Shown here: piece by piece, positions 1 to 64,000 of the stretch | Position numbering within the stretch: the first letter of the stretch is position 1 | Layout of the letters: the number at the start of each line of letters is the position of its first letter | Assembly: GCA_020536535.1 (NCBI GenBank) | Contig: JAHLWZ010000601.1 | Coordinates: 1 to 64,000 of the forward strand | Reading direction: 5' to 3' | Length of the DNA stretch: 64,000 bases | Source: Pelomyxa schiedti | Lineage: Eukaryota; Protista; Evosea | Program-made: the position numbers and the translations under genes | The notes under the pieces: generated by a model | Seen by the model: the letters and a program-made list of their open reading frames with translations, nothing else | What the model was told of the DNA's origin: nothing | Databases searched by the model: none

Positions 1-27
1 CACTTCACACCTCCAGAGAACTGTGCA

Positions 28-594
28 TCAACGTTTCATCAAGATCCAGAACCAGAGTTTTCTTTGGAGAAAAAAAAATTTTGGGAGGCAAGAGACTGAA
101 GGAGAAATTGAGACAAACATATTCAAGTGAAAAGTCACATACAATTCCGTATCTTCTGGTGGAAATAACTGCAATTTTTGAGAGTCCTCAAGGTATTTGT
201 TTCTTGGTTCAGAAGTTGACAAACAGTCACATAGGAGATCGAATTCGTCGTACTGCTGTTCCACGGCAGGTTGTTGGCAGTCAATGACTTCCTCCTGCTC
301 GCACTCCTCGTCGCAAACAGGCCTGACATTATGACACATTATTGATTCATCGGAATAAGCGCTATCGCGATGATGCAGATGAGGGTGCATTTGGGGAATT
401 TGACAAGATTCCGTGGAATGCTCGTCGTTAGGACAGCTTCGATGCAGCTTTTCCGATTTTGTGTGTCTCACTTCGGCAGATGACAGAGTCGCAACGGTGT
501 CGTCCTCGGTTTCATTTTCAGTCGACTGAGGTAAACTTGACAACGTAGGCTTGGCAATCAAAGTCGCAAAAAGTCCAGGAAGTTTCGCCCACAT
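28..594 (-). CDS. Hypothetical protein, 5' exon (gene probably continues off the window start after an intron)
   Basis: 188-aa ORF whose C-terminal part reads through a pyrimidine-rich intron-like segment (GTATGT...TCCAAAG); no recognisable motif. Confidence 0.4.
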   Translation of the reverse strand: MWAKLPGLFATLIAKPTLSSLPQSTENETEDDTVATLSSAEVRHTKSEKLHRSCPNDEHSTESCQIPQMHPHLHHRDSAYSDESIMCHNVRPVCDEECEQEEVIDCQQPAVEQQYDEFDLLCDCLSTSEPRNKYLEDSQKLQLFPPEDTELYVTFHLNMFVSISPSVSCLPKFFFLQRKLWFWILMKR

Positions 595-1063
595 CTTTTG
601 TTCTGTATTTTTTTTTCTTTAGGGATAAAAAAAAGTACGAAGAAAGCACACAGCTCGTTTGTTGTTGGGTGTTGTTAGTTTGGTTGCCAACAGGCACAAA
701 GTAACGACGATTATTCGATGTAAAACGCACCAGCAGAGTTCGTTGTCAGCATCGCGAGCCCCAGCATCTTTGGTTTGTTTTAAATGGATCGATGTTTTTT
801 TTCGTGATGAGGCACTAATTAATGTGCCGGAATTTCCTTTTTGTTTTTCAGTCCAACACCGGGGTTTCATTCCGGTTTCACAGCAACAAGAAGTTCACTT
901 CGAAGCTTTTTTTTCTCCTTGTTTGAGCTGCTTATTTTGGCTTCTTACACCCCCTTTTTGTGTTGATTGTTGGATGGTTTAACAGCAGTCTGGGCTTTCG
1001 ATTCTGAACAGATGATTGTGTTGGTGCATCACGAGGTGCTTTGGTTGGTTGTGGGATGGGGTT

Positions 1064-3504
<2,441 letters not shown>

Positions 3505-3628
3505 TTTCTGGATTTTGTTGGTTGCTCAAAAGGGAAGGATTGAGGCCAAAATTCGATGTTTTGTTTTTGCTTGTAGTCCAAACAAGGTTGGTTCTGTGTT
3601 GATGCTTCGGTGCTCCGCCGATTGTTGT

Positions 3629-4480
3629 TCAGTGGTGTCTCTTTTTGCTTCTTTCCTTTTCTTTGTTTTGGCGCTCGAGCAGCTTCTTTTGTCTGTTTGA
3701 CATTGGTCCTGTCTGTTGGAGTGTCAAGTTTGGGAGCAAAATGCTAGATTTATTTAATAATATAAACATGCATTAAGCAACAATCAAGACAAAAATATTC
3801 AAGTACACACAGGTCCAGAGGATGCAGGTTGGCTGGCTCTGTATGTTGCTAGTAGTGGAGACAAAAGTTCAGTCCATACTCTGAATCCAGCATACCCGAT
3901 AACAGGTATCCACGTCTGTTTGGGAGAAGGTACACGGCTGGAGTGTAATAGTTTTATATGCTTACCAACCAAAATATTCTGCTGAGGATAATGGTGGTGA
4001 CTTGTACAAAGACCCCAACATAAAACAGGTCAAATTCATATCTGTTAAAAACGAAATAAGAATAGCTTTTTTTTTAAATACAAAACATACTCGGTGATTC
4101 CCTTTAAAGACAGATCTGCACCACCGTTGTTGGTAAGTTCACCATGTGCATCATATGTAGGTCTTGCAGCAGCTGTAACGGTAATGAGAAAGAGGAGGTG
4201 AGGCTACTTCAAAAGTGGGGGGGGATGTAATACTGTAGAGAACGTAGAACAGGCCACCAACCAAAGACATGTTTGAGACCGACAACAGCACATACAACCA
4301 CCCAATACTCTGCCACCAAAAAATGATCCAAATGGCAAACACTCCCTAAAGGAACGTCAATTAAGCATGACACAGCACCAACAACTGGCAACGAACCATC
4401 GACGCGGACGTGATCCCAATGAGTTTGGTGCATTCACGTTTGTTTATCGCTGCTCGTTTCTTTGCCGCTTGGTTAGCCAT
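3629..4480 (-). CDS. TMEM208: TMEM208/SND2 (DUF788) membrane protein, multi-exon
   Basis: N-terminus MANQAAKKRAAINKRE, hydrophobic exons, YEFDLFYVGVFVQ exon, basic C-terminus MSNRQKKLLERQNKEKERSKKRHH*. Confidence 0.75.
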
Positions 4481-5214
4481 GCGTTTCGAATTTTTTTGAT
4501 TGCCTTTTTTTCGGTTTTGACCGAGAGTCATTGAGTTGACCGCTTGCCACCAATTCTGGGTCAGACTATTGCCTTCAAACGCAGTAAAATACAGCCCCCA
4601 TTGGTGCAGTGTCAGTTGGGGCCCGTTGAGAGACGTACAGCCACGCTGCACTGTCCCTCGAAAAAAGTACAACCACTACGCAAGGTAAACATACCCGTTG
4701 TNNNNNNNNNNNNNNNNNNNNNNNNNNNNNNNNNNNNNNNNNNNNNNNNNNNNNNNNNNNNNNNNNNNNNNNNNNNNNNNNNNNNNNNNNNNNNNNNNNN
4801 NGCAGTAAAATACAGCCCCCATTGGTGCAGTGTCAGTTGGGGCCCGTTGAGAGACGTACAGCCACGCTGCACTGTCCCTCGAAAAAAGTACAACCACTAC
4901 GCAAGGTAAACATACCCGTTGTGGAGTTTGGTCGATGTGGGAGAGCAGGAGCTCCCGCTTTTTATCTGGTTGATTGATTGGCTCAACCTTTTTACCTGAT
5001 CTACCTGCAGCACACCTGTAACTATGTTTCCCACCGATTGCCCAGGGCATATCCAATCTCTGTAACATTGTGAGGACTTTTCACGCAAACAGGGACGTTG
5101 GGGTAACTGATTACCAACAAAACCAATGGCTCATCACCACAGGGTCTGGATAGGATAATTTAATTAGCCAAAGTTGGTTTTGAATGCAATCAAAAAAAAA
5201 GTCTTGAGGGCAAG

Positions 5215-6777
5215 ATGGTGAGTTATTACGACGAATACGACGAAGATGTGTTTGATGAGACCAGGGAAGAAGTCGATGATGTGCAGAAAGTGGTGGACGA
5301 GGCTAAAAGTACCCCTCGTTTATCTTTGGAAGTGCCACAGTGTTGGCTGTGCGATGCCCCTAGATTCCGAGTTCAGTGTAAACTTACAGCGCCTATTCTA
5401 CACCTCGATAAGACAATTGTAGAGGGCTCTTGGACAATGAATAGAAAGACAAAGAGACGGCAGGTGAAGATTTCAGTCTTGTCTCAGCTTTGTCCCGATG
5501 GAGACCCACAACCACTTGTTCGAAAGGCCTTCCTGGTTCTTTCAACAACACAAGCCAGGTTAGTGTGCAGATGTGTGTCTCTCAAGAAAGTCTTGGAAGG
5601 GATCACACAAGCTTTCACCAACTCCACAGAAGTAACATGCATCAGTGAGTTCTTCAGAAGGATTGGCGACCTGAAAATTGAAGTTTCCCTGGATGCTGCC
5701 ATTAACTTTGGTTGTAAACCTGCAGTGCAACTAAACCTGCTGCATATCACTGTAGGAAGAATCTTGATGTTTAGGCTGACTACTACAGTTCACCAAGTCC
5801 AAAACGAGAGTGGGGTGTGCAAAGCACATACCCAAATACAGGGGGACGGCCATCCTTCCCATCCTGCACTCGTTGGCACGAAAACAAAGTACAAACTACC
5901 ATCACCACAAACCACAAGGTACTTTGAAGCCAAAATTGAGGTTGCATGGCCCCAGCTCCTGGGCGTTTTGGAGGATTATGGACAAGAGGTTGTCGCAGCC
6001 ACTTTGAGAAGGATAGGAAGCATTCCTATCTTAAAACTCCAAGATAGTACTTTCAGGATTGAGCTTTCTCTCAGAGTGGGTGGTTCAGACTCAAAATTTT
6101 CATTGAACCATTTTTTTGTTGAAGTTTGCAATGTAGAAGTATTTGGAGTACCCTTGAGCTTGCAAGCTGCATTCACTGGTGGAGATGAAAGCACTTCAAA
6201 GCGGCTATTTCTGACACTCAAACACCCACCTGAACTACCAATAACAAGCCTTCATGACATGATTTCAGAGGCCGCCAAAGATCTTTCCATCAGTGATCTG
6301 GATACAAAGCTCCCCAGGCCAGTCAGGACAATACTGCAGAAAATTTTCCTGAAGAACTATCAATTGGCTGTATGTCTAGCAACAGATTCCACATATAGCT
6401 TTGTGTTTTCCATTGTGGCTTCTGTCAAAATTTCCTCTGGTTCAACTGAATGCACTGCAACTGTTGCTCACTTATGCAAATGGACACTCCTTGAAGTCAA
6501 CTTTGAACCAGGTCTCTCCCTGGCCACCATTCTGTACAGCCTCTTGTCAGGCACCCCTCAGCAGGACCTTGAACATGAGAAAGTGGAGGGGGATGGACCT
6601 GCTGGCTTTGATTTAGCTCTAAACAAGTTTGAGTGTTGTTTTGGACCAGGACTTGGTGGACTGCCCACTCAACTGACAAATGACTTTCCTCTTTTCACAC
6701 AACCTTCCTTCAGCACTGAGAGTTGTGCAACAACCACCACTGCTTCAATATCTGAACACTCACACAATTCGTCATGA
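5215..6777 (+). CDS. Uncharacterised beta-rich protein with acidic N-terminus (paralogue A1)
   Basis: Intronless 520-aa ORF; shares LEVPQCWLCD..R, AFLVLSTT.ARLVC, F.LNHF.VEV..V.VFGVPLSLQAAF and GFDL.L.KFE blocks with ORFs at 15764-17923 and 43682-47044. Confidence 0.8.
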   Translation: MVSYYDEYDEDVFDETREEVDDVQKVVDEAKSTPRLSLEVPQCWLCDAPRFRVQCKLTAPILHLDKTIVEGSWTMNRKTKRRQVKISVLSQLCPDGDPQPLVRKAFLVLSTTQARLVCRCVSLKKVLEGITQAFTNSTEVTCISEFFRRIGDLKIEVSLDAAINFGCKPAVQLNLLHITVGRILMFRLTTTVHQVQNESGVCKAHTQIQGDGHPSHPALVGTKTKYKLPSPQTTRYFEAKIEVAWPQLLGVLEDYGQEVVAATLRRIGSIPILKLQDSTFRIELSLRVGGSDSKFSLNHFFVEVCNVEVFGVPLSLQAAFTGGDESTSKRLFLTLKHPPELPITSLHDMISEAAKDLSISDLDTKLPRPVRTILQKIFLKNYQLAVCLATDSTYSFVFSIVASVKISSGSTECTATVAHLCKWTLLEVNFEPGLSLATILYSLLSGTPQQDLEHEKVEGDGPAGFDLALNKFECCFGPGLGGLPTQLTNDFPLFTQPSFSTESCATTTTASISEHSHNSS

Positions 6778-7158
6778 ATCCATGTTTGGGGGTCAAACTA
6801 AGTGTGCCAAAAAACGTATCAAAATTCGTTTTCGTGTTGTCCCAATCTCAACCTCCAGGCAACCAGGGGGATCAGTAACTTGAAGTTGTTGTCAAAGTTC
6901 CCCCCATTTACAGCTGAGACTGTTTCAAAATACACTTAATACCTCCTAAGGCCCTGCTTGCCCGTGGTTGTGTTGATGGGTGTTGTTGAGCATTGCCCAA
7001 GGAGCCCTGTTGGTGTGCGCAGAACCCTGCTGTTCACGAAAAAAATCCACTTTTCCCTAACGGTGAAATTGTGCTATCCAACTCACAAAGAGATTGAAGG
7101 GAGATTTTTTCTCTTTTTCTTAGAATTAAAAAGCAGGGTTGCGAAGTACGAGGAGAAC

Positions 7159-10100
7159 ATGCGCAGTAGCGGCTATGTTATTCGCGACGTTCTGAGCGCC
7201 GTGGGGTCGAAATGGCAACCGTCGACGTCACCACCGGGCACCCCGGCGCCGAACACGGATGCTGCGTCTGCCACGATACGGCTGCTGAGGCAGGTGGCTC
7301 TCGACGCGCTTGGCAAAGATTGCCCGGACGCAGCACACGTCGCCCTGCGCGCCTGTTGCGCTTTATCTCGGAAGAGCGGCGACCGTGAGGGTGCCGTCAT
7401 GGCAGAGAAGCTGCTGGAGAAGATCAACACTGACACCGTGGAGAAGTACACGAAACACTTGTTCGCCGTCGTGGCCAACGGCACAACTCCCCACTTGCAG
7501 TTCACCGAGTCGTTTGTGATGCCGAGCCAGGGGATGGTCCTCGGTCTGTTCCTCACGTTTCTCGGCGAGGTTCTGCCGGATGTGGCCAGGGGCGGGCGCT
7601 GCCCGGTCGACTTCACCGTGGTGCCTGGGTGGGAACCAGCGCTGAGGACCGCATGCGACGTCATGGAACAGTGGGCTCACGCCCTGCTCGCAGTCGAGCA
7701 ACTCGCCTTCCTCCCGTGCACAGACGAGGTGTGCCATGCGTTTGCCATTTGTGTGGCTAATTCCCAATTCAGGATCTGAATGCTGGAATTGACAGATTGG
7801 CACGCATTGCAGCAGGCAGCGTTGCTGCAATGACCGTAAGTACAAACGCTATGTTGATTTTGCCTTGTGGAGTCTCTGCCAGAGCCGAAGAGGGGAGCCG
7901 CATGGAAATGATTTCTGGCTTCTTTCCATCAGCAGCAATAGTTCTCCCACAACGGACGTCTGGCCTGCACTGGGTCCAAATAAGTGGTTGCACTCCATGT
8001 AGCGTCCACTACCACCAGATCATTACCCACCCCACCAAGTGTAAGATGATTACAGGCCTCGACATTTGCGATGTTCCGCCTGCAAATGTATCATTCGAGC
8101 TCCTTCGCATGATTTTCTGCCTGCAAATCCACCCACTCTTCACTTCAGAGGCCCTGTACCAGGTCGTCCTGGCAAAGCTCAATGGGCTGACAGAGTACAG
8201 AGGGGAAAAGGCAGAGACATCCAAGGCCCACCGGTGCACCATGTTTTCCCAGTCGTGGTGTGTGGTAAAAAGCGTGTTATTCTGGATTATGGTGACGCTT
8301 CTGGGAGGAGAAAAAGGCAGAACACTGTACAAACAAGCACTCTTGTGCTACGAGCTCTTCCTGCTCCATAACCTGAGAACCATCAACGAGAGGCAGCACT
8401 GCGGTGTTGACTCGGAGGTTGGGTTCCTCCTCTCCGAGCTCTGCGAGAAGATCGCGCACAACTCGTGCTCCTCATTTTGCCACTGCATCCACGGGAACGT
8501 TATCCCCGACCTGCAGCGCGCGCAGGACGATCTGGAAAGGTTCCGCACCGCCAACCTGGATGTGGTGCGATCTTCTCGTTTCATCTCACATCATCCCTTG
8601 CATTCTTTTGCGCTTCCACCTGTGCCTGTTGATATCCCAGGTGCTCACTTTACACGTAGCCAAGCAGTCGTGTCGAGTGTCAGCAACATAATGGAGCCAC
8701 CACTCAAACTGTTATCTTTATCCCCCCGACAGAGCTGTGTGCAGCACCTGTGGGCCTTTGATGAGTTCGCAAAGCGAGAGATGGGTGTGTATCACATCAA
8801 TTCTGTGTATCACGTTTCATATGAGATCGAAGCCGTCGTCATGACTGTCTGTTCTCAGAAACGTGGGCTTGCCTCCTGGTATGACGGCGACGGAACCTCC
8901 GCCGACATTGACAAAACGGCGGAGCTTCTTTGCGGAATTGGGGATCTGTATTACAGTCTGTGCTGGCAAATTGCTGCTCATACCGAGCCGGGCTCACAGT
9001 GCGAGCCCACGCATTACACCAAGTACGTTACCATCTCGTTCGCCATCTGCGCCATGCTCGATGTCTTGGCAAGAAAACACAAATGCACAGCAGCGGCAAT
9101 GAAAGACAGGGTCGTGAGCACCTCCCTTGGAGGGAACCCCGGGCTCTTGAACCTATGGAGAAGGTTCATCGTTGTTGACATGGGTATTTCCAAACTGTTG
9201 CATCAGGTCGTGCAGTATCTCGAACCAAACGGTTTGTGCCCCCCTCTTCTTCCCCGACGTCCCTCTCCCCCTTTCTGTGCCTCTCAGTTATTCAATGGCA
9301 ATTATCTGATAATAGGACCACCTTAGGAAGGAAGCAGCTCTTTCATCATGATGATTCCTCCATCAGTCGGCTTACAATTTACCTGCACGAAACTGATGAA
9401 AACGTGAAGTGTGCCAAATCCATTGCCCAAGCTGCCAATACATATGAGAAAATGGAACACGATTTCCCAAGTAAATGTGGAAAGAAACTTTCTAGGAATT
9501 ACTAAAAATCCTTTCTCTGCCACCCAGATGAAAGAACGCAAAAGTGGGTGAAGTTGTTTGCTGGAGACACTTATTTACCCAAAGTGTTCTGTACCCTCCG
9601 CAATATGGCGTACCTTGCTCAGCTCTCCTTGGCTGGCTTTCCTGCTGAGCACGTTTGTGGCACCCAACAACAACTCAAAAGAATGGAGAAAAGCCCCAAA
9701 AAGTTTGAGCAACCACACTTCATTCTGGAGATCAACAATTCTGGTGAGTACTTTTCCTTGAGGGACACGATTTCCTGGTTGCTGACTGTAGACACTTACT
9801 CGGTGGGCCATGGTGCTGGGTATTCACCCCCAAAGGGGAAGGAACAGTACCAGAGGCTCTTGTTCAATCCAGACATCATAAAGAACAACGCCTCATACTC
9901 AGAGAATGACATCATTGCAACGCAGGAACTGGCTCCACAAGAACTGTCTCGGGCGCAATACTTCAGTCTGGGATTCATCAGATCAGACCCACACCTGACC
10001 CTCAACAGGCTCTTCATAGCACTCAAGACAGGAGAACTGATGCTTGAGTGTGAGGAGCACTGCTGCATTGTGAAGCAGTCTCTTTTCGAGATTTTTGAGT

Positions 10101-11116
10101 TTTGTCACTCAAGCCAGGGGAGCAGTGACAAAGAGCCATACTTGGCACACAGGCTCAAGAATGAGGTCTTTGCGACAGCATTTGTTGATCTGTTTCTTGG
10201 GCAAGGAATCCCCCTCTTGTCAGGGATTGAGCAATACAGGTGGCTTTCCCTCCCGCAACCCCAATAACCTTTCATATTTAGGACAATGGGCAACGTCCTG
10301 GACCTGTTGATTGGGATTCACACATTCGGCTCCCCTTCATTGATGGAGCATATTGCAAGCTATCTGACAGGACTGCGGCGTGCCCTTCAAAAATGGCTGG
10401 CGGTCAACGCTGATATAATAAAGCAGGGAGACAGCAACAACGAGAGGAACATACTGAGCATCATGCAGGCGTATCTGATTCTGACGTTCTCTTGCACAAC
10501 TCCGTTTTCCGGCATCAAGACCAGCGAATGGAAGCAGATCGTGTCTGCCAGGATTGACATTGAAGAGAACGCGAGACTTAAAGTTCTCCTGCCTGCCCAC
10601 CTTTACCAGAAGGTCATGGCCCTTTTCTTTCAGTGGCATGAGCATATTTATTCCTTGATGAAGAAAAACCAGAAGGACGAAGTGATAACTGCCCCAGGAC
10701 CATGCTCTAGAAGTACATGGGAGTGTTCAAGCTTTACATTTGGCTGCTGCGTTTACACAAGGGCACCTTTTACAGTCGATTTTCTGCAAGGGAAAGTCTA
10801 CAAGAACAACCTTCCCATAGGTGGGCTGCCTAGAACCATCAACAGGCATCCCGATTATATAACATGTTTTGGGACCAACGTGTTTTTGGCAGAGAGAGCA
10901 ATTCGTTTGGTGGGTTCCACTGAAGTGGTCTGCTTTGAGAGCCGAGACACACAGTCTTCCAGATTTCACTATCGCATAACAGCAATGGGAGACACCTCCC
11001 AAAACCTGTGGATTGAAGAGAGGCCAGTTGGCATGGGTGAAACCAGCTTCCTGACCTTTGTCCCACGGTGCAGGCTAGAAGGATGGATTCCAAAGGTGCT
11101 GGTTGAGTCATACACC
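7159..11116 (+). CDS. 5' part of a giant DUF3638/DUF3645-family gene (paralogue G1), truncated by a scaffold gap
   Basis: Exon ORFs 6958-7779, 7797-9326, 9548-10267 and 10286 onward are colinear with and highly similar to 19713-23660 (e.g. KVLVESYT end, same intron positions). Confidence 0.8.
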
Positions 11117-11216
11117 NNNNNNNNNNNNNNNNNNNNNNNNNNNNNNNNNNNNNNNNNNNNNNNNNNNNNNNNNNNNNNNNNNNNNNNNNNNNNNNNNNNN
11201 NNNNNNNNNNNNNNNN

Positions 11217-12345
11217 ACCTGGACACAGGAGCTCCAATCTTCAATTTATACTGTCAGGCTACAGGAGCTGCTCTGAACTACAAGAATACAGAAGTCCTGG
11301 CAGCCCACCCCCCACAGGCTAAAGATAACATCAACTGTGTGGCCAGTACAGACAGTAACAAAGTACAAATACCTTGGCATCCTTAGTGGCCACATCTCCG
11401 CTCTAGAAAGAATTGAACCAATGATCAACAAGACCCAGTGAAGGGCTCAAGACATTATACCCAAAGTCCTTGGCCACCAACATTTACATCCACTCAATCC
11501 TTCAATACCAATGCCGTTTTGAAATTTTCTCTCCAAGTCAAGTCTGGCATCCATACATGACCAAAAATTTACACTTCCTCACTCCATCCAACTGCACATC
11601 ACTGGAACACTTGACGGCCCTCACGAAACAAGGAGGCTTGGCAACACCCCTGCTGGATACACAGTGGTGGAATGTTGCAGTGGCCATCTCAGGATATCAG
11701 AACCCCAACCAGCATAATCCTCTCATCAAAGATGACACAACCCGGGTCTGGGAGATAGAAACTCTGAATAAGCATCTCCCATGGCACCTATCTTCTCCCA
11801 CAGACATCTATCGGAGCATATGCAAAAAGCACCCAATTAAGCCTTTGCACCATGACTACAACACCGTCAGCAACCACTGGCAAGACTTAATAAGGGACCT
11901 CCACACCCCAGGCATCCCCCACTCAACCTGGGACCAAGCCCTCTGGGTTGCAACCAACATGAAACCGCCTAACAATCGCATGGCCCATGTATGCAAAGTC
12001 GCTCCGACTTGCAGGCATGGATGTGATTCACCGGAGACAGTAAAACACATCCTTAACAGGTGCCAACATAATTCGGAACTCCGGCAAGAACTGAAACTGA
12101 ACCCAATGAAGACCCTCAACATAATTCCCAACTCCCCAGACTCAGCCAAATCTGCAGCCAAAACCATCATAGGGCTATATAATTTCCACACCTCAACACT
12201 CCCGGGGGAACTAGCGCGTGTGGAAGTCTGTGGGGCACTGGGTTTACCAACCCAGGCCAAATTCCAAACAACCACCATCATTCACCCAAGATTTGAATAC
12301 AATCCACCTTAAAGGCTTCATGCAGGAAGTAAATTTAATAAATGC
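11217..12345 (+). mobile_element. Non-LTR retrotransposon (LINE) 3' fragment, degenerate
   Basis: ORF 11470-12312 contains the zf-RVT-type motif PTCRHGCDSPETVKHILNRC and a GGLATP motif; stops upstream; AT-rich tail after the stop. Confidence 0.7.
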
Positions 12346-12815
12346 CCAGTTGTGTGGGCTTACCCCCAATTGTAGCAAATAATCTTAATTTCTTTTCCCT
12401 CTGGCTTTGGCACCCTCTGGAACCACACTACCAGACACAGCCACTACGAAGAGTTCCTTTACGGCTAAAAATAGACCTTTTTTTTTGGTCCTTCTTCTAT
12501 TGGATAGATGTCTTCCAAGAGTTTTTTTGCCCAGTGGGCAATGGATATTCGGTTTTCGAATAGGATTTTTGGCTATTCGTTATTCGCGCAGCTTTGGCTG
12601 ACAGCATTGCCCTGCGTGTCACGCGTTTAAACGCATTAGATCTTTGTAAGGATCTTTGTCGAGAATAGTAGTTCACTGTTTTAGTAAGTCTAAGTACGAC
12701 ACCTAGAGCTATTCTAGTGGTCTGTTGATTAACACTCATCTTTTTGTTCTGCCCCGACCCCACATGGTTTGGCCTCTTATAGTTGGCACCACTGAGGTTT
12801 TTTTAGACCTACTTT

Positions 12816-15688
12816 TCAATTCAAGGCAAACTTTCGTGCCACAGATTTGATGACCCAGCAGCACTGTTTTCCACTGGAGTCACGTCGCACATTCAGAGAC
12901 GTTCTTTTCACGATGTCACCAAACGGTGTTCCAGTGGGAGCGCTGGTTAACGCTGTTCAATTTATGTCAGCTGCTTTGGCATAATGAAATTCTGAACCTT
13001 GTATGAAATGCCTGGTGAAAAGTCCACTTTTTGGTGACTGCACTGATGCAGCTGCTGACTGAGCAGCAGGATCCTTAGTTGAACTTCTGGAAATCACGAC
13101 ATAGTATCCACTTGGCCTACAATTTCGAGCCAGGTTGTATCTGACATTGGCACAATCGAAAGCTGGAGCATGCTGGGTCTAGTGGAAATTGAGTGACAAG
13201 AAGTGAGCACAACATACCTGCTCATTGGCATTTTCTTCTTCTTCTTGGGAGTGCACAGGGGCATCCAGCACGACAACGACGATGTGAGACTTTGCAATCA
13301 AATTATTGACAACCCTTTGGATTTCGACGAGCGGAATGGCCCTCTGACCGGCATAATATACAAAGGATGCAATCTGATGGTTGGAGGGAACAAGTTGAAG
13401 AAAAAAAGACAGCGAGTCATGTTTACAAACCAGTTTTGTGTCTGAACAGGGAAGTTTACCAAGGAAGTTCTGAAGGCCCTCTGTTTCCCAGTTCGGCTCT
13501 CTTCCTTCTGTGACTTTGATCTGAGGAGTCCCTTGGAGCACCTGAGGAGAAGGCACATGAGGAGAAAAGAAAGGCGAAACCCATTGAACAATACATCGCA
13601 AAGCCCAGGCGAACCAACAACAAGTGCCGACACATCAAAACCGAATTCAGTAAGACTCCTAACTCCTGTCTTATGTGAGTACATTAATGCAAGTGGACTT
13701 GGTGCTCACTTATGGTATGACGCACAACGAAGTTTACAGCGTCACTGGAAAGCTGGGAGTCTCCTTCAACGACTCTATAGCCATCAACATTGTGAAGCAG
13801 TTGGCGGAGCTTTCCTGCATCGTCTCTGTGGACGTGAATAATTGGTTTTTGTGTGGGATAGTGCTGAATGGTCCGAGGTCCCAAAGTTGCCTTGGAAGAT
13901 GCCTATGGGTATGGGGAAAAAAAAATGGAAAGAGGTGATAGAAGAAGGTCTCACCAGTGAAATATTTGTGTGAGATACTAGATGTGGCCGCAACGAGTTC
14001 TGAGCCTGTCGACTACTAATAGTGGTGCTCTCACCCAAAGGAGCCTGGTTTCGGTGCATTCTTTCCAAGGTTTCTTTCTGCAATAGTGACAATTGAATGA
14101 AGTCCTGTTGTGTCACTGGGATTTTTACTTTGTTCCTCACCGAGTCCGCAATCCATAAATGCTTCTTCAAAATTTCCTTGCGCTCTTGCTTGGAGTTGCA
14201 ACCAAGCTGGTTCATTTGCACACGGAGATTGAGAATGAGGAAGTCGAAAACTTTGTTGTGCTGGTCTCGTGTTTTCCACATAGCATATGGGAGAACAAGG
14301 AGGTCGAAAGGGTGTGACTCGTCCCTGTCACACGAAATTGCCACCACATGCAGCACTTCGCTGAGTTGTTTCCGGCGCCTATCTGAAAGTAATCCCCCAC
14401 AGAGCACATGCTCATAGGCATTGATTGTCTCAGTCGAACTTGACAGGGAAGACACATAATCATCCAGCTCTTCCAGGAGCCTGCCTACCTCAGACTTGTC
14501 TCTTTTATTACCGGTTCTCCACCCCCCCTGGATATTACCCTTATTTTGGTTCATAAACTGGTGAAGTGATACAATATCGGCAAAATCCAAAGCGGGCATA
14601 TCATTGTCTGGGTGGATGGGTGGATGTGGTGGCCTGGTTTCCAAGTTGTACATCTTCATCTTGTCTGTTATTGGGTCCAGCAACACCCTGAGTAAGAACC
14701 TATCGAAGAGTGCTACCTGGCTGGCATCCATTGGAACCTCATTGGTGGCAGCAAACACTGTGTGTAACGGAAGCTGAATACACTGGGTTCCGTCATAGAA
14801 CTCCCTCTCATTGAGAACTGGCAGGAGCACACTCAGCACCTGTCTCTGGGCTTTGAATATTTCGTCAACAAACGCAAAGAGAGTCTCCTTCCCGCATAAC
14901 TTATTGTCCTTAGAGCGGACATAGATATTTTTATCCAGTTCCTTCAAGTCGATAGTACCAACCAGGTCATCCAACGTAGTTCCTGCATGTACCACAATGT
15001 TGAAGAACCTCTTTTTGCCTGTATTTGTGCGGTCCGTCTTTATGACCTTGCAGAGTTCTTTACAAACAAAGCTTTTTCCAGTCCCAGGTGGGCCAAACAG
15101 TAGCACGTGCTGTCGGCACAGAACTCCCAGCAAACAAACCTTTACTGCCTCATCACGTTCGACGAAGAGTTTGGTTACATGCCGCAAAAGCTTCCCCATC
15201 CTTTTACGAAAGTGTCCCCTTGACCACCCTGTGGCAACTGGGAAATTCGTGACAACGTTCCATTCTTCCTGGTTCCTAGGTGGAACTTGGGGTTCTTCTT
15301 CTTTTTTGGTCTCGCTCGCGCTCTCGCTGGCGCTCGCGCCACTGTTGCCGTCAGAGAGCGCAGAGAGGATAGCAGACGCGACGGCTTTCGCAGTGTCTGT
15401 CGCCGCACTGGTGATCGAGGCTGTCATGGCGTGAACCACAGCAGCGCCTATAGCTTTGGTGACCGCATCGGCGACGGCAATAGCCACGGCGTTCGCACCT
15501 TCACAGTTGCCGGTCACTCCACCGCCCTTTCCTGGAATCGGCAGTGTCAAGAGGGCGGGTGTTGTCGCCTCTGTCTGGGGCTTGTCATCGCGCGACGTGG
15601 AACTGGTGGACTGTAACGGGGGGGTTGGAACAGGGCTGGGCGAGGTCGCCGCAGATGTTTCAGGGTTACTTGTGTTGTTCTCGTACAT
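12816..15688 (-). CDS. RavA/MoxR-type AAA+ ATPase fused to a C-terminal inactive caspase-like (peptidase C14) domain, multi-exon
   Basis: AAA+: VERDEAV, LLFGPPGTGKS (Walker A), FVDEIFKA (Walker B), LNEREF, AATNE, ALFDRFLLR, LSDRR. Downstream exons give SALVVG, IASFVYYAGQR, VVVLDAP, GYYVVIS, SGLFTRHFIQ and TGTPFGDIVKRTSLNVRRDSSGKQCCWVIKSVARKFALN* (TGA at 12816-12818). Confidence 0.8.
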
Positions 15689-15763
15689 TCAGGGTTTCTC
15701 AAAAGACAAAAAAGAATCAGTTCTGATAATTTTCACCTTCATGTTTTCACCACTAAACCAACT

Positions 15764-17923
15764 TCAGTGATCTTGAGACCTCTCTGTGGGAGTCTCTCCT
15801 TTCATACTCGGCTTGGAAGCTGTGGCAGTGGGGGATGGCAAAGAGGAGGAGGTGTTTGAGGCGTTGCTGGTGGAGGGGGTGTGTAGGTGCCTATGGAAGA
15901 ACGGGCACTCCATTTCCAGCTGTGCTTGATCTAAATCTGGCCTGCTCCCCAACAACAGCTCAAACCTGGTGAGTTCCAGGTTAAAGCCATCTGACTTGCC
16001 AAGGGCTTCCGTGTACTCACCCAGAACATCAGATATGTCACCCTGTGTCATCTCCACCACAATACACACCCGGTGCCGGTGGCGCAGAACAACTGCGTTA
16101 CAGGTTGTTTTAGCAGTTTTAGCAGCTGGATCGCTCCTGACACTTGCTGACATGCTTAGGGCCAAGCTGTAGGTGGTTTCCAGTTCAGGGACAGATGTTG
16201 GGGGAGTCGACGACTTTTCGCTCATCTTTGGGGTAGCTGCCGGGCTGGGCGAGGGTTCTGGTGATGCCGTTGTTTTCACTGCCCCGGTGGCACCAGAGTT
16301 TGGTGCTGCTGAAGAAGACTCTTTCACTGCAGCCATTTCTGGCTTCTGCCGGTACAGGAACATGGAATAATCATCCAGGTAAAACCTCCGCAGGATATTC
16401 TCGGCCTGATCAGGGAGTGTGAACTTTCCCATCAAGAGCTCCCTTACAACAGCAAGCAGACTTGTGTCTTCTTCGGAGTCTCTTGGCTTCTCCAGCCTCA
16501 GGATAAACTGGTTTGAGTGTCCACTAACGGTGTTTTGAGGTGGTGGAGTCGACAAGGACGGCGACGGTGCTTCTCTAACAAAGGCCGTTTTCAAACTGAG
16601 AGGGAAGCCAAAGAGTCTTATACGTTCGACGGCAACGATAAAGTGCTTCAAAGTGAACTGATTAGGGCCACCCAATTCAATGGAAACCTGAAGGCTGATT
16701 GAGGAGGAGGATTCTATACAAAAGATCCCGTTGTTCATGACCATATTCAAGCCCTCTGAGACTGCTGTGCCGAATTCAAAGGACTTGATAGTATCCAGTA
16801 AAGATTGTAAATGAAGAGTAAACCTCCCTTGCAGTGCCCACAACACGCTCTCTTTTTTATTTGTTTTCTCAGTGCCGTTCCTATCTCCAGCTTTTCCTTT
16901 TGTTTTCTCTGGTGCCTTTTCCTCTTCTGGGTTGTGTCCTTCACCTGTTTTTTTTTCTTCTTCTTCTTCTTTTTCTTCTTCTTCTGTGCTAGAATTTGGG
17001 GCCTCTTTGGGCGCCTCTACTGGTGTTTCTGGCGCTGGTACTGAACTTGGCAGAGAGGGTTCCACTGAAGTTGATTTTTCCGTTTGTTTCTTTCCTTCAC
17101 TTGTTGTAGGCGCAGTGACTCGCAGCATGTTGAAGGTCACTCCTTCACCCACGTTTATTCTGAACCGTTGTACCTTAAAACTAGGGAGACGGCCTTTTCT
17201 AAACAGAATGTTGACCTGCAGTGTGACTGTGACCGGGACAGCTTTCACTCCTGAAAAGAAACTTGTAACACTTGGCATATTCACTTTTCTGGAGACATTC
17301 TCAAGCAAGGTGGCAAGAAGTTTGAGTGACACACCATTGCAAACCAGCCTTCCATGTGTGGAGGAAAGCGCCAAGAACGCATCCGGCTTTAGAGAAGATA
17401 CTGTATCTGCTGGTTGTAGTGAAGAACCCCCGCTGTTTGGGTTTCTGGAAGCTGCGTCCAGGAAAGAGAGTCGGAGGACCATTTCGTTCGTTTTTTTGTT
17501 ACGGGCCCATGATCCAGATATTACACTGTCCTCCAGCCCCAACAAATCCCATGTAAGACGACTCTTGAATCTCATCCGGTGTTCGTCGCAAAGCCAACAT
17601 GTCGGCGGTTCCAAGCACAGCGCCGGCCCCGTTCGAGCCTCTTTCAGAGCCCTCTCGATTTCCCGTTCAAAGTCGTCGTTCTCAACGAGGTTACTACGAT
17701 CGTCGTCGTCGTCGTCGTCGTCGTCGTAGACGTTGCTGGTCCTCGTTTCCCCCTGCGTCTCGGCGCTTCCCGAAGCTGAAACCAGACTTTCACTGTTTGT
17801 GTGGCTCGCAGAGGGGGTAGTCCCTGAGGGTGACGTGGTGCTCACCGGTGTCTGCACAACAGGTGACAGGGCTTCCTTGTTCCCTTTGGCAGGATCTCCC
17901 TTCTCCGCCGCAGTATCGTGCAT
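15764..17923 (-). CDS. Uncharacterised beta-rich protein with acidic N-terminus (paralogue A2), with low-complexity insertions
   Basis: Intronless ORF (ATG at 17923); LEPPTCWLCDEHRMRF, AFLALSSTHGRLVC, FTLKHFIVAVERIRLFGFPLSLKTAF and GFNLELTRFE match A1. Confidence 0.8.
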   Translation of the reverse strand: MHDTAAEKGDPAKGNKEALSPVVQTPVSTTSPSGTTPSASHTNSESLVSASGSAETQGETRTSNVYDDDDDDDDDRSNLVENDDFEREIERALKEARTGPALCLEPPTCWLCDEHRMRFKSRLTWDLLGLEDSVISGSWARNKKTNEMVLRLSFLDAASRNPNSGGSSLQPADTVSSLKPDAFLALSSTHGRLVCNGVSLKLLATLLENVSRKVNMPSVTSFFSGVKAVPVTVTLQVNILFRKGRLPSFKVQRFRINVGEGVTFNMLRVTAPTTSEGKKQTEKSTSVEPSLPSSVPAPETPVEAPKEAPNSSTEEEEKEEEEEKKTGEGHNPEEEKAPEKTKGKAGDRNGTEKTNKKESVLWALQGRFTLHLQSLLDTIKSFEFGTAVSEGLNMVMNNGIFCIESSSSISLQVSIELGGPNQFTLKHFIVAVERIRLFGFPLSLKTAFVREAPSPSLSTPPPQNTVSGHSNQFILRLEKPRDSEEDTSLLAVVRELLMGKFTLPDQAENILRRFYLDDYSMFLYRQKPEMAAVKESSSAAPNSGATGAVKTTASPEPSPSPAATPKMSEKSSTPPTSVPELETTYSLALSMSASVRSDPAAKTAKTTCNAVVLRHRHRVCIVVEMTQGDISDVLGEYTEALGKSDGFNLELTRFELLLGSRPDLDQAQLEMECPFFHRHLHTPSTSNASNTSSSLPSPTATASKPSMKGETPTERSQDH
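17699..17727. repeat. (TCG)n microsatellite encoding poly-Asp in A2
   Basis: Direct reading; DDDDDDDDD in the minus-strand ORF. Confidence 0.9.
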
Positions 17924-18215
17924 TTTTTTTTTTTTGAAGGGGACGTAAAAAAAAAACACCAGACCGGTCTGTTCTGAGCCTTCGGTCTGTTCTTTTATTC
18001 AGTCAAATCTAAACCACTGCGGAGACACCAAGTTGGAGCCTTGCCACTCTGTATCCTGCAGTCAAAAACTGTCTGTCTTTCTCCCCTGTTGTGATCTTCT
18101 TATTAACAGGCACTATCTCTTTTTGTATCTCATAGCACAATTTTACCATAACGGGAAAGTGGAACAGAAAAAAAAATACAACAAAAAGAAAAAAACAAAA
18201 AAATCGTGAGAGGAG

Positions 18216-19203
18216 ATGAGCTGCTACCCCCTTGCCAAACGCCGACGGGTATTGAGCCATCAGAACGAATCAGTTGGCGTTGTAGCCCGCATTGAGGGAG
18301 TGAGTGAGAGCACGGTACGCCACCGGCAGCAAGGTGTGGAGCAATTCAGCCACTGCGCACGCAAAAACCACCTACTAGGACCTCAATTAGAAGTACGAAA
18401 ACGAACTGGGAGGCCTTTTTCTGTGAGTTTTTTGGCGTGTTATATGATTGCCTGGACCTTACTCTTGTACCCAGTAGCGACATTAAAAGAGCTCCAGACA
18501 GTTGTGCTGGCAACACACGAATTCTGCAAGTACATCCCTCTTTCTTCAGTAGTATCTCTTAAATATTGGGGTTTGTAGGCTTTGGCAAATCAGCGGTGCT
18601 ATAAAGAAACTTGGCTTCCACCTTCGTTTTACTACCCGGAAAATTATTGGAGAGAGAAATGAGGTTCGTTGCTGCTGGATACATTTGTCCTACTAATGCC
18701 TGATAGGCACGATGACAGGCCTGGTTGGTACCAATACCCTTACCGAGACTCCTCATGGGTTTGTGTCCATTTCCTAACTCTGTATTCTAATATTACCCTA
18801 GTATTTTTTGTGTACCAGTTGAGGTATTGCTCGATTTAGATGAAATGGGGTGCACCCTGTTGGATACAGCAAGACGCAGAGGGCACCCCTTGCCTGGTCG
18901 CACCCATCATGTATGTTTCACCATCCCTCTTTGCAATTCTCTTAAACTTGCACTAATAATAACTTAGCCACCATAATAAAAACACCTCACTTTAATAATG
19001 GGTGCCGATGTTAATGTTGGGTCTTTGGGTTGTTTTGTGTTTCCAGGAACACTCAACACATCACTATTCTATGTTTGGCTTGCTGTAGTATTACTCCCGC
19101 AAATACGTGGCCAAAAACGCATTTTACTGATGGACAATCACAAGGCACACCTTCACCCTTCCATCTTTGCGTTAGTTTCACAGGAAGGTCACCTTCTGGT
19201 ACC
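18216..19203 (+). mobile_element. IS630/Tc1-mariner-type DDE transposase relic, interrupted by introns and truncated at the 3' end
   Basis: HTH-like VARIEGVSESTVR, first catalytic D in LDEMG (about 18838), ILLMDNHKAH second D (about 19130); the expected LPPYSPDLNPIE motif is missing. Confidence 0.65.
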
Positions 19204-19712
19204 GCGGTATGTCTTTCACGACAGCTCGCGAACATTGGCGAATACCTGGCGGCACTCATTTCGCCGACTGTCCCTGAAGGGTTAAAAGTATAAGAGCTCG
19301 TTGTGGGGGAAAAAGTCTTTTTTCTGTCTTAGGCCGTTGGATCAAACCTGGGAACACGCGTTTTTTTTTCCCCTATCTGTAACCGGACTGATGGTTTCAC
19401 AGTAAAATGACATTTGACCCTTTTCTCACCCGGGGCGCGAGAGTTCAGGAAGATCGTTTGGGCATCTTCATAAATCACATGCACCCCACAAGGTGGGCAC
19501 ATACTCATCATACTGCAACGGCAGGGACCCATCAGGAAGTGAGGGAAAGTGAAAAAAGAAAAAAAATTGTACTTTTTACTTGTTACTTTTTTCGAATTTT
19601 TTTTCAAGGAATGTTCGAACATTCCCTTTTAGTTATCCTGGGCCTTTCTTAGGGTTGGTTGTAAGAGGGCGGTTGGTTTTGGCCCAGAAAAAGTTGGTCA
19701 CAAAAAATAAAA

Positions 19713-22700
19713 ATGCGCACGGCCGATGTGAGCGACGTGTTGAGCGAAGTCGGATCGAAGTGGCAATCAGAGCTCCGAACGGCTACAGGGACAACGGCGA
19801 TCCGCCTGCAGCAGATGGCTCTCGATGCGCTTCAAAAAGACTCTCCGGACGCAGCACACGTTGCTCTTCGCGCCTGCTGCACCATGTATCGTAAGAGTGG
19901 CGGTGCCACTGCGGCAGCTAAGCTATTGGGAGAGATCAACGCGGCCACTGTGGAGAAGTACACAAAGCACTTGTTCTCCATCGTGGCCAACAGCACGGCG
20001 CCCCACGTACGAGAGGGTGACTTCACGATGCCGAGCCAGGGCCTGGTCCTCGGTGTATTCCTCACGTTTCTCAGCGAGGTTCTTCCAGATGTCGCCAGAA
20101 GTCAACGTTGCCCAGTCGACTTCACAGTGGTGCCTGGGTGGGAACCAGCGCTGAGGTCTGCATGTGCCGCCATGGAACAGTGGGCCCATGCCCTACTCGC
20201 AGTCGACCAGGTCGCCCTCATGAAAGGACAGGTGCGTGCTTTTGTTCTTTCTGGTTCCCACATGTATTTGCTATTTGGAGGTTGATCCATGTGAATTGGT
20301 TCCCTAATTCCAAATTCAGAATCAAGGCGCTGGAATTGACAGATTGGCAGACATTGCAGCAGGCAGCGTTTCCGCAATTACCGGAAGCACAAACGGCATG
20401 TTGATTTTGCCTTGTGGAGTCGCTGCCAGATTCCAAGAGTGGAGCTACAGCGAAAGCCACATGGAAATGGGTCATGGCTTCTTTCCATCTGCGGCAATTG
20501 TTATGCCACAGCGGAACTCTAACCACAGAGGCACAGGCCTGCACTGGGTTCAAATAAGCGGCTCCACATCGCTCAGCAGTAGGTACCACCAAGGTGTTGC
20601 CACCCCCACAAAATGCCAGATGATAACAAGTCTCGACATTTGCGAGGTTCCACCTGCAAATGTGTCATTCGAGCTCCTTCGCATGCTTTTCTCCCTGAAC
20701 ATCCACTTCTTTACACCAAAGGAACTGTACAAGGTTGTCCTGGCAAAGCTCAACGGGCTCACCGAGTACAAAGGGGAAAAGCCCGAGACGGCCAAAACAC
20801 ACCGGTGGGCCACGTTTGCACAGTCGTGGTGCGTGGTCAAAAGCGTGCTATTCTGGATTCTGGTGACGCTTCTGGGAGGAGAAAAAGGCAGAACACTGTA
20901 CAAACAAGCACTCTTGTGCTACGAGCTCTTCCTGCTCGATCACCTGCGAACCGTTAACGAGAGGCAGCACTGCGGTGTTGACTCGAAGGTTGGGTTCCTC
21001 CTCTCCGAGCTCTGCCACAAGATTGCGCACAACTCGTGCTCCTCATTTTGCCACTGCATCCACGGGAACGTCATCCCCGACCTGCAGCGAACGCAGGAGG
21101 TTCTGGAAAGGTTCCGCACCGCCAACCTGGATGTGGAACAATCTTCTCGTTTCATCTCGCTTCACCCCTTGAATTCCTTTGCCCTGCCCCCTGTGCCCAG
21201 AGATCTCCAAGGTGGTCACTTAATCCATAGCCAAGCTGTCGCGTCGAGTGTGAGCAACATGATGGAGCCATCACTCAACCCGTTCTCTTTGTCCCCCCGA
21301 CAGAGCTGTGTGCAGCACCTGTGGGCCTTTGATGAGTTCGCAAAGAGGGAGATGGGTGTGTATCACATCAACGCCGTCTATCACGTTGCATATGAGATTG
21401 AAGCAGTCGTCGTGAATGTCTGTTCTCAGAAACGTGGGCTTGCCTCCTGGTATGACGGCGATGGAACCTCCGAGGATATTGACAGAACGGCGGAGCTTCT
21501 TTGCAGAATTGGGGGTCTGTATTACAGTCTGTGCTGGCAAGTTGCTGCCCAGACCGAGTCGGGCTCACAGTGTGAGCCCACGTATTATGCGAGATACGTC
21601 ACAATCTCGTTTGCCATCTGTGCAATGCTCGATGTCTTGGCAAGAAAACACAAAGGCACAGCAGCGGCAATGAAGAACGTGGTTGTGGCCACCTCCTTGG
21701 GAGAAAATCCTGGGCTGTTGAACCTATGGAGAAGGTTCATTGTCGTTGACATGGGTATTTCCAAGCTGTTGCAGCAGGTAGTGCAGTATTTCGAGCCAAA
21801 CGGTGTGAGCCACCACCGACCTCTTCTCATTTCACATCCAATGGCGTAACCCCATGTTAGGGAGAAAGCTGCTCTTCGAATCACCCTACAATGGCACCGA
21901 ATTTCGCTTTGATGAAACTGATGAAACTGTCGAGTGTGCCAAAGCCATTGCCCGAGAAGTAAACACGTATGAGAGGATGGAATATGATTTCTGTAAACTG
22001 AGTCCAGGTAACTGGCAGAACCACTTTGACATACTTTAACTGCACTAACCACTCCGTGCATAGAGGAGTCAGAGCAAAAATGGTCACGACTCGTTCTGGA
22101 AGATAATTATATGCCCAAAGTGTTCTGCAGCCTTCGCAATATAGCCTACCTTACTAAGCTGTGCTTGGCTGGTTTTCCCTTAGAGCGCATGGCCAGACTC
22201 CAAAAAAGACTCAGTGTTGAACAAAAAACAAGTACCAAGAAATTTCAAGTACCGTCATGCAAATTGAAAATTGATGGGTACTGGTGCTATATGGACGATG
22301 GCAACGATTTTTGGTTTTCTAAAAGCTACGCAAAGGGTTGCGCCACTGCATGTTCCATTTCCCTCCCTAAGGGAAAGGAACAATACCAGAGGCTCCTGTC
22401 CCACAAGGACGCCACAGGGAATGGGGCATACTCAGAGAATGAGATCATTGTTACACAGGAACTGGCTCCACAAGAACTGTCTCGGGCACAATACTTCAGT
22501 CTGGGATTCATCAGATCAGACCCACACCTGACCCTCAACAGGCTCTTCATCGCACTCAAGACCCGGGAACTGATGCTCGAGTGCGAGGAGCACTGCTGTA
22601 TTGTGAAGCAGTGCCTTTTCGAGGTTGTCGGCTTTTGTAACCCAAGCCAGGGGAGCAGTGACCAGGAGCCGTACTTGGCACACAGGCTCAAATATGTGGT

Positions 22701-25700
22701 GTTTGCAACAGCATTTGTTGATCTGTTTCTCGAGCAAGGGAGAACCCTCTTGACGAGGATTGAACAATACAGGTGGGTTTCCCTTCCTGGCCGGTATCTC
22801 CTGCCCCCAATAACCTTTCATGTTTAGGACAATGGGCAACGTCCTGGACATGTTGATTGGGATTCACACATTCTGCTCCCCTCCCTTGGTTCAGCATATT
22901 GCGATCTGTCTCGCAGAACTGCGGCGTGCCCTTCAGGAATGGCTGGCGGCCAACACCGAAAGAATAAAGCAGGGAAACCTCAACCACGAGAGGAACATGC
23001 TGAGCACCATGCAGGCGTATCTGATCTTGACGTTCTCTTGCACAACTCCACCTTCTACCATCAATGCCAGTGAATGGAAGTCTATTGTATCTGCCAGGAT
23101 CGATATTGAAGAGAATGCAGGGCTGGCCGTATTCCTGCCTGCCCACCTTTACCAGAAGGTCATGGCCCTTTTCTTTCAGTGGCATGAGCAGCTGTGTTCC
23201 GCGATGAGGGAAAACTCCGGAAACCAGGTGATCATCCCCCCAGGGCCATGCACTGGCAGGGCGTGGGAATGTTCCAGCACTACATTTGGGTGCTGCGTTT
23301 ACACAAGAGCACCTTACACAGTTGATTTGCTGCAAGGGAAAGTCTACAAGAACAACCTTTCCGTTGGTGGTCTGCCATCAAACATCTGCAGGCATCCAGA
23401 TTACATTACGTGCTTTGGCGACAACGTGTTCTTGGCAGAGAGAGCAATTCGTTTGGTGGGTTCCACTGAAGTGGTCTGCTTTGAGAGCCGAGACACAAAG
23501 TCCTCCAGATTTCACAATCGAATCACGCCCAGGGGGGACGGCTCCCAAAACCTGTGGATTGAAGAGAGGCCAGTTGGCATGGGTGAAACCAGCTTCCTGA
23601 CCTTTGTCCCACGGTGCAGGCTAGAAGGATGGATTCCAAAGGTGCTGGTTGAGTCATACACCCACTGGTTCAGCCCCACCAACAACGAAATTATTGTGAG
23701 GGGCCCTCACCACTCTCTCAAAGAGGAGGCATCCCGCACCCTCGCGTTCACCATCAACCTCACAACAAGGTGCATCTTCTCGAACACACATGGGAAGTTT
23801 GTTGTGCCATTTGAACGAGCCTGTGAGGTTCCAGAAAACAGAGCCCTGTGTGATGTCCTGAAAGGATTTGAAGACCCCCACTATATTCTCGTTCTGGCGA
23901 ACAGCATCTCTTCGGGCACTGTTTTGTCGGAGATACACCTTCCACGTATGAACCTCTCGTTTCAAGTGAGGGATGGCAGGATATTTTCGGATGACTTCAA
24001 GGGCAGTGCCCTGGCCAAGTGTCAGCTAGTCGCCACACTGCATGGCCTCACCCAGTATTTGGTTCTGGAGGATGGTGCCTCGGCAATTACGCAAGCCAGA
24101 AGAAAGATCATTATCCCCCACAGAGGTTTTTGTTTTTTGTTTCTTGCACTCCCTTTTCTTGAACTCACACTCTGCTCAGAGATACAGAACAAAAGGCACG
24201 GCCTCTGGGCCCAAGACGTTGAGTTGAACAGCACCACACTGTTCGAGCCACCTTACTTTACATTTGATGTGGATGAAACCTTGAGATGCTTGAGGCCTGA
24301 AACCACTGCTGGCAGCCTGTTCCTGGCACATCTGTACAATAAGACCTCACATGGCACTGATCATTTGACTCAGATGTCTGGGTTTGACACCTGTGCTGGT
24401 AAGTGTTCCAATCCCCCAAGTACACAGGCCATTCAACAATTTTTTAGGGCTTCTACAGAGCTGCTGGCAGAACTCTCCATTCAGTGAGGTGGAGATGTCT
24501 ATCATTTACAGATTTCTTGAGTTGAACAATGATGGATGCCTTCCGGGGACGTGTTATGGGAGGCCTTCTGAATATGGCTGGTTTCCTAACCTGAGAGCCG
24601 AGAAGAGCCGCAATGAAGTTGCCAATTTACTTAAGGTGTTGTTCCTTGTGACAGAAAGTTTATCCACACAGAGCCTTTTTTCAGACCCAAAGAAAGCCTC
24701 TCACTTGAAAGACTGTGAAAAAAGGAAAAACCAAGTCTTTCAGAACTCCTTTGCTGCATATTTCCTTTTCTACCTATCAGTGCGAGAGAGGGTCAACCAA
24801 CGGTGCAGACTTAGCGTTTGTGAAGAGATAACCCTCTTGAACGAAATCAAAGAACTTGCTGTTGTCTGTCAAAAGGAGTGGTTAATGCAGTACCAAAACT
24901 ATTTGCTGTCTGCTGTTGGCACGACCTTCAATTTTACATGCACTCACTATTTGTCAGATTACAAACAAATTGAGGAGTACTGTTTTACAGATGTCATACA
25001 CTTGTCCCTCTTTGACTACGAGTCCATAGATCACTCTGTAAACCAAATCATACCCACCGTCCAATTTCAGAGGCTTATGCAAGCCTTTGGGTTTCCACCA
25101 GAAGAGTCCTGTGGTACCAAGTGTTTTCACACTAGATTCCCCTTTCTGTCCTTCATTCCCCTCTTTTTGCTTGGCAGATGCACACAAAATGCTGATCGAT
25201 TTGAGCACGTTTTGAGCTGCTTATTCCAAAACGGGATGTTTAGACATCGTAGTCTCCTTTATGTGCTGTATGTCGTCTCAAAAAACCAGGAGAAATTCAG
25301 GGATATACCTGTGCCCTCATTTCTTTTGACTTCAGCAGCAACCCTCATTGATGTTCCATTCTGTTTATCACCTGAATATCTCACGTTGAGTTTGGGGGAC
25401 TTACAAAAGGAAGGTACTCTGACTGTTGAGAAAGGTTATATCTGGCAGAAACTTCAAGGTTTTGCAATTGATGGCAAGGGGTGCACAACCATTGATCCAG
25501 TGACGTTGGCCACCGCAGGGTTTCTGCAGAAGCTCTCGGACCACCTGCGACTTCCATCCAACCTGAGAACCGTGAACACCAAAATCCAGGAACTCTTGGT
25601 GAGCCGGGCCAGAAACAACGNNNNNNNNNNNNNNNNNNNNNNNNNNNNNNNNNNNNNNNNNNNNNNNNNNNNNNNNNNNNNNNNNNNNNNNNNNNNNNNN

Positions 25701-28700
25701 NNNNNNNNNNNNNNNNNNNNGTGACGTTGGCCACCGCAGGGTTTCTGCAGAAGCTCTCGGACCACCTGCGACTTCCATCCAACCTGAGAACCGTGAACAC
25801 CAAAATCCAGGAACTCTTGGTGAGCCGGGCCAGAAACAACGCAGCCCGGGCGTTCTTTGACTCGCTGATGGCCAGGGCAAACCAGGTTGGCAAAATGGAA
25901 CCACGAAGGGCACCAGTGAGGAAAGTGGTCATGCGGGAACAGATCACCACCAAGGTGACAAAGCAAAACGTCACGAACGTGGATCCCCCTATGGCGGCAG
26001 AACCCGCTGAACTTGCACATGCACATGCTGGGGTGTGGGAGGCAGGACAAAATCTCCTTGCGACGTTCAACGCAAAAGCCAGCGAGTTCGTGACGGTGCG
26101 AGAAAGGCTCCCAGAGCGCAAGGAGTTCCCACTTGGCATCGAAAAACTTCCAACTGATTGCGAGCTTGCACGGGCACTGGGCGATAAGTTTGGAAGGAGC
26201 TTCCTGACCAGATTGGAGAACAGCTACAGACAGAGTTTGGAACTTGCCATTGGTGGAAAAACGCTCGCGTTTCGCGATTGCGAAAAAATGTACGGCGATG
26301 AGTTCTACAACAAAGTGTTTGGGGTCAGTGAGGAAGCCTTGAAGCAGTTCTTGCTGGCAGATTCAACCACAAAAACCGAAGATGTCGAGGAGGAGTGGAA
26401 GCTGCTGCTTAAAAAAGGCTGCCCACCAGAGGCCATGCCTGGTGACGCCGTGTCGCGCTTCAAGGATTATATGGAGGCGAAAAGGGATTTCATGCAGCAG
26501 GCCACCAGGGAGCTGAAGAACGCTCACCTGGAAGCGCCAGCAGAGAAGCTCCGCAAAATGGACAAGGCACTGAAAAGGCTGCAACCCGCTCAAAGGAGTG
26601 CATTGAAGACCAAAATGAAGCAAGTAACGAAAAAAAAAGAAAAATTCGAGGACGCCATGGGAAGCCTGTCCTCGAGCGTGACAATTGCAGAAGGGTACAT
26701 CAAGCATTGCATCGAGCAGAGGTCATTTGGACCACTACTTTTGAAGAGAATGTCGGACCACTTCTCATGTGAGCTTCACATCGCAACCCAGCGGGAGCAA
26801 TCGGGAAAGCTGGAGCTGGAGCAAAGCCTCAAACCAGAAAACAGCGCTAGAAAAGCATACCTGAAAAGGGTGAACGGAACGGGACAGCTCTTCCCACTGG
26901 AATGCTGCGGCGAAGCCAAAGAAAGGCAGACGCCAGGTGGATGCTGCTACCTCAACACACCAGAAAGAGAATACAGACTTCGGGAAGGGAAGACTTTGGA
27001 GATGCTCAAGGCGTTCCTCCAGGGTATGCTCAAAGAGACCAGGTCCGCCGTTATAGCCAAGTGGGATGAGATCGTGAGGTTACTCTTTGGGATTCCCACC
27101 AGCACCACAGCCACAGCCACAGCCACAACAAAAACCACAACAAAAGCCACAACAGAAACCACCACCACCACCACCACAACGCCGTCAACTGTAAGACCAA
27201 ACAACTCCGAGAGGACGGCGCTGTGGCAGCTGAGGCTGCTTTCGGGGGAACTGGCCAGGCCAACGACAACGGACATCCTCAGGCTGACACTTGATCCTTC
27301 GAAGCTGGCGGAGTTCAACCCACTCCTGGAGGGGCAGCAAAGGAACGTTGCGGACAGGATTCACACTTTCCTGTGTGGGGAGACTCTCAGCATGCAGATT
27401 TCGAGGGTCCTGGTGCTGATTTCCCAGCACGAGTCCCTGCCAGTGGGCTCATCCGACGAGAGGAGCCAGCTGTTCCAAGACATCGGCAGGGAGTTGCTTG
27501 CGCAGCGGTGCTTCGCTCCTTCCGAGCATCCGTCGTGGCTTCTCTTCGAGCTTGAGAACAACATTCTCATCAGGGAGGTTCAGTGCAACCTTTTGCTCGA
27601 GATGGAGAAGGACGCTGAGAACTGCATGTACCAGCTGAACATGGGCGAAGGGAAGACCTCGGTCATCCTCGTCCTTCTCTGCCAAATGCTCGCGACCGGC
27701 AGCCAAAAGCTCGTGAGGGTGAACGTCCTGGAGCCGCTCATGGGAATGATGAAAACGGTTCTGTCATCACGATTTGGCCAGTTGCTCAGGAGGAGGATCT
27801 ACACGCTGCCCTTCACCCGGAGTGTAAACATTTCAAAAAGCAACCTTGAGAAGATCCTGGAAACACTGGAGGAGTGCCGGCGGCAGCGCCACGTGTTGCT
27901 GGTCACTCCCGAACACAGGATGTGCCTTCAGCTCAAGTCGCAGGAAGTTCTGCTGCAGTACCTTGATTACCAAAACGCAAGGGACGTCTTCGACTGGAAC
28001 GAGTTCCTTGAGAGAACCTACGATGGCGGTGTCTCTGACACCGAAGTGGAGAGGCGCAGCCGATGGGACGTAATCAGGGGCGCGCTCGTTTCCCTTGGAT
28101 ACCTTTCTCCCACCGACGGGGTCATCATAAAATTCCCAAGTCCCACCCCCGAGGGAGAGGCCGAATTGCAAAACGCACTGAACAAAGCGACCGCAACAAG
28201 CTGCGGAGCTGGTGGCAGTGGTGCTCCCTGCTTTTTGGATTCTTCTGTATTCCTCGGAGCAATGAGAATGAAGCAAACGCTCGTCGACCTTGAGTGCATT
28301 GACATGAATGACAAAATCAAGGACGTCCCTGGTCCTGGACAAGAAGAACGGAAAACCTTCATCAGGAAGGTGGCAAAAAAGCAGAATGCCCTCTTTGGGA
28401 AGACCTTTCAAGGCGGAAGCGTTGTTTGGGAGATACTCCTGAAGAATTCCGTGGGTCAGAAGGCCCTGATGGAGGAGCAGCTCCGTCTGTTTGAGAAGAT
28501 CAGGAACGTTGCCTGCTGCGACTTGCTCGACGAGTCGGACGAGATCTTGCGGTGCAGCAGCGAGCTCAACTACACCTTGGGCTCTTCAAAGCAATTTGAT
28601 GGTGGAGAGTTCAGGTGGAAAGTCCCGGCGTGCCTGCTTCGTCTGCTCTTTTTCGATCCCAGTCTCAGAGAAGTCCTCCAGAAGGGCGTTCCCATGAAAG

Positions 28701-31700
28701 CTATTGTCTGGTTCAACGGGTGGCTTCCAAAGACCCGGCAGGGCGGTGGCGTTCCTTCAGTACGATTTACTTCGGAGGATTTTTTCAACTCGGAACTCAG
28801 GACACGTTTGGCCAGCCTCGCAATTGCGAAGATCACGGCAGAGACCAAGTGCATGGCACCAGTGGACCCCACCACACCAATAACGTTGGGACACGCGTTC
28901 ACGTACCTCCAGCTTGTTCTCGGTGAGGTGGAGCCACCAATTCTGGAGGGGAAGATTGTCGAAAGCCTGATGGAGAGGGATCCACAGCTTCAGCAGGTGT
29001 TGCTCGTGCTGAAGGGGTGGCTCACACACGGGATCCTGTATCACGTGATGTCGTACCGCTACCGCGTGGAGTACGGCCTGGACTGCGAAGAGGGAGGGAT
29101 GCCGCAGAAGCTGATGGCCGTTCCCTTCCGAGGGAAGGACACCCCAGCACTGCGGGCGGAGTTCAGCCATCCCGATATATTGATTGGATTCACGATTCTG
29201 AGTTACCTTTATCAGGCATGCCACACCCACACACCCAACACACATGTTCACATGCTTTTTTTTGGTGGCAGTGTTGTTTCTACACCTTGTAAATTGACAA
29301 CTCCTTTTTTTCATTTTTTTTCATTTTTTTTCATTTTTTTTCATTTTTTTCATTTTTTTCATTTTTTTTTTTTTTTTGCAGGGTCTGCACGAGGAGCAAA
29401 TGAAAGAGGCACTCATGAAGTTGAAGAAGCACGCAACACAGTACGGCAACAAATGGCTTGAAGGTTGGGTGCGATCCGAAACAACCAAGACATGGATTGA
29501 AGAGAGCATCGGGACCGGAGCCTCGTTCCCTGAGTGGCTGATTTCCTTCTCGACCCTCGAGCTGGAGAGCCACAGCCACCTCGCAACGGCGACGAGGGCA
29601 CTCGGCAGGAACTTCGACATGGTCGGCTACTACCTCGAGACATGCGTGTTCCCGGAGAAGGCGAAGCACTACGCAACAAAGATCACAGGAAACGGTCACA
29701 CCCTGGCAAGCGAGGGCCAGACGAAGGGCTTCAGCGGCACGGACGACAGGAGGGACACAATGCCAGAGGCAGTGGTTTCCAAGAGGCTTCCAAGCCAGGA
29801 GGGCACGGACGGGAAAATGCTTCACATCCTCACAAGGACAGGGAACAGGTCCTTCAGGAAGGTGGAGTTTGAAAGGAGTTCACAGTTCTTGGACCTCGTT
29901 CTCGAGTACTGCAAGGAAACGCCAAACTGCTTCATTCTCTGCGATTCTGGGGCGCTGATCACCGGGATGGACAACAGCCAGGTGGCGGAGCACCTTCTGA
30001 GGGGCCTGCCGGACCCCTTCAGGGGCGTCGTTTACGTCGATGAGTGCACCGGGTCGTTGATGGTTCTGCACCGAAATCTCGCAAAGCTTCCGCTGGCCTC
30101 GTGCCACCTGTCAAAGTCCGAGCTCTTCTCTTATCTGGACGACGTGCACACGAGGGGCACAGACCTGAAGCTCCCTCTCACCGCCCGCGGAATCGTGACC
30201 CTCGGCCGCAGCATGAGCAAGGACAAGCTCATGCAAACGGTCATGAGGCTGAGGCAGCTCGACTCCAAGCAGTCCGTGACCACCTGGGGCACCCCGGAGG
30301 TCGCAAACGAGATCGCCACCCTGAACTGCCTGGGCGATGAATCCCAAATCAACAGCGAGCACGTCCTTCGGTGGGTCACGCTCAACACGACGAGAAGGAT
30401 CAGCGGCGATCTCTTCTCTGTCGTCGTCGCCAAGTTCAGGCACGTCGTCAAGATGCGCGCCCAGTCTTATCAGAGACTCAACCTTGAGACTCCCATTCCT
30501 GTTCTCATCAAAGCACTCGTGGACCCCGTCCCTGATCAGTTGGATGCTCTTTATGGCTTNNNNNNNNNNNNNNNNNNNNNNNNNNNNNNNNNNNNNNNNN
30601 NNNNNNNNNNNNNNNNNNNNNNNNNNNNNNNNNNNNNNNNNNNNNNNNNNNNNNNNNNNGGCACGTCGTCAAGATGCGCGCCCAGTCTTATCAGAGACTC
30701 AACCTTGAGACTCCCATTCCTGTTCTCATCAAAGCACTCGTGGACCCCGTCCCTGATCAGTTGGATGCTCTTTATGGCTTGACACCCACAGTGCGGAGAC
30801 CAGAGGATGCCTTGACACAGAAAATGTCAGTCCTCATCGAAGCGTGGTCTATAGCGCTTCGAAAAGAACTGAGAGAGTTGGGAAAGGTCATTCCTGCCAA
30901 GCAAGGGATTAGACTCACAGGATCAGACTGCAACACTTCAGGCACAGTGGTGGGCTCCATACAGGGTTGGGAACATACAATGGAGAGGGACATCCAAGAA
31001 GACAGGCGCACAATGACTTTGCTACTGGAGAAGGTGAAGCCATTCCTCCTCGACTATGCGCAGCTGGATGTGAGCTTTGGTGTGGAAGTTGAAAAAGAAA
31101 AAGAGATGGAGGAGCTGCAAGTTGCAGAGAACGCACTTGCAGAGGGCAGGAACACTGTTCCTCTTGTTGGATGGGATTATGGATGTATTTTTGCCGGTGA
31201 TTTTGTTGCAGCAGCTCGGAGGTATCAGCCCCACCTCCCAAGGCTGCACAGCCTTGGGGACTGCTTCCTCGATGTCGGAAACGTTCCAAACCTGACCAAG
31301 CTCAGATGGTCAAAGAGGGTCTTGGCAACGGATGGGTTCATCCAGACTGTCAACGTGGACAGGGCCAAGAGGATTTACCAGAACGAGTTCTTGCGGCCTG
31401 CCGATGTGATTCTTGTGCACAAGANNNNNNNNNNNNNNNNNNNNNNNNNNNNNNNNNNNNNNNNNNNNNNNNNNNNNNNNNNNNNNNNNNNNNNNNNNNN
31501 NNNNNNNNNNNNNNNNNNNNNNNNGGCACGTCGTCAAGATGCGCGCCCAGTCTTATCAGAGACTCAACCTTGAGACTCCCATTCCTGTTCTCATCAAAGC
31601 ACTCGTGGACCCCGTCCCTGATCAGTTGGATGCTCTTTATGGCTTAACACCCATAGAGTGGAAAACAGAGGATATCTTGAGACAGAAAATGTATGGTCTT

Positions 31701-32903
31701 GGTGAGGGGTGGTCATTGGGCCTTCGCAGAGGACTGAGGGAGCTGGACAAGATCCTTCCTCCAGAGCGCAGGATAAACCTCGCAGAAGTAGGGAGCGAGA
31801 TGTCGGCGCCAGTGGCACACACCCAGATTCGGGAACGTATCATGGAGGGAGATGAAATATCAGATAGGAACACCCTCAACAGCATCCTGGAAAAGGTGAA
31901 ACCACTTCTCCCCCACTTTTCACAGTTGTATGTTTGCACCGACCCTGAAGCAGAAACAGAGCTGGAGGAATTGCAAGTTGCAGAGAACCCACCAGCAGAC
32001 AGCAGGTGTTCCGTCACCCCTCGTGGGTGGGATTTTCAGTGCGTCGTCAGGAGTGATTTTGTTTCGATGGCTCGGATACAGCACACTGAGGGGCACTTCC
32101 CAAGGCTGCACAGCCTTGGGGACTGCTTCCTCGATGTCGGAAACGTTCCAAACCTGACCAAGCTAAGATGGTCAAAGAGGGTCTTGGCAACGGATGGGTT
32201 CATCCAGACTGTCAACGTGGACAGGGCCAAGAGGATTTACCAGAACGAGTTCTTGCGGCCTGCCGATGTGATTCTTGTGCACAAGAAAGCACCAAACGAA
32301 GGGGACCACGTTCTCATCCTTGTTTCGGGTGCAGAGGCCAACGAGCTTGTGGAGATCCTGGCCGCACGGGCGCCGGACCCAGCAGTGTTCATCGTCCACC
32401 TTGGCGACACTGGTCCCGAGAAGTCCACGATGGTTCCCAGCCACCCACACCCAGAGTTGCTGCTCGCATCTCCTGCAGAGCGTCAGGCACTGACACTCAT
32501 CAAGCTTTTCAACGGCACCTGCTGTTATGACGAAAGCGAGATACCAACAATCAAGGCTGCGATTGCACTCGTAGATAGCAGCTCCTTCGAAGGCCCTGCT
32601 GTGTCACGAGACCGCTCACAGCTGATTTACGAGCACCTTGTCAAAATGCAGCTGCTCCAGAGGGGGTTTTTCACCAACATTCTCGTGGCAAAGTTGAAGA
32701 AAAACCAGATCCTGCTGACTGGTGATTTGGAGCCACACAACGCACACTGCACAGGGACACTCGTCAAAATTGCTGAAGGGTCACTGGTGGAATTTACTGA
32801 CATGATAGTACTATCAGATGTGACCAACACACTCAAGAAGCTTGTTGCAATTCGTGGGAGGCTGGCGGAGTTTGAGGGATCTGACTTGCAACACCTGCTC
32901 TGA
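19713..32903 (+). CDS. Giant (about 4000 aa) DUF3638/DUF3645-family protein with an SF2/SecA-like P-loop ATPase core (paralogue G2); multi-exon, spans three scaffold gaps
   Basis: PSWLLFELENNILIREVQ, QLNMGEGKTSVI, LLVTPEHR, DLLDESDEIL, RYRVEYGL, MAVPFRGKDTPALRAEFSHPDILIGFTILSYLY, GFSGTDD, DSGALITGMDN, YLDDVHTRGTDLKLP, KDKLMQTVMRLRQL. Confidence 0.85.
29306..29378 (+). repeat. Intronic (T)nCA repeat / long polypyrimidine tract
   Basis: TTTTTTCATTTTTTTTCATTTTTTTTCA... ending at the acceptor GCAG at 29381. Confidence 0.85.
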
Positions 32904-33281
32904 CTTTCAGGACTTCAAAGTTTGCATAGTTTTAAACAAAAGAAGGGTTGGGTGAAGGCTTGTAGTTGGGGCTCTGTGTCGTGGTCAAACTGTAGTCGCT
33001 TGCTCAAGTAATAAACAGTAGACTCTTGTGTTTGTATTTGGACTCCTTGCCGTTGCCATCCACATGTTTCCACCTGAGCAGTTGGAAAGTAGAAGAACAA
33101 GCATACCCAACTCGAAGTGGCACTGTTTGTCATGGCTGGGCTCCATCATTCCGGGTATCTGACGGCATGCATATCTCGTTGGGCGCTACCGGACAATTTC
33201 ACACTTAACTCCGAGTTATGGGTCGTGAACGTTTGTAACCAAAAAATGTTATGGGTGCTGTTTGTGTCATTTGTGAACACT

Positions 33282-34245
33282 TTATTTTGAGGTTCGTGTG
33301 TTTGTATTGTTTGTGGACACTTGATTTTGAGGTTTGTGTTGTGTTGTGTTTGTGAGTGGATGTTTATGAGCTGTCGGAGCTGTACTCTGAGAGCCTAGAT
33401 TTTCTTCTCTTTGTTGACTCTTGTCCTTTCCTGGGCTTTTTTTGCCGCTCTTCTTGTTCTTGGCCTTCTTTGTGAGCTTTTTGTCCTTTTTGAGGTCTGG
33501 GTGCAGCTTTTCATCATCCTCAAGGTCACAGATCTCCAGTGCGTCATTGCGGAGGTGGGTACAGTTACGGTATGTCAAAAGCGACTTGAGAGTGATCAGT
33601 ACTCCAGCCTCATCATCGTCTCAGACTCCCCTTGATCAGGTGGCGCAAAAACAAAGGTGAGACTACCATTGAGACCAGAGTATTTTCGGTAGTATTTTCT
33701 GATTCTTAGCATTTGGCTGCTGTCAGTTTCTCTGCCAAAAAGTGAGGGACTGGAGATAAAAAGAATGTATTCAGTACTGGGGATCAGTCACAGGTGTCTC
33801 TGTGGATTGTGTTGCGGTTTCTGTGTGTTCCTGAGCTCTGGTCGCCGGCTCAGTTTTGATCATGGCTGTGCATGCTGCCTTAAAACTGGGAGGTACCCAT
33901 GTTCCTGCACATTCTACTTCATTGGCTTCAGTTGTTTCTAACAACATAAGCAAAAGGTAAAAAGAAGTTGAGGACATTTACCTAACGAAGAAGTGCTTTG
34001 AAAGCTCTGCAGAATTGCCATCTTCACCTTGTCCAGCTGTGTGTAGTCCCGGGACTGCTGCTGATTTTTCACTGGGCTCTTTTGGGTACTTACAGCATCT
34101 CTGGTTTGGGGTGGAGTGTATGGCTCAGTATGCAGTTGGGGATCTGGCTGTGGTTCTTGATCTTCCTCAGGCTCCATCTTGGACTCCTCAGGCTCTGTTT
34201 CCGGCTCCGGTTCCGGCTCTGGGACTAGATCCAAATTTGGAGCTG

Positions 34246-34294
<49 letters not shown>

Positions 34295-35960
34295 CTGTGT
34301 CTGTGGTTGCAGTTGCGGTTGTGGCTCAGGCCTGGGAACTGGCATGCGTGCAGGCTCTGAAGTTGCTCTTTGTGCCTGGGAGTTCGGCTTTGACTGTGTT
34401 GTCTTTGGCTTCAGTGGTGACTGTGGCGGGAGCTGTGGCTGTACCTGCCGCAGGGCCTGTATCTGTGGGTGTAACTGTGATGTGCTCTGTGGTTGTGCCT
34501 GAGACTGTAGTAGGAGCTGTGGTTGTGGCTCCGCAGGTGGCTGTGCCTGCAGTAGGAGCTGTGGCTGTTCCTGCAGTGGGGTCTGAGGCTGTTGGTGTGG
34601 AGCAGTTTGTGGCTTCAAGGATATTTGTACGGGACATCAGCCACCAGAGGGTACATTGTACGAACTGGTTTTTGGAGTGGGGAGGCTCTCCGCCTTTGTG
34701 TCTTTACAGGGGAAGGAATCCAATTTGGATGTTCTATAGACAGATCTCTGAGGTAGTTGTTGAGATCCTTTGCTTTCCCATTTGGACTGGCTTTTATCCA
34801 TGACAAGGCCGCAATTTGAAGATCCTTTGTTGAATGAAGGAACTTGTTTTGGTTTTCAGAGCACCAAGCTTTAGAAGTTTACAATTCTCAAACCTGGGTG
34901 ATGGTTAAACAGATAAGAAAATAGAAATCTTACCGTGAGAGAAGATCTGCAAGGTGCATCAGGGTCCAGTGCTTCATAGACTGCGAGATAATCTGCTGCA
35001 GCCTTTCGTGTCTGGAGGGGGACTCGTAGTGACTTGACCGTCGCCATAACCTCCTTAGGATAGGTAAGAGACTAAAACACAGTAGGGAAACAAACTGGCC
35101 AAGGAACAACAACTAACTCATTGTTGGGCCCAGGATTGTAGCGCACATCGAAGATTATCTTTGCTTTTTGCAGCCAGTTGATTTCCACACTGTTGGCTAG
35201 CGTGGTACATGAGTAAACTAACACAAAAAAGAGAAAAAGAGTGATACCTGAGGCAGCTAAGCCTCCAGCCCGTATCATTAGAGGGGTAGTGATGTTGGTA
35301 CAAAAAACATTGGCTGGAACCGGAGTATAATAAAAAAAACAGAGTTGAAAAAGCAATCTGAGTCAGTACTGGGAGATTTGCTTCATAGCAGGTTCGTAGG
35401 TAGTGAGCAAGTGGGAATGCCAAACGCCTGTGAGAATGTTAAATCAGATAACAAACAGGGATTACAAACCGATGATTTCCGTCAAAGAGCAGATACTGCT
35501 CGGCTGTTAGTGGCACCACATAAACAGGCAACAGATTTTCATTTATCCCACTCTCCAACATTAAATCAAGCAATTTCCCCAGGACTGCAGGGTGTTAACT
35601 TCCGGATATATTTAATACATGCGTGATCTGGTTTGGATCAAGGTCCACAATACGCTTGTCAGTACACTGGGTCAAGATCTCCTGGAGGGTTGTATCGTTG
35701 CCAAAACGAGAGCTGACCTCCTCTACAACTGCCGACGAGTGTGCCGACGGTGTAGTCGCTGCAGTTTTCGGCGTAGATGCCAACGATGTTGTCGCCGCAC
35801 TCGTCGGCACATTGTAGAGGAGGTCGGCTTTAATGGAGAAGTCTTGGGTTTCTTTAGGCTCGTGATTTCAGCTCTTGTGGCAACACCGGCCCATGGCTGC
35901 GTGTCTGTTGGCTCGTTTAAATGGTTTTTTTTTAATGATTTCCTTTCGCTTTTAAGGTGA
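33282..35960 (-). CDS. Hypothetical multi-exon gene with a Pro/Gln/Glu-rich low-complexity region and a Lys-rich tail
   Basis: Chain of short minus-strand ORFs separated by GT-AG segments, the 226-aa PQ/PE ORF at 33938-34618 and a [18 protein letters not shown] exon; no family recognised and boundaries uncertain. Confidence 0.4.
34243..34296. repeat. (GGCTCT)n hexamer tandem repeat encoding (PE)n on the minus strand
   Basis: About 9 perfect units read directly. Confidence 0.9.
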
Positions 35961-36689
35961 AATGTAGCATTAGGTGGATTGATTTTTGATGTACAGTGGC
36001 TGGACAGGAGGAAGGGTGGTGTTGGCCGCAGAAAAGTCGCAGGCAACTCGTGTGTTGGAGTCCAAACAAGTAAACCCCATCCCTAACAACTTTCGCGACA
36101 TTTGACATTGATGGATCGTAACAGGTTCAACAAGCAGAAACCAAGTTGATGTCGGGTCCGTTGTGGCGGTTTCTAATGCAGTACCAAAGTGAAAGTGTGT
36201 CGTTTTGTGCTGCTGCGCATTCTATTGGGAACAGCACCCCTGGGTGTTCAGTGTGGGAACAATCACACAAATTGTTTTTCTGTTGCCAACGGCCCCGATA
36301 CTTACGGTGCAGTTACGTGTGGTGGTGTGGCAGTCATGCGGGTGTTGGGGTGCCTTCATGGGGGCTTGTTGCCTACATTGGGCAAAAGCGAGGCTGTGCA
36401 TCGTGCACCGCTCGTGTACGTTTTATGTGAGATCGCCAGTGACACAGTTACTGGGCCACGGTGCAGTGCATCGTAACTGTTGTCACTCTTCACCATCGTC
36501 GTTAGAGGACAACAACAAACGGATTTGTTGGACACGTAAGTTGTTCATTGTCACCAGAGGTGCAATGACTGCGCCTAAGAGTGCATTTTTGGAATTTTTT
36601 GCACTCTTAAATGTGTGTTGTAACCCGAGGTTACCGCAACACAAAAAGTTGAATGAGCACCCTGCCTGAAAATTGGTGTGTGGATGGTG

Positions 36690-37620
36690 GCAGTTTGTGG
36701 AGCGACGATGCCATCCTATACCGCAACAAAAGTTCCGCAACAAAAGTTCCAGGGTTTAGTCGGCCCTGTGAAGCACTACCTCCTGGTATGTGCTTGTTTT
36801 TGTTTTTTTTCCCTCAGTGTGCCCAAGACTCCGTCCTCTGCTACAACATGTGGCGTGAAGTATTTGACGACAACTTTTTCAATCGCATTGCTGTGGAAAC
36901 TAACCGGTGGGTGGGCTCTGTCTAAACCACCCTCTTGACATACTCTCAGTTATGCCCATAATGTTTAAGGATTTGAGTCCTTTCACACTTCAGCTGCTGA
37001 AATTGAACTCCTCTCTGGAGTTTATATCGCTGGTATGTTAAAATGACTTCATTTTTATTCAATTCCCACCTTTCCAGCGGGCCTGTTCCGCCAAGCTTCA
37101 TGGAAGGACCATGGAGGGAGCTTCACCTTGGGTTCGGGAACTTATGTCACAGAAGCGGTATTATCAATATATGTGTTTCTATATAAGTTATACTCTTACC
37201 AACGCGTGGCTTCAGGGACCTCAACAGAGTGTTGCACTTTTCTGATCCTGCAGAGAATCCAGATGACAGGCTGAGATCCATCCGCTGGATTGTTGATTAT
37301 TTAAATTGGAAGTTCACTACCTTGTGGCACCCAGGTTTGTGTTCTTGACAGTGATTCTTTCATACTAACCGTTGATTACTTCAGGCAGGAATGTTACAAT
37401 CGATGAAGCCATAATCCCATTCAAGGGTTTGTATCCTGCTAGGGTGTGCCTCAGAGGAAAACCGCGTGCCACAGGTGTGAAGGTCTTTATGTTGGCTGAC
37501 GAGTATTCCGCCATTGTCAAGTTCATTGTTTATGATGGCAAAAACCCTTATGGTATATCTACATAATACTTTTTTTTTCCCCGCTACCTCTTTATTCACA
37601 TCTTTAGGTGACTTGGATAA
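36690..37620 (+). mobile_element. piggyBac-type transposase (DDE_Tnp_1_7), intron-containing, truncated at the 3' end
   Basis: Exon peptides WREVFDDNFFNRIAVETNR, MSQKRY, LHFSDPAENPDDRLRSIRWIVDYLN, PGRNVTIDEAIIPFKG, GKPRATGVKVFMLAD, FIVYDGK. Confidence 0.85.
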
Positions 37621-38000
37621 AAATAAAACTCTAAAATGCCCATTCTTCCGTCATCTTCACTTAGAAAAGGTATCAGTACTTCTTACATTACTGTAACCCC
37701 TAATGTACGCAATAAAGGAGGAGCTGTGTTCCGCAATCGGAACCACCACAACCACAACTACCATAGCCACAGCCATCAGCAGCAACAGCAACCACAACCA
37801 CAACGCCAGCAGCATACCCAGCAACCCCAATCACAACAACAGCGGCTGCAAGCACAAGCACAGGCCCTCAACACTTTGCCAGTTCCGCGTACGGCAGCAC
37901 AGCCCACTGTCATCACCACACCCCCACCACCTTGCACTTACACACAAGTCTTTCCTCACTATTTCTTTTTTCTTTATCCCGCTGATTGTGATTTTCCAAC

Positions 38001-38062
38001 AAGCCAAAAACAGCCATCGAGGCTCACTGTGATCACCAACCCTTGATGGCTGTTTTTGGCTT
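38001..38062. repeat. Inverted repeat: 22-bp stem with an 18-nt loop
   Basis: AAGCCAAAAACAGCCATCGAGG (38001-38022) pairs with CCTTGATGGCTGTTTTTGGCTT (38041-38062); 21 of 22 pairs are Watson-Crick, one is G-T. Confidence 0.9.
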
Positions 38063-38399
38063 TTCCGTGGTCGTAGATTCGGCAACAACGCTCTTGTGTG
38101 GCTCTTACTCCTGACACAACAAGGGAACAGGACCGGCACGTCACAGCCCACAGTCCAGCTGTCCTTGCGTCTTGGATGCACAATAAGGGAAAAACAATAC
38201 CTTTCCTTCTGCTAACAGATGGTGTCACGACCCGGGTCTTGCACTGATGCTGCTGGGAGGCAGTATTCCTATCTTCGTGGGTCTCATGGTAGTTGGTAAG
38301 GGTCAGGTCCTCTCTGTTGGTTACCCTCTCTGACCTGTGAGCCAGTATGCTATTGTCTAATCGTATGGCTATGGTCCAATCTAACCTTCTAAATTCGAT

Positions 38400-39200
38400 C
38401 TCTTAAGCCTATTACCCTGTTTGGACCTGAGGTGTAGTATTCCACATACCACTGCTAGAACTACCCCATTTCCATTTCCTGGCAGTGTTTGTTCCAGGTA
38501 TGTCGCATTGTCCTTGATGTACTGACGGTGGTACACAAGCTCTTGGGTTTCTGGCCTGATTCAGTCATGGCTATGAAGTGTTGCACAGGGTTTCAGCTGC
38601 CATTTTGCCTCGTGCAGGCATGTAAAAACTTCCTCCAAGTGTTCCATGTGCTCACTACATGATTTAGAGAGGATAATTATATGGTTGATGTGAAGGAAAC
38701 AACCGGTGTCCACTGGTTTCATTTGGAATGCGTAACACTAGAGAATGTAGGTTCTGTGTTTTTCAATCCAAATAGCATCCTTGTCATCTCACAACTGACC
38801 CAGCTGAAAGTGTCTTGTGCATTCCTTCCCTCTCATCTTCACTTGCCGGAAAAAGCATCCAGCTTTGACCAGTATGTATTCTCTCCCCAAACACGTGTTG
38901 TTGATGTTGCATCATAGTTCTTGTATTCGCAATAATCTACACAGAATCTTACACTTCCATTCTTCTTCTTGCCCATACAGGTGTGGGAAAAAAAAAAACT
39001 GAATTACTCCATCAGCATTCACCTTTCATTTCCTGTACTTCTTCCTTCTCGAGTCTCCGCTTTGGATTGCCAGTAGGTTGATGCTGATTGGGTGGTTGTC
39101 TGTGAGTTATATTCTGTGCCCTACATCTTTGATCTCTCCAAGTTCTTCTTCTGGTTTTACTGCAAAGACTCGGTTCAGCAGTGTTGTGATTGGCTCCCTT
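38400..39200 (-). mobile_element. Degenerate Ty3/Gypsy LTR-retrotransposon pol (RT/RNase H) relic
   Basis: Minus-strand peptides EELGEIKDVGHRI*LTDNHPI, KKKNGSVRFCVDY, YWSKLDAFSG, RMLFGLKNTEPTF, IIILSKSCSEHMEHLEEVFTCLHEAKWQLKP, VLAVVCGILHLR; broken by stops and frameshifts, catalytic DD lost. Confidence 0.8.
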
Positions 39201-39767
39201 CCTCTCATGATTCAGGTGCTTGCCAACTATCTATTACATTTCCTGACTGTTAAATTATCATACCGCAATCCTTTTCTGCTCCCCTGTCGCTCCTATTGCA
39301 TTCTGGACCAGGTATGTGGTGCCGTTTTGGATCTTGAACTCACCCTCTTCACAGCCAATCACCTCTGTGACCTCTTGATTGCAGTGTCCAATGGATTTCA
39401 TAGATACAGTTCCTACCATGATTCATCCATGATGATGGACAGCCCAGTACCAAAAGCTATCCATCATGACTTGGAATTTGATAAACTCAGGGATAGGAAG
39501 CAGCTTGTTGGTGGCATTTGGTGTTGGAGCAAAACTCACTGGAGATTGGAAAGAATTATTCAGATTCCAACACCAGAGTATTTTGACCCCTTATCTCACC
39601 CACATATTTGGCACTTTTAGACTTGTGTTGTTACAGGTATTGGACGAATTTTTCAAAACACTAATCATCATTGCCCTAATGACATTCTTGGCAACAAACC
39701 ATAAATTGGTCACTTTTTGAGGTTTTTTGGTGTTTTGTTTGCAAATTCAAATTGAATTCTTAGTGAT

Positions 39768-42700
39768 CTATGGTGCTTTGTTTTGGAAGTAACCTTTTTC
39801 TTTCATTTCCCATGGGACTTCGTCAAAGGCCATTTTGCAGCAGCCCTCATTGGTTGGTGATCTGTTACATTGTGTGCACACCCAGTGTGAGCACCTTGTG
39901 CCCTCCCACTCTGACTCTGGGGTGTTGCAGTACAGGCAGGTAGACACACATTCGTTATTCTGCTGCAGCCTGTTGAGTTCTGTGCCACACCGTGTGCACA
40001 TCCCAGTTGGTGCCTTTGTGCATGCACACTGTGTGCAGGTGCCATGTGGATCTTGCATGCACCCACACAGAGTACAGCACCCAGTTGGCTTTTCAGCACC
40101 TGGTGGATCCAGGGCCTGCTGGCAGTACCGACACTTGGGCTTTGGGCAAACTTCGGAGTTCTCATCACCCCCACAGCAGGTGTAGATCAGCTTCTTCTTG
40201 GATCCAAAAAATTGCAAAAGCAAGCTGAGGGCTGATTTAACTGGCACTAGTGACCCAGAGTGTGTGTTGGAAACGACGTGACAGCTGGGAACCACAGTGT
40301 GATGGAGGCGGAGGGGTTGGTGCCGGTATGCTATAAAGGGGCGGGGATGTGTCAAAACAGTTCGCTTTGGGCAGGTGTTCACCTGGTGGTTGACCAGCAT
40401 GCAAGCCGGGACATACATCAAGCACATTTCGCATTTCACTTTTTGGGCCCCCAGACCAGTGCATATCTGAGCATGGGAATATTGTGATTTTTTAGGGAAG
40501 TCCAGCCCACATTTTTCACATGATACCCTGTTTTTCTCACACTCATGCTCTGTGTGGTGTGTCAGGTTCTTCATTGGGAATTTGGCTGTGCATCCCTCAA
40601 AGGGACATGGCACCGATAGTGACCTGCAGATGTGATCCCCCACGTCTGGAATAAGATGCTCTACAAGGCCGCACATTGGCACCTGCCTCTGACAGCACTC
40701 TCTGGGAGTTGCCTTGGATGCAGAACTTTCAATTTCAGTTCTGGAACCAGTTCGAGCATGTTCCTCTGTGGCACCAAATGGGCACCTCCTCAAGTTGCAC
40801 CGCTTGCAGTTTGTTTGGTGTAGCCCTTCGAGGATTTCAGTGCTTGGGCACTGCTGGCGACAGAAACCACATCGAGTGTTGACGCCGCTTCTTTTGCAGC
40901 TCTGTAGAATGTGTGCAGGGTAGTCTTTCACTTCTATATGACTCGCACAGCAGGGACAGCTGACACTGCTGGCTGCACAGTCCCGAGCAAGGTGCAAATC
41001 CAAGTCTCGGTAGGGTATGTATTTTTTGCAGTTTGGGCAGTTGACAGAGAACTGGCTGCTGGTGCACAAGTAGAGCCAGTGGTAAATAATCTGAAAACAG
41101 GCCACCTTCTCACCACAGTAGTTACACAAAGTTTTCTGGATGCTTGCGGGGCAAGACTGGATATGGTGAGGCAGGTCAGTGACATAGTGGCAACAAAAAA
41201 AGCACAGTTCTCCTCTTTTTTCACAGAATATTGCATGTCTTGTTTCATCACGCTTGCGGAGACCAATGTGCTTTTTCTGCCTGTGTAGTGTGGTGCACAA
41301 GGAAGTATACAGTGCTTCTTCAGCCTCCATATCTGAGCAGCCACTATTTTCCTGCACCTGTGTAAAATGGTTCTTGACAAGATGATAGACACCTACTTCT
41401 TGCATCTCGATATCTAGTTTCTCAGCGGGGTATAGCACAAGTGCCAGTTCCTGCTGGAAGCGGAACTGCCATGCTGGCAGCTCGCAACATCCTGGATCGT
41501 AGATGCAGCCGCCCTCTGCCAAGTAGCACTGCTCTGTTAGATGCTTAAACATATGGCAGACAGGCCCATCCCAGCCACAGTCCAGTGGGCACGTCTGCAG
41601 GTTGCTGGGACAGAAGAAGTTCAGGTGCTCAATCAAATCGTAATGAGCAATCGTTTCATGGCATCGGGGGCATGGCAGCAGGTTTGCACCTTCTTCTTGT
41701 TGAATCGCATCCTCAGATAAAAACCTCACCTTTGCAAGTCTGTGCAAGCTTGTCCTATCCCTACCCACAAGATGCTTTTTCTCCAACGGGATGAGATGGT
41801 GAAGATTGTTCCCGTACGTTGTTGAGGCAAGGAAACAATCTGGAGGGAGGTTTTGGATGCATTGCGCTGATTTATGCAGCTGCCAATGTACCTTCTCCTC
41901 CTTTTTCAGGACTGGGCAATGGCACACAAGGCAGGAAACGAAAAAGTAGTCACACTCCAATTTCAAGTGCTCTTCCAGTTCATCGAAGGTCATGGGCTCA
42001 GCGTGGCAATCTGGAAAGATGCAGGCCAGTTTGATACATTTACAGCATCGCAGGTGGCTTGGAAGGCAGTGCATGGCAACTTTAGAAGAACAGAAGAAGC
42101 ATGGTACTTTGAATTCCTCGCATTCAAACTGAAGATGGTGAACCTGGTTGCAGCCTAAGAGGGGGCTTTGGCAGAACCCACAGAACCGAGGTGCTTTAGT
42201 GCACCAGAGCAGGTGCTCACGGATGCTTGGAGCACTTCCATTAGCAGGAGAATCAAAAAAAAAAGAGGGTTGCATGCAATATGGGCATGGAAGCGGCATA
42301 GAGCAAGTCTTGTCTAACCGCAAAGCCCGACGCAGAATATGCTTGCGAAGCTTCTTCAGTGTGAACTTGCCGGGACACGTAGGGCATGGAACCTGGAACC
42401 TCTTGCAGCCCTTCAGGTGTGCCGCAAGACTGCGCATTATAAATGGATCCCCACAAAATGAACAGCGCAACTCAAGCATTCTATATTTTGGGCAGGCATC
42501 CTCCCTGAGGTGACGACGAAGTTCGAGGTATGAGTTACTTGGTGTATAGCAAAAAGGGCATGATGTGTACTTATACACAGAGTTGTAATCCTCATTTGAA
42601 ACCTTGTACCCACAATTCTTCACCCTGCACAACCTCAGTCGGCGCTGGCATGAAAACTTGTGTTCAGCTATTTGGTTCAAGGGGAAGAGCTCCATGCAGT

Positions 42701-45700
42701 AGCGGCATATGACGTGGCGCCCTGGGCAGCTGGTTGAGTGCTCTTTCTTCCTCTCCCATGCGGGTTTACCAGGTGCCAGAGGGCAACCGCAAACTGCACA
42801 TGCTATAGGGGCAGCGGTGCACTCGTCCCTCCAGTGCATTTCCTCTGAACCACGTGGCACACAGATCTTGCAGTGCTGGCATTCCACTGTTTTCTGGCAG
42901 GAATGTACCTTGCACACTTTGAATTCCTTTCTGCAGTTCATGCAGAACATTACATGCGTGCTATCTCTGAAGCACTTGCATCTACCACAAACATCCCCTG
43001 GGGCCCTGTTTGGGCAACTACCTGTGAGGTGATGATACTGCTCCTTTCTTACCATTTTTGAATTGCACTTTGGGCATTCCCACTGACCTTGACAGAGGTT
43101 GTTATGGTGCTCTCTTTTTCGGCCAGGTTCAACTTCCATTGTGCAGTATTCACATATTTCGGACCTGGATTCTTGCCTTTTGGAGCACTCGACCGCCATG
43201 TGTCTCTCTTGATCAACAGCCATGACTTCGACTCCGCACAGGGGACATTTGCTTTTCACATTTGCGGCGCAGATGTCCACATGCCGGTTTAAGGATGCTT
43301 CTGAAACTCTCTTCTTGCACAGTTGGCACTCAAATACCTGCTGTTTTATGACAGGAACGTCGCAGAGCAAAGGGTCATTCAGGTCCCTAGTTGTCAGCTG
43401 AAGAGCAAGTGGATCCTCCGGGGAAACTGTGCCATCCCGATCATACTTTGCACAAACATCAGCAATCAGGGAATGTAGCTTCTTTCCTGAGACCTTCATT
43501 TCTGCATAATGTTCAAGAGGGATCGAGGAAGCGCGTTCTGTTTTGTAAGATGAGTCTGGATCCAAAGAGGGTGGCTTGTGCTCTTCTGGGGTCTTGGATT
43601 TGTTGCTTTTCCACTTTAGTAAAAACTGAAGGAGCTGTGTAAATGAGTAAATGCATCTGTAATTAAAGATGACAGACCAACCTTTTTGGCTATGTCGGAC
43701 AGTAGGGTTTTGAGGTTCACACCCATTGTGCCTTTTATCGCTTGCCCAGACATGATTATGTCATATGTCACTATCACTTTTGCGGAGCTTTTTTCAGAGG
43801 AAACTGGCCCACCAATACTTAAGTTCTTCACCAGCAACTTTCCCTCACACATGTTCATCAAAGTTTCCTTGAGAGTGTTAATATGTCCGCTCTCAACTGC
43901 CTCGGCAACGTCCGCAGCCATTTGAACCATATCTACTAAGAGCCCTTGAACAAACTCTGGCAGGAACCTAGAAACAATCCGTTGGGCGCGCCTAAGTCCC
44001 CGAAGGCACAATTGGGTGATGCCCCTGATGCAGTCGTGCAGCCCATCCAAGATTGCCGAGACTACACTGCTGCACTCGATGTTTCTGCAGTTAAGTCTCG
44101 CTTGAATGCTTGGCAGTCCTTTTGTCCAAGTGACTTGTAACACACCTCCCATTTCGACTCCACAATTTGGTTGTGCTTCCGAGTTTGCCAGAACCACTGT
44201 GTTTTCCTCACAGTTAGGGGTTCTCAATAAAGATATTCTGATTTCAACACTCAAGAACAAAGAGCTGGGCGCACAGGAGAACCGAATCTCAGAACTCAAG
44301 GAAAGGTCAAGAATACTCGGAAGAATCGTAATCTGGGTCGTAAAGCTGAACCCAGCAGTTCTCCTGGCTGTGTCTACACTCAGCGTCACCTCACATTGGC
44401 CAAGGATAAAGAGTATTGTGGAACGCACTGTACACGTCCAATTTCGGATGGCAATTGATAGTTCCAGTGCAGCAGATGGTGGTCCTCCACTCACGTTTAT
44501 ATTAGTAAGTAGCCCAAGCAACACTTTTGCCTCAAGACCAAGCCATGATAGATGTGCCGTAAATCCTATAAAATTCTCAGTTGCCTCCAATAGCGGCGTT
44601 GTCCTTTGCGTTTTATTTTGAATCAACCTCAAAAGAGAGTTGTCGGCCCTGTCTTTTGGTTGAGGGAGACTGGTGAGTTCTTCATTGTCAAGCTTGAGCA
44701 GGAGGCCCAACTCTTTTATGTTTGGAAGGGCACGGTCAAGAGCTTCTACATCTGCATAAGAACAGCGACGGAATATCCTGATCACTGCCCCAATCGTAAG
44801 ATTGTCACAGAAGAGGTAAACGGTGGTTGGTGATACCAGCCCTGCAGAAAATGTCACCCTAAATGCAGCTGCAAACGCTGGTGCAGGCCCATCCGTCCAA
44901 GTGGTACGCACGCCACCAGAGAAGAAGATAGAAACACAAGAAGGTGCAAGAGTGAGTTCCCCACGAAGTCCATATATGGCAAGGTGACTCAACGAGTGAT
45001 GGAACGTTGATAGAGGAATTTCAGACTCCAACGATAGAGAGGCCACCAGAGAGGGAGGGACTACAGTTCCTTTAAGCACTGCGGTCATCTGTAGGCCATT
45101 TGAAAATTTAAGATTCGTCTGAATCTCGACCTTTGGTTTGGGATATGCCATAAGCTTCAACCTACAACCTCCACTTTCAAGTCCTGCTGCAGGCAGCGAG
45201 AAGTTGCCCAAGTCGATATCCACATGAAAGCCGGAATCACTGAAAATTAGACAAGCTTCGAAGCGGTGGCCTTTAAGGTTGAGAATGTCAAAAAAGCTAT
45301 CAGTAAGAATGCAGCATAGTGAAATGCAAAGGTATAGACTCTCCTTCCTACGAAGCAAACGTTGGGCGGAGGTGCAAGCCCCCAAGAAGGACTTGTTCTC
45401 AACATGTTCCATTATGGATTCGGCAATCCTGGGCTCCACATCATCGGGATGCCGGGAGGATTTATATGTGAACTCAAACTGGTGGAGCTCCACATCCACA
45501 GGAAGGGAGACATCATAATCAAATAGTGCTTTAAGGATTGACGATAAGGCAAATCTCGAAAACTCCACAGAGATACACGTGTGACCATCACAGTGAAGGA
45601 GACATGCTTTTAGTCCTAAAGGTTCAAGAGCAGCTTCTATGGAAACATCCATAAAAAACCCCACAAAGCATGACGGTCCATGGGGATTTGCGTCTGCCTG

Positions 45701-47044
45701 CCGTGAGTGACTATCTGCCAGCTGTAGCAGCAAACTGTAGTTATTTACAGTGATTTTCTTCAGTGCTCGTTGCACCTTTTGTCTCAAACTGCCTCCACTA
45801 TCCCCTTGCTCCTCAAATCCAATACCACGCAAAATTTGGAGAAGATGGAGCCTCTTAGGGTCGCCTGATACCGGTTGGACTGGCCGCTGCAAAGCCAAAA
45901 AGAACTGTGTGCCTTGCTTTTGGTCGCCAAGAGAAAAACTGGAGCTGATGCAAAGTGGTAGACCAAAGAGGATTACCTCATTCGTTTCCACAGTACACGA
46001 CTTGAGTCTCACGCCATTGCCCACTTCAAGGTCAACCTCAAGGCGGAATGTTGTGCTTTCTCCCATCTTTAATATCGCATTGTCAGTTATCTTCTGCAGA
46101 ACTTTGGCAACTTTCTTCATGCCAAGGGTATCCTTAACCATTGCAATAATTCCACTCTTGCTAGCCTCAATATTGGCTTGGAAGCAGAATACAGAGGGCT
46201 GTACCAACTTGGAGTCATCCACCCCTCCTGCGCCTTTGAGCGATCCTATTGCCTTGCTCGTTTGCGGTTGCATAAGAGAAACTGCTGCTCTATCTCCTTC
46301 AAGAGTTTCCAAACTTGAACCTGGTATCTTTGCCGTTGGGTTCGAGCTCTGTACTCGGTCCGTCTCCGCGACCACTTTCTGATGAGTCATTGCAAGCTTC
46401 AGACCCACAGCAGCACACTCAATCTCAAGTTGCTTCACAACAACATTCCACTCGGATCCAAAGGTGACATCCACCTCAAGGGAGACTTGAATCTGGGGAA
46501 CTATCTTTTGCAACATAGAATTCACACTTGTCATGGTTTCTGCTGTAAGAACTTTGCTCAGGCATTGAAATAACTTCGTCAAAGAGGCACCCTTGCAGAG
46601 CATTTTGCAGCCTCGGTTGGAAATCACCAAACTGGCGGTGGCCCCTTTAGCGTGGCTCTCAGCAACCTCATTGGGTATGAAAAACTCCTGCAGAGATACG
46701 TTTACCATCCAGTCATTTTCTGTGGTGTTGTCAAGGGTGCAACTAACATTGAGGCCGTCAAGCCCAAGGCAATCCAATCTCAGGGTACACTGAAGGTTAA
46801 CCCTCCCAGTGGAATGCCGAAAATTCTGTGGAATAGGAACGTTCAAGGAAGGAGCCACGCTTGCATCCATTGCCCCCCAGGCGCGCGTTGCGTTCCACCC
46901 TCTGTACCGCTCATCGCCGTCTTCGTCGTCATCGTCGTACTCGTAGTCCCATTTTTCCTCCGTGACATGGTTGCTGCAACTGATAGATGGGACTGTGTCG
47001 GCAGAGGCGGAGAAGGTACCAAAAACTGACGCCTCATCCGCCAT
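39768..47044 (-). CDS. About 2400-aa protein: N-terminal beta-rich A-family region (paralogue A3) plus a long TRAF-type zinc-finger array
   Basis: ORFs 43616-47044 and 39768-43565 join in frame across a 47-nt phase-0 intron at 43681-43635 (AAG|GTTGGT...ACACAG|CTC CTT CAG). The second ORF has no ATG start and carries more than 20 CxxC...H..xC units. Confidence 0.8.
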
Positions 47045-47711
47045 TTCTCTTTCCCTTCGCTACGAGACAGTTTCTCGTTTTAAAAAACGAACGAAACGTA
47101 ATGGAGATAAAAAGCTTACTGTTATTGACGGCTACTACTTTGGGTCGAGCGACGCTAAGAATAACAGTTCTAAATAATGCCAAGTTGGGGAAAGCTAAAC
47201 GGCGCTGACAGCTAAGGTGCGGACGAATATTCGATGTTCGAATACATTCGATTTTTTTTGACTATTCGACGAATAACCTATTATGAGTGTGATGTCTAGT
47301 GGGAGGACACCCGTTTTTTGTGACAACCGCGTCGGCTGTTCCCTACCATTGTGCATCTCAACTTGGCACCCAGGCCAACCCCACCAATAACCCCCAGAAA
47401 AAGGGCTCGCAACAACAAAGGGTCCCAAGTTTCATCTCAATCACAAAGTACCAAACGCCGTCGTGGAGGTTCGCCTTTGGCTTCTACACCCAGACCTTGT
47501 CTCCCATCCGTACAAACTTTAACACCTCCTCCTCCACTTTTTGCTACGTTGAGGCCACCCTCAGCATTACACCTGCCATTGCGGTCACCTATTTCACTTA
47601 GAGAGGGTGGANNNNNNNNNNNNNNNNNNNNNNNNNNNNNNNNNNNNNNNNNNNNNNNNNNNNNNNNNNNNNNNNNNNNNNNNNNNNNNNNNNNNNNNNN
47701 NNNNNNNNNNN

Positions 47712-48007
47712 GCTCACAGCTGATTTACGAGCACCTTGTCAAAATGCAGCTGCTCCAGAGGGGGTTTTTCACCAACATTCTCGTGGCAAAGTTGAAGAAA
47801 AACCAGATCCTGCTGACTGGTGATTTGGAGCCGCACAACACACACTGCGCAGGGATACTCGTCAAAATTGCTGAAGGGTCACTGGTGGAACATATTGACA
47901 TGGTAGTATTACCAGACGTGACCAACACACTCAAGAAGCTTGTTGAAATTCGTGGGAGGCTGAAAGAGTTCGAGAACTCGAACCTCAAGGAGCTTCTTCA
48001 GCTATAG
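47712..48007 (+). CDS. 3' end of a third DUF3638-family giant gene (paralogue G3); the rest lies in the scaffold gap
   Basis: SQLIYEHLVKMQLLQRGFFTNILVAKLKKNQILLTGDLEPHN is identical to 32613 onward and then diverges to its own stop. Confidence 0.75.
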
Positions 48008-48418
48008 AAACTTTGTAAACAATCTAAATCTAAAATTTTTTTCTTACTGGTAGCTCTTTGAGTGTGGGTGGCACAATCTTGCCAGACTAACGTGCCACTC
48101 CAAAAAAAAATGTAGATAACAATCAACTGCCCTTGGGAGCTACTGCAAGGATAACTGAACATAGACACTATCACACACAACTCAAATGGGAACGAGAGTG
48201 TTATCAGCCGTTTAAACAGTGTCATTGGTGCGGGGGTCCGTTGAGTGAGGAACCCAAAATAATCAGCAAATTCCTGGAGAATCCTTGTAGTCAGGTTGTC
48301 TTCTCGTTTTGGTAAGTGGTCCAGGTTTTGCCCCGTGCAGACCTGTCTCCGGTACTGGGAAGGAAGGGAGAAGAGAATCCAAAAAAAAAAAATAAAAACA
48401 AAACCACAACCACAAAAA

Positions 48419-51400
48419 ATGAATCCTGATCAGCAGGCGTTCGTCGAACGCCTCTGTACCCCCGAGCGCTTGAGTACCTTGGTACTGCCGACCCCCCCCG
48501 GCGTGAACTTCATCTGCGAACAAGAGAGTAAAATGGTATGGCAACGACAAAACAATGGTCGGTTGACATAGCGCAGACTCCATTGCATTGTGCCACAATT
48601 CTTGGTTACACAAGCACAGTCAAGTGGCTGCTAGAGAACAAAGCCGATGTGAATCTGACAGTAATGCTTTCTGTTGTCTTTTACCTTCTTACACCTGAAC
48701 CCCCTCCAAACTCCACAATGAATGTAGATGGTACTCGCAGAATTCAACTTACATCACCAGTCCCTACTAACACTAACCGCAGACTGTATGAAACATCTTT
48801 TTATTGTTGGCTAAACTTATATTACTTTTTTGTTCCAAAACTTGTCCCTTCGTAGAAAAATCTGGTAAGAAAGAAACTTCCCACAGCGAACCTCATTATA
48901 CAATAGAATAATAAGGTACAAGTCATAGACTACTTTACAACAACTTGACAAGGCAAAACTCTTAAAACACAAAAAGTGGGTATGATATGTGCCACAGCCA
49001 CCTCCCCCCCTCTTTTTGAAGGAAACAAACCACACAATACATGATGGTGACTGATAATTACTATTTTATTGAAATCCTCATGGGTGGCAGATGGTATGTA
49101 ACCTCAAAAACATAGTCATAACCTTTTTTTAATACATAAATCAGAAAGTGTGTCGTTCCTCTACAACCAACTCCATTGCTGACTCCCTTTTTTTGCTTTG
49201 TTGCATTGGATGACATAATAGCTTGTATATCACCCAATAGAACTTTTTATATATAGCTTTATTGCCCAAAAACACATCTTTTCTATCTTAACAAATATGT
49301 ATACAGATGGTACACACACCAGCATCACCATGAATTTGTTAAACCTCTTTTCCCTCCCATCAAACCCAAATATTTTTTCACAGAATGTATGCTGCACTTT
49401 CTGTTTTTCCAACCTAACACCCACAAATATGTGACCAAAAAACCAATAGGAAGTATGTGAAATGAAACTTGCATATTTTTAGCTGCTATACTCACCTTAT
49501 TCTTTCCCATTGGTTGCATGGTCACATTTTAGCTTGTATGGAATCAATACTAATTGGCTTCAACTTATCCTCATACATCACAATACACTTTTCTAACAGA
49601 ATGTGTGTACTCTGCTTTAACCCACTGTAAAACTCTTGTTTTTCCCTTACCCATCACAAAATAGATCGTATGTGATCACATAAACTGACTCAGACTAATA
49701 CCGTTTTCATGGATACTTTTCCCACTGGAATATGGTACCATAGGATGTATGTGCAAGGCAAATAGAAGTAATAATTATATTTATGTTCTCTCCAGGATGT
49801 ATGTTGTCAGCTGACCAGATTTTTAATTTTTCATATTCCTTCTCTCACCATATCCTTTACTGGGTGGCACATGCACACAGAAGGTATGGAACCAGTTTTA
49901 TTTTTGGAGCCTTTCATTTAAACATTTTCTCTGTGTTTTTTCTTCTTGCTATGATACACAAGACAGTATGTGGCCATCTCTCAATTTCTTTTTTCTCATT
50001 GTATGCAAATGAACCATTTGATGTCCTCACACTAGCTTGTATGTTTAGTTGATACAAACTACTTGCTCACTTTAAACTACAAACTCAATTAAATACCTTC
50101 TTTACATGTAGGATGTATGTACCAAGATGTGCAATCACTATTTTCTTTTCCTCTTTCTTCCTCCATCAAACAAAAATGTAATATAACTCTGTGTTTACCT
50201 CTTCTTCCCACTGAACACAATAGCTTGTATGTGATCTGCCTCCCCATCATTTTTCATTTTTGATCACACATTTTTCACTTGACACATGGCTCCATAATCA
50301 AAGATCGTATGCCATTTCAATCAACTGTTTATTTTCATTTTTCTTCTTTCAGGATGGCTGTTCGATTGTATGTTGTATTCAAAGTTTTATTTTTTACTTG
50401 ACTATTCACTTCTTTATGGAACAAATCAGGAACTTGTAAGTTGTGCTGTAGTGTTTTTTTCTCCCTCATTCCCAAATAATAAAAAAAGACCACACTGAAC
50501 ATTGCATGCATTTTGAGGCACAAAGGAATTATGGAACTCCTACTCAGCCAATGTTCTGTACAAATTGATGTGTGTCACTACATTAGTTTCTTCTTTGGGT
50601 TTCATATTAAAACAGGATGATACCCTTGCTCTTTGCCAGGACGATTCCATAAAACAGCTGTTGAAGCGCAAACAGGTTGATATTAGCAGAAGTCTTGATC
50701 AGTGTAGTTCTGATGACTTTTTGTGCAGGTCTCAGACGGGTCTCGAACACAAACACAGCCGCAAGCAGTGGCGCAAAGTCCAACGGCTATAACAGTAAGT
50801 CTGGCTATTGGCCTCAGTTCTGAACTTTACCCAGGTAGCTCCAGCAGTTGGCAAGATGGCAATAGCACCAGAATTGCAGGGTCTAACAGGACAAGTTACA
50901 GCCAGCAAGGAAATCGGAAGTACGGATGTATCAAAGGTTCGCATCAACAGAACCAATATGGACCAGCTGCAGGAATGGCTGGGGCTTGACTGTATTGGCA
51001 CAGAGACATCTCTCAACTCAAGATTTATCTCCACAGAGATTTTTGGTGCATAGCAACAGTATATCTGTTTCCAGCCCAATAATAATTGGCAGGAATAAGT
51101 ACCCTCAGTGTATCAGGGTACCGTTGTGGTGCATTGATCATTGGTGATGCTGAACCTCAGGAGCACAATAAGATAGCAACCTTTGCTAATGTGAAATTTG
51201 CCCCCTTTTTCGACTCTGCTCATCTCATTTAGTTTCTTCATGCTGTCTGTTCCTTTGATGTCACGTGGAACACAAACCCAAACACATTTACAGAGAAATT
51301 AGGGATCTTTTCCAGTCCAATTTCCTCCCAAGCGCCGTCTTCTTCTAGATCAGTGGCTCCACAAGGGAGCAAAGTACAGTTTTGTACAATTGTTTCACAA

Positions 51401-52066
51401 CCCTCAATGGCAAACATAGATTGCAAAGCTTCTGTACTTTGCTGGAAACACCAAGCAGGTGGGATCCCAATTGTGTTTGATGCCGGGTGACGCTCCACCC
51501 ACATCATACACCTCAGATAACTGCATCCCCCTCTCGACGATTGTTACCCAGCTTGCCAGCGACTCGGTCCTGCCCATTGTTATCATTGACGCCTACCGGC
51601 GTGGGGATGTGTGCCATGTTTTTGCACCCTGGCCCACTGTTTTTCTCAGACTTAACTAATAGGAGAATGAATCTGGCAACGAAAGTGAACCTGTGCAACT
51701 TGTAGAACAATTGGGCTTGCATACAGTGGCCACATCGTGCGGGATTTATGTTGTTTGCTGTGTGAGTCCTCAAGGTATGAGAATGTGGCCCTCTTGCCTC
51801 TGACACATGCGCAATCTTACAGACCGTGATGGACGACAAACAACAATGAAGAAACTTTTCACCACACGCCTTCTTGAAGGTGCTTTTCTCGTTACACGAA
51901 CTTTTCCTTACTCTCGACAGGTATGAAGGGTGCCAGGGATTCTGGAATAACAGGGACACCCTTTGATGATTTTGTTGGGCAAGCCAGTGAAGCTGTGCAG
52001 TACGACTCCAATGGAACCATCTGCCCTGTGATCTTTGATTCTACAGAGCCATTTGCCCTTTTCTGA
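48419..52066 (+). CDS. Ankyrin-repeat protein with a micro-exon-encoded loop and a C-terminal inactive caspase-like (C14) domain; one apparent +1 frame discontinuity at about 50981-50984
   Basis: Ankyrin exons 48577-48660 (TPLHCATILGYTSTVKWLLENKADVNLT) and 50489-50569 (TTLNIACILRHKGIMELLLSQCSVQID). C14-like exons RCGALIIG, IAKLLYFAGNTKQVGSQLCLMPGD, PIVIIDAYRRG, GIYVVCCVSPQ, LFTTRLLEG, TGTPFDDFVGQASEAVQYDSNGTICPVIFDSTEPFALF*. Confidence 0.75.
48661..50488 (+). other. Array of 24 phase-0 micro-exons (twenty of 3 nt, one of 6 nt, two of 9 nt, one of 15 nt) separated by 42-111-nt GT-AG introns
   Basis: Recurrent (T/C/A)AG|NNN|GT units, most often with donor GTATG, every 50-85 nt or so, usually preceded by a pyrimidine-rich tract; all lengths are multiples of 3 and none encodes a stop. 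Confidence 0.8.
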
Positions 52067-52177
52067 AAAACCAGTGCCTAAGTGGCTGAATAAAATAATC
52101 GAACGCAACTGGTGTTTATTTTATTATTGTACCAAGTGAGGAGAATGCATAAAGTAAACAATTCAGTTTTCCTCCAC

Positions 52178-54858
<2,681 letters not shown>

Positions 54859-56217
54859 CTAGTGCGCAGTACTATGATGCCTTACGCACCCACAATTCAC
54901 TCGCGTAGTCGCTTCGCTTATTTACACTGACCCTAACCCCCCAACGCAACACAAACTTCAAGATCTTGCTCTTGTGGTTTGTTGTGTCGTACTCCTCGTT
55001 GGTTGGTACTTTCCTCCCTCGCTAAGCCGATAGTTGAAGGTTTTGATTTTTTTTGTTTTTGTTTTCGGTTTTAGGGCGGGGTGTTGGGGGGTTTTTCTAG
55101 TTGTTTGTTGGTGGCCTTGGCGATGTTATTCAGTAGTGTTGTGTGGGTTGGTTTTTGATGATGGGTGTTGCTGTGGGTGGTGGTTGCTTTGTTTAATTTG
55201 AAAAAATCGACGTTGTTTGATCTTGTGGTTGTTTCACACAAAAAGGACAAATTGGAGAGTACTTTTTTGGGGAGTGCGGCCTTGTTTAAAATAGAAACAG
55301 TTTGACCGATTTCTTTTCACGTGAAAAGAGGTGACATGGCGTTGTTGTGCACTCTGGTGGTTTGTTTTTTTTTGGGGGGGAGTGTGGTTTGTGTTTGGCT
55401 ATAATTATACCCGCCAGCCAGAATAACGGCAATACAAGGCAGCATTCTCTCTCAAAGTAACTAACGCAAGAGCATTTGATGGATTGTATCAGGCTTCTAT
55501 GTTACAGTGAGTGCGGTAAAGCAGCACCATCAGGAATATGGGATTTGAATCAAAGCACTGCACCGGTCTAACCTACTTCTATCTCACACCTTCTATTACA
55601 TATGAATGAAAATGTATGGTGGAATGAAGTAAAATTACCTGCTCTTGCAACGCAAAGTAAAATCTACCCAGGTATTCATCACAAAAAGTAAGACGGTGCC
55701 AACAAGTTATATCACGTTGCTGTTGTGAGCCACGGAATACCCACACCGGCTAGTATTTACGTAGTATTTTCTTAGTTTACTGAAATGCAGTTCTGTGCAT
55801 CTAATGCTAGTTACAAAATAGAAGATATGCTCCTCAATGTCATTTCCACGAGCATTAAAGTTTCGCTGTTTGGGTTTTCTTTTGCACGTCTGACAAAGTA
55901 CGGTGCCTCGGAGGTAAAGGACCTTAATTCCGGAATTAAGGAAAGGAAATGTCTCTAGTGACGTATTCGCATGATCCTGATGTTTTTCGTAACACAATGA
56001 GATGTGCCGCCTCGTAGTCAAGAAAAAAAAAAAAACCACGAACAAGAGTGGGACTGTGGGCCGGTATCTTTGTCTTGTCAAACACGAGAAAAGTTGGCAG
56101 CACTCCCCTGCGCACGGAAAAACGACGTGTCGTTTCGTGTTTTCTTTTGTTTTTTCCGAGATCTTGCTTGTGATTTTTTCAGATTATCGTCCGTGTGCAG
56201 TGGACCACGTGTGGCCA

Positions 56218-59200
56218 ATGGGTTGGTGTGGGTGCCGGGTATGGACGATGTGGAGATCTTTGCTGGTTGTTTGCGGCATCGCGTTGTTTGGCATCAACGT
56301 GTGGGTGCTGTGGCGTTGCGGGCCGGGTCCCTCGAACCAGCGCGTAATTGTCATGGTCAACGCCACTGTCCCGGTTGCTCCCTCCAGCGGCCTCGATTCT
56401 GACACCGCGATGTGCGCCAACAGCGCCGACGTGATCTACAAGTCCTTTTCCAACCTCACACCGGGAACACAGGTTTTTTTTTTTCACTTTTTTTCCCTTT
56501 TTTTCTTTCACCGTATCGTTGCCCTTCTGATATTTTTATTGAAGGTTCTGCACGTGGTATGCCTCGCGGAAATTGTTGTATTCAACAACTTAATGCACGT
56601 AGATTTCTCATACCCATTGGGATAGAGAGTGGTACCTCCCAATAGAGTCACAGAGAAGTAAGCTGGTTCACGTGATTGATACAGTACTTGAAGCTGCCCA
56701 AGCCAGCCTAAATTCCTCTGCCCCTGTGCCTATCAGTGTATTTCGGAGCTTTCTTTTTGATGGCCAAGTTCTTCCGCTACTGGACTACCTCGAGGTATGA
56801 CCTAACAAATGCCACTCTTGTTATTGACGTGGTTTTGGCACAATAGGTGAGACCAAAGGCAGCAATTTTACTGTCCACTCTAGCCCAATGCAGTAGAATA
56901 TCTATTGGTTTTCACTCTGAAAAGTGCTAAGCCCGTCTAACATGTGTTTCTCAGGACCAATGTATATTCAACCTGACGAATTTCTTGTTTCTGGAGAATC
57001 TCTTGTCCGCAATTTTCTTTTTGGTTCACAATGGAGTTCAGAGCTAGTGGGGAATCAAGCAGCTATGTCAAAAGTGGCTTACCTGATAGATTCGTTTGGG
57101 CATACCTCTCAGATGCCCCAGATTGCGCAGGGCTTTGGAATTGACAGTATAATTGTAATGAGAGGATTGCGTCCCTCCGTTCCCTCAGAATCTCTTTGGA
57201 GGTCTCCTGATGGCTCTGCTGCCCTCCTTATTCGCTCCAAGTACTGTAGTGTACGGTGATAATTCCCATTTTACTGTATCCAGAGCAAAGAAGTACTAAT
57301 TTTTTGTAGATGGGTGGAACTCCCAACCCACGTAGTCCCGACGATGTTTATCAATGGTTTTCTGAGAAGATTGAGAAACAGCCACAACATGTCACACCCC
57401 ATCTTCTAGGACTGAATGGTTGTGACCACACTGCACTTGACCCTTATGTACTGGATGGAATACATACAGCCAATACACACAACGGAGGTATCAGTGGCGT
57501 GACAGTGACACATTCAAACATTGATGCATACACGAGGCTGGTGTGGGACTGGCTGAAAAGCACACAAGGTCACTTACCTTCAATGGGACTTTCTGTAGTT
57601 GAAGGCGAACTCACGCACAGCATCTCAAGTAAGATTGTCACCCTCTTCCGGCTAGTTCTCAAAAGAAACAGAATTGGTGGGAACGTGGACCATCATGCCA
57701 AACCAGAAGCGGCAAAACTGGGAATGCGAAGGTTAGACTCACAATTCCCTTGCTTTCATCAATGGCGTTACAGCTCTTCTAACAAAATGGGCTGAGCCTT
57801 TTCTTTCCTGGGCAAGTGTGATTTCAACAGGTCACACCTATGACCACGACCGCGTCAACTATGCCTGGAAGTTACTTCTACAAAATCACCCCCATGATAC
57901 AATATGTGGGTGCAATGTACCAGCTGTTCATTCGGAAGTTGACAATAGGCTTATGAAATGTAAACAGTTTACAGCACAACTCACTGACGAAGCGCTTATC
58001 AATGTCATCAACCATATCGACTTCACGATACAGCATGAAAATGATAGTAACCATAATATCACAGTTCCTGTAGTCGTGTTTAATGCACTACCGTTTCCTC
58101 GGAAAGATGTACCTGTGGTTGTTTCTGTGGACTTTGACCCTATGTCCACCTTCTTTGATCATTTCAGTCCTCCCATAATTCGTGTCCTTGATTGGAATGG
58201 GAATATTGTTCCCTCACAAATTCTACAGAATATGGGATTGACCTGGGACTATATGCTTCCAGACCTTGGTTTCAGAAAACCGTTTTCTGCCCAGAGAAGG
58301 CTAGTTCTATTTTCTGCCACAGTCCCTTCATTGGGATATTCGTCATACACTTTCGAGCTCGTTCCGAGGGACATTCCAGCACACAATAGAACATATTTCC
58401 TTGGTAACACCAAAGGTTATGAACCAAACCAAACTTTTGTGGACCCTCCGTTTATATGTGACCAATCTGGCATCCCGTACTTTTCCGAGACCATTGGTGT
58501 ACTGGATAATGGGCTAGTGCACATACGCGTGCTAAAGAATGGTGAAGTTGATATTTTTGACTTGGATACCACCGAGTGTTACACCGGACTGAATTACATT
58601 ATTTTCGAGGGCGATGAAGGAAGCGAATATGAGTTTATTTCAAGTAGCACAAGGACATTCAATCTAGTTAATGCCAGAATCGTTTACCAGCACTCCAATT
58701 CTATTTTATCACAAATTACTGTCGAGGCTGATGCTTTTTCCAACGAGTCTCCAAACCCAAGGACCACATTTACCATCTGTTATGTATTGTTCAGCAATTC
58801 CCACCACCTTGGAGTTCGTGTATCGCTTACCAACAGATTGCATAATACCAGAGTTCGAGCCAAATTCCCAATCCCTGCTTATTCGGAGGTGATGGCAGGA
58901 TCAGCTTTTGACTTTGTAAACAGGTGAGTTTTTGTTTTTCGCAGTTATTTGACTTACTATGGCAGAACTTGGCACCTTGGCCCACAATCACTGCAAGGTA
59001 TGATAGATTGCTATTCACCCAGTACAAGATCTGGAATTGCCCTTGTTAGTAAAGGCCTATATGAATATGAAGTTTCAGGTCTCTCAGTTGAATTGACACT
59101 ATTCCGGTATACTGTCATTAGTCTCTTTTAGTTTTCATGGTCTCTAATCTCTTTTCTAAATAGTTCTGTTGGGGAAATGCAAGATTGGGGACAGTTTTTC

Positions 59201-59899
59201 ACCCCATCTGCTCAAAATGATGGAACCATTCTTGCATTCGAGTACGCGATTTTTCCCCATCAACACCCTATTTTTGGCGCTGGGGCACTGCAGTCGCAAC
59301 TCATCGAGGAATTCTTTTCATTTCTATCACCACCAGCAGCCACCCAAGCCCGCATTTTCACTGGGCGGACTCTTTCGCACCCAATCGTTGATCTTTCCAT
59401 CACCGGCTCACTCTTCTCGTGCGTTTGCGAGCCTCTTCCATCCACCAAGACTTCCCGAATCATAGCACCGCCTCTAACCAAGCTGTGGCCTCCTCAGCCC
59501 CGTACCGGACCCACACTTCCCCCAACCATGTCATTCCTCACAATCAAACCCTCCAACTTAGTCCTCTCCGCCATCAAAGGCTCTCCCTCCTCAGCCGGCA
59601 TCAACAGCAACAGCAACGGGAGCAATAACACCAACTCTCACAGCACCATTCTAGTGCGAGTGTACAACCCCTTGTCATTTGACCTCGCCGGGTCCATTCA
59701 CCTGGGCTGCGGGCTCTCGCTCGCCTCCGTTGAGAAGTGCTCACTCAACGAAACGTGCTACCCAAGCCCAGACACTCCGCCAAAGGAAACCCCTGTGCCC
59801 CCCTCTCAATGCCATCAACCCTCGTTCTCCTTTTCCTTCCCGGCACCCGCCAAGAAAATCCTTACATGGAAACTGCAACTGAAGTACATAGACCAGTAG
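56218..59899 (+). CDS. Glycoside hydrolase family 38 alpha-mannosidase with an N-terminal membrane anchor, multi-exon
   Basis: SHTHWDREWY, FDGQ, GPMYIQPDEFLVSGESLVRN, YLIDSFGHTSQMPQI, WRSPDGS, NGCDH, AWKLLLQNHPHDTICGC, LVLSAIK, ILVRVYNP. Confidence 0.9.
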
Positions 59900-60048
59900 T
59901 ACCCAATTGAAAGAACCCAATGTTTTTTACTAGAGTTGATAGAAAAAATGATGGTTTAACACAGCACAAGGGGAGGGAATAAAGAGGCCAAAAAGTTTTG
60001 TTTTTTAGTTTTTTTTTTCTATTCACGGAGGTAACAAGGAGGAGTGGT

Positions 60049-61138
60049 TTAGATGATTCCGATCTTGTTGGCAACGTCGAGAGCATCGAACTCGTGGGTG
60101 AGTCTGACATAGGCCTTCTTCCTGCCGTCAGGTGTGATGAGTGTGTTGACTTTCATGCACCGTATGTCGTACAACTTCTCAACAGCTCGCTTGATTTGTG
60201 GCTTGTTTGCCCTGTTATTTATTACATGGTTAGAAAATGACCGGGTAGGAGGAATTAGTATAATGTAGTTAGTTGCTAAGTAATTGATTATTGCGTGAAT
60301 GCGGCGACGTGTTAGGGAGGAATGGAGTCGGGGAATTACTTGATGTCAGTGATGAACACGAGAGTGTTGTTGTCCTCAATCTTCTTCATTGCGCTCTCGG
60401 TGGTAAGTGGGTGCTTGATAATGGCGTGGTTATCCATTCTGTTTCTGCCGGGGGTACTCTTGCGTGGGTACTTGGGGTTCTTTGGTGATTTAATGGTTCG
60501 GGGCCTGTAAATGAGTCACAAGGTGTTTCGGCTTGTAGCTATGAAGTTGGGCATACTTGTGCCAGTGGACGGAGTGCATCCACTTCTGTTTCTTGGCAAC
60601 AAGGGAGTGTGCGCCCCTTGTTTGCGCCTTGGCTGCCTGTTGTGCCTTGCCAACCTGAGCCTTCTTGGTTGGTGCCTTCTTGATGAGTGTTTTCTTGGTG
60701 ACAACTTTAGGAGCCTTGGTCTTTGTTGAAGCCAACTTTGATTTCTTCGCTGTGGAGCGATGATGAGTGTTACACCACAATGAAACGATTTCATGATGCC
60801 GAAGCCTTTCAGCTTCGTAGTTGGTGCTTTGTGTTGTTCGCGAGAAATGTGGTTGGTAACGGAAACTACACATACCGACTGGCTTCACGGCCTTCTTCGC
60901 GGGCTTCTTTGCTGCGGCCTGCTTCTTGGGGGCAGCGGGCTTTGGCGTGGCCTCTAATTATTCAAACGAAAAATGAGTTACGCGTGGCAACGAAGGTACG
61001 GTGTTTTTAAAAACACGAAACGGCGATACGAAAGGAAACGAGAGATCTACGACGCAAAACGTAGCGAGACGACACGCAAAACAACGACAACGAACGGGGG
61101 GATAAAACGCGGCGTGTTGACGCACCCTTGGTCGACAT
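60049..61138 (-). CDS. RPL23A: 60S ribosomal protein L23a (uL23), multi-exon
   Basis: Lys/Ala-rich N-terminus, [62 protein letters not shown]. Confidence 0.95.
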
Positions 61139-61418
61139 GAATGACGTTACTTGTCGGCGGTCGCCTGGTTTTGGTGTCACAGGGGAAAAAAAAGAACAAA
61201 AAAAATGATTTCTTTTCTTTTCTTTATTATATGCGTAAGGATCACTCCGCAACTGCAATTAGCAACACCGAGGAGATAAAACTCCCTATTCGGGACAGAT
61301 AGCTTTTCTATCGGGGATGAAACAAAGCACAAGACTAGAAAACGAGTCTTGATAAAAACTTTTTCCTATGTTATTAGTGTATGCTTTAGGCTAACTGGAG
61401 TCACAGCAAATAGGAGGT

Positions 61419-63529
61419 CTATTGGAAAACCACAACAATGGCTGTGGTGTTGTCAGTGAGGCCACTTTCTTCAGCAATGCAGTGTGCAAATGTCTCAATG
61501 GAGGAGTCATTGAACCCCGGGTTGGATGTCAGAAGCCCAGCAATGCGACCAACAACTTCCTCATTTGTCTGGTTGTCCCACAGCCCATCACATCCTAGTA
61601 CCATGAACCAGTCCTGTTTAGATTTTGTTTGAGTTGTTATGAACTTGAAAGAGGAGGAACGCGTACATCTGGAGTGATTTCATGAACAGTGACTTCAGGC
61701 ACTGGAGTAACCGCTTGCATTTCGGGAGGAAGGTGTCCTTGTTTGAAGTCAAAGTCTCCAATGGCCCGAGACACTCCCAGTCTGGGTTTTTCCCTTTAAT
61801 AAATTGAAAAGCTGTACAACTCCTACCTTCCATTTACCCGGTGTAGTGTGGTTGGTGGTTTTCCTCCTCCATTTTGAATTACTTCGGCAATCACACTGCA
61901 ACCTGGCATAAATTGTAAGTCAAAGTGCACGCAAGGGAAAGAAAACAAACCGGCGTTCCGTATTCTCTGTGTCTCTTGTGGAAGTCCGGGTTTATGATCA
62001 TTGGTAAGTGCAACAGCTTGCCTGCTTCTCTTCCCCAGTACACACCTGCAGTCACCTGTACATGCGTTAAAATTGTGTTTCTTTCAACGTGACCAATACC
62101 TGCATTAGCTAATGTAAGGGTATTATTACAGAGTACAACAACAAGAGCTGTGCTGCCACATCCTCCTGGTGTCACCTAATTTCTGAAATCAGAATGTGGA
62201 CTACTGGAACAAACAAAACAACTTTCTTGAACGCCGCGTCCGTATTACAGAATGTGGATATAAGTGCTGCTTTTTTATCGGTTTCAAATTTGGGATCCTT
62301 AGTTAGGAGACTGTAAACGTTCCTAACACAGTATTCAGAAGCTATGTGTCCCCCATGTCCATCAAATATTGCAAAGTAATGTGTTTCCTTGGAAAGATTC
62401 AGCAAAAAAGAATCAATTACTGAAGGAATACTTGTTCAATAGAGGGAGGTAGAGTCCAGTGGGTCATTTTACTGAAGAAGTCTCGGTAATAAGGCTTCCC
62501 AGCAGGTGTTTTATCTGGTACCCAACCTGACGGAGTCTATGGAAAATTAGGAGGGGAAGGAGATAAGAGTGAACCTTGAAACTGGAATTCGGGAAGGGGC
62601 TAATTATCAGAAATCGGTCTTCTTGTGTTGGGTGGGGACCCTGCAGGCTAGCGCCACCCAGTGCTTTGATGGCAGTTTTTGGAGGAGCTAATGCAATTTT
62701 AGGGCATTAGATGATTTTTGTTGCTAACCTGTGGATGAGGGATTTGGAGTCTTGGAACTTGCTGTCTTTGTTATTGTTTAGGGCATAGCAGTATGTAAGA
62801 TTATGTAGGATTAACCTTAGGGGTTACAAGACAAGCTGAACTACTACTCAAAGGAATGTGAGGTGCAGTAGAGAGGTTTAAGGATGAATTTGCAGTTGAG
62901 GGCTTTGTATTGGCAAGTAGTGATTCTGTGGATTTTGTTGAATGGGTGGAGGGTGTTTCTTTTGTGGAAAGATGGGGTTGGGAGGCGGCATGCACAGGTG
63001 CACTTTTCCTATGTGAAATAACTTCTGCAGAAGGTGATTTGTTAAGTTGCGGTTTAGTTGTAATTGAGGGTGTTGATGCAGTTAAAGCAGTCTTTTCTAG
63101 TTTTCTTGAGTCACTAGGGGGTTTTGTTGAAGATGCTTTCAATGGTGAGATGGTGGTTGTGAGTACTGGTGAGGCTGGGGAGGGCACGTGCACAGCCTCC
63201 TGTGGAGTTGGTGGTTGTGGTGTTGGAGTGATTGCACGCTCCAGAGGAGGGAGTGCTTCTGATGTAGGCACCGAGGCAGGTATAGGAGTTGGTGAAGAAG
63301 GTTGCGCAGTGTTTGGAGAAGCGGAGCGGATAGGTGTAGGAGCCCGTGTAGGTGTTACGGTTGGAGTTGAGACAGTGGGTGTGGGGGTTGCAGGGAGTGC
63401 CTGTGTGGTGGATGAGGGTGTTTGAGAAGGAAGGAGAGGAGCCGTGACGGAACGTGTAAGTACTGCTGAAGTGGATGGAGTAGCCATGGACTCCCATAAA
63501 GTTTGACCCGAACGGGCATTAGGGAGCAT
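61419..63529 (-). CDS. Protein phosphatase 2C with a long Ser/Thr/Pro-rich N-terminal region; further 5' exons probably lie beyond 63529
   Basis: YFAIFDGHGG, GSTALVV, ANAG/DCR, DHKP, LGCDGLWD, DNTTAIVV. Confidence 0.9.
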
Positions 63530-64000
63530 CTTGGCTGATCCAGGAAGAGGCCCTTTACGACTTTGTTCTTTTAGAAAGGAAATATACTTTCAAGAAATTG
63601 GATGAAACCTGGTCCCCGGAAGTACTTTAGAAGTAGGTGACTATATAGATGTCAAATGAATTGTAAAAATGTGGAAATAAGAAATACAGGAGGAAACAGG
63701 GAATTGTAATGGTCTATGCAGTATCTGCAGAGTAATGCAACCTGAGCATCACTTACGGGACTGCGAGCATGTGGATCACGGTTTTTCAAAATAATGGGGC
63801 CAAAAATTGTGCCCAAAGCGACACTGTCCATTTTGTTTACCTTTGAATTGGAAATAACCTATTGGACAGTGAAATTGTGCGGTTATGTGTACTTATATAT
63901 TATGAAATTATTGTTTGGGTACTGTGTTCATTGTACATAAACAAAGAATTCCAAAAGAAACTGCAACGAGGCAAGGTTTCCTGAAGGAAGCCTGGATACT

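Follow-up and report, generated by a model that had tools for sequence, protein, structure and literature searches.

Between two ankyrin exons of a Pelomyxa schiedti gene lies a stretch of DNA that raises two questions: whether it is an intron or a chain of codon-sized exons and, if the latter, whether these exons are chosen among or joined one after another. The gene, GenBank Pelo_7634, lies in the 64,000-nt stretch analysed here (the window; Table 1). The GenBank model reads through the array introns and includes 0 of the 3-nt exons; Pelo_7634 is mis-annotated in the array region. An initial annotation had instead proposed 24 micro-exons, from which splicing would retain about five codons in varying combinations.

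Table 1. Features of Pelo_7634 and its micro-exon array, in window positions.
Feature	Position	Strand	Content or evidence
Probable first coding exon, 39 codons, uncertain	48419-48535	+	sequence only; no RNA contig
Ankyrin exon, 28 codons, from T of TPLH	48577-48660	+	Pfam Ank, E 1e-7
Micro-exon array	48661-50488	+	25 introns, 24 phase-0 units, located from sequence
Units 1-3 (48728-30, 48783-85, 48856-64)	48728-48864	+	consecutive in one RNA contig
9-nt unit	48907-48915	+	predicted from sequence; bypassed in sole RNA seen
Predicted intron, 60-nt exon in RNA	48916-48975	+	in-frame TGA, all three frames closed
TGG unit	48977-48979	+	predicted from sequence; bypassed via donor at 48976 in sole RNA seen
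Eleven single-codon units (49091, 49145, 49222, 49307, 49384, 49450, 49533, 49600, 49665, 49744, 49796)	49091-49798	+	
Predicted RNA hairpin	49429-49527	+	z -4.1; masks unit 49450 and acceptor region of 49533
Four single-codon units (49881, 49963, 50036, 50112)	49881-50114	+	RNA
Predicted RNA structure	50172-50275	+	z -3.6; masks acceptor and unit at 50224
Last four units (50224, 50304, 15 nt at 50353, 6 nt at 50430)	50224-50435	+	RNA
Degenerate ankyrin exon, 27 codons, from T of TTLN	50489-50569	+	RNA
Capping helix and linker exons	50616-50675, 50729-50794, 50835-51045	+	cDNA mapping
Caspase-like domain (C14, MALT1-like), six exons	51093-52066	+	Atlas C14 score 0.96, cDNA
AATAAA and poly(A) site	52089-52108	+	poly(A) tail on RNA contig L074

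The array and the gene that carries it

Checked against the sequence, all 24 proposed units (twenty of 3 nt, two of 9 nt, one of 15 nt and one of 6 nt) are where they had been predicted, bounded by AG and GT, in phase 0, a multiple of three in length and stop-free; with every unit used they sum to 33 of the about 486 codons of the coding sequence. The excess over other spacings, named beforehand as a check, was equally clear, with 23 AG-N3-GT sites between 48661 and 50488 against 2.8 +/- 1.6 expected (maximum 9) from 2000 dinucleotide shuffles, and three AG-N2-GT and no AG-N4-GT sites in the same interval. The donors are mostly GTATG or GTGTG. The claim that array spacing matches intron sizes elsewhere in the window needs correction for this gene: the array introns measure 42-111 nt (median 70), whereas its downstream introns confirmed by RNA measure 40-54 nt (median 46, n=9; p 0.0003). 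Remnants that resemble units but have no proper AG lie at about 49041 and 50180, within the longest two introns of the array (111 and 109 nt). An AT-rich 18-nt inverted repeat (48817-48834 and 50169-50186; 17/18 paired, above 60 shuffles) could, by pairing, place most of the array in a loop. An amphipathic helix encoded by the 33 codons was considered and rejected, the hydrophobic moment not exceeding that of unit-order shuffles (p 0.07-0.5).

The flanking exons do begin at the T of TPLH and TTLN, as had been noted, and the upstream one is a 28-codon exon matching Pfam Ank above the cut-off; the 33-residue repeat with its TPLH motif is thus recognisable there, while the next repeat is degenerate. 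A Pfam search of this second exon (50489-50569) returned no match, and it occupies the position of the TALH/TPLH exon of the paralogs. Upstream, GenBank places the start of Pelo_7634 at an ATG just before exon 2, instead of in the exon that we list as the probable first. A 100-base assembly gap (47612-47711) lies just upstream of the neighbouring gene.

Downstream of the array, RNA contigs L074 and L075 define ten exons, the stop codon at 52064-52066 and polyadenylation near 52108, and the 387-codon downstream frame is open. The tail has the motif order of MALT1 and paracaspases of the C14 family and aligns weakly to MALT1 around both catalytic motifs (E 0.23). The His-Cys dyad of active C14 caspases and paracaspases is absent, the catalytic His being replaced by Asn (codon 51447) and the catalytic Cys by Tyr (codon 51594), so the domain is probably a non-proteolytic scaffold. 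The product is apparently cytosolic and multidomain. Database searches found no ortholog of Pelo_7634 outside the P. schiedti genome; within it, three further caspase-like loci are related to its tail (C900:25773-26126, C900:51516-51716 and C807:10647-11273).

Serial splicing of single codons

The RNA evidence for the array consists of five contigs assembled from one single-cell sample sequenced in two runs, representing about 2-4 molecules and maybe as few as two, with rare variants dropped in assembly. In these contigs 22 of the 24 units appear as exon sequence, the exceptions being 48907 and 48977. One contig joins the last 22 nt of the exon ending at 48660 to units 1-3, continues with 48916-48975 and then reads ten consecutive codons from 49091, the first ten of the eleven units of that block. 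A second holds anchored joins from 49386 to 49450 and from 49535 to 49796, with the three expected codons in between, and a third an anchored join from 49883 to 50112 with both middle codons present. In both runs, the main polyadenylated contig carries the last four units in order, spliced to 50489. The array units are therefore true spliced micro-exons, and the RNA gives evidence that some twenty exons of 3 nt can be spliced one after another, which is unreported in this lineage and concerns a region where the public gene models are wrong.

The two bypassed units were lost together in one molecule. The last AG of unit 48907-48915 served as acceptor, and both alternative sites are canonical; the outcome is a stop-containing isoform. 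We rejected the resulting 60-nt piece as a coding exon, since all its frames are closed and TGA ends the reading frame of Pelo_7634 itself.

How far do these data constrain skipping? Among skippable units, 19 were included in genomic order and two bypassed (about 2-4 molecules, one sample). Were each unit included with a probability of 50%, 19 inclusions would have a chance of 2e-6, and at 20% one of 5e-14, which excludes for this gene the proposed outcome of about five retained codons. Likewise, free combinatorial skipping finds no support here: the anchored joins over single-codon units are all-in. A direct join of 48660 to 50489, named in advance as the result that would speak against micro-exons, was looked for and not seen among the array RNA contigs. 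The lower bound on per-unit inclusion is 0.70-0.85, and the RNA is compatible with 85-90% inclusion, in which case many transcripts would lack a few residues; low-level skipping may thus occur in the window's array.

The comparison with Dscam also fails. Dscam1 carries tandem duplicated cassettes in a recognition domain, with RNA structure near the splice sites, and one whole-domain exon is picked per cluster; in Pelo_7634, in contrast, many single codons are joined serially, at least ten consecutive units in one RNA contig, and on present evidence there is no mutually exclusive choice.

Four introns are retained across the contigs. One of them (49453-49532) is retained in one RNA contig, and the main contig begins at 50213, inside intron 50115-50223. 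The two masking structures of Table 1, with z-scores relative to shuffles and windows chosen after a scan, are possible control elements, a suggestion that rests on a correlation with retained introns in two cases. None of the contigs is a complete productive mRNA (one carries the stop, the others retained introns), and none covers the 5' exons.

A family of arrays with diversified codons

A genome pattern search for three consecutive 3-nt units, in short-gap and long-gap versions, gave 24 and 154 matches, against 1-5 in the short-gap controls (N2, N4 and reversed) and 1 in the long-gap reversed control; the recurrence of AG-NNN-GT arrays across the genome, another check named beforehand, is therefore borne out. 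The family comprises about 30 loci, of which about 28 match a young subfamily and some may be alleles; C687, C689, C695, C706, C1194, C1223 and C1936 are known from match rows only, as are C900 and C807 with the caspase-like loci. In at least 13 genes read, Pelo_7634 included, the array lies between ankyrin repeats 2 and 3, which upholds the proposed placement of the units at the ankyrin hairpin. Both ankyrin flanks were read in nine of the 13, the upstream flank being a 28-codon ankyrin exon. Unit chains of the paralogs, computed without a frame constraint, are nearly all multiples of three; one call of 2 nt in C176 and one of 8 nt in C247 probably reflect errors in chaining. The paralogs end in a coiled coil, two SAM domains and a U-box, or elsewhere in a kinase-like region assigned by motif only. 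Between the ankyrin exons of the paralogs and that of Pelo_7634, only 9-12 of 28 positions are identical, which makes Pelo_7634 a distant member of the family.

A standard ankyrin repeat has five residues in the hairpin loop. The loops encoded here with all units used are 9-28 aa long in the paralogs and about 30-33 aa in Pelo_7634, and the conserved opening units (I, G-x-P) and closing units (G, T/I, E, GD) already exceed five codons. Many arrays close with a 6-nt Gly-Asp unit ahead of TALH (23 matches versus 0 in the control), which restores the usual hairpin; the window's array likewise ends in a 6-nt unit. Across 181 units one is a stop, and the commonest residues are Gly, Ile, Leu, Tyr, Asp and Phe. 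An AlphaFold model (P0007) was too poor to use (pLDDT 39). No RNA was found for the young arrays, nor any RNA-derived proteins for the young paralogs.

Young arrays consist of tandem copies of about 100 nt, with a median intron identity of 87% in C219. Across 22 near-identical unit pairs (introns about 4% apart), which are non-independent and were picked for intron similarity, codon positions 1, 2 and 3 differ by 32%, 27% and 5%; positions 1-2 thus diverge about seven times faster than introns. Since position 3 tracks the introns, this pattern points to diversifying selection on the residue encoded by the paralog micro-exons. The comparison applies to young arrays, the window's introns being too diverged. 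Indeed, we found no tandem repeats within the window's array, and its introns have lost mutual similarity, for which the best explanation is an old family member with diverged introns. Of the claim that the loop is made hypervariable residue by residue, the diversifying signature in paralog codons stands, whereas its construction by skipping is not supported for this gene.

Arrays were also seen outside ankyrins. In L066 (G000:C247, minus strand, about 5040-6890) and L072 (C1571), each of two tandem repeats rich in Cys and His (CRWH...WSCC) contains one, with a similar unit order in both copies. A further array of ~11 single-codon units with a Gly-Asp-type 6-nt end (L035-L037, G000:C163:66600-67600) has no ankyrin exon on either side within the DNA examined.

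Explanations and precedents

We consider it rather probable that the array encodes a frame-safe, germline-diversified loop, probably for binding, that is spliced serially with most or all codons kept. Because recognition of a short intron takes place across the intron itself, a very small exon is no necessary obstacle to splicing, and failures should mostly take the form of retention, as was observed; short intron-defined units removed individually would yield a productive mRNA with most or all codons. Ankyrin repeats 2 and 3 would then be connected by a hairpin extended into a long inserted loop. Since every unit of intron and codon is in phase 0, copying, losing or recoding one in the genome would leave the frame intact, and such gain, loss and recoding across about 30 ankyrin sensor genes would diversify the loop in the germline. 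As the ankyrin hairpin is part of the binding groove, these genes may encode sensors that combine a variable binding loop with a signalling tail, a pseudo-caspase in Pelo_7634 and SAM-SAM-U-box or kinase-like in paralogs. The in-order splicing, gene structure, family layout and codon-over-intron divergence are observed; ligand binding through the loop and a nonself-sensing role are inferred from architecture and selection, and duplication is presumed to proceed by unequal crossing-over. The design offers a route to evolving a protein loop residue by residue without frameshifts. Pelomyxa is an amoeba with obligate prokaryotic symbionts, and the array genes are candidates for its discrimination among microbes.

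Against this model, the strict 3n symmetry is equally expected from selection for skippability, and the closest precedent, the truffle nank family, is reported as alternatively spliced. It is possible, if rather unlikely, that units are skipped stochastically so that each cell makes many loop variants, with a precedent in the alternatively spliced Tuber genes (PMC4986451, PMC13449251); 5-15% skipping per unit here, and perhaps more in young arrays, is the plausible form. This would fit units that are all 3n and phase 0, the two bypassed in one molecule, a per-unit inclusion possibly as low as its lower bound, predicted hairpins over acceptors, and young arrays with introns of about 100 nt and GTGTGT donors. 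The GenBank model of Pelo_4155 uses just 9-nt and 6-nt units, which would also fit, though predictors miss 3-nt exons. A TGA codon in the young C219 array (unit near 12205, minus strand; L046) would be tolerable in a skippable unit; it may equally be a null allele or an error. Yet the anchored joins are all-in, the sole bypass gave a premature stop and no in-frame variant, and the errors seen are intron retention. A broader claim, likewise possible but rather unlikely, would make the family a CDR3-like repertoire independent of fungi, in which dozens of ankyrin sensors with caspase-like, ubiquitin-ligase and kinase tails combine germline diversification (positive selection on duplicated single-codon exons) with codon-level skipping per cell for immune or symbiont recognition.

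We regard as improbable a third reading, in which the array mainly throttles expression or the copy is decaying, with little full-length protein. Twenty-five introns, hairpins and weak donors could leave most transcripts unfinished or stop-containing, in line with the four retained introns, the intronic start of the main polyadenylated contig, the poison-like 60-nt exon and the 5' exons without a contig, and the decayed-looking units in the two long introns and the degenerate second ankyrin exon would suit a failing copy. However, every listed donor and acceptor is intact, the units contain no stop codon, the frame beyond them stays open and between-run DNA variants within the array are all intronic; moreover, thin sampling cannot establish absence. 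That the array is mere coincidence in AT-rich intronic sequence, or a product of misassembly, is suggested by nothing except the small size of the motif; this reading has a negligible probability and is ruled out by the 23 sites against 2.8 expected, the two DNA runs that span the array and the codons joined in RNA.

The array design has a precedent, previously known only from truffle. The nank NACHT-ankyrin NLR family of Tuber melanosporum is described as carrying tens of codon-sized exons (Iotti 2012, PMID 22289772; as cited in PMC4986451, PMC3689799, PMC13449251) that are extensively alternatively spliced, with a role in nonself recognition proposed (PMC4986451, PMC3689799, PMC13449251). 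By that description, nank and Pelo_7634 are alike as expanded ankyrin-receptor families with tens of codon-sized exons, and expanded, rapidly diversifying paralogs are found in Pelomyxa too (about 28 young-subfamily loci). Pelo_7634 is nank-like in design but not a nank member, because NACHT is absent: downstream of the array its transcript encodes a linker and the caspase-like domain only. The Pelomyxa family further differs in being amoebozoan, in having three to four ankyrin repeats with pseudo-caspase, SAM/U-box or kinase-like tails, and perhaps in splicing, the few RNA molecules of Pelo_7634 showing mainly serial inclusion and nank being described as alternatively spliced. Codon-exon receptor arrays thus have precedent, and the Pelomyxa case differs in lineage and tails and perhaps in splicing.

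The micro-exon genes (MEGs) of Schistosoma mansoni, a fast-evolving family, also have runs of 10-20 short, mostly 3n exons, mostly of 15 nt with introns of 0.1-5 kb and making up the bulk of a secreted protein (bioRxiv 10.1101/2023.06.21.545858); Pelo_7634, in contrast, has mostly 3-nt exons and 42-111 nt introns, and they build one loop only. Literature searches returned no report linking Pelomyxa or Mastigamoeba with micro-exons and none of codon-exon arrays in Amoebozoa.

A pattern scan of soil metagenomes returned twelve contigs of the same design (L076, L083, L087, L094, L096, L100, L105, L122, L138, L141, L146 and L154), with 9-53 units at a period of about 71 nt, often a CTRAY branch motif, and the same codon-over-intron divergence. 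They look fungal, and if they are, Tuber would be only one of many fungi with such arrays. In L141 and L154 the arrays lie behind NACHT-type NTPase frames, and together with the truffle precedent these NACHT-linked soil arrays suggest recurrence of the design on receptor-like genes in distant eukaryotes.

What the first reader, a model, noticed from the sequence alone, without database searches (positions are those of the whole stretch)
51093..52066. Ankyrin sensor fused to a pseudo-caspase with both catalytic residues replaced
SEEN after manual splicing: RCGALIIG...FLHAVCSFDV...LLYFAGNT (Asn codon 51447-51449)...LCLMPGD...IPLSTIV...IVIIDAYR (Tyr codon 51594-51596)...GIYVVCCVSPQ...LFTTRLLEG. 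KNOWN: peptidase C14 (paracaspase/orthocaspase type) consensus is ALVIGN, LGFxV, LFYFAGHG, YLxPxD, IVILDACR, SxFTxALL. The His-Cys dyad is therefore H>N and C>Y. INFERENCE: this is a cFLIP-like scaffold or decoy domain coupled to a variable repeat sensor, an innate-receptor-like architecture.
Basis: partly seen in the sequence, partly recalled or inferred. Interest (0 to 1): 0.8.

Follow-up and report, generated by a model that had tools for sequence, protein, structure and literature searches.

The report
Ankyrin-headed dead caspase in an amoeba
The anaerobic amoeba Pelomyxa schiedti transcribes and splices a gene whose tail has a caspase (MALT1-like) fold but lacks both cutting residues, probably behind a tiny ankyrin head, so it most likely binds or regulates rather than cuts; it is a new layout of a dead-caspase module this scan had already found on three other kinds of gene.

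Summary
Window 51093-52066 (+) holds six short exons that end one gene.

**Fold.** The 246-residue tail has a caspase fold:
- Its profile matches 19 Peptidase_C14 proteins at E 1.6e-21 over 212 columns.
- AlphaFold models hit MALT1 first (E 4e-10; E 2e-7 with no canonical caspase in the input).

**Dead active site.** About 22 paralogues in the same genome keep the His-Gly and Cys motifs. Aligned to them, this gene has Asn (51447-51449) for His and Tyr (51594-51596) for Cys.

**Family.** It is the most diverged of six dead-dyad paralogues that form one group inside the amoeba's own caspase clade. Two of the others give dN/dS 0.28, so the dead domain is still under selection.

**Ankyrin head.** It is small: one clear repeat and one weak one, with micro-exons between them. 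RNA joins the last micro-exons to the tail. I did not show the link back to the first ankyrin exon.

**Function.** A cFLIP-like pairing or decoy role is inference only.

**Earlier in this scan.** The scan found this dead-caspase module before on other DNA of this genome, fused to GTPases and MoxR ATPases. The ankyrin fusion is the new part. Verdict: new variant of a known kind, moderate interest.

The parts
48538..48660 (+). First coding exon: ATG plus one clear ankyrin repeat (ANK1)
   Evidence: Pfam Ank E 1.1e-7, 32.1 bits, above the cut-off. The GenBank model P0035 starts here. No close paralogue of this exon in the genome. Its join to the downstream exons in mRNA was not shown here.
48661..50488 (+). 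Micro-exon array, subject of another finding. I saw four of its exons in the RNA contigs: 50224-50226 (3 nt), 50304-50306 (3 nt), 50353-50367 (15 nt) and 50430-50435 (6 nt). The last three are spliced at both ends; 50224-50226 still carries its upstream intron.
   Evidence: The first 38 nt of L057 and L058 map to these four pieces, in frame with the next exon. There are 17 ag|NNN|gt candidates at roughly 50-240 nt spacing, none of them a stop codon. Eleven nt of intron (50213-50223) are retained at the 5' end of both contigs.
50489..50569 (+). Exon X1: degenerate second ankyrin repeat. The RNA-contig ORF call starts at an internal Met here.
   Evidence: RNA contigs. Pfam Ank/Ank_2/Ank_3 E 0.13-0.19 over Ank positions 4-32 of 33, sub-threshold. 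The frame is open upstream of the Met.
50616..50675 (+). Exon X2, short helical linker
   Evidence: RNA contigs; phase 0 on both sides.
50729..50794 (+). Exon X3, low-complexity linker
   Evidence: RNA contigs.
50835..51045 (+). Linker exon. Its end carries a two-helix segment shared by all six pseudo-caspase paralogues, possibly a vestige of the SAM domain of the active paralogues.
   Evidence: Alignment A5. hhalign against the SAM region of active paralogues: probability 54%, E 1.2e-4, 27 columns, which is weak. All three differences between the two RNA runs lie here.
51093..51190 (+). Exon A: strand beta-1 and the start of helix 1 of the caspase-like domain
   Evidence: RNA contigs; alignments A2 and A3 and hhalign. 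The Asp that follows Asn in the N-D motif of helix 1 in C14 relatives aligns to Lys here.
51233..51373 (+). Exon B: helix 1, strand beta-2, helix 2 and a Ser-rich insertion
   Evidence: RNA contigs; alignment A2.
51420..51608 (+). Exon C: strands beta-3 and beta-4 with both former catalytic positions, Asn 51447-51449 (for His) and Tyr 51594-51596 (for Cys)
   Evidence: Identical in both RNA contigs. Aligned to about 22 in-genome exons that keep His-Gly and Cys. Profile A1 finds them at E 1e-9 to 1e-5. One such exon matches PF00656 positions 73-133 at E 5.9e-5.
51663..51774 (+). Exon D: loop and strand beta-5
   Evidence: RNA contigs choose the acceptor at 51662|51663; hhalign.
51823..51879 (+). 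Exon E: start of helix 4
   Evidence: RNA contigs; phase 1 on both sides.
51921..52066 (+). Exon F: helices 4-5, the last strand, a conserved hydrophobic C-terminus and the TGA stop
   Evidence: RNA contigs. Together with exon C it is the best conserved exon against both dead (18/43) and active (10-14/43) paralogues.
52067..52108 (+). 3' UTR with AATAAA at 52089-52094 and a poly(A) site near 52108
   Evidence: L057 ends in a poly(A) run after 52108. The library protocol adds A-tails enzymatically (PMC10579272), so the site is probable, not certain.

Best explanation
This is an intact, transcribed and spliced gene of the anaerobic amoeba Pelomyxa schiedti. It encodes a small protein: a minimal ankyrin head (one clear repeat, a micro-exon-coded stretch, one degenerate repeat), a linker with a possible SAM vestige, and a C-terminal caspase-fold domain of the MALT1/orthocaspase type. 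The catalytic His in that domain is Asn and the catalytic Cys is Tyr, so it cannot work as a cysteine protease. These points are shown: the gene structure downstream of 50224, the fold, the loss of the dyad, and descent from the amoeba's own family of sensor-SAM-caspase proteases. The following is inferred. The domain is kept as a binding module. Caspases and paracaspases become active by pairing through their last strand and helix, and those elements are among the best conserved parts here. The most likely role is therefore to pair with an active paralogue, or with its substrates, and tune its activity in a cFLIP-like way, either positively or negatively. The ankyrin head would then supply a ligand or a location.
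For: Splicing and expression: two RNA contigs from two transcriptome runs. Homology: profile-profile probability 99.4%, E 1.6e-21, 212 columns against 19 proteins that all match PF00656 at up to 2.3e-41. Fold: AlphaFold pLDDT 80, pTM 0.79, with Foldseek top hits MALT1 at E 4e-10, then procaspase-1, caspase-11/-4 and metacaspases. A model built from the five dead paralogues alone gives the same result: pLDDT 70.7, MALT1 at E 2.3e-7, and the c-FLIP(L)/caspase-8 complex entry 3h11 (chain A) at E 1.1e-3. Dead dyad: unambiguous alignment to about 22 in-genome exons with intact motifs. The weak MALT1 sequence match places Asn and Tyr opposite the MALT1 His and Cys. Origin: dead (6) and active (3) Pelomyxa domains form a clade at 100/100 support, and the dead ones form one group at 87/97. 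Retained function of the dead module: dN/dS 0.275 over 174 codons between two dead paralogues. Core motifs and the C-terminus are conserved.
Against: The protein alone matches no Pfam family at E<=1 and reaches PDB sequences only at E 0.43. It is the longest branch in the tree at 1.57 changes per site. It aligns Lys to the Asp of the N-D motif in helix 1, and its SAM-like segment is cut down. Relaxed constraint in this copy therefore cannot be excluded, and dN/dS could not be measured for this gene itself. There is no evidence of any physical partner. No active caspase gene lies in the same 64 kb. The RNA link from the first ankyrin exon to 50224 was not seen here, and both RNA contigs carry 11 nt of retained intron with an in-frame stop at their 5' end.
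Confidence: 0.6

Rival explanations
1. Expressed relic: the gene is a decaying offshoot of the dead-caspase subfamily. It is still transcribed and spliced but has no selected function.
For: It is the longest branch of the family. It aligns Lys to the Asp of the N-D motif and carries a Ser-rich insertion. Its SAM-like segment is truncated. It fails Pfam on its own. All three differences between the two RNA runs fall in the linker, and at least two change the protein.
Against: The reading frame is open across every exon of the model (ten shown in RNA), with every GT-AG site intact and used. Hydrophobic core motifs and the C-terminus are conserved, and the model reaches pLDDT 80. The sister dead paralogues are under purifying selection.
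Confidence: 0.2
2. Two products: the dead caspase is translated from the internal Met in exon X1 (the 372-residue ORF called on the RNA contigs) without any ankyrin head, and the ankyrin exon belongs to a separate or non-productive transcript.
For: Both RNA contigs stop at 50213 and have stops in all three frames within their first ~50 nt, so their longest ORF starts at that Met. No database ORF joins the first ankyrin exon to the tail apart from the GenBank model, which reads through introns.
Against: The 11 nt carrying the stop are the exact 3' end of the intron in front of the 3-nt exon 50224-50226, which indicates a partly spliced RNA. Starting at that Met would cut an ankyrin repeat in half. 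The frame stays open through the spliced 3-, 15- and 6-nt exons and contains no ATG. Every micro-exon length is a multiple of three. An earlier follow-up in this scan reports RNA joining the micro-exons in order (s1-585496, not re-tested here).
Confidence: 0.12
3. Still a protease, using other residues in place of the canonical dyad.
For: Several Cys residues lie in exons C and D. The Asp two residues before the former Cys position is kept.
Against: Both dyad positions are replaced, and by different residues in each of the six paralogues: N, I, T, T, H or Q at the His position and Y, F, F, V, F or P at the Cys position. That is the pattern of lost catalysis, not of a new mechanism. There is no His near the site.
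Confidence: 0.03

Closest known systems
MALT1 paracaspase (human and mouse; PDB 8v4x, 4i1p, 3v4o)
   Same: Best structural match for both models (E 4e-10 and 2e-7). It is the only PDB sequence family reached. Strand order is the same, and the motifs around the former His and Cys align residue for residue.
   Different: MALT1 keeps its His and Cys and is an Arg-specific protease with death and Ig domains. This protein has Asn and Tyr, aligns Lys to the Asp of the N-D motif, has no death or Ig domain, and shares about 16% identity.
c-FLIP(L), the animal pseudo-caspase that pairs with procaspase-8 (complex entry PDB 3h11)
   Same: A caspase-fold domain that has lost catalysis, descended from active paralogues in the same genome, and kept under selection as a family. 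The 3h11 complex entry (chain A) is reached by the pseudo-only model at E 1.1e-3.
   Different: c-FLIP shares DED recruitment domains with its partner. Here the equivalent SAM domain is at best a vestige and the head is ankyrin. Heterodimerisation is untested. The two arose independently.
Bacterial pseudo-orthocaspases (PMC6426788)
   Same: Non-animal C14 domains in which the His-Cys dyad is replaced (there mostly by Tyr and Ser). The nearest non-Pelomyxa relatives of this domain are bacterial or metagenomic caspase-like proteins, including one from Microcystis aeruginosa.
   Different: Those are prokaryotic with other domain partners. The Pelomyxa dead domains form their own clade with the amoeba's active caspases.
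The P. schiedti sensor-SAM-caspase family and the dead-caspase fusions to GTPases and MoxR ATPases
   Same: Same domain clade, same exon layout and same C-terminal ending. The active members carry LRR_6, ankyrin or Sel1-like heads plus SAM. The dead members share the linker segment.
   Different: This is the only dead member found with a repeat head instead of an NTPase. It is also the most diverged, and its SAM-like segment is the shortest.

Membership tests
Peptidase C14 / caspase-hemoglobinase fold (clan CD) | Sequence homology to the C14 domain over its whole length | tested here: met
   hhalign of the pseudo-subfamily profile against 19 PF00656 proteins: probability 99.4%, E 1.6e-21, 212 columns. 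The single sequence fails Pfam. Paralogues score 15.8-18.5 bits against a cut-off of 21.4.
Peptidase C14 / caspase-hemoglobinase fold (clan CD) | Alpha/beta fold with a central six-stranded sheet | tested here: met
   AlphaFold pLDDT 80 and 70.7. Foldseek probability 1.00 to MALT1, caspase-1/-4/-11 and metacaspases.
Peptidase C14 / caspase-hemoglobinase fold (clan CD) | Catalytic His-Cys dyad | tested here: not met
   Asn (51447-51449) and Tyr (51594-51596) sit at the aligned positions, with identical sequence in RNA. It belongs to the fold family but is not an active peptidase.
Paracaspase (MALT1 type) | Death domain and Ig domains flanking the protease domain | tested here: not met
   Pfam finds only Ank in the full GenBank model and nothing in the tail.
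Paracaspase (MALT1 type) | Acidic S1 pocket for a basic P1 residue | tested here: inconclusive
   The Asp two residues before the former Cys is kept. The Asp of the N-D motif in helix 1 aligns to Lys. Assigning these positions to the S1 pocket rests on my knowledge of MALT1 and metacaspase structures.
cFLIP-like pseudo-caspase regulator | Caspase fold without catalytic residues, derived from active paralogues | tested here: met
cFLIP-like pseudo-caspase regulator | Forms a heterodimer with an active caspase and changes its activity | not testable with these tools
   No complex prediction or assay was available. The only support is conservation of the last strand and the C-terminus.
cFLIP-like pseudo-caspase regulator | Shares the recruitment domain of its active partner | tested here: inconclusive
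   Linker against the SAM of active paralogues: probability 54%, E 1.2e-4, only 27 columns. No Pfam SAM hit.
Ankyrin-repeat protein | At least two consecutive ankyrin repeats in one polypeptide | tested here: inconclusive
   ANK1 E 1.1e-7. The second repeat reaches only E 0.13-0.19. mRNA continuity between them was only partly shown.
P. schiedti sensor-SAM-caspase family | Repeat head, SAM domain and active C14 domain | tested here: not met
   A head is present, the SAM is vestigial at best and the C14 domain is dead. It is nevertheless the sister group within the same clade.

The most novel reading that the evidence does not exclude
The gene is one regulatory arm of a caspase-based, receptor-like surveillance system so far seen only in this amoeba. 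About 22-27 repeat-SAM-caspase proteases would act as sensor-executioners. Six dead-caspase proteins (GTPase, MoxR and ankyrin headed) would pair with them as switches or decoys. The micro-exon-coded ankyrin loop would give a cheaply variable recognition surface, perhaps aimed at the amoeba's many prokaryotic endosymbionts or at viruses.
Probability: 0.15. Interest if true: 0.8.

Novelty: new variant of a known kind. Interest (0 to 1): 0.5.

Why it matters
Dead caspases that steer live ones are central to animal cell-death control (c-FLIP). Outside animals they are known almost only as unexplained bacterial pseudo-orthocaspases. Here a free-living amoeba has built a small clade of conserved dead caspases next to a large family of sensor-linked live ones, independently of animals. 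It has attached the dead domain to four different heads. The ankyrin-headed copy is the simplest, at roughly 450 residues by my estimate from the exon lengths (the exact micro-exon content is not established). That makes it the easiest to express and to test for pairing with an active paralogue. The published papers I opened on the P. schiedti genome and consortium do not mention caspases.

Tried and rejected
- **Pfam on single exons by reference:** no C14 hit.
- **Pfam on the whole spliced protein:** nothing at E<=1.
- **phmmer against PDB:** only E 0.43-1, though all hits were MALT1.
- **Pseudo-family profile against PDB sequences:** only a chance spidroin hit.
- **The look-up of sequencing runs:** I therefore used no read laying and did not try the run ids by another route. 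RNA evidence comes from stored Logan contigs instead.
- **Word search with the first ankyrin exon:** found nothing.
- **Word search with residues 1-45 of the GenBank model:** found only an unrelated 367-residue ankyrin protein. No stored ORF links the first ankyrin exon to the tail.
- **Genome search with the first ankyrin exon:** no paralogue.
- **Minus-strand gene under the finding:** rejected. The 148-residue ORF 51513-51959 lies opposite exons confirmed by RNA on the plus strand.
- **Alternative acceptor at 51705 for exon D:** rejected by the RNA contigs.
- **Joining exons:** Exon searches were done by reference. The spliced sequence I used (P0004, P0035, P0036) is a database record returned.
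- **First dN/dS script:** failed because gapped tblastn ran through introns. It was redone ungapped.
Full report
**What the window is.** The window is contig C601 of a 52,367,397-base assembly in 5337 contigs. That matches the published Pelomyxa schiedti single-cell genome of 52.4 Mb in 5337 scaffolds (PMC8887013). GenBank records returned for the encoded proteins name the same species. P. schiedti is a free-living anaerobic amoeba. I found nothing human-like and no toxin or virus issue.

**Check of the observation.**
- Reading the splice sites from the sequence gave a chain of short GT-AG introns (40-54 nt) with matching phases.
- The exons are X1 (to 50569), X2 (50616-50675), X3 (50729-50794), a linker exon (50835-51045), A (51093-51190), B (51233-51373), C (51420-51608), D (51663-51774), E (51823-51879) and F (51921-52066, stop TGA).

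The big profile search with exon C returned P0004, a 372-residue protein whose sequence is exactly this splice chain. P0004 and its near-twin P0036 are ORFs on 1264- and 1255-nt Logan contigs from SRR23919876 and SRR23919873. Those runs are the P. schiedti transcriptome reads of PMC10579272. Aligned back to the window, the contigs give ten blocks at 98.6-100% identity with exactly my exon borders. One of them ends in poly(A) after about 52108, some 14 nt past an AATAAA.

**Is it a caspase fold?** Single exons and even the whole P0004 match no Pfam family. Four independent lines nevertheless agree.
1. A profile of exon C from six paralogues hits about 30 places in the genome at E 1e-9 to 1e-5. 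Those are the same places that Pfam PF00656 hits. One such exon on its own matches PF00656 positions 73-133 at E 5.9e-5.
2. A profile of the five full dead domains, with this protein as first row, aligns to an alignment of 19 mostly bacterial or metagenomic proteins at probability 99.4%, E 1.6e-21, over 212 columns. All 19 match PF00656 at up to 2.3e-41. Those 19 had been picked through exon C, but the match covers the whole domain.
3. An AlphaFold model (28-row alignment, pLDDT 80, pTM 0.79) finds MALT1 paracaspase first (E 4e-10). Procaspase-1, caspase-11/-4 and metacaspases follow.
4. A second model made from the five dead paralogues only, with no canonical caspase in the input, gives the same ranking (pLDDT 70.7, pTM 0.77; MALT1 at E 2.3e-7). 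It also reaches the c-FLIP(L)/caspase-8 complex entry.

**The dyad.** About 22 exons in this genome keep the canonical strand-His-Gly and Asp-Ala-Cys-Arg motifs. Aligned to them without ambiguity, this gene has Asn-Thr for His-Gly and Tyr for Cys. The weak MALT1 sequence match shows the same register. Five further genes share the loss, each with different replacement residues:
- two GBP/URGCP-like GTPase fusions on C900;
- a small-GTPase fusion on C807;
- a MoxR-type AAA+ fusion on C795;
- a second MoxR fusion in this very window, at 12819-15688 on the minus strand.

The different replacements are what one expects after catalysis stopped mattering.

**Where it came from.** In a maximum-likelihood tree of the 28 domains, the six dead and three active Pelomyxa domains form one clade (100/100) apart from the 19 other proteins. 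The dead ones form one group (87/97). This gene is the longest branch, at 1.57 changes per site, so its exact place is less sure. No relative closer than the P. schiedti paralogues turned up among 1.84 billion representative proteins.

The active relatives carry sensor-type heads and a SAM domain before the protease:
- LRR_6 repeats, which is why GenBank calls them NLRC3 or NOD3;
- ankyrin or Sel1-like repeats.

All six dead proteins share a short helical segment in front of the domain. Its first helix aligns weakly with the start of that SAM domain (probability 54%, E 1.2e-4, 27 columns). I count this as a lead only. In this gene the segment is the shortest.

**Is the dead domain still used?** Between the two GTPase-fused dead paralogues, dN/dS is 0.275 over 174 codons of the domain. 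The module therefore stayed under purifying selection after losing the dyad. I could not measure this for the present gene because it has no close relative. In its favour:
- the frame is intact across every exon of the model (ten of them shown in RNA), and every splice site is in use;
- the core motifs are kept;
- exons C and F (the last helices, last strand and C-terminus) are the best conserved parts against both dead and active paralogues.

Against it:
- the long branch;
- a Ser-rich insertion;
- Lys aligned to the Asp of the N-D motif in helix 1.

**The ankyrin head.**
- The exon at 48538-48660 begins with ATG and is a significant ankyrin repeat (E 1.1e-7).
- Exon X1 encodes a second, degenerate repeat (E 0.13-0.19).
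- Between them lies the micro-exon array that another finding of this scan covers.

The first 38 nt of both RNA contigs are made of 50213-50226, a 3-nt exon (50304-50306), a 15-nt exon (50353-50367) and a 6-nt exon (50430-50435), spliced in frame onto X1. The first 11 of those nt are the end of the intron in front of a 3-nt exon (50224-50226) and hold an in-frame TAG. These RNAs were therefore only partly spliced at that point. The library method also captures non-polyadenylated RNA.

The frame upstream of the internal Met is open and has no ATG, and all the micro-exon lengths are multiples of three. Translation from the first ankyrin exon is thus the simplest reading. I did not, however, see RNA that spans 48660 to 50224. 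The GenBank model (P0035, 562 aa) does start at that ATG but reads through introns in the array.

**How it most likely works.** These points are shown: an expressed protein with a caspase fold, no dyad, and a small ankyrin-type head at least partly joined to it. The rest is inferred. Like c-FLIP with caspase-8, the dead domain probably pairs through the conserved last strand and helix with one of the amoeba's active sensor-SAM-caspases, or holds their substrates. The ankyrin head would bring a ligand or a place. I put this at about 0.6. The rivals are a selected-for-nothing relic (0.2), a headless product (0.12) and residual catalysis (0.03).

**Known or new.** Pseudo-caspases are a known kind: c-FLIP in animals and pseudo-orthocaspases in bacteria (PMC6426788). 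This scan has already reported the same dead module on other DNA of this genome, fused to GTPases and MoxR ATPases, as well as the active sensor-SAM-caspase family. It has also read this same stretch a second time. What is new here is the ankyrin and micro-exon head on the dead domain, and the RNA proof of its splicing. The P. schiedti papers I opened do not mention caspases.

Noticed in passing
window 12819-15688 (-): A second dead-caspase gene lies in the same window: a bpMoxR/AAA_5 ATPase (Pfam E 9e-35) fused to the same linker and a caspase-like domain with Gln for His and Pro for Cys. It corresponds to GenBank KAH3760538.1 (P0025).
   Followed up: partly
window 52178-53964 (-): A PAK-like kinase gene (PBD E 7.7e-10, plus Pkinase exons) converges on the finding. 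Its stop is only about 70 nt from the poly(A) site of the dead-caspase gene, so the two 3' UTRs probably overlap.
   Followed up: partly
window 50213-50226; L057 and L058 positions 1-14: RNA contigs from two separate runs both begin at the same base, 11 nt inside the intron ahead of a 3-nt exon. This suggests that this intron is removed late or inefficiently compared with the downstream ones.
   Followed up: no
window 48661-50488: The GenBank model KAH3760546.1 (562 aa) reads through introns in the micro-exon array, so its residues ~42-175 are probably wrong.
   Followed up: partly
L042 (G000:C290:54078-54272) and L044 (G000:C448:85286-85462): Two further paralogous exons carry a partly changed site: Tyr for His in one, Ser for His with the Cys kept in the other. 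The family may therefore hold intermediate or additional dead members.
   Followed up: no
L045-L056 (e.g. G000:C721, C933, C644): Active caspase paralogues sit behind long arrays of ribonuclease-inhibitor-type LRRs in which each repeat is split over small exons. GenBank names them NLRC3 or NOD3 although Pfam finds no NACHT domain in the two I scanned.
   Followed up: partly
window 43616-47044 (-): An intronless 1142-residue ORF directly upstream has no Pfam match at E<=0.01.
   Followed up: no
window 50835-51045: The two RNA runs differ from each other at three bases, all in the linker exon. At least two change the protein, and there are no differences in the 741 nt of the caspase-like domain.
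   Followed up: no
window ~47600-47713: An assembly gap (run of N) lies about 800 nt upstream of the gene's start codon, so its promoter region is incomplete.
   Followed up: no
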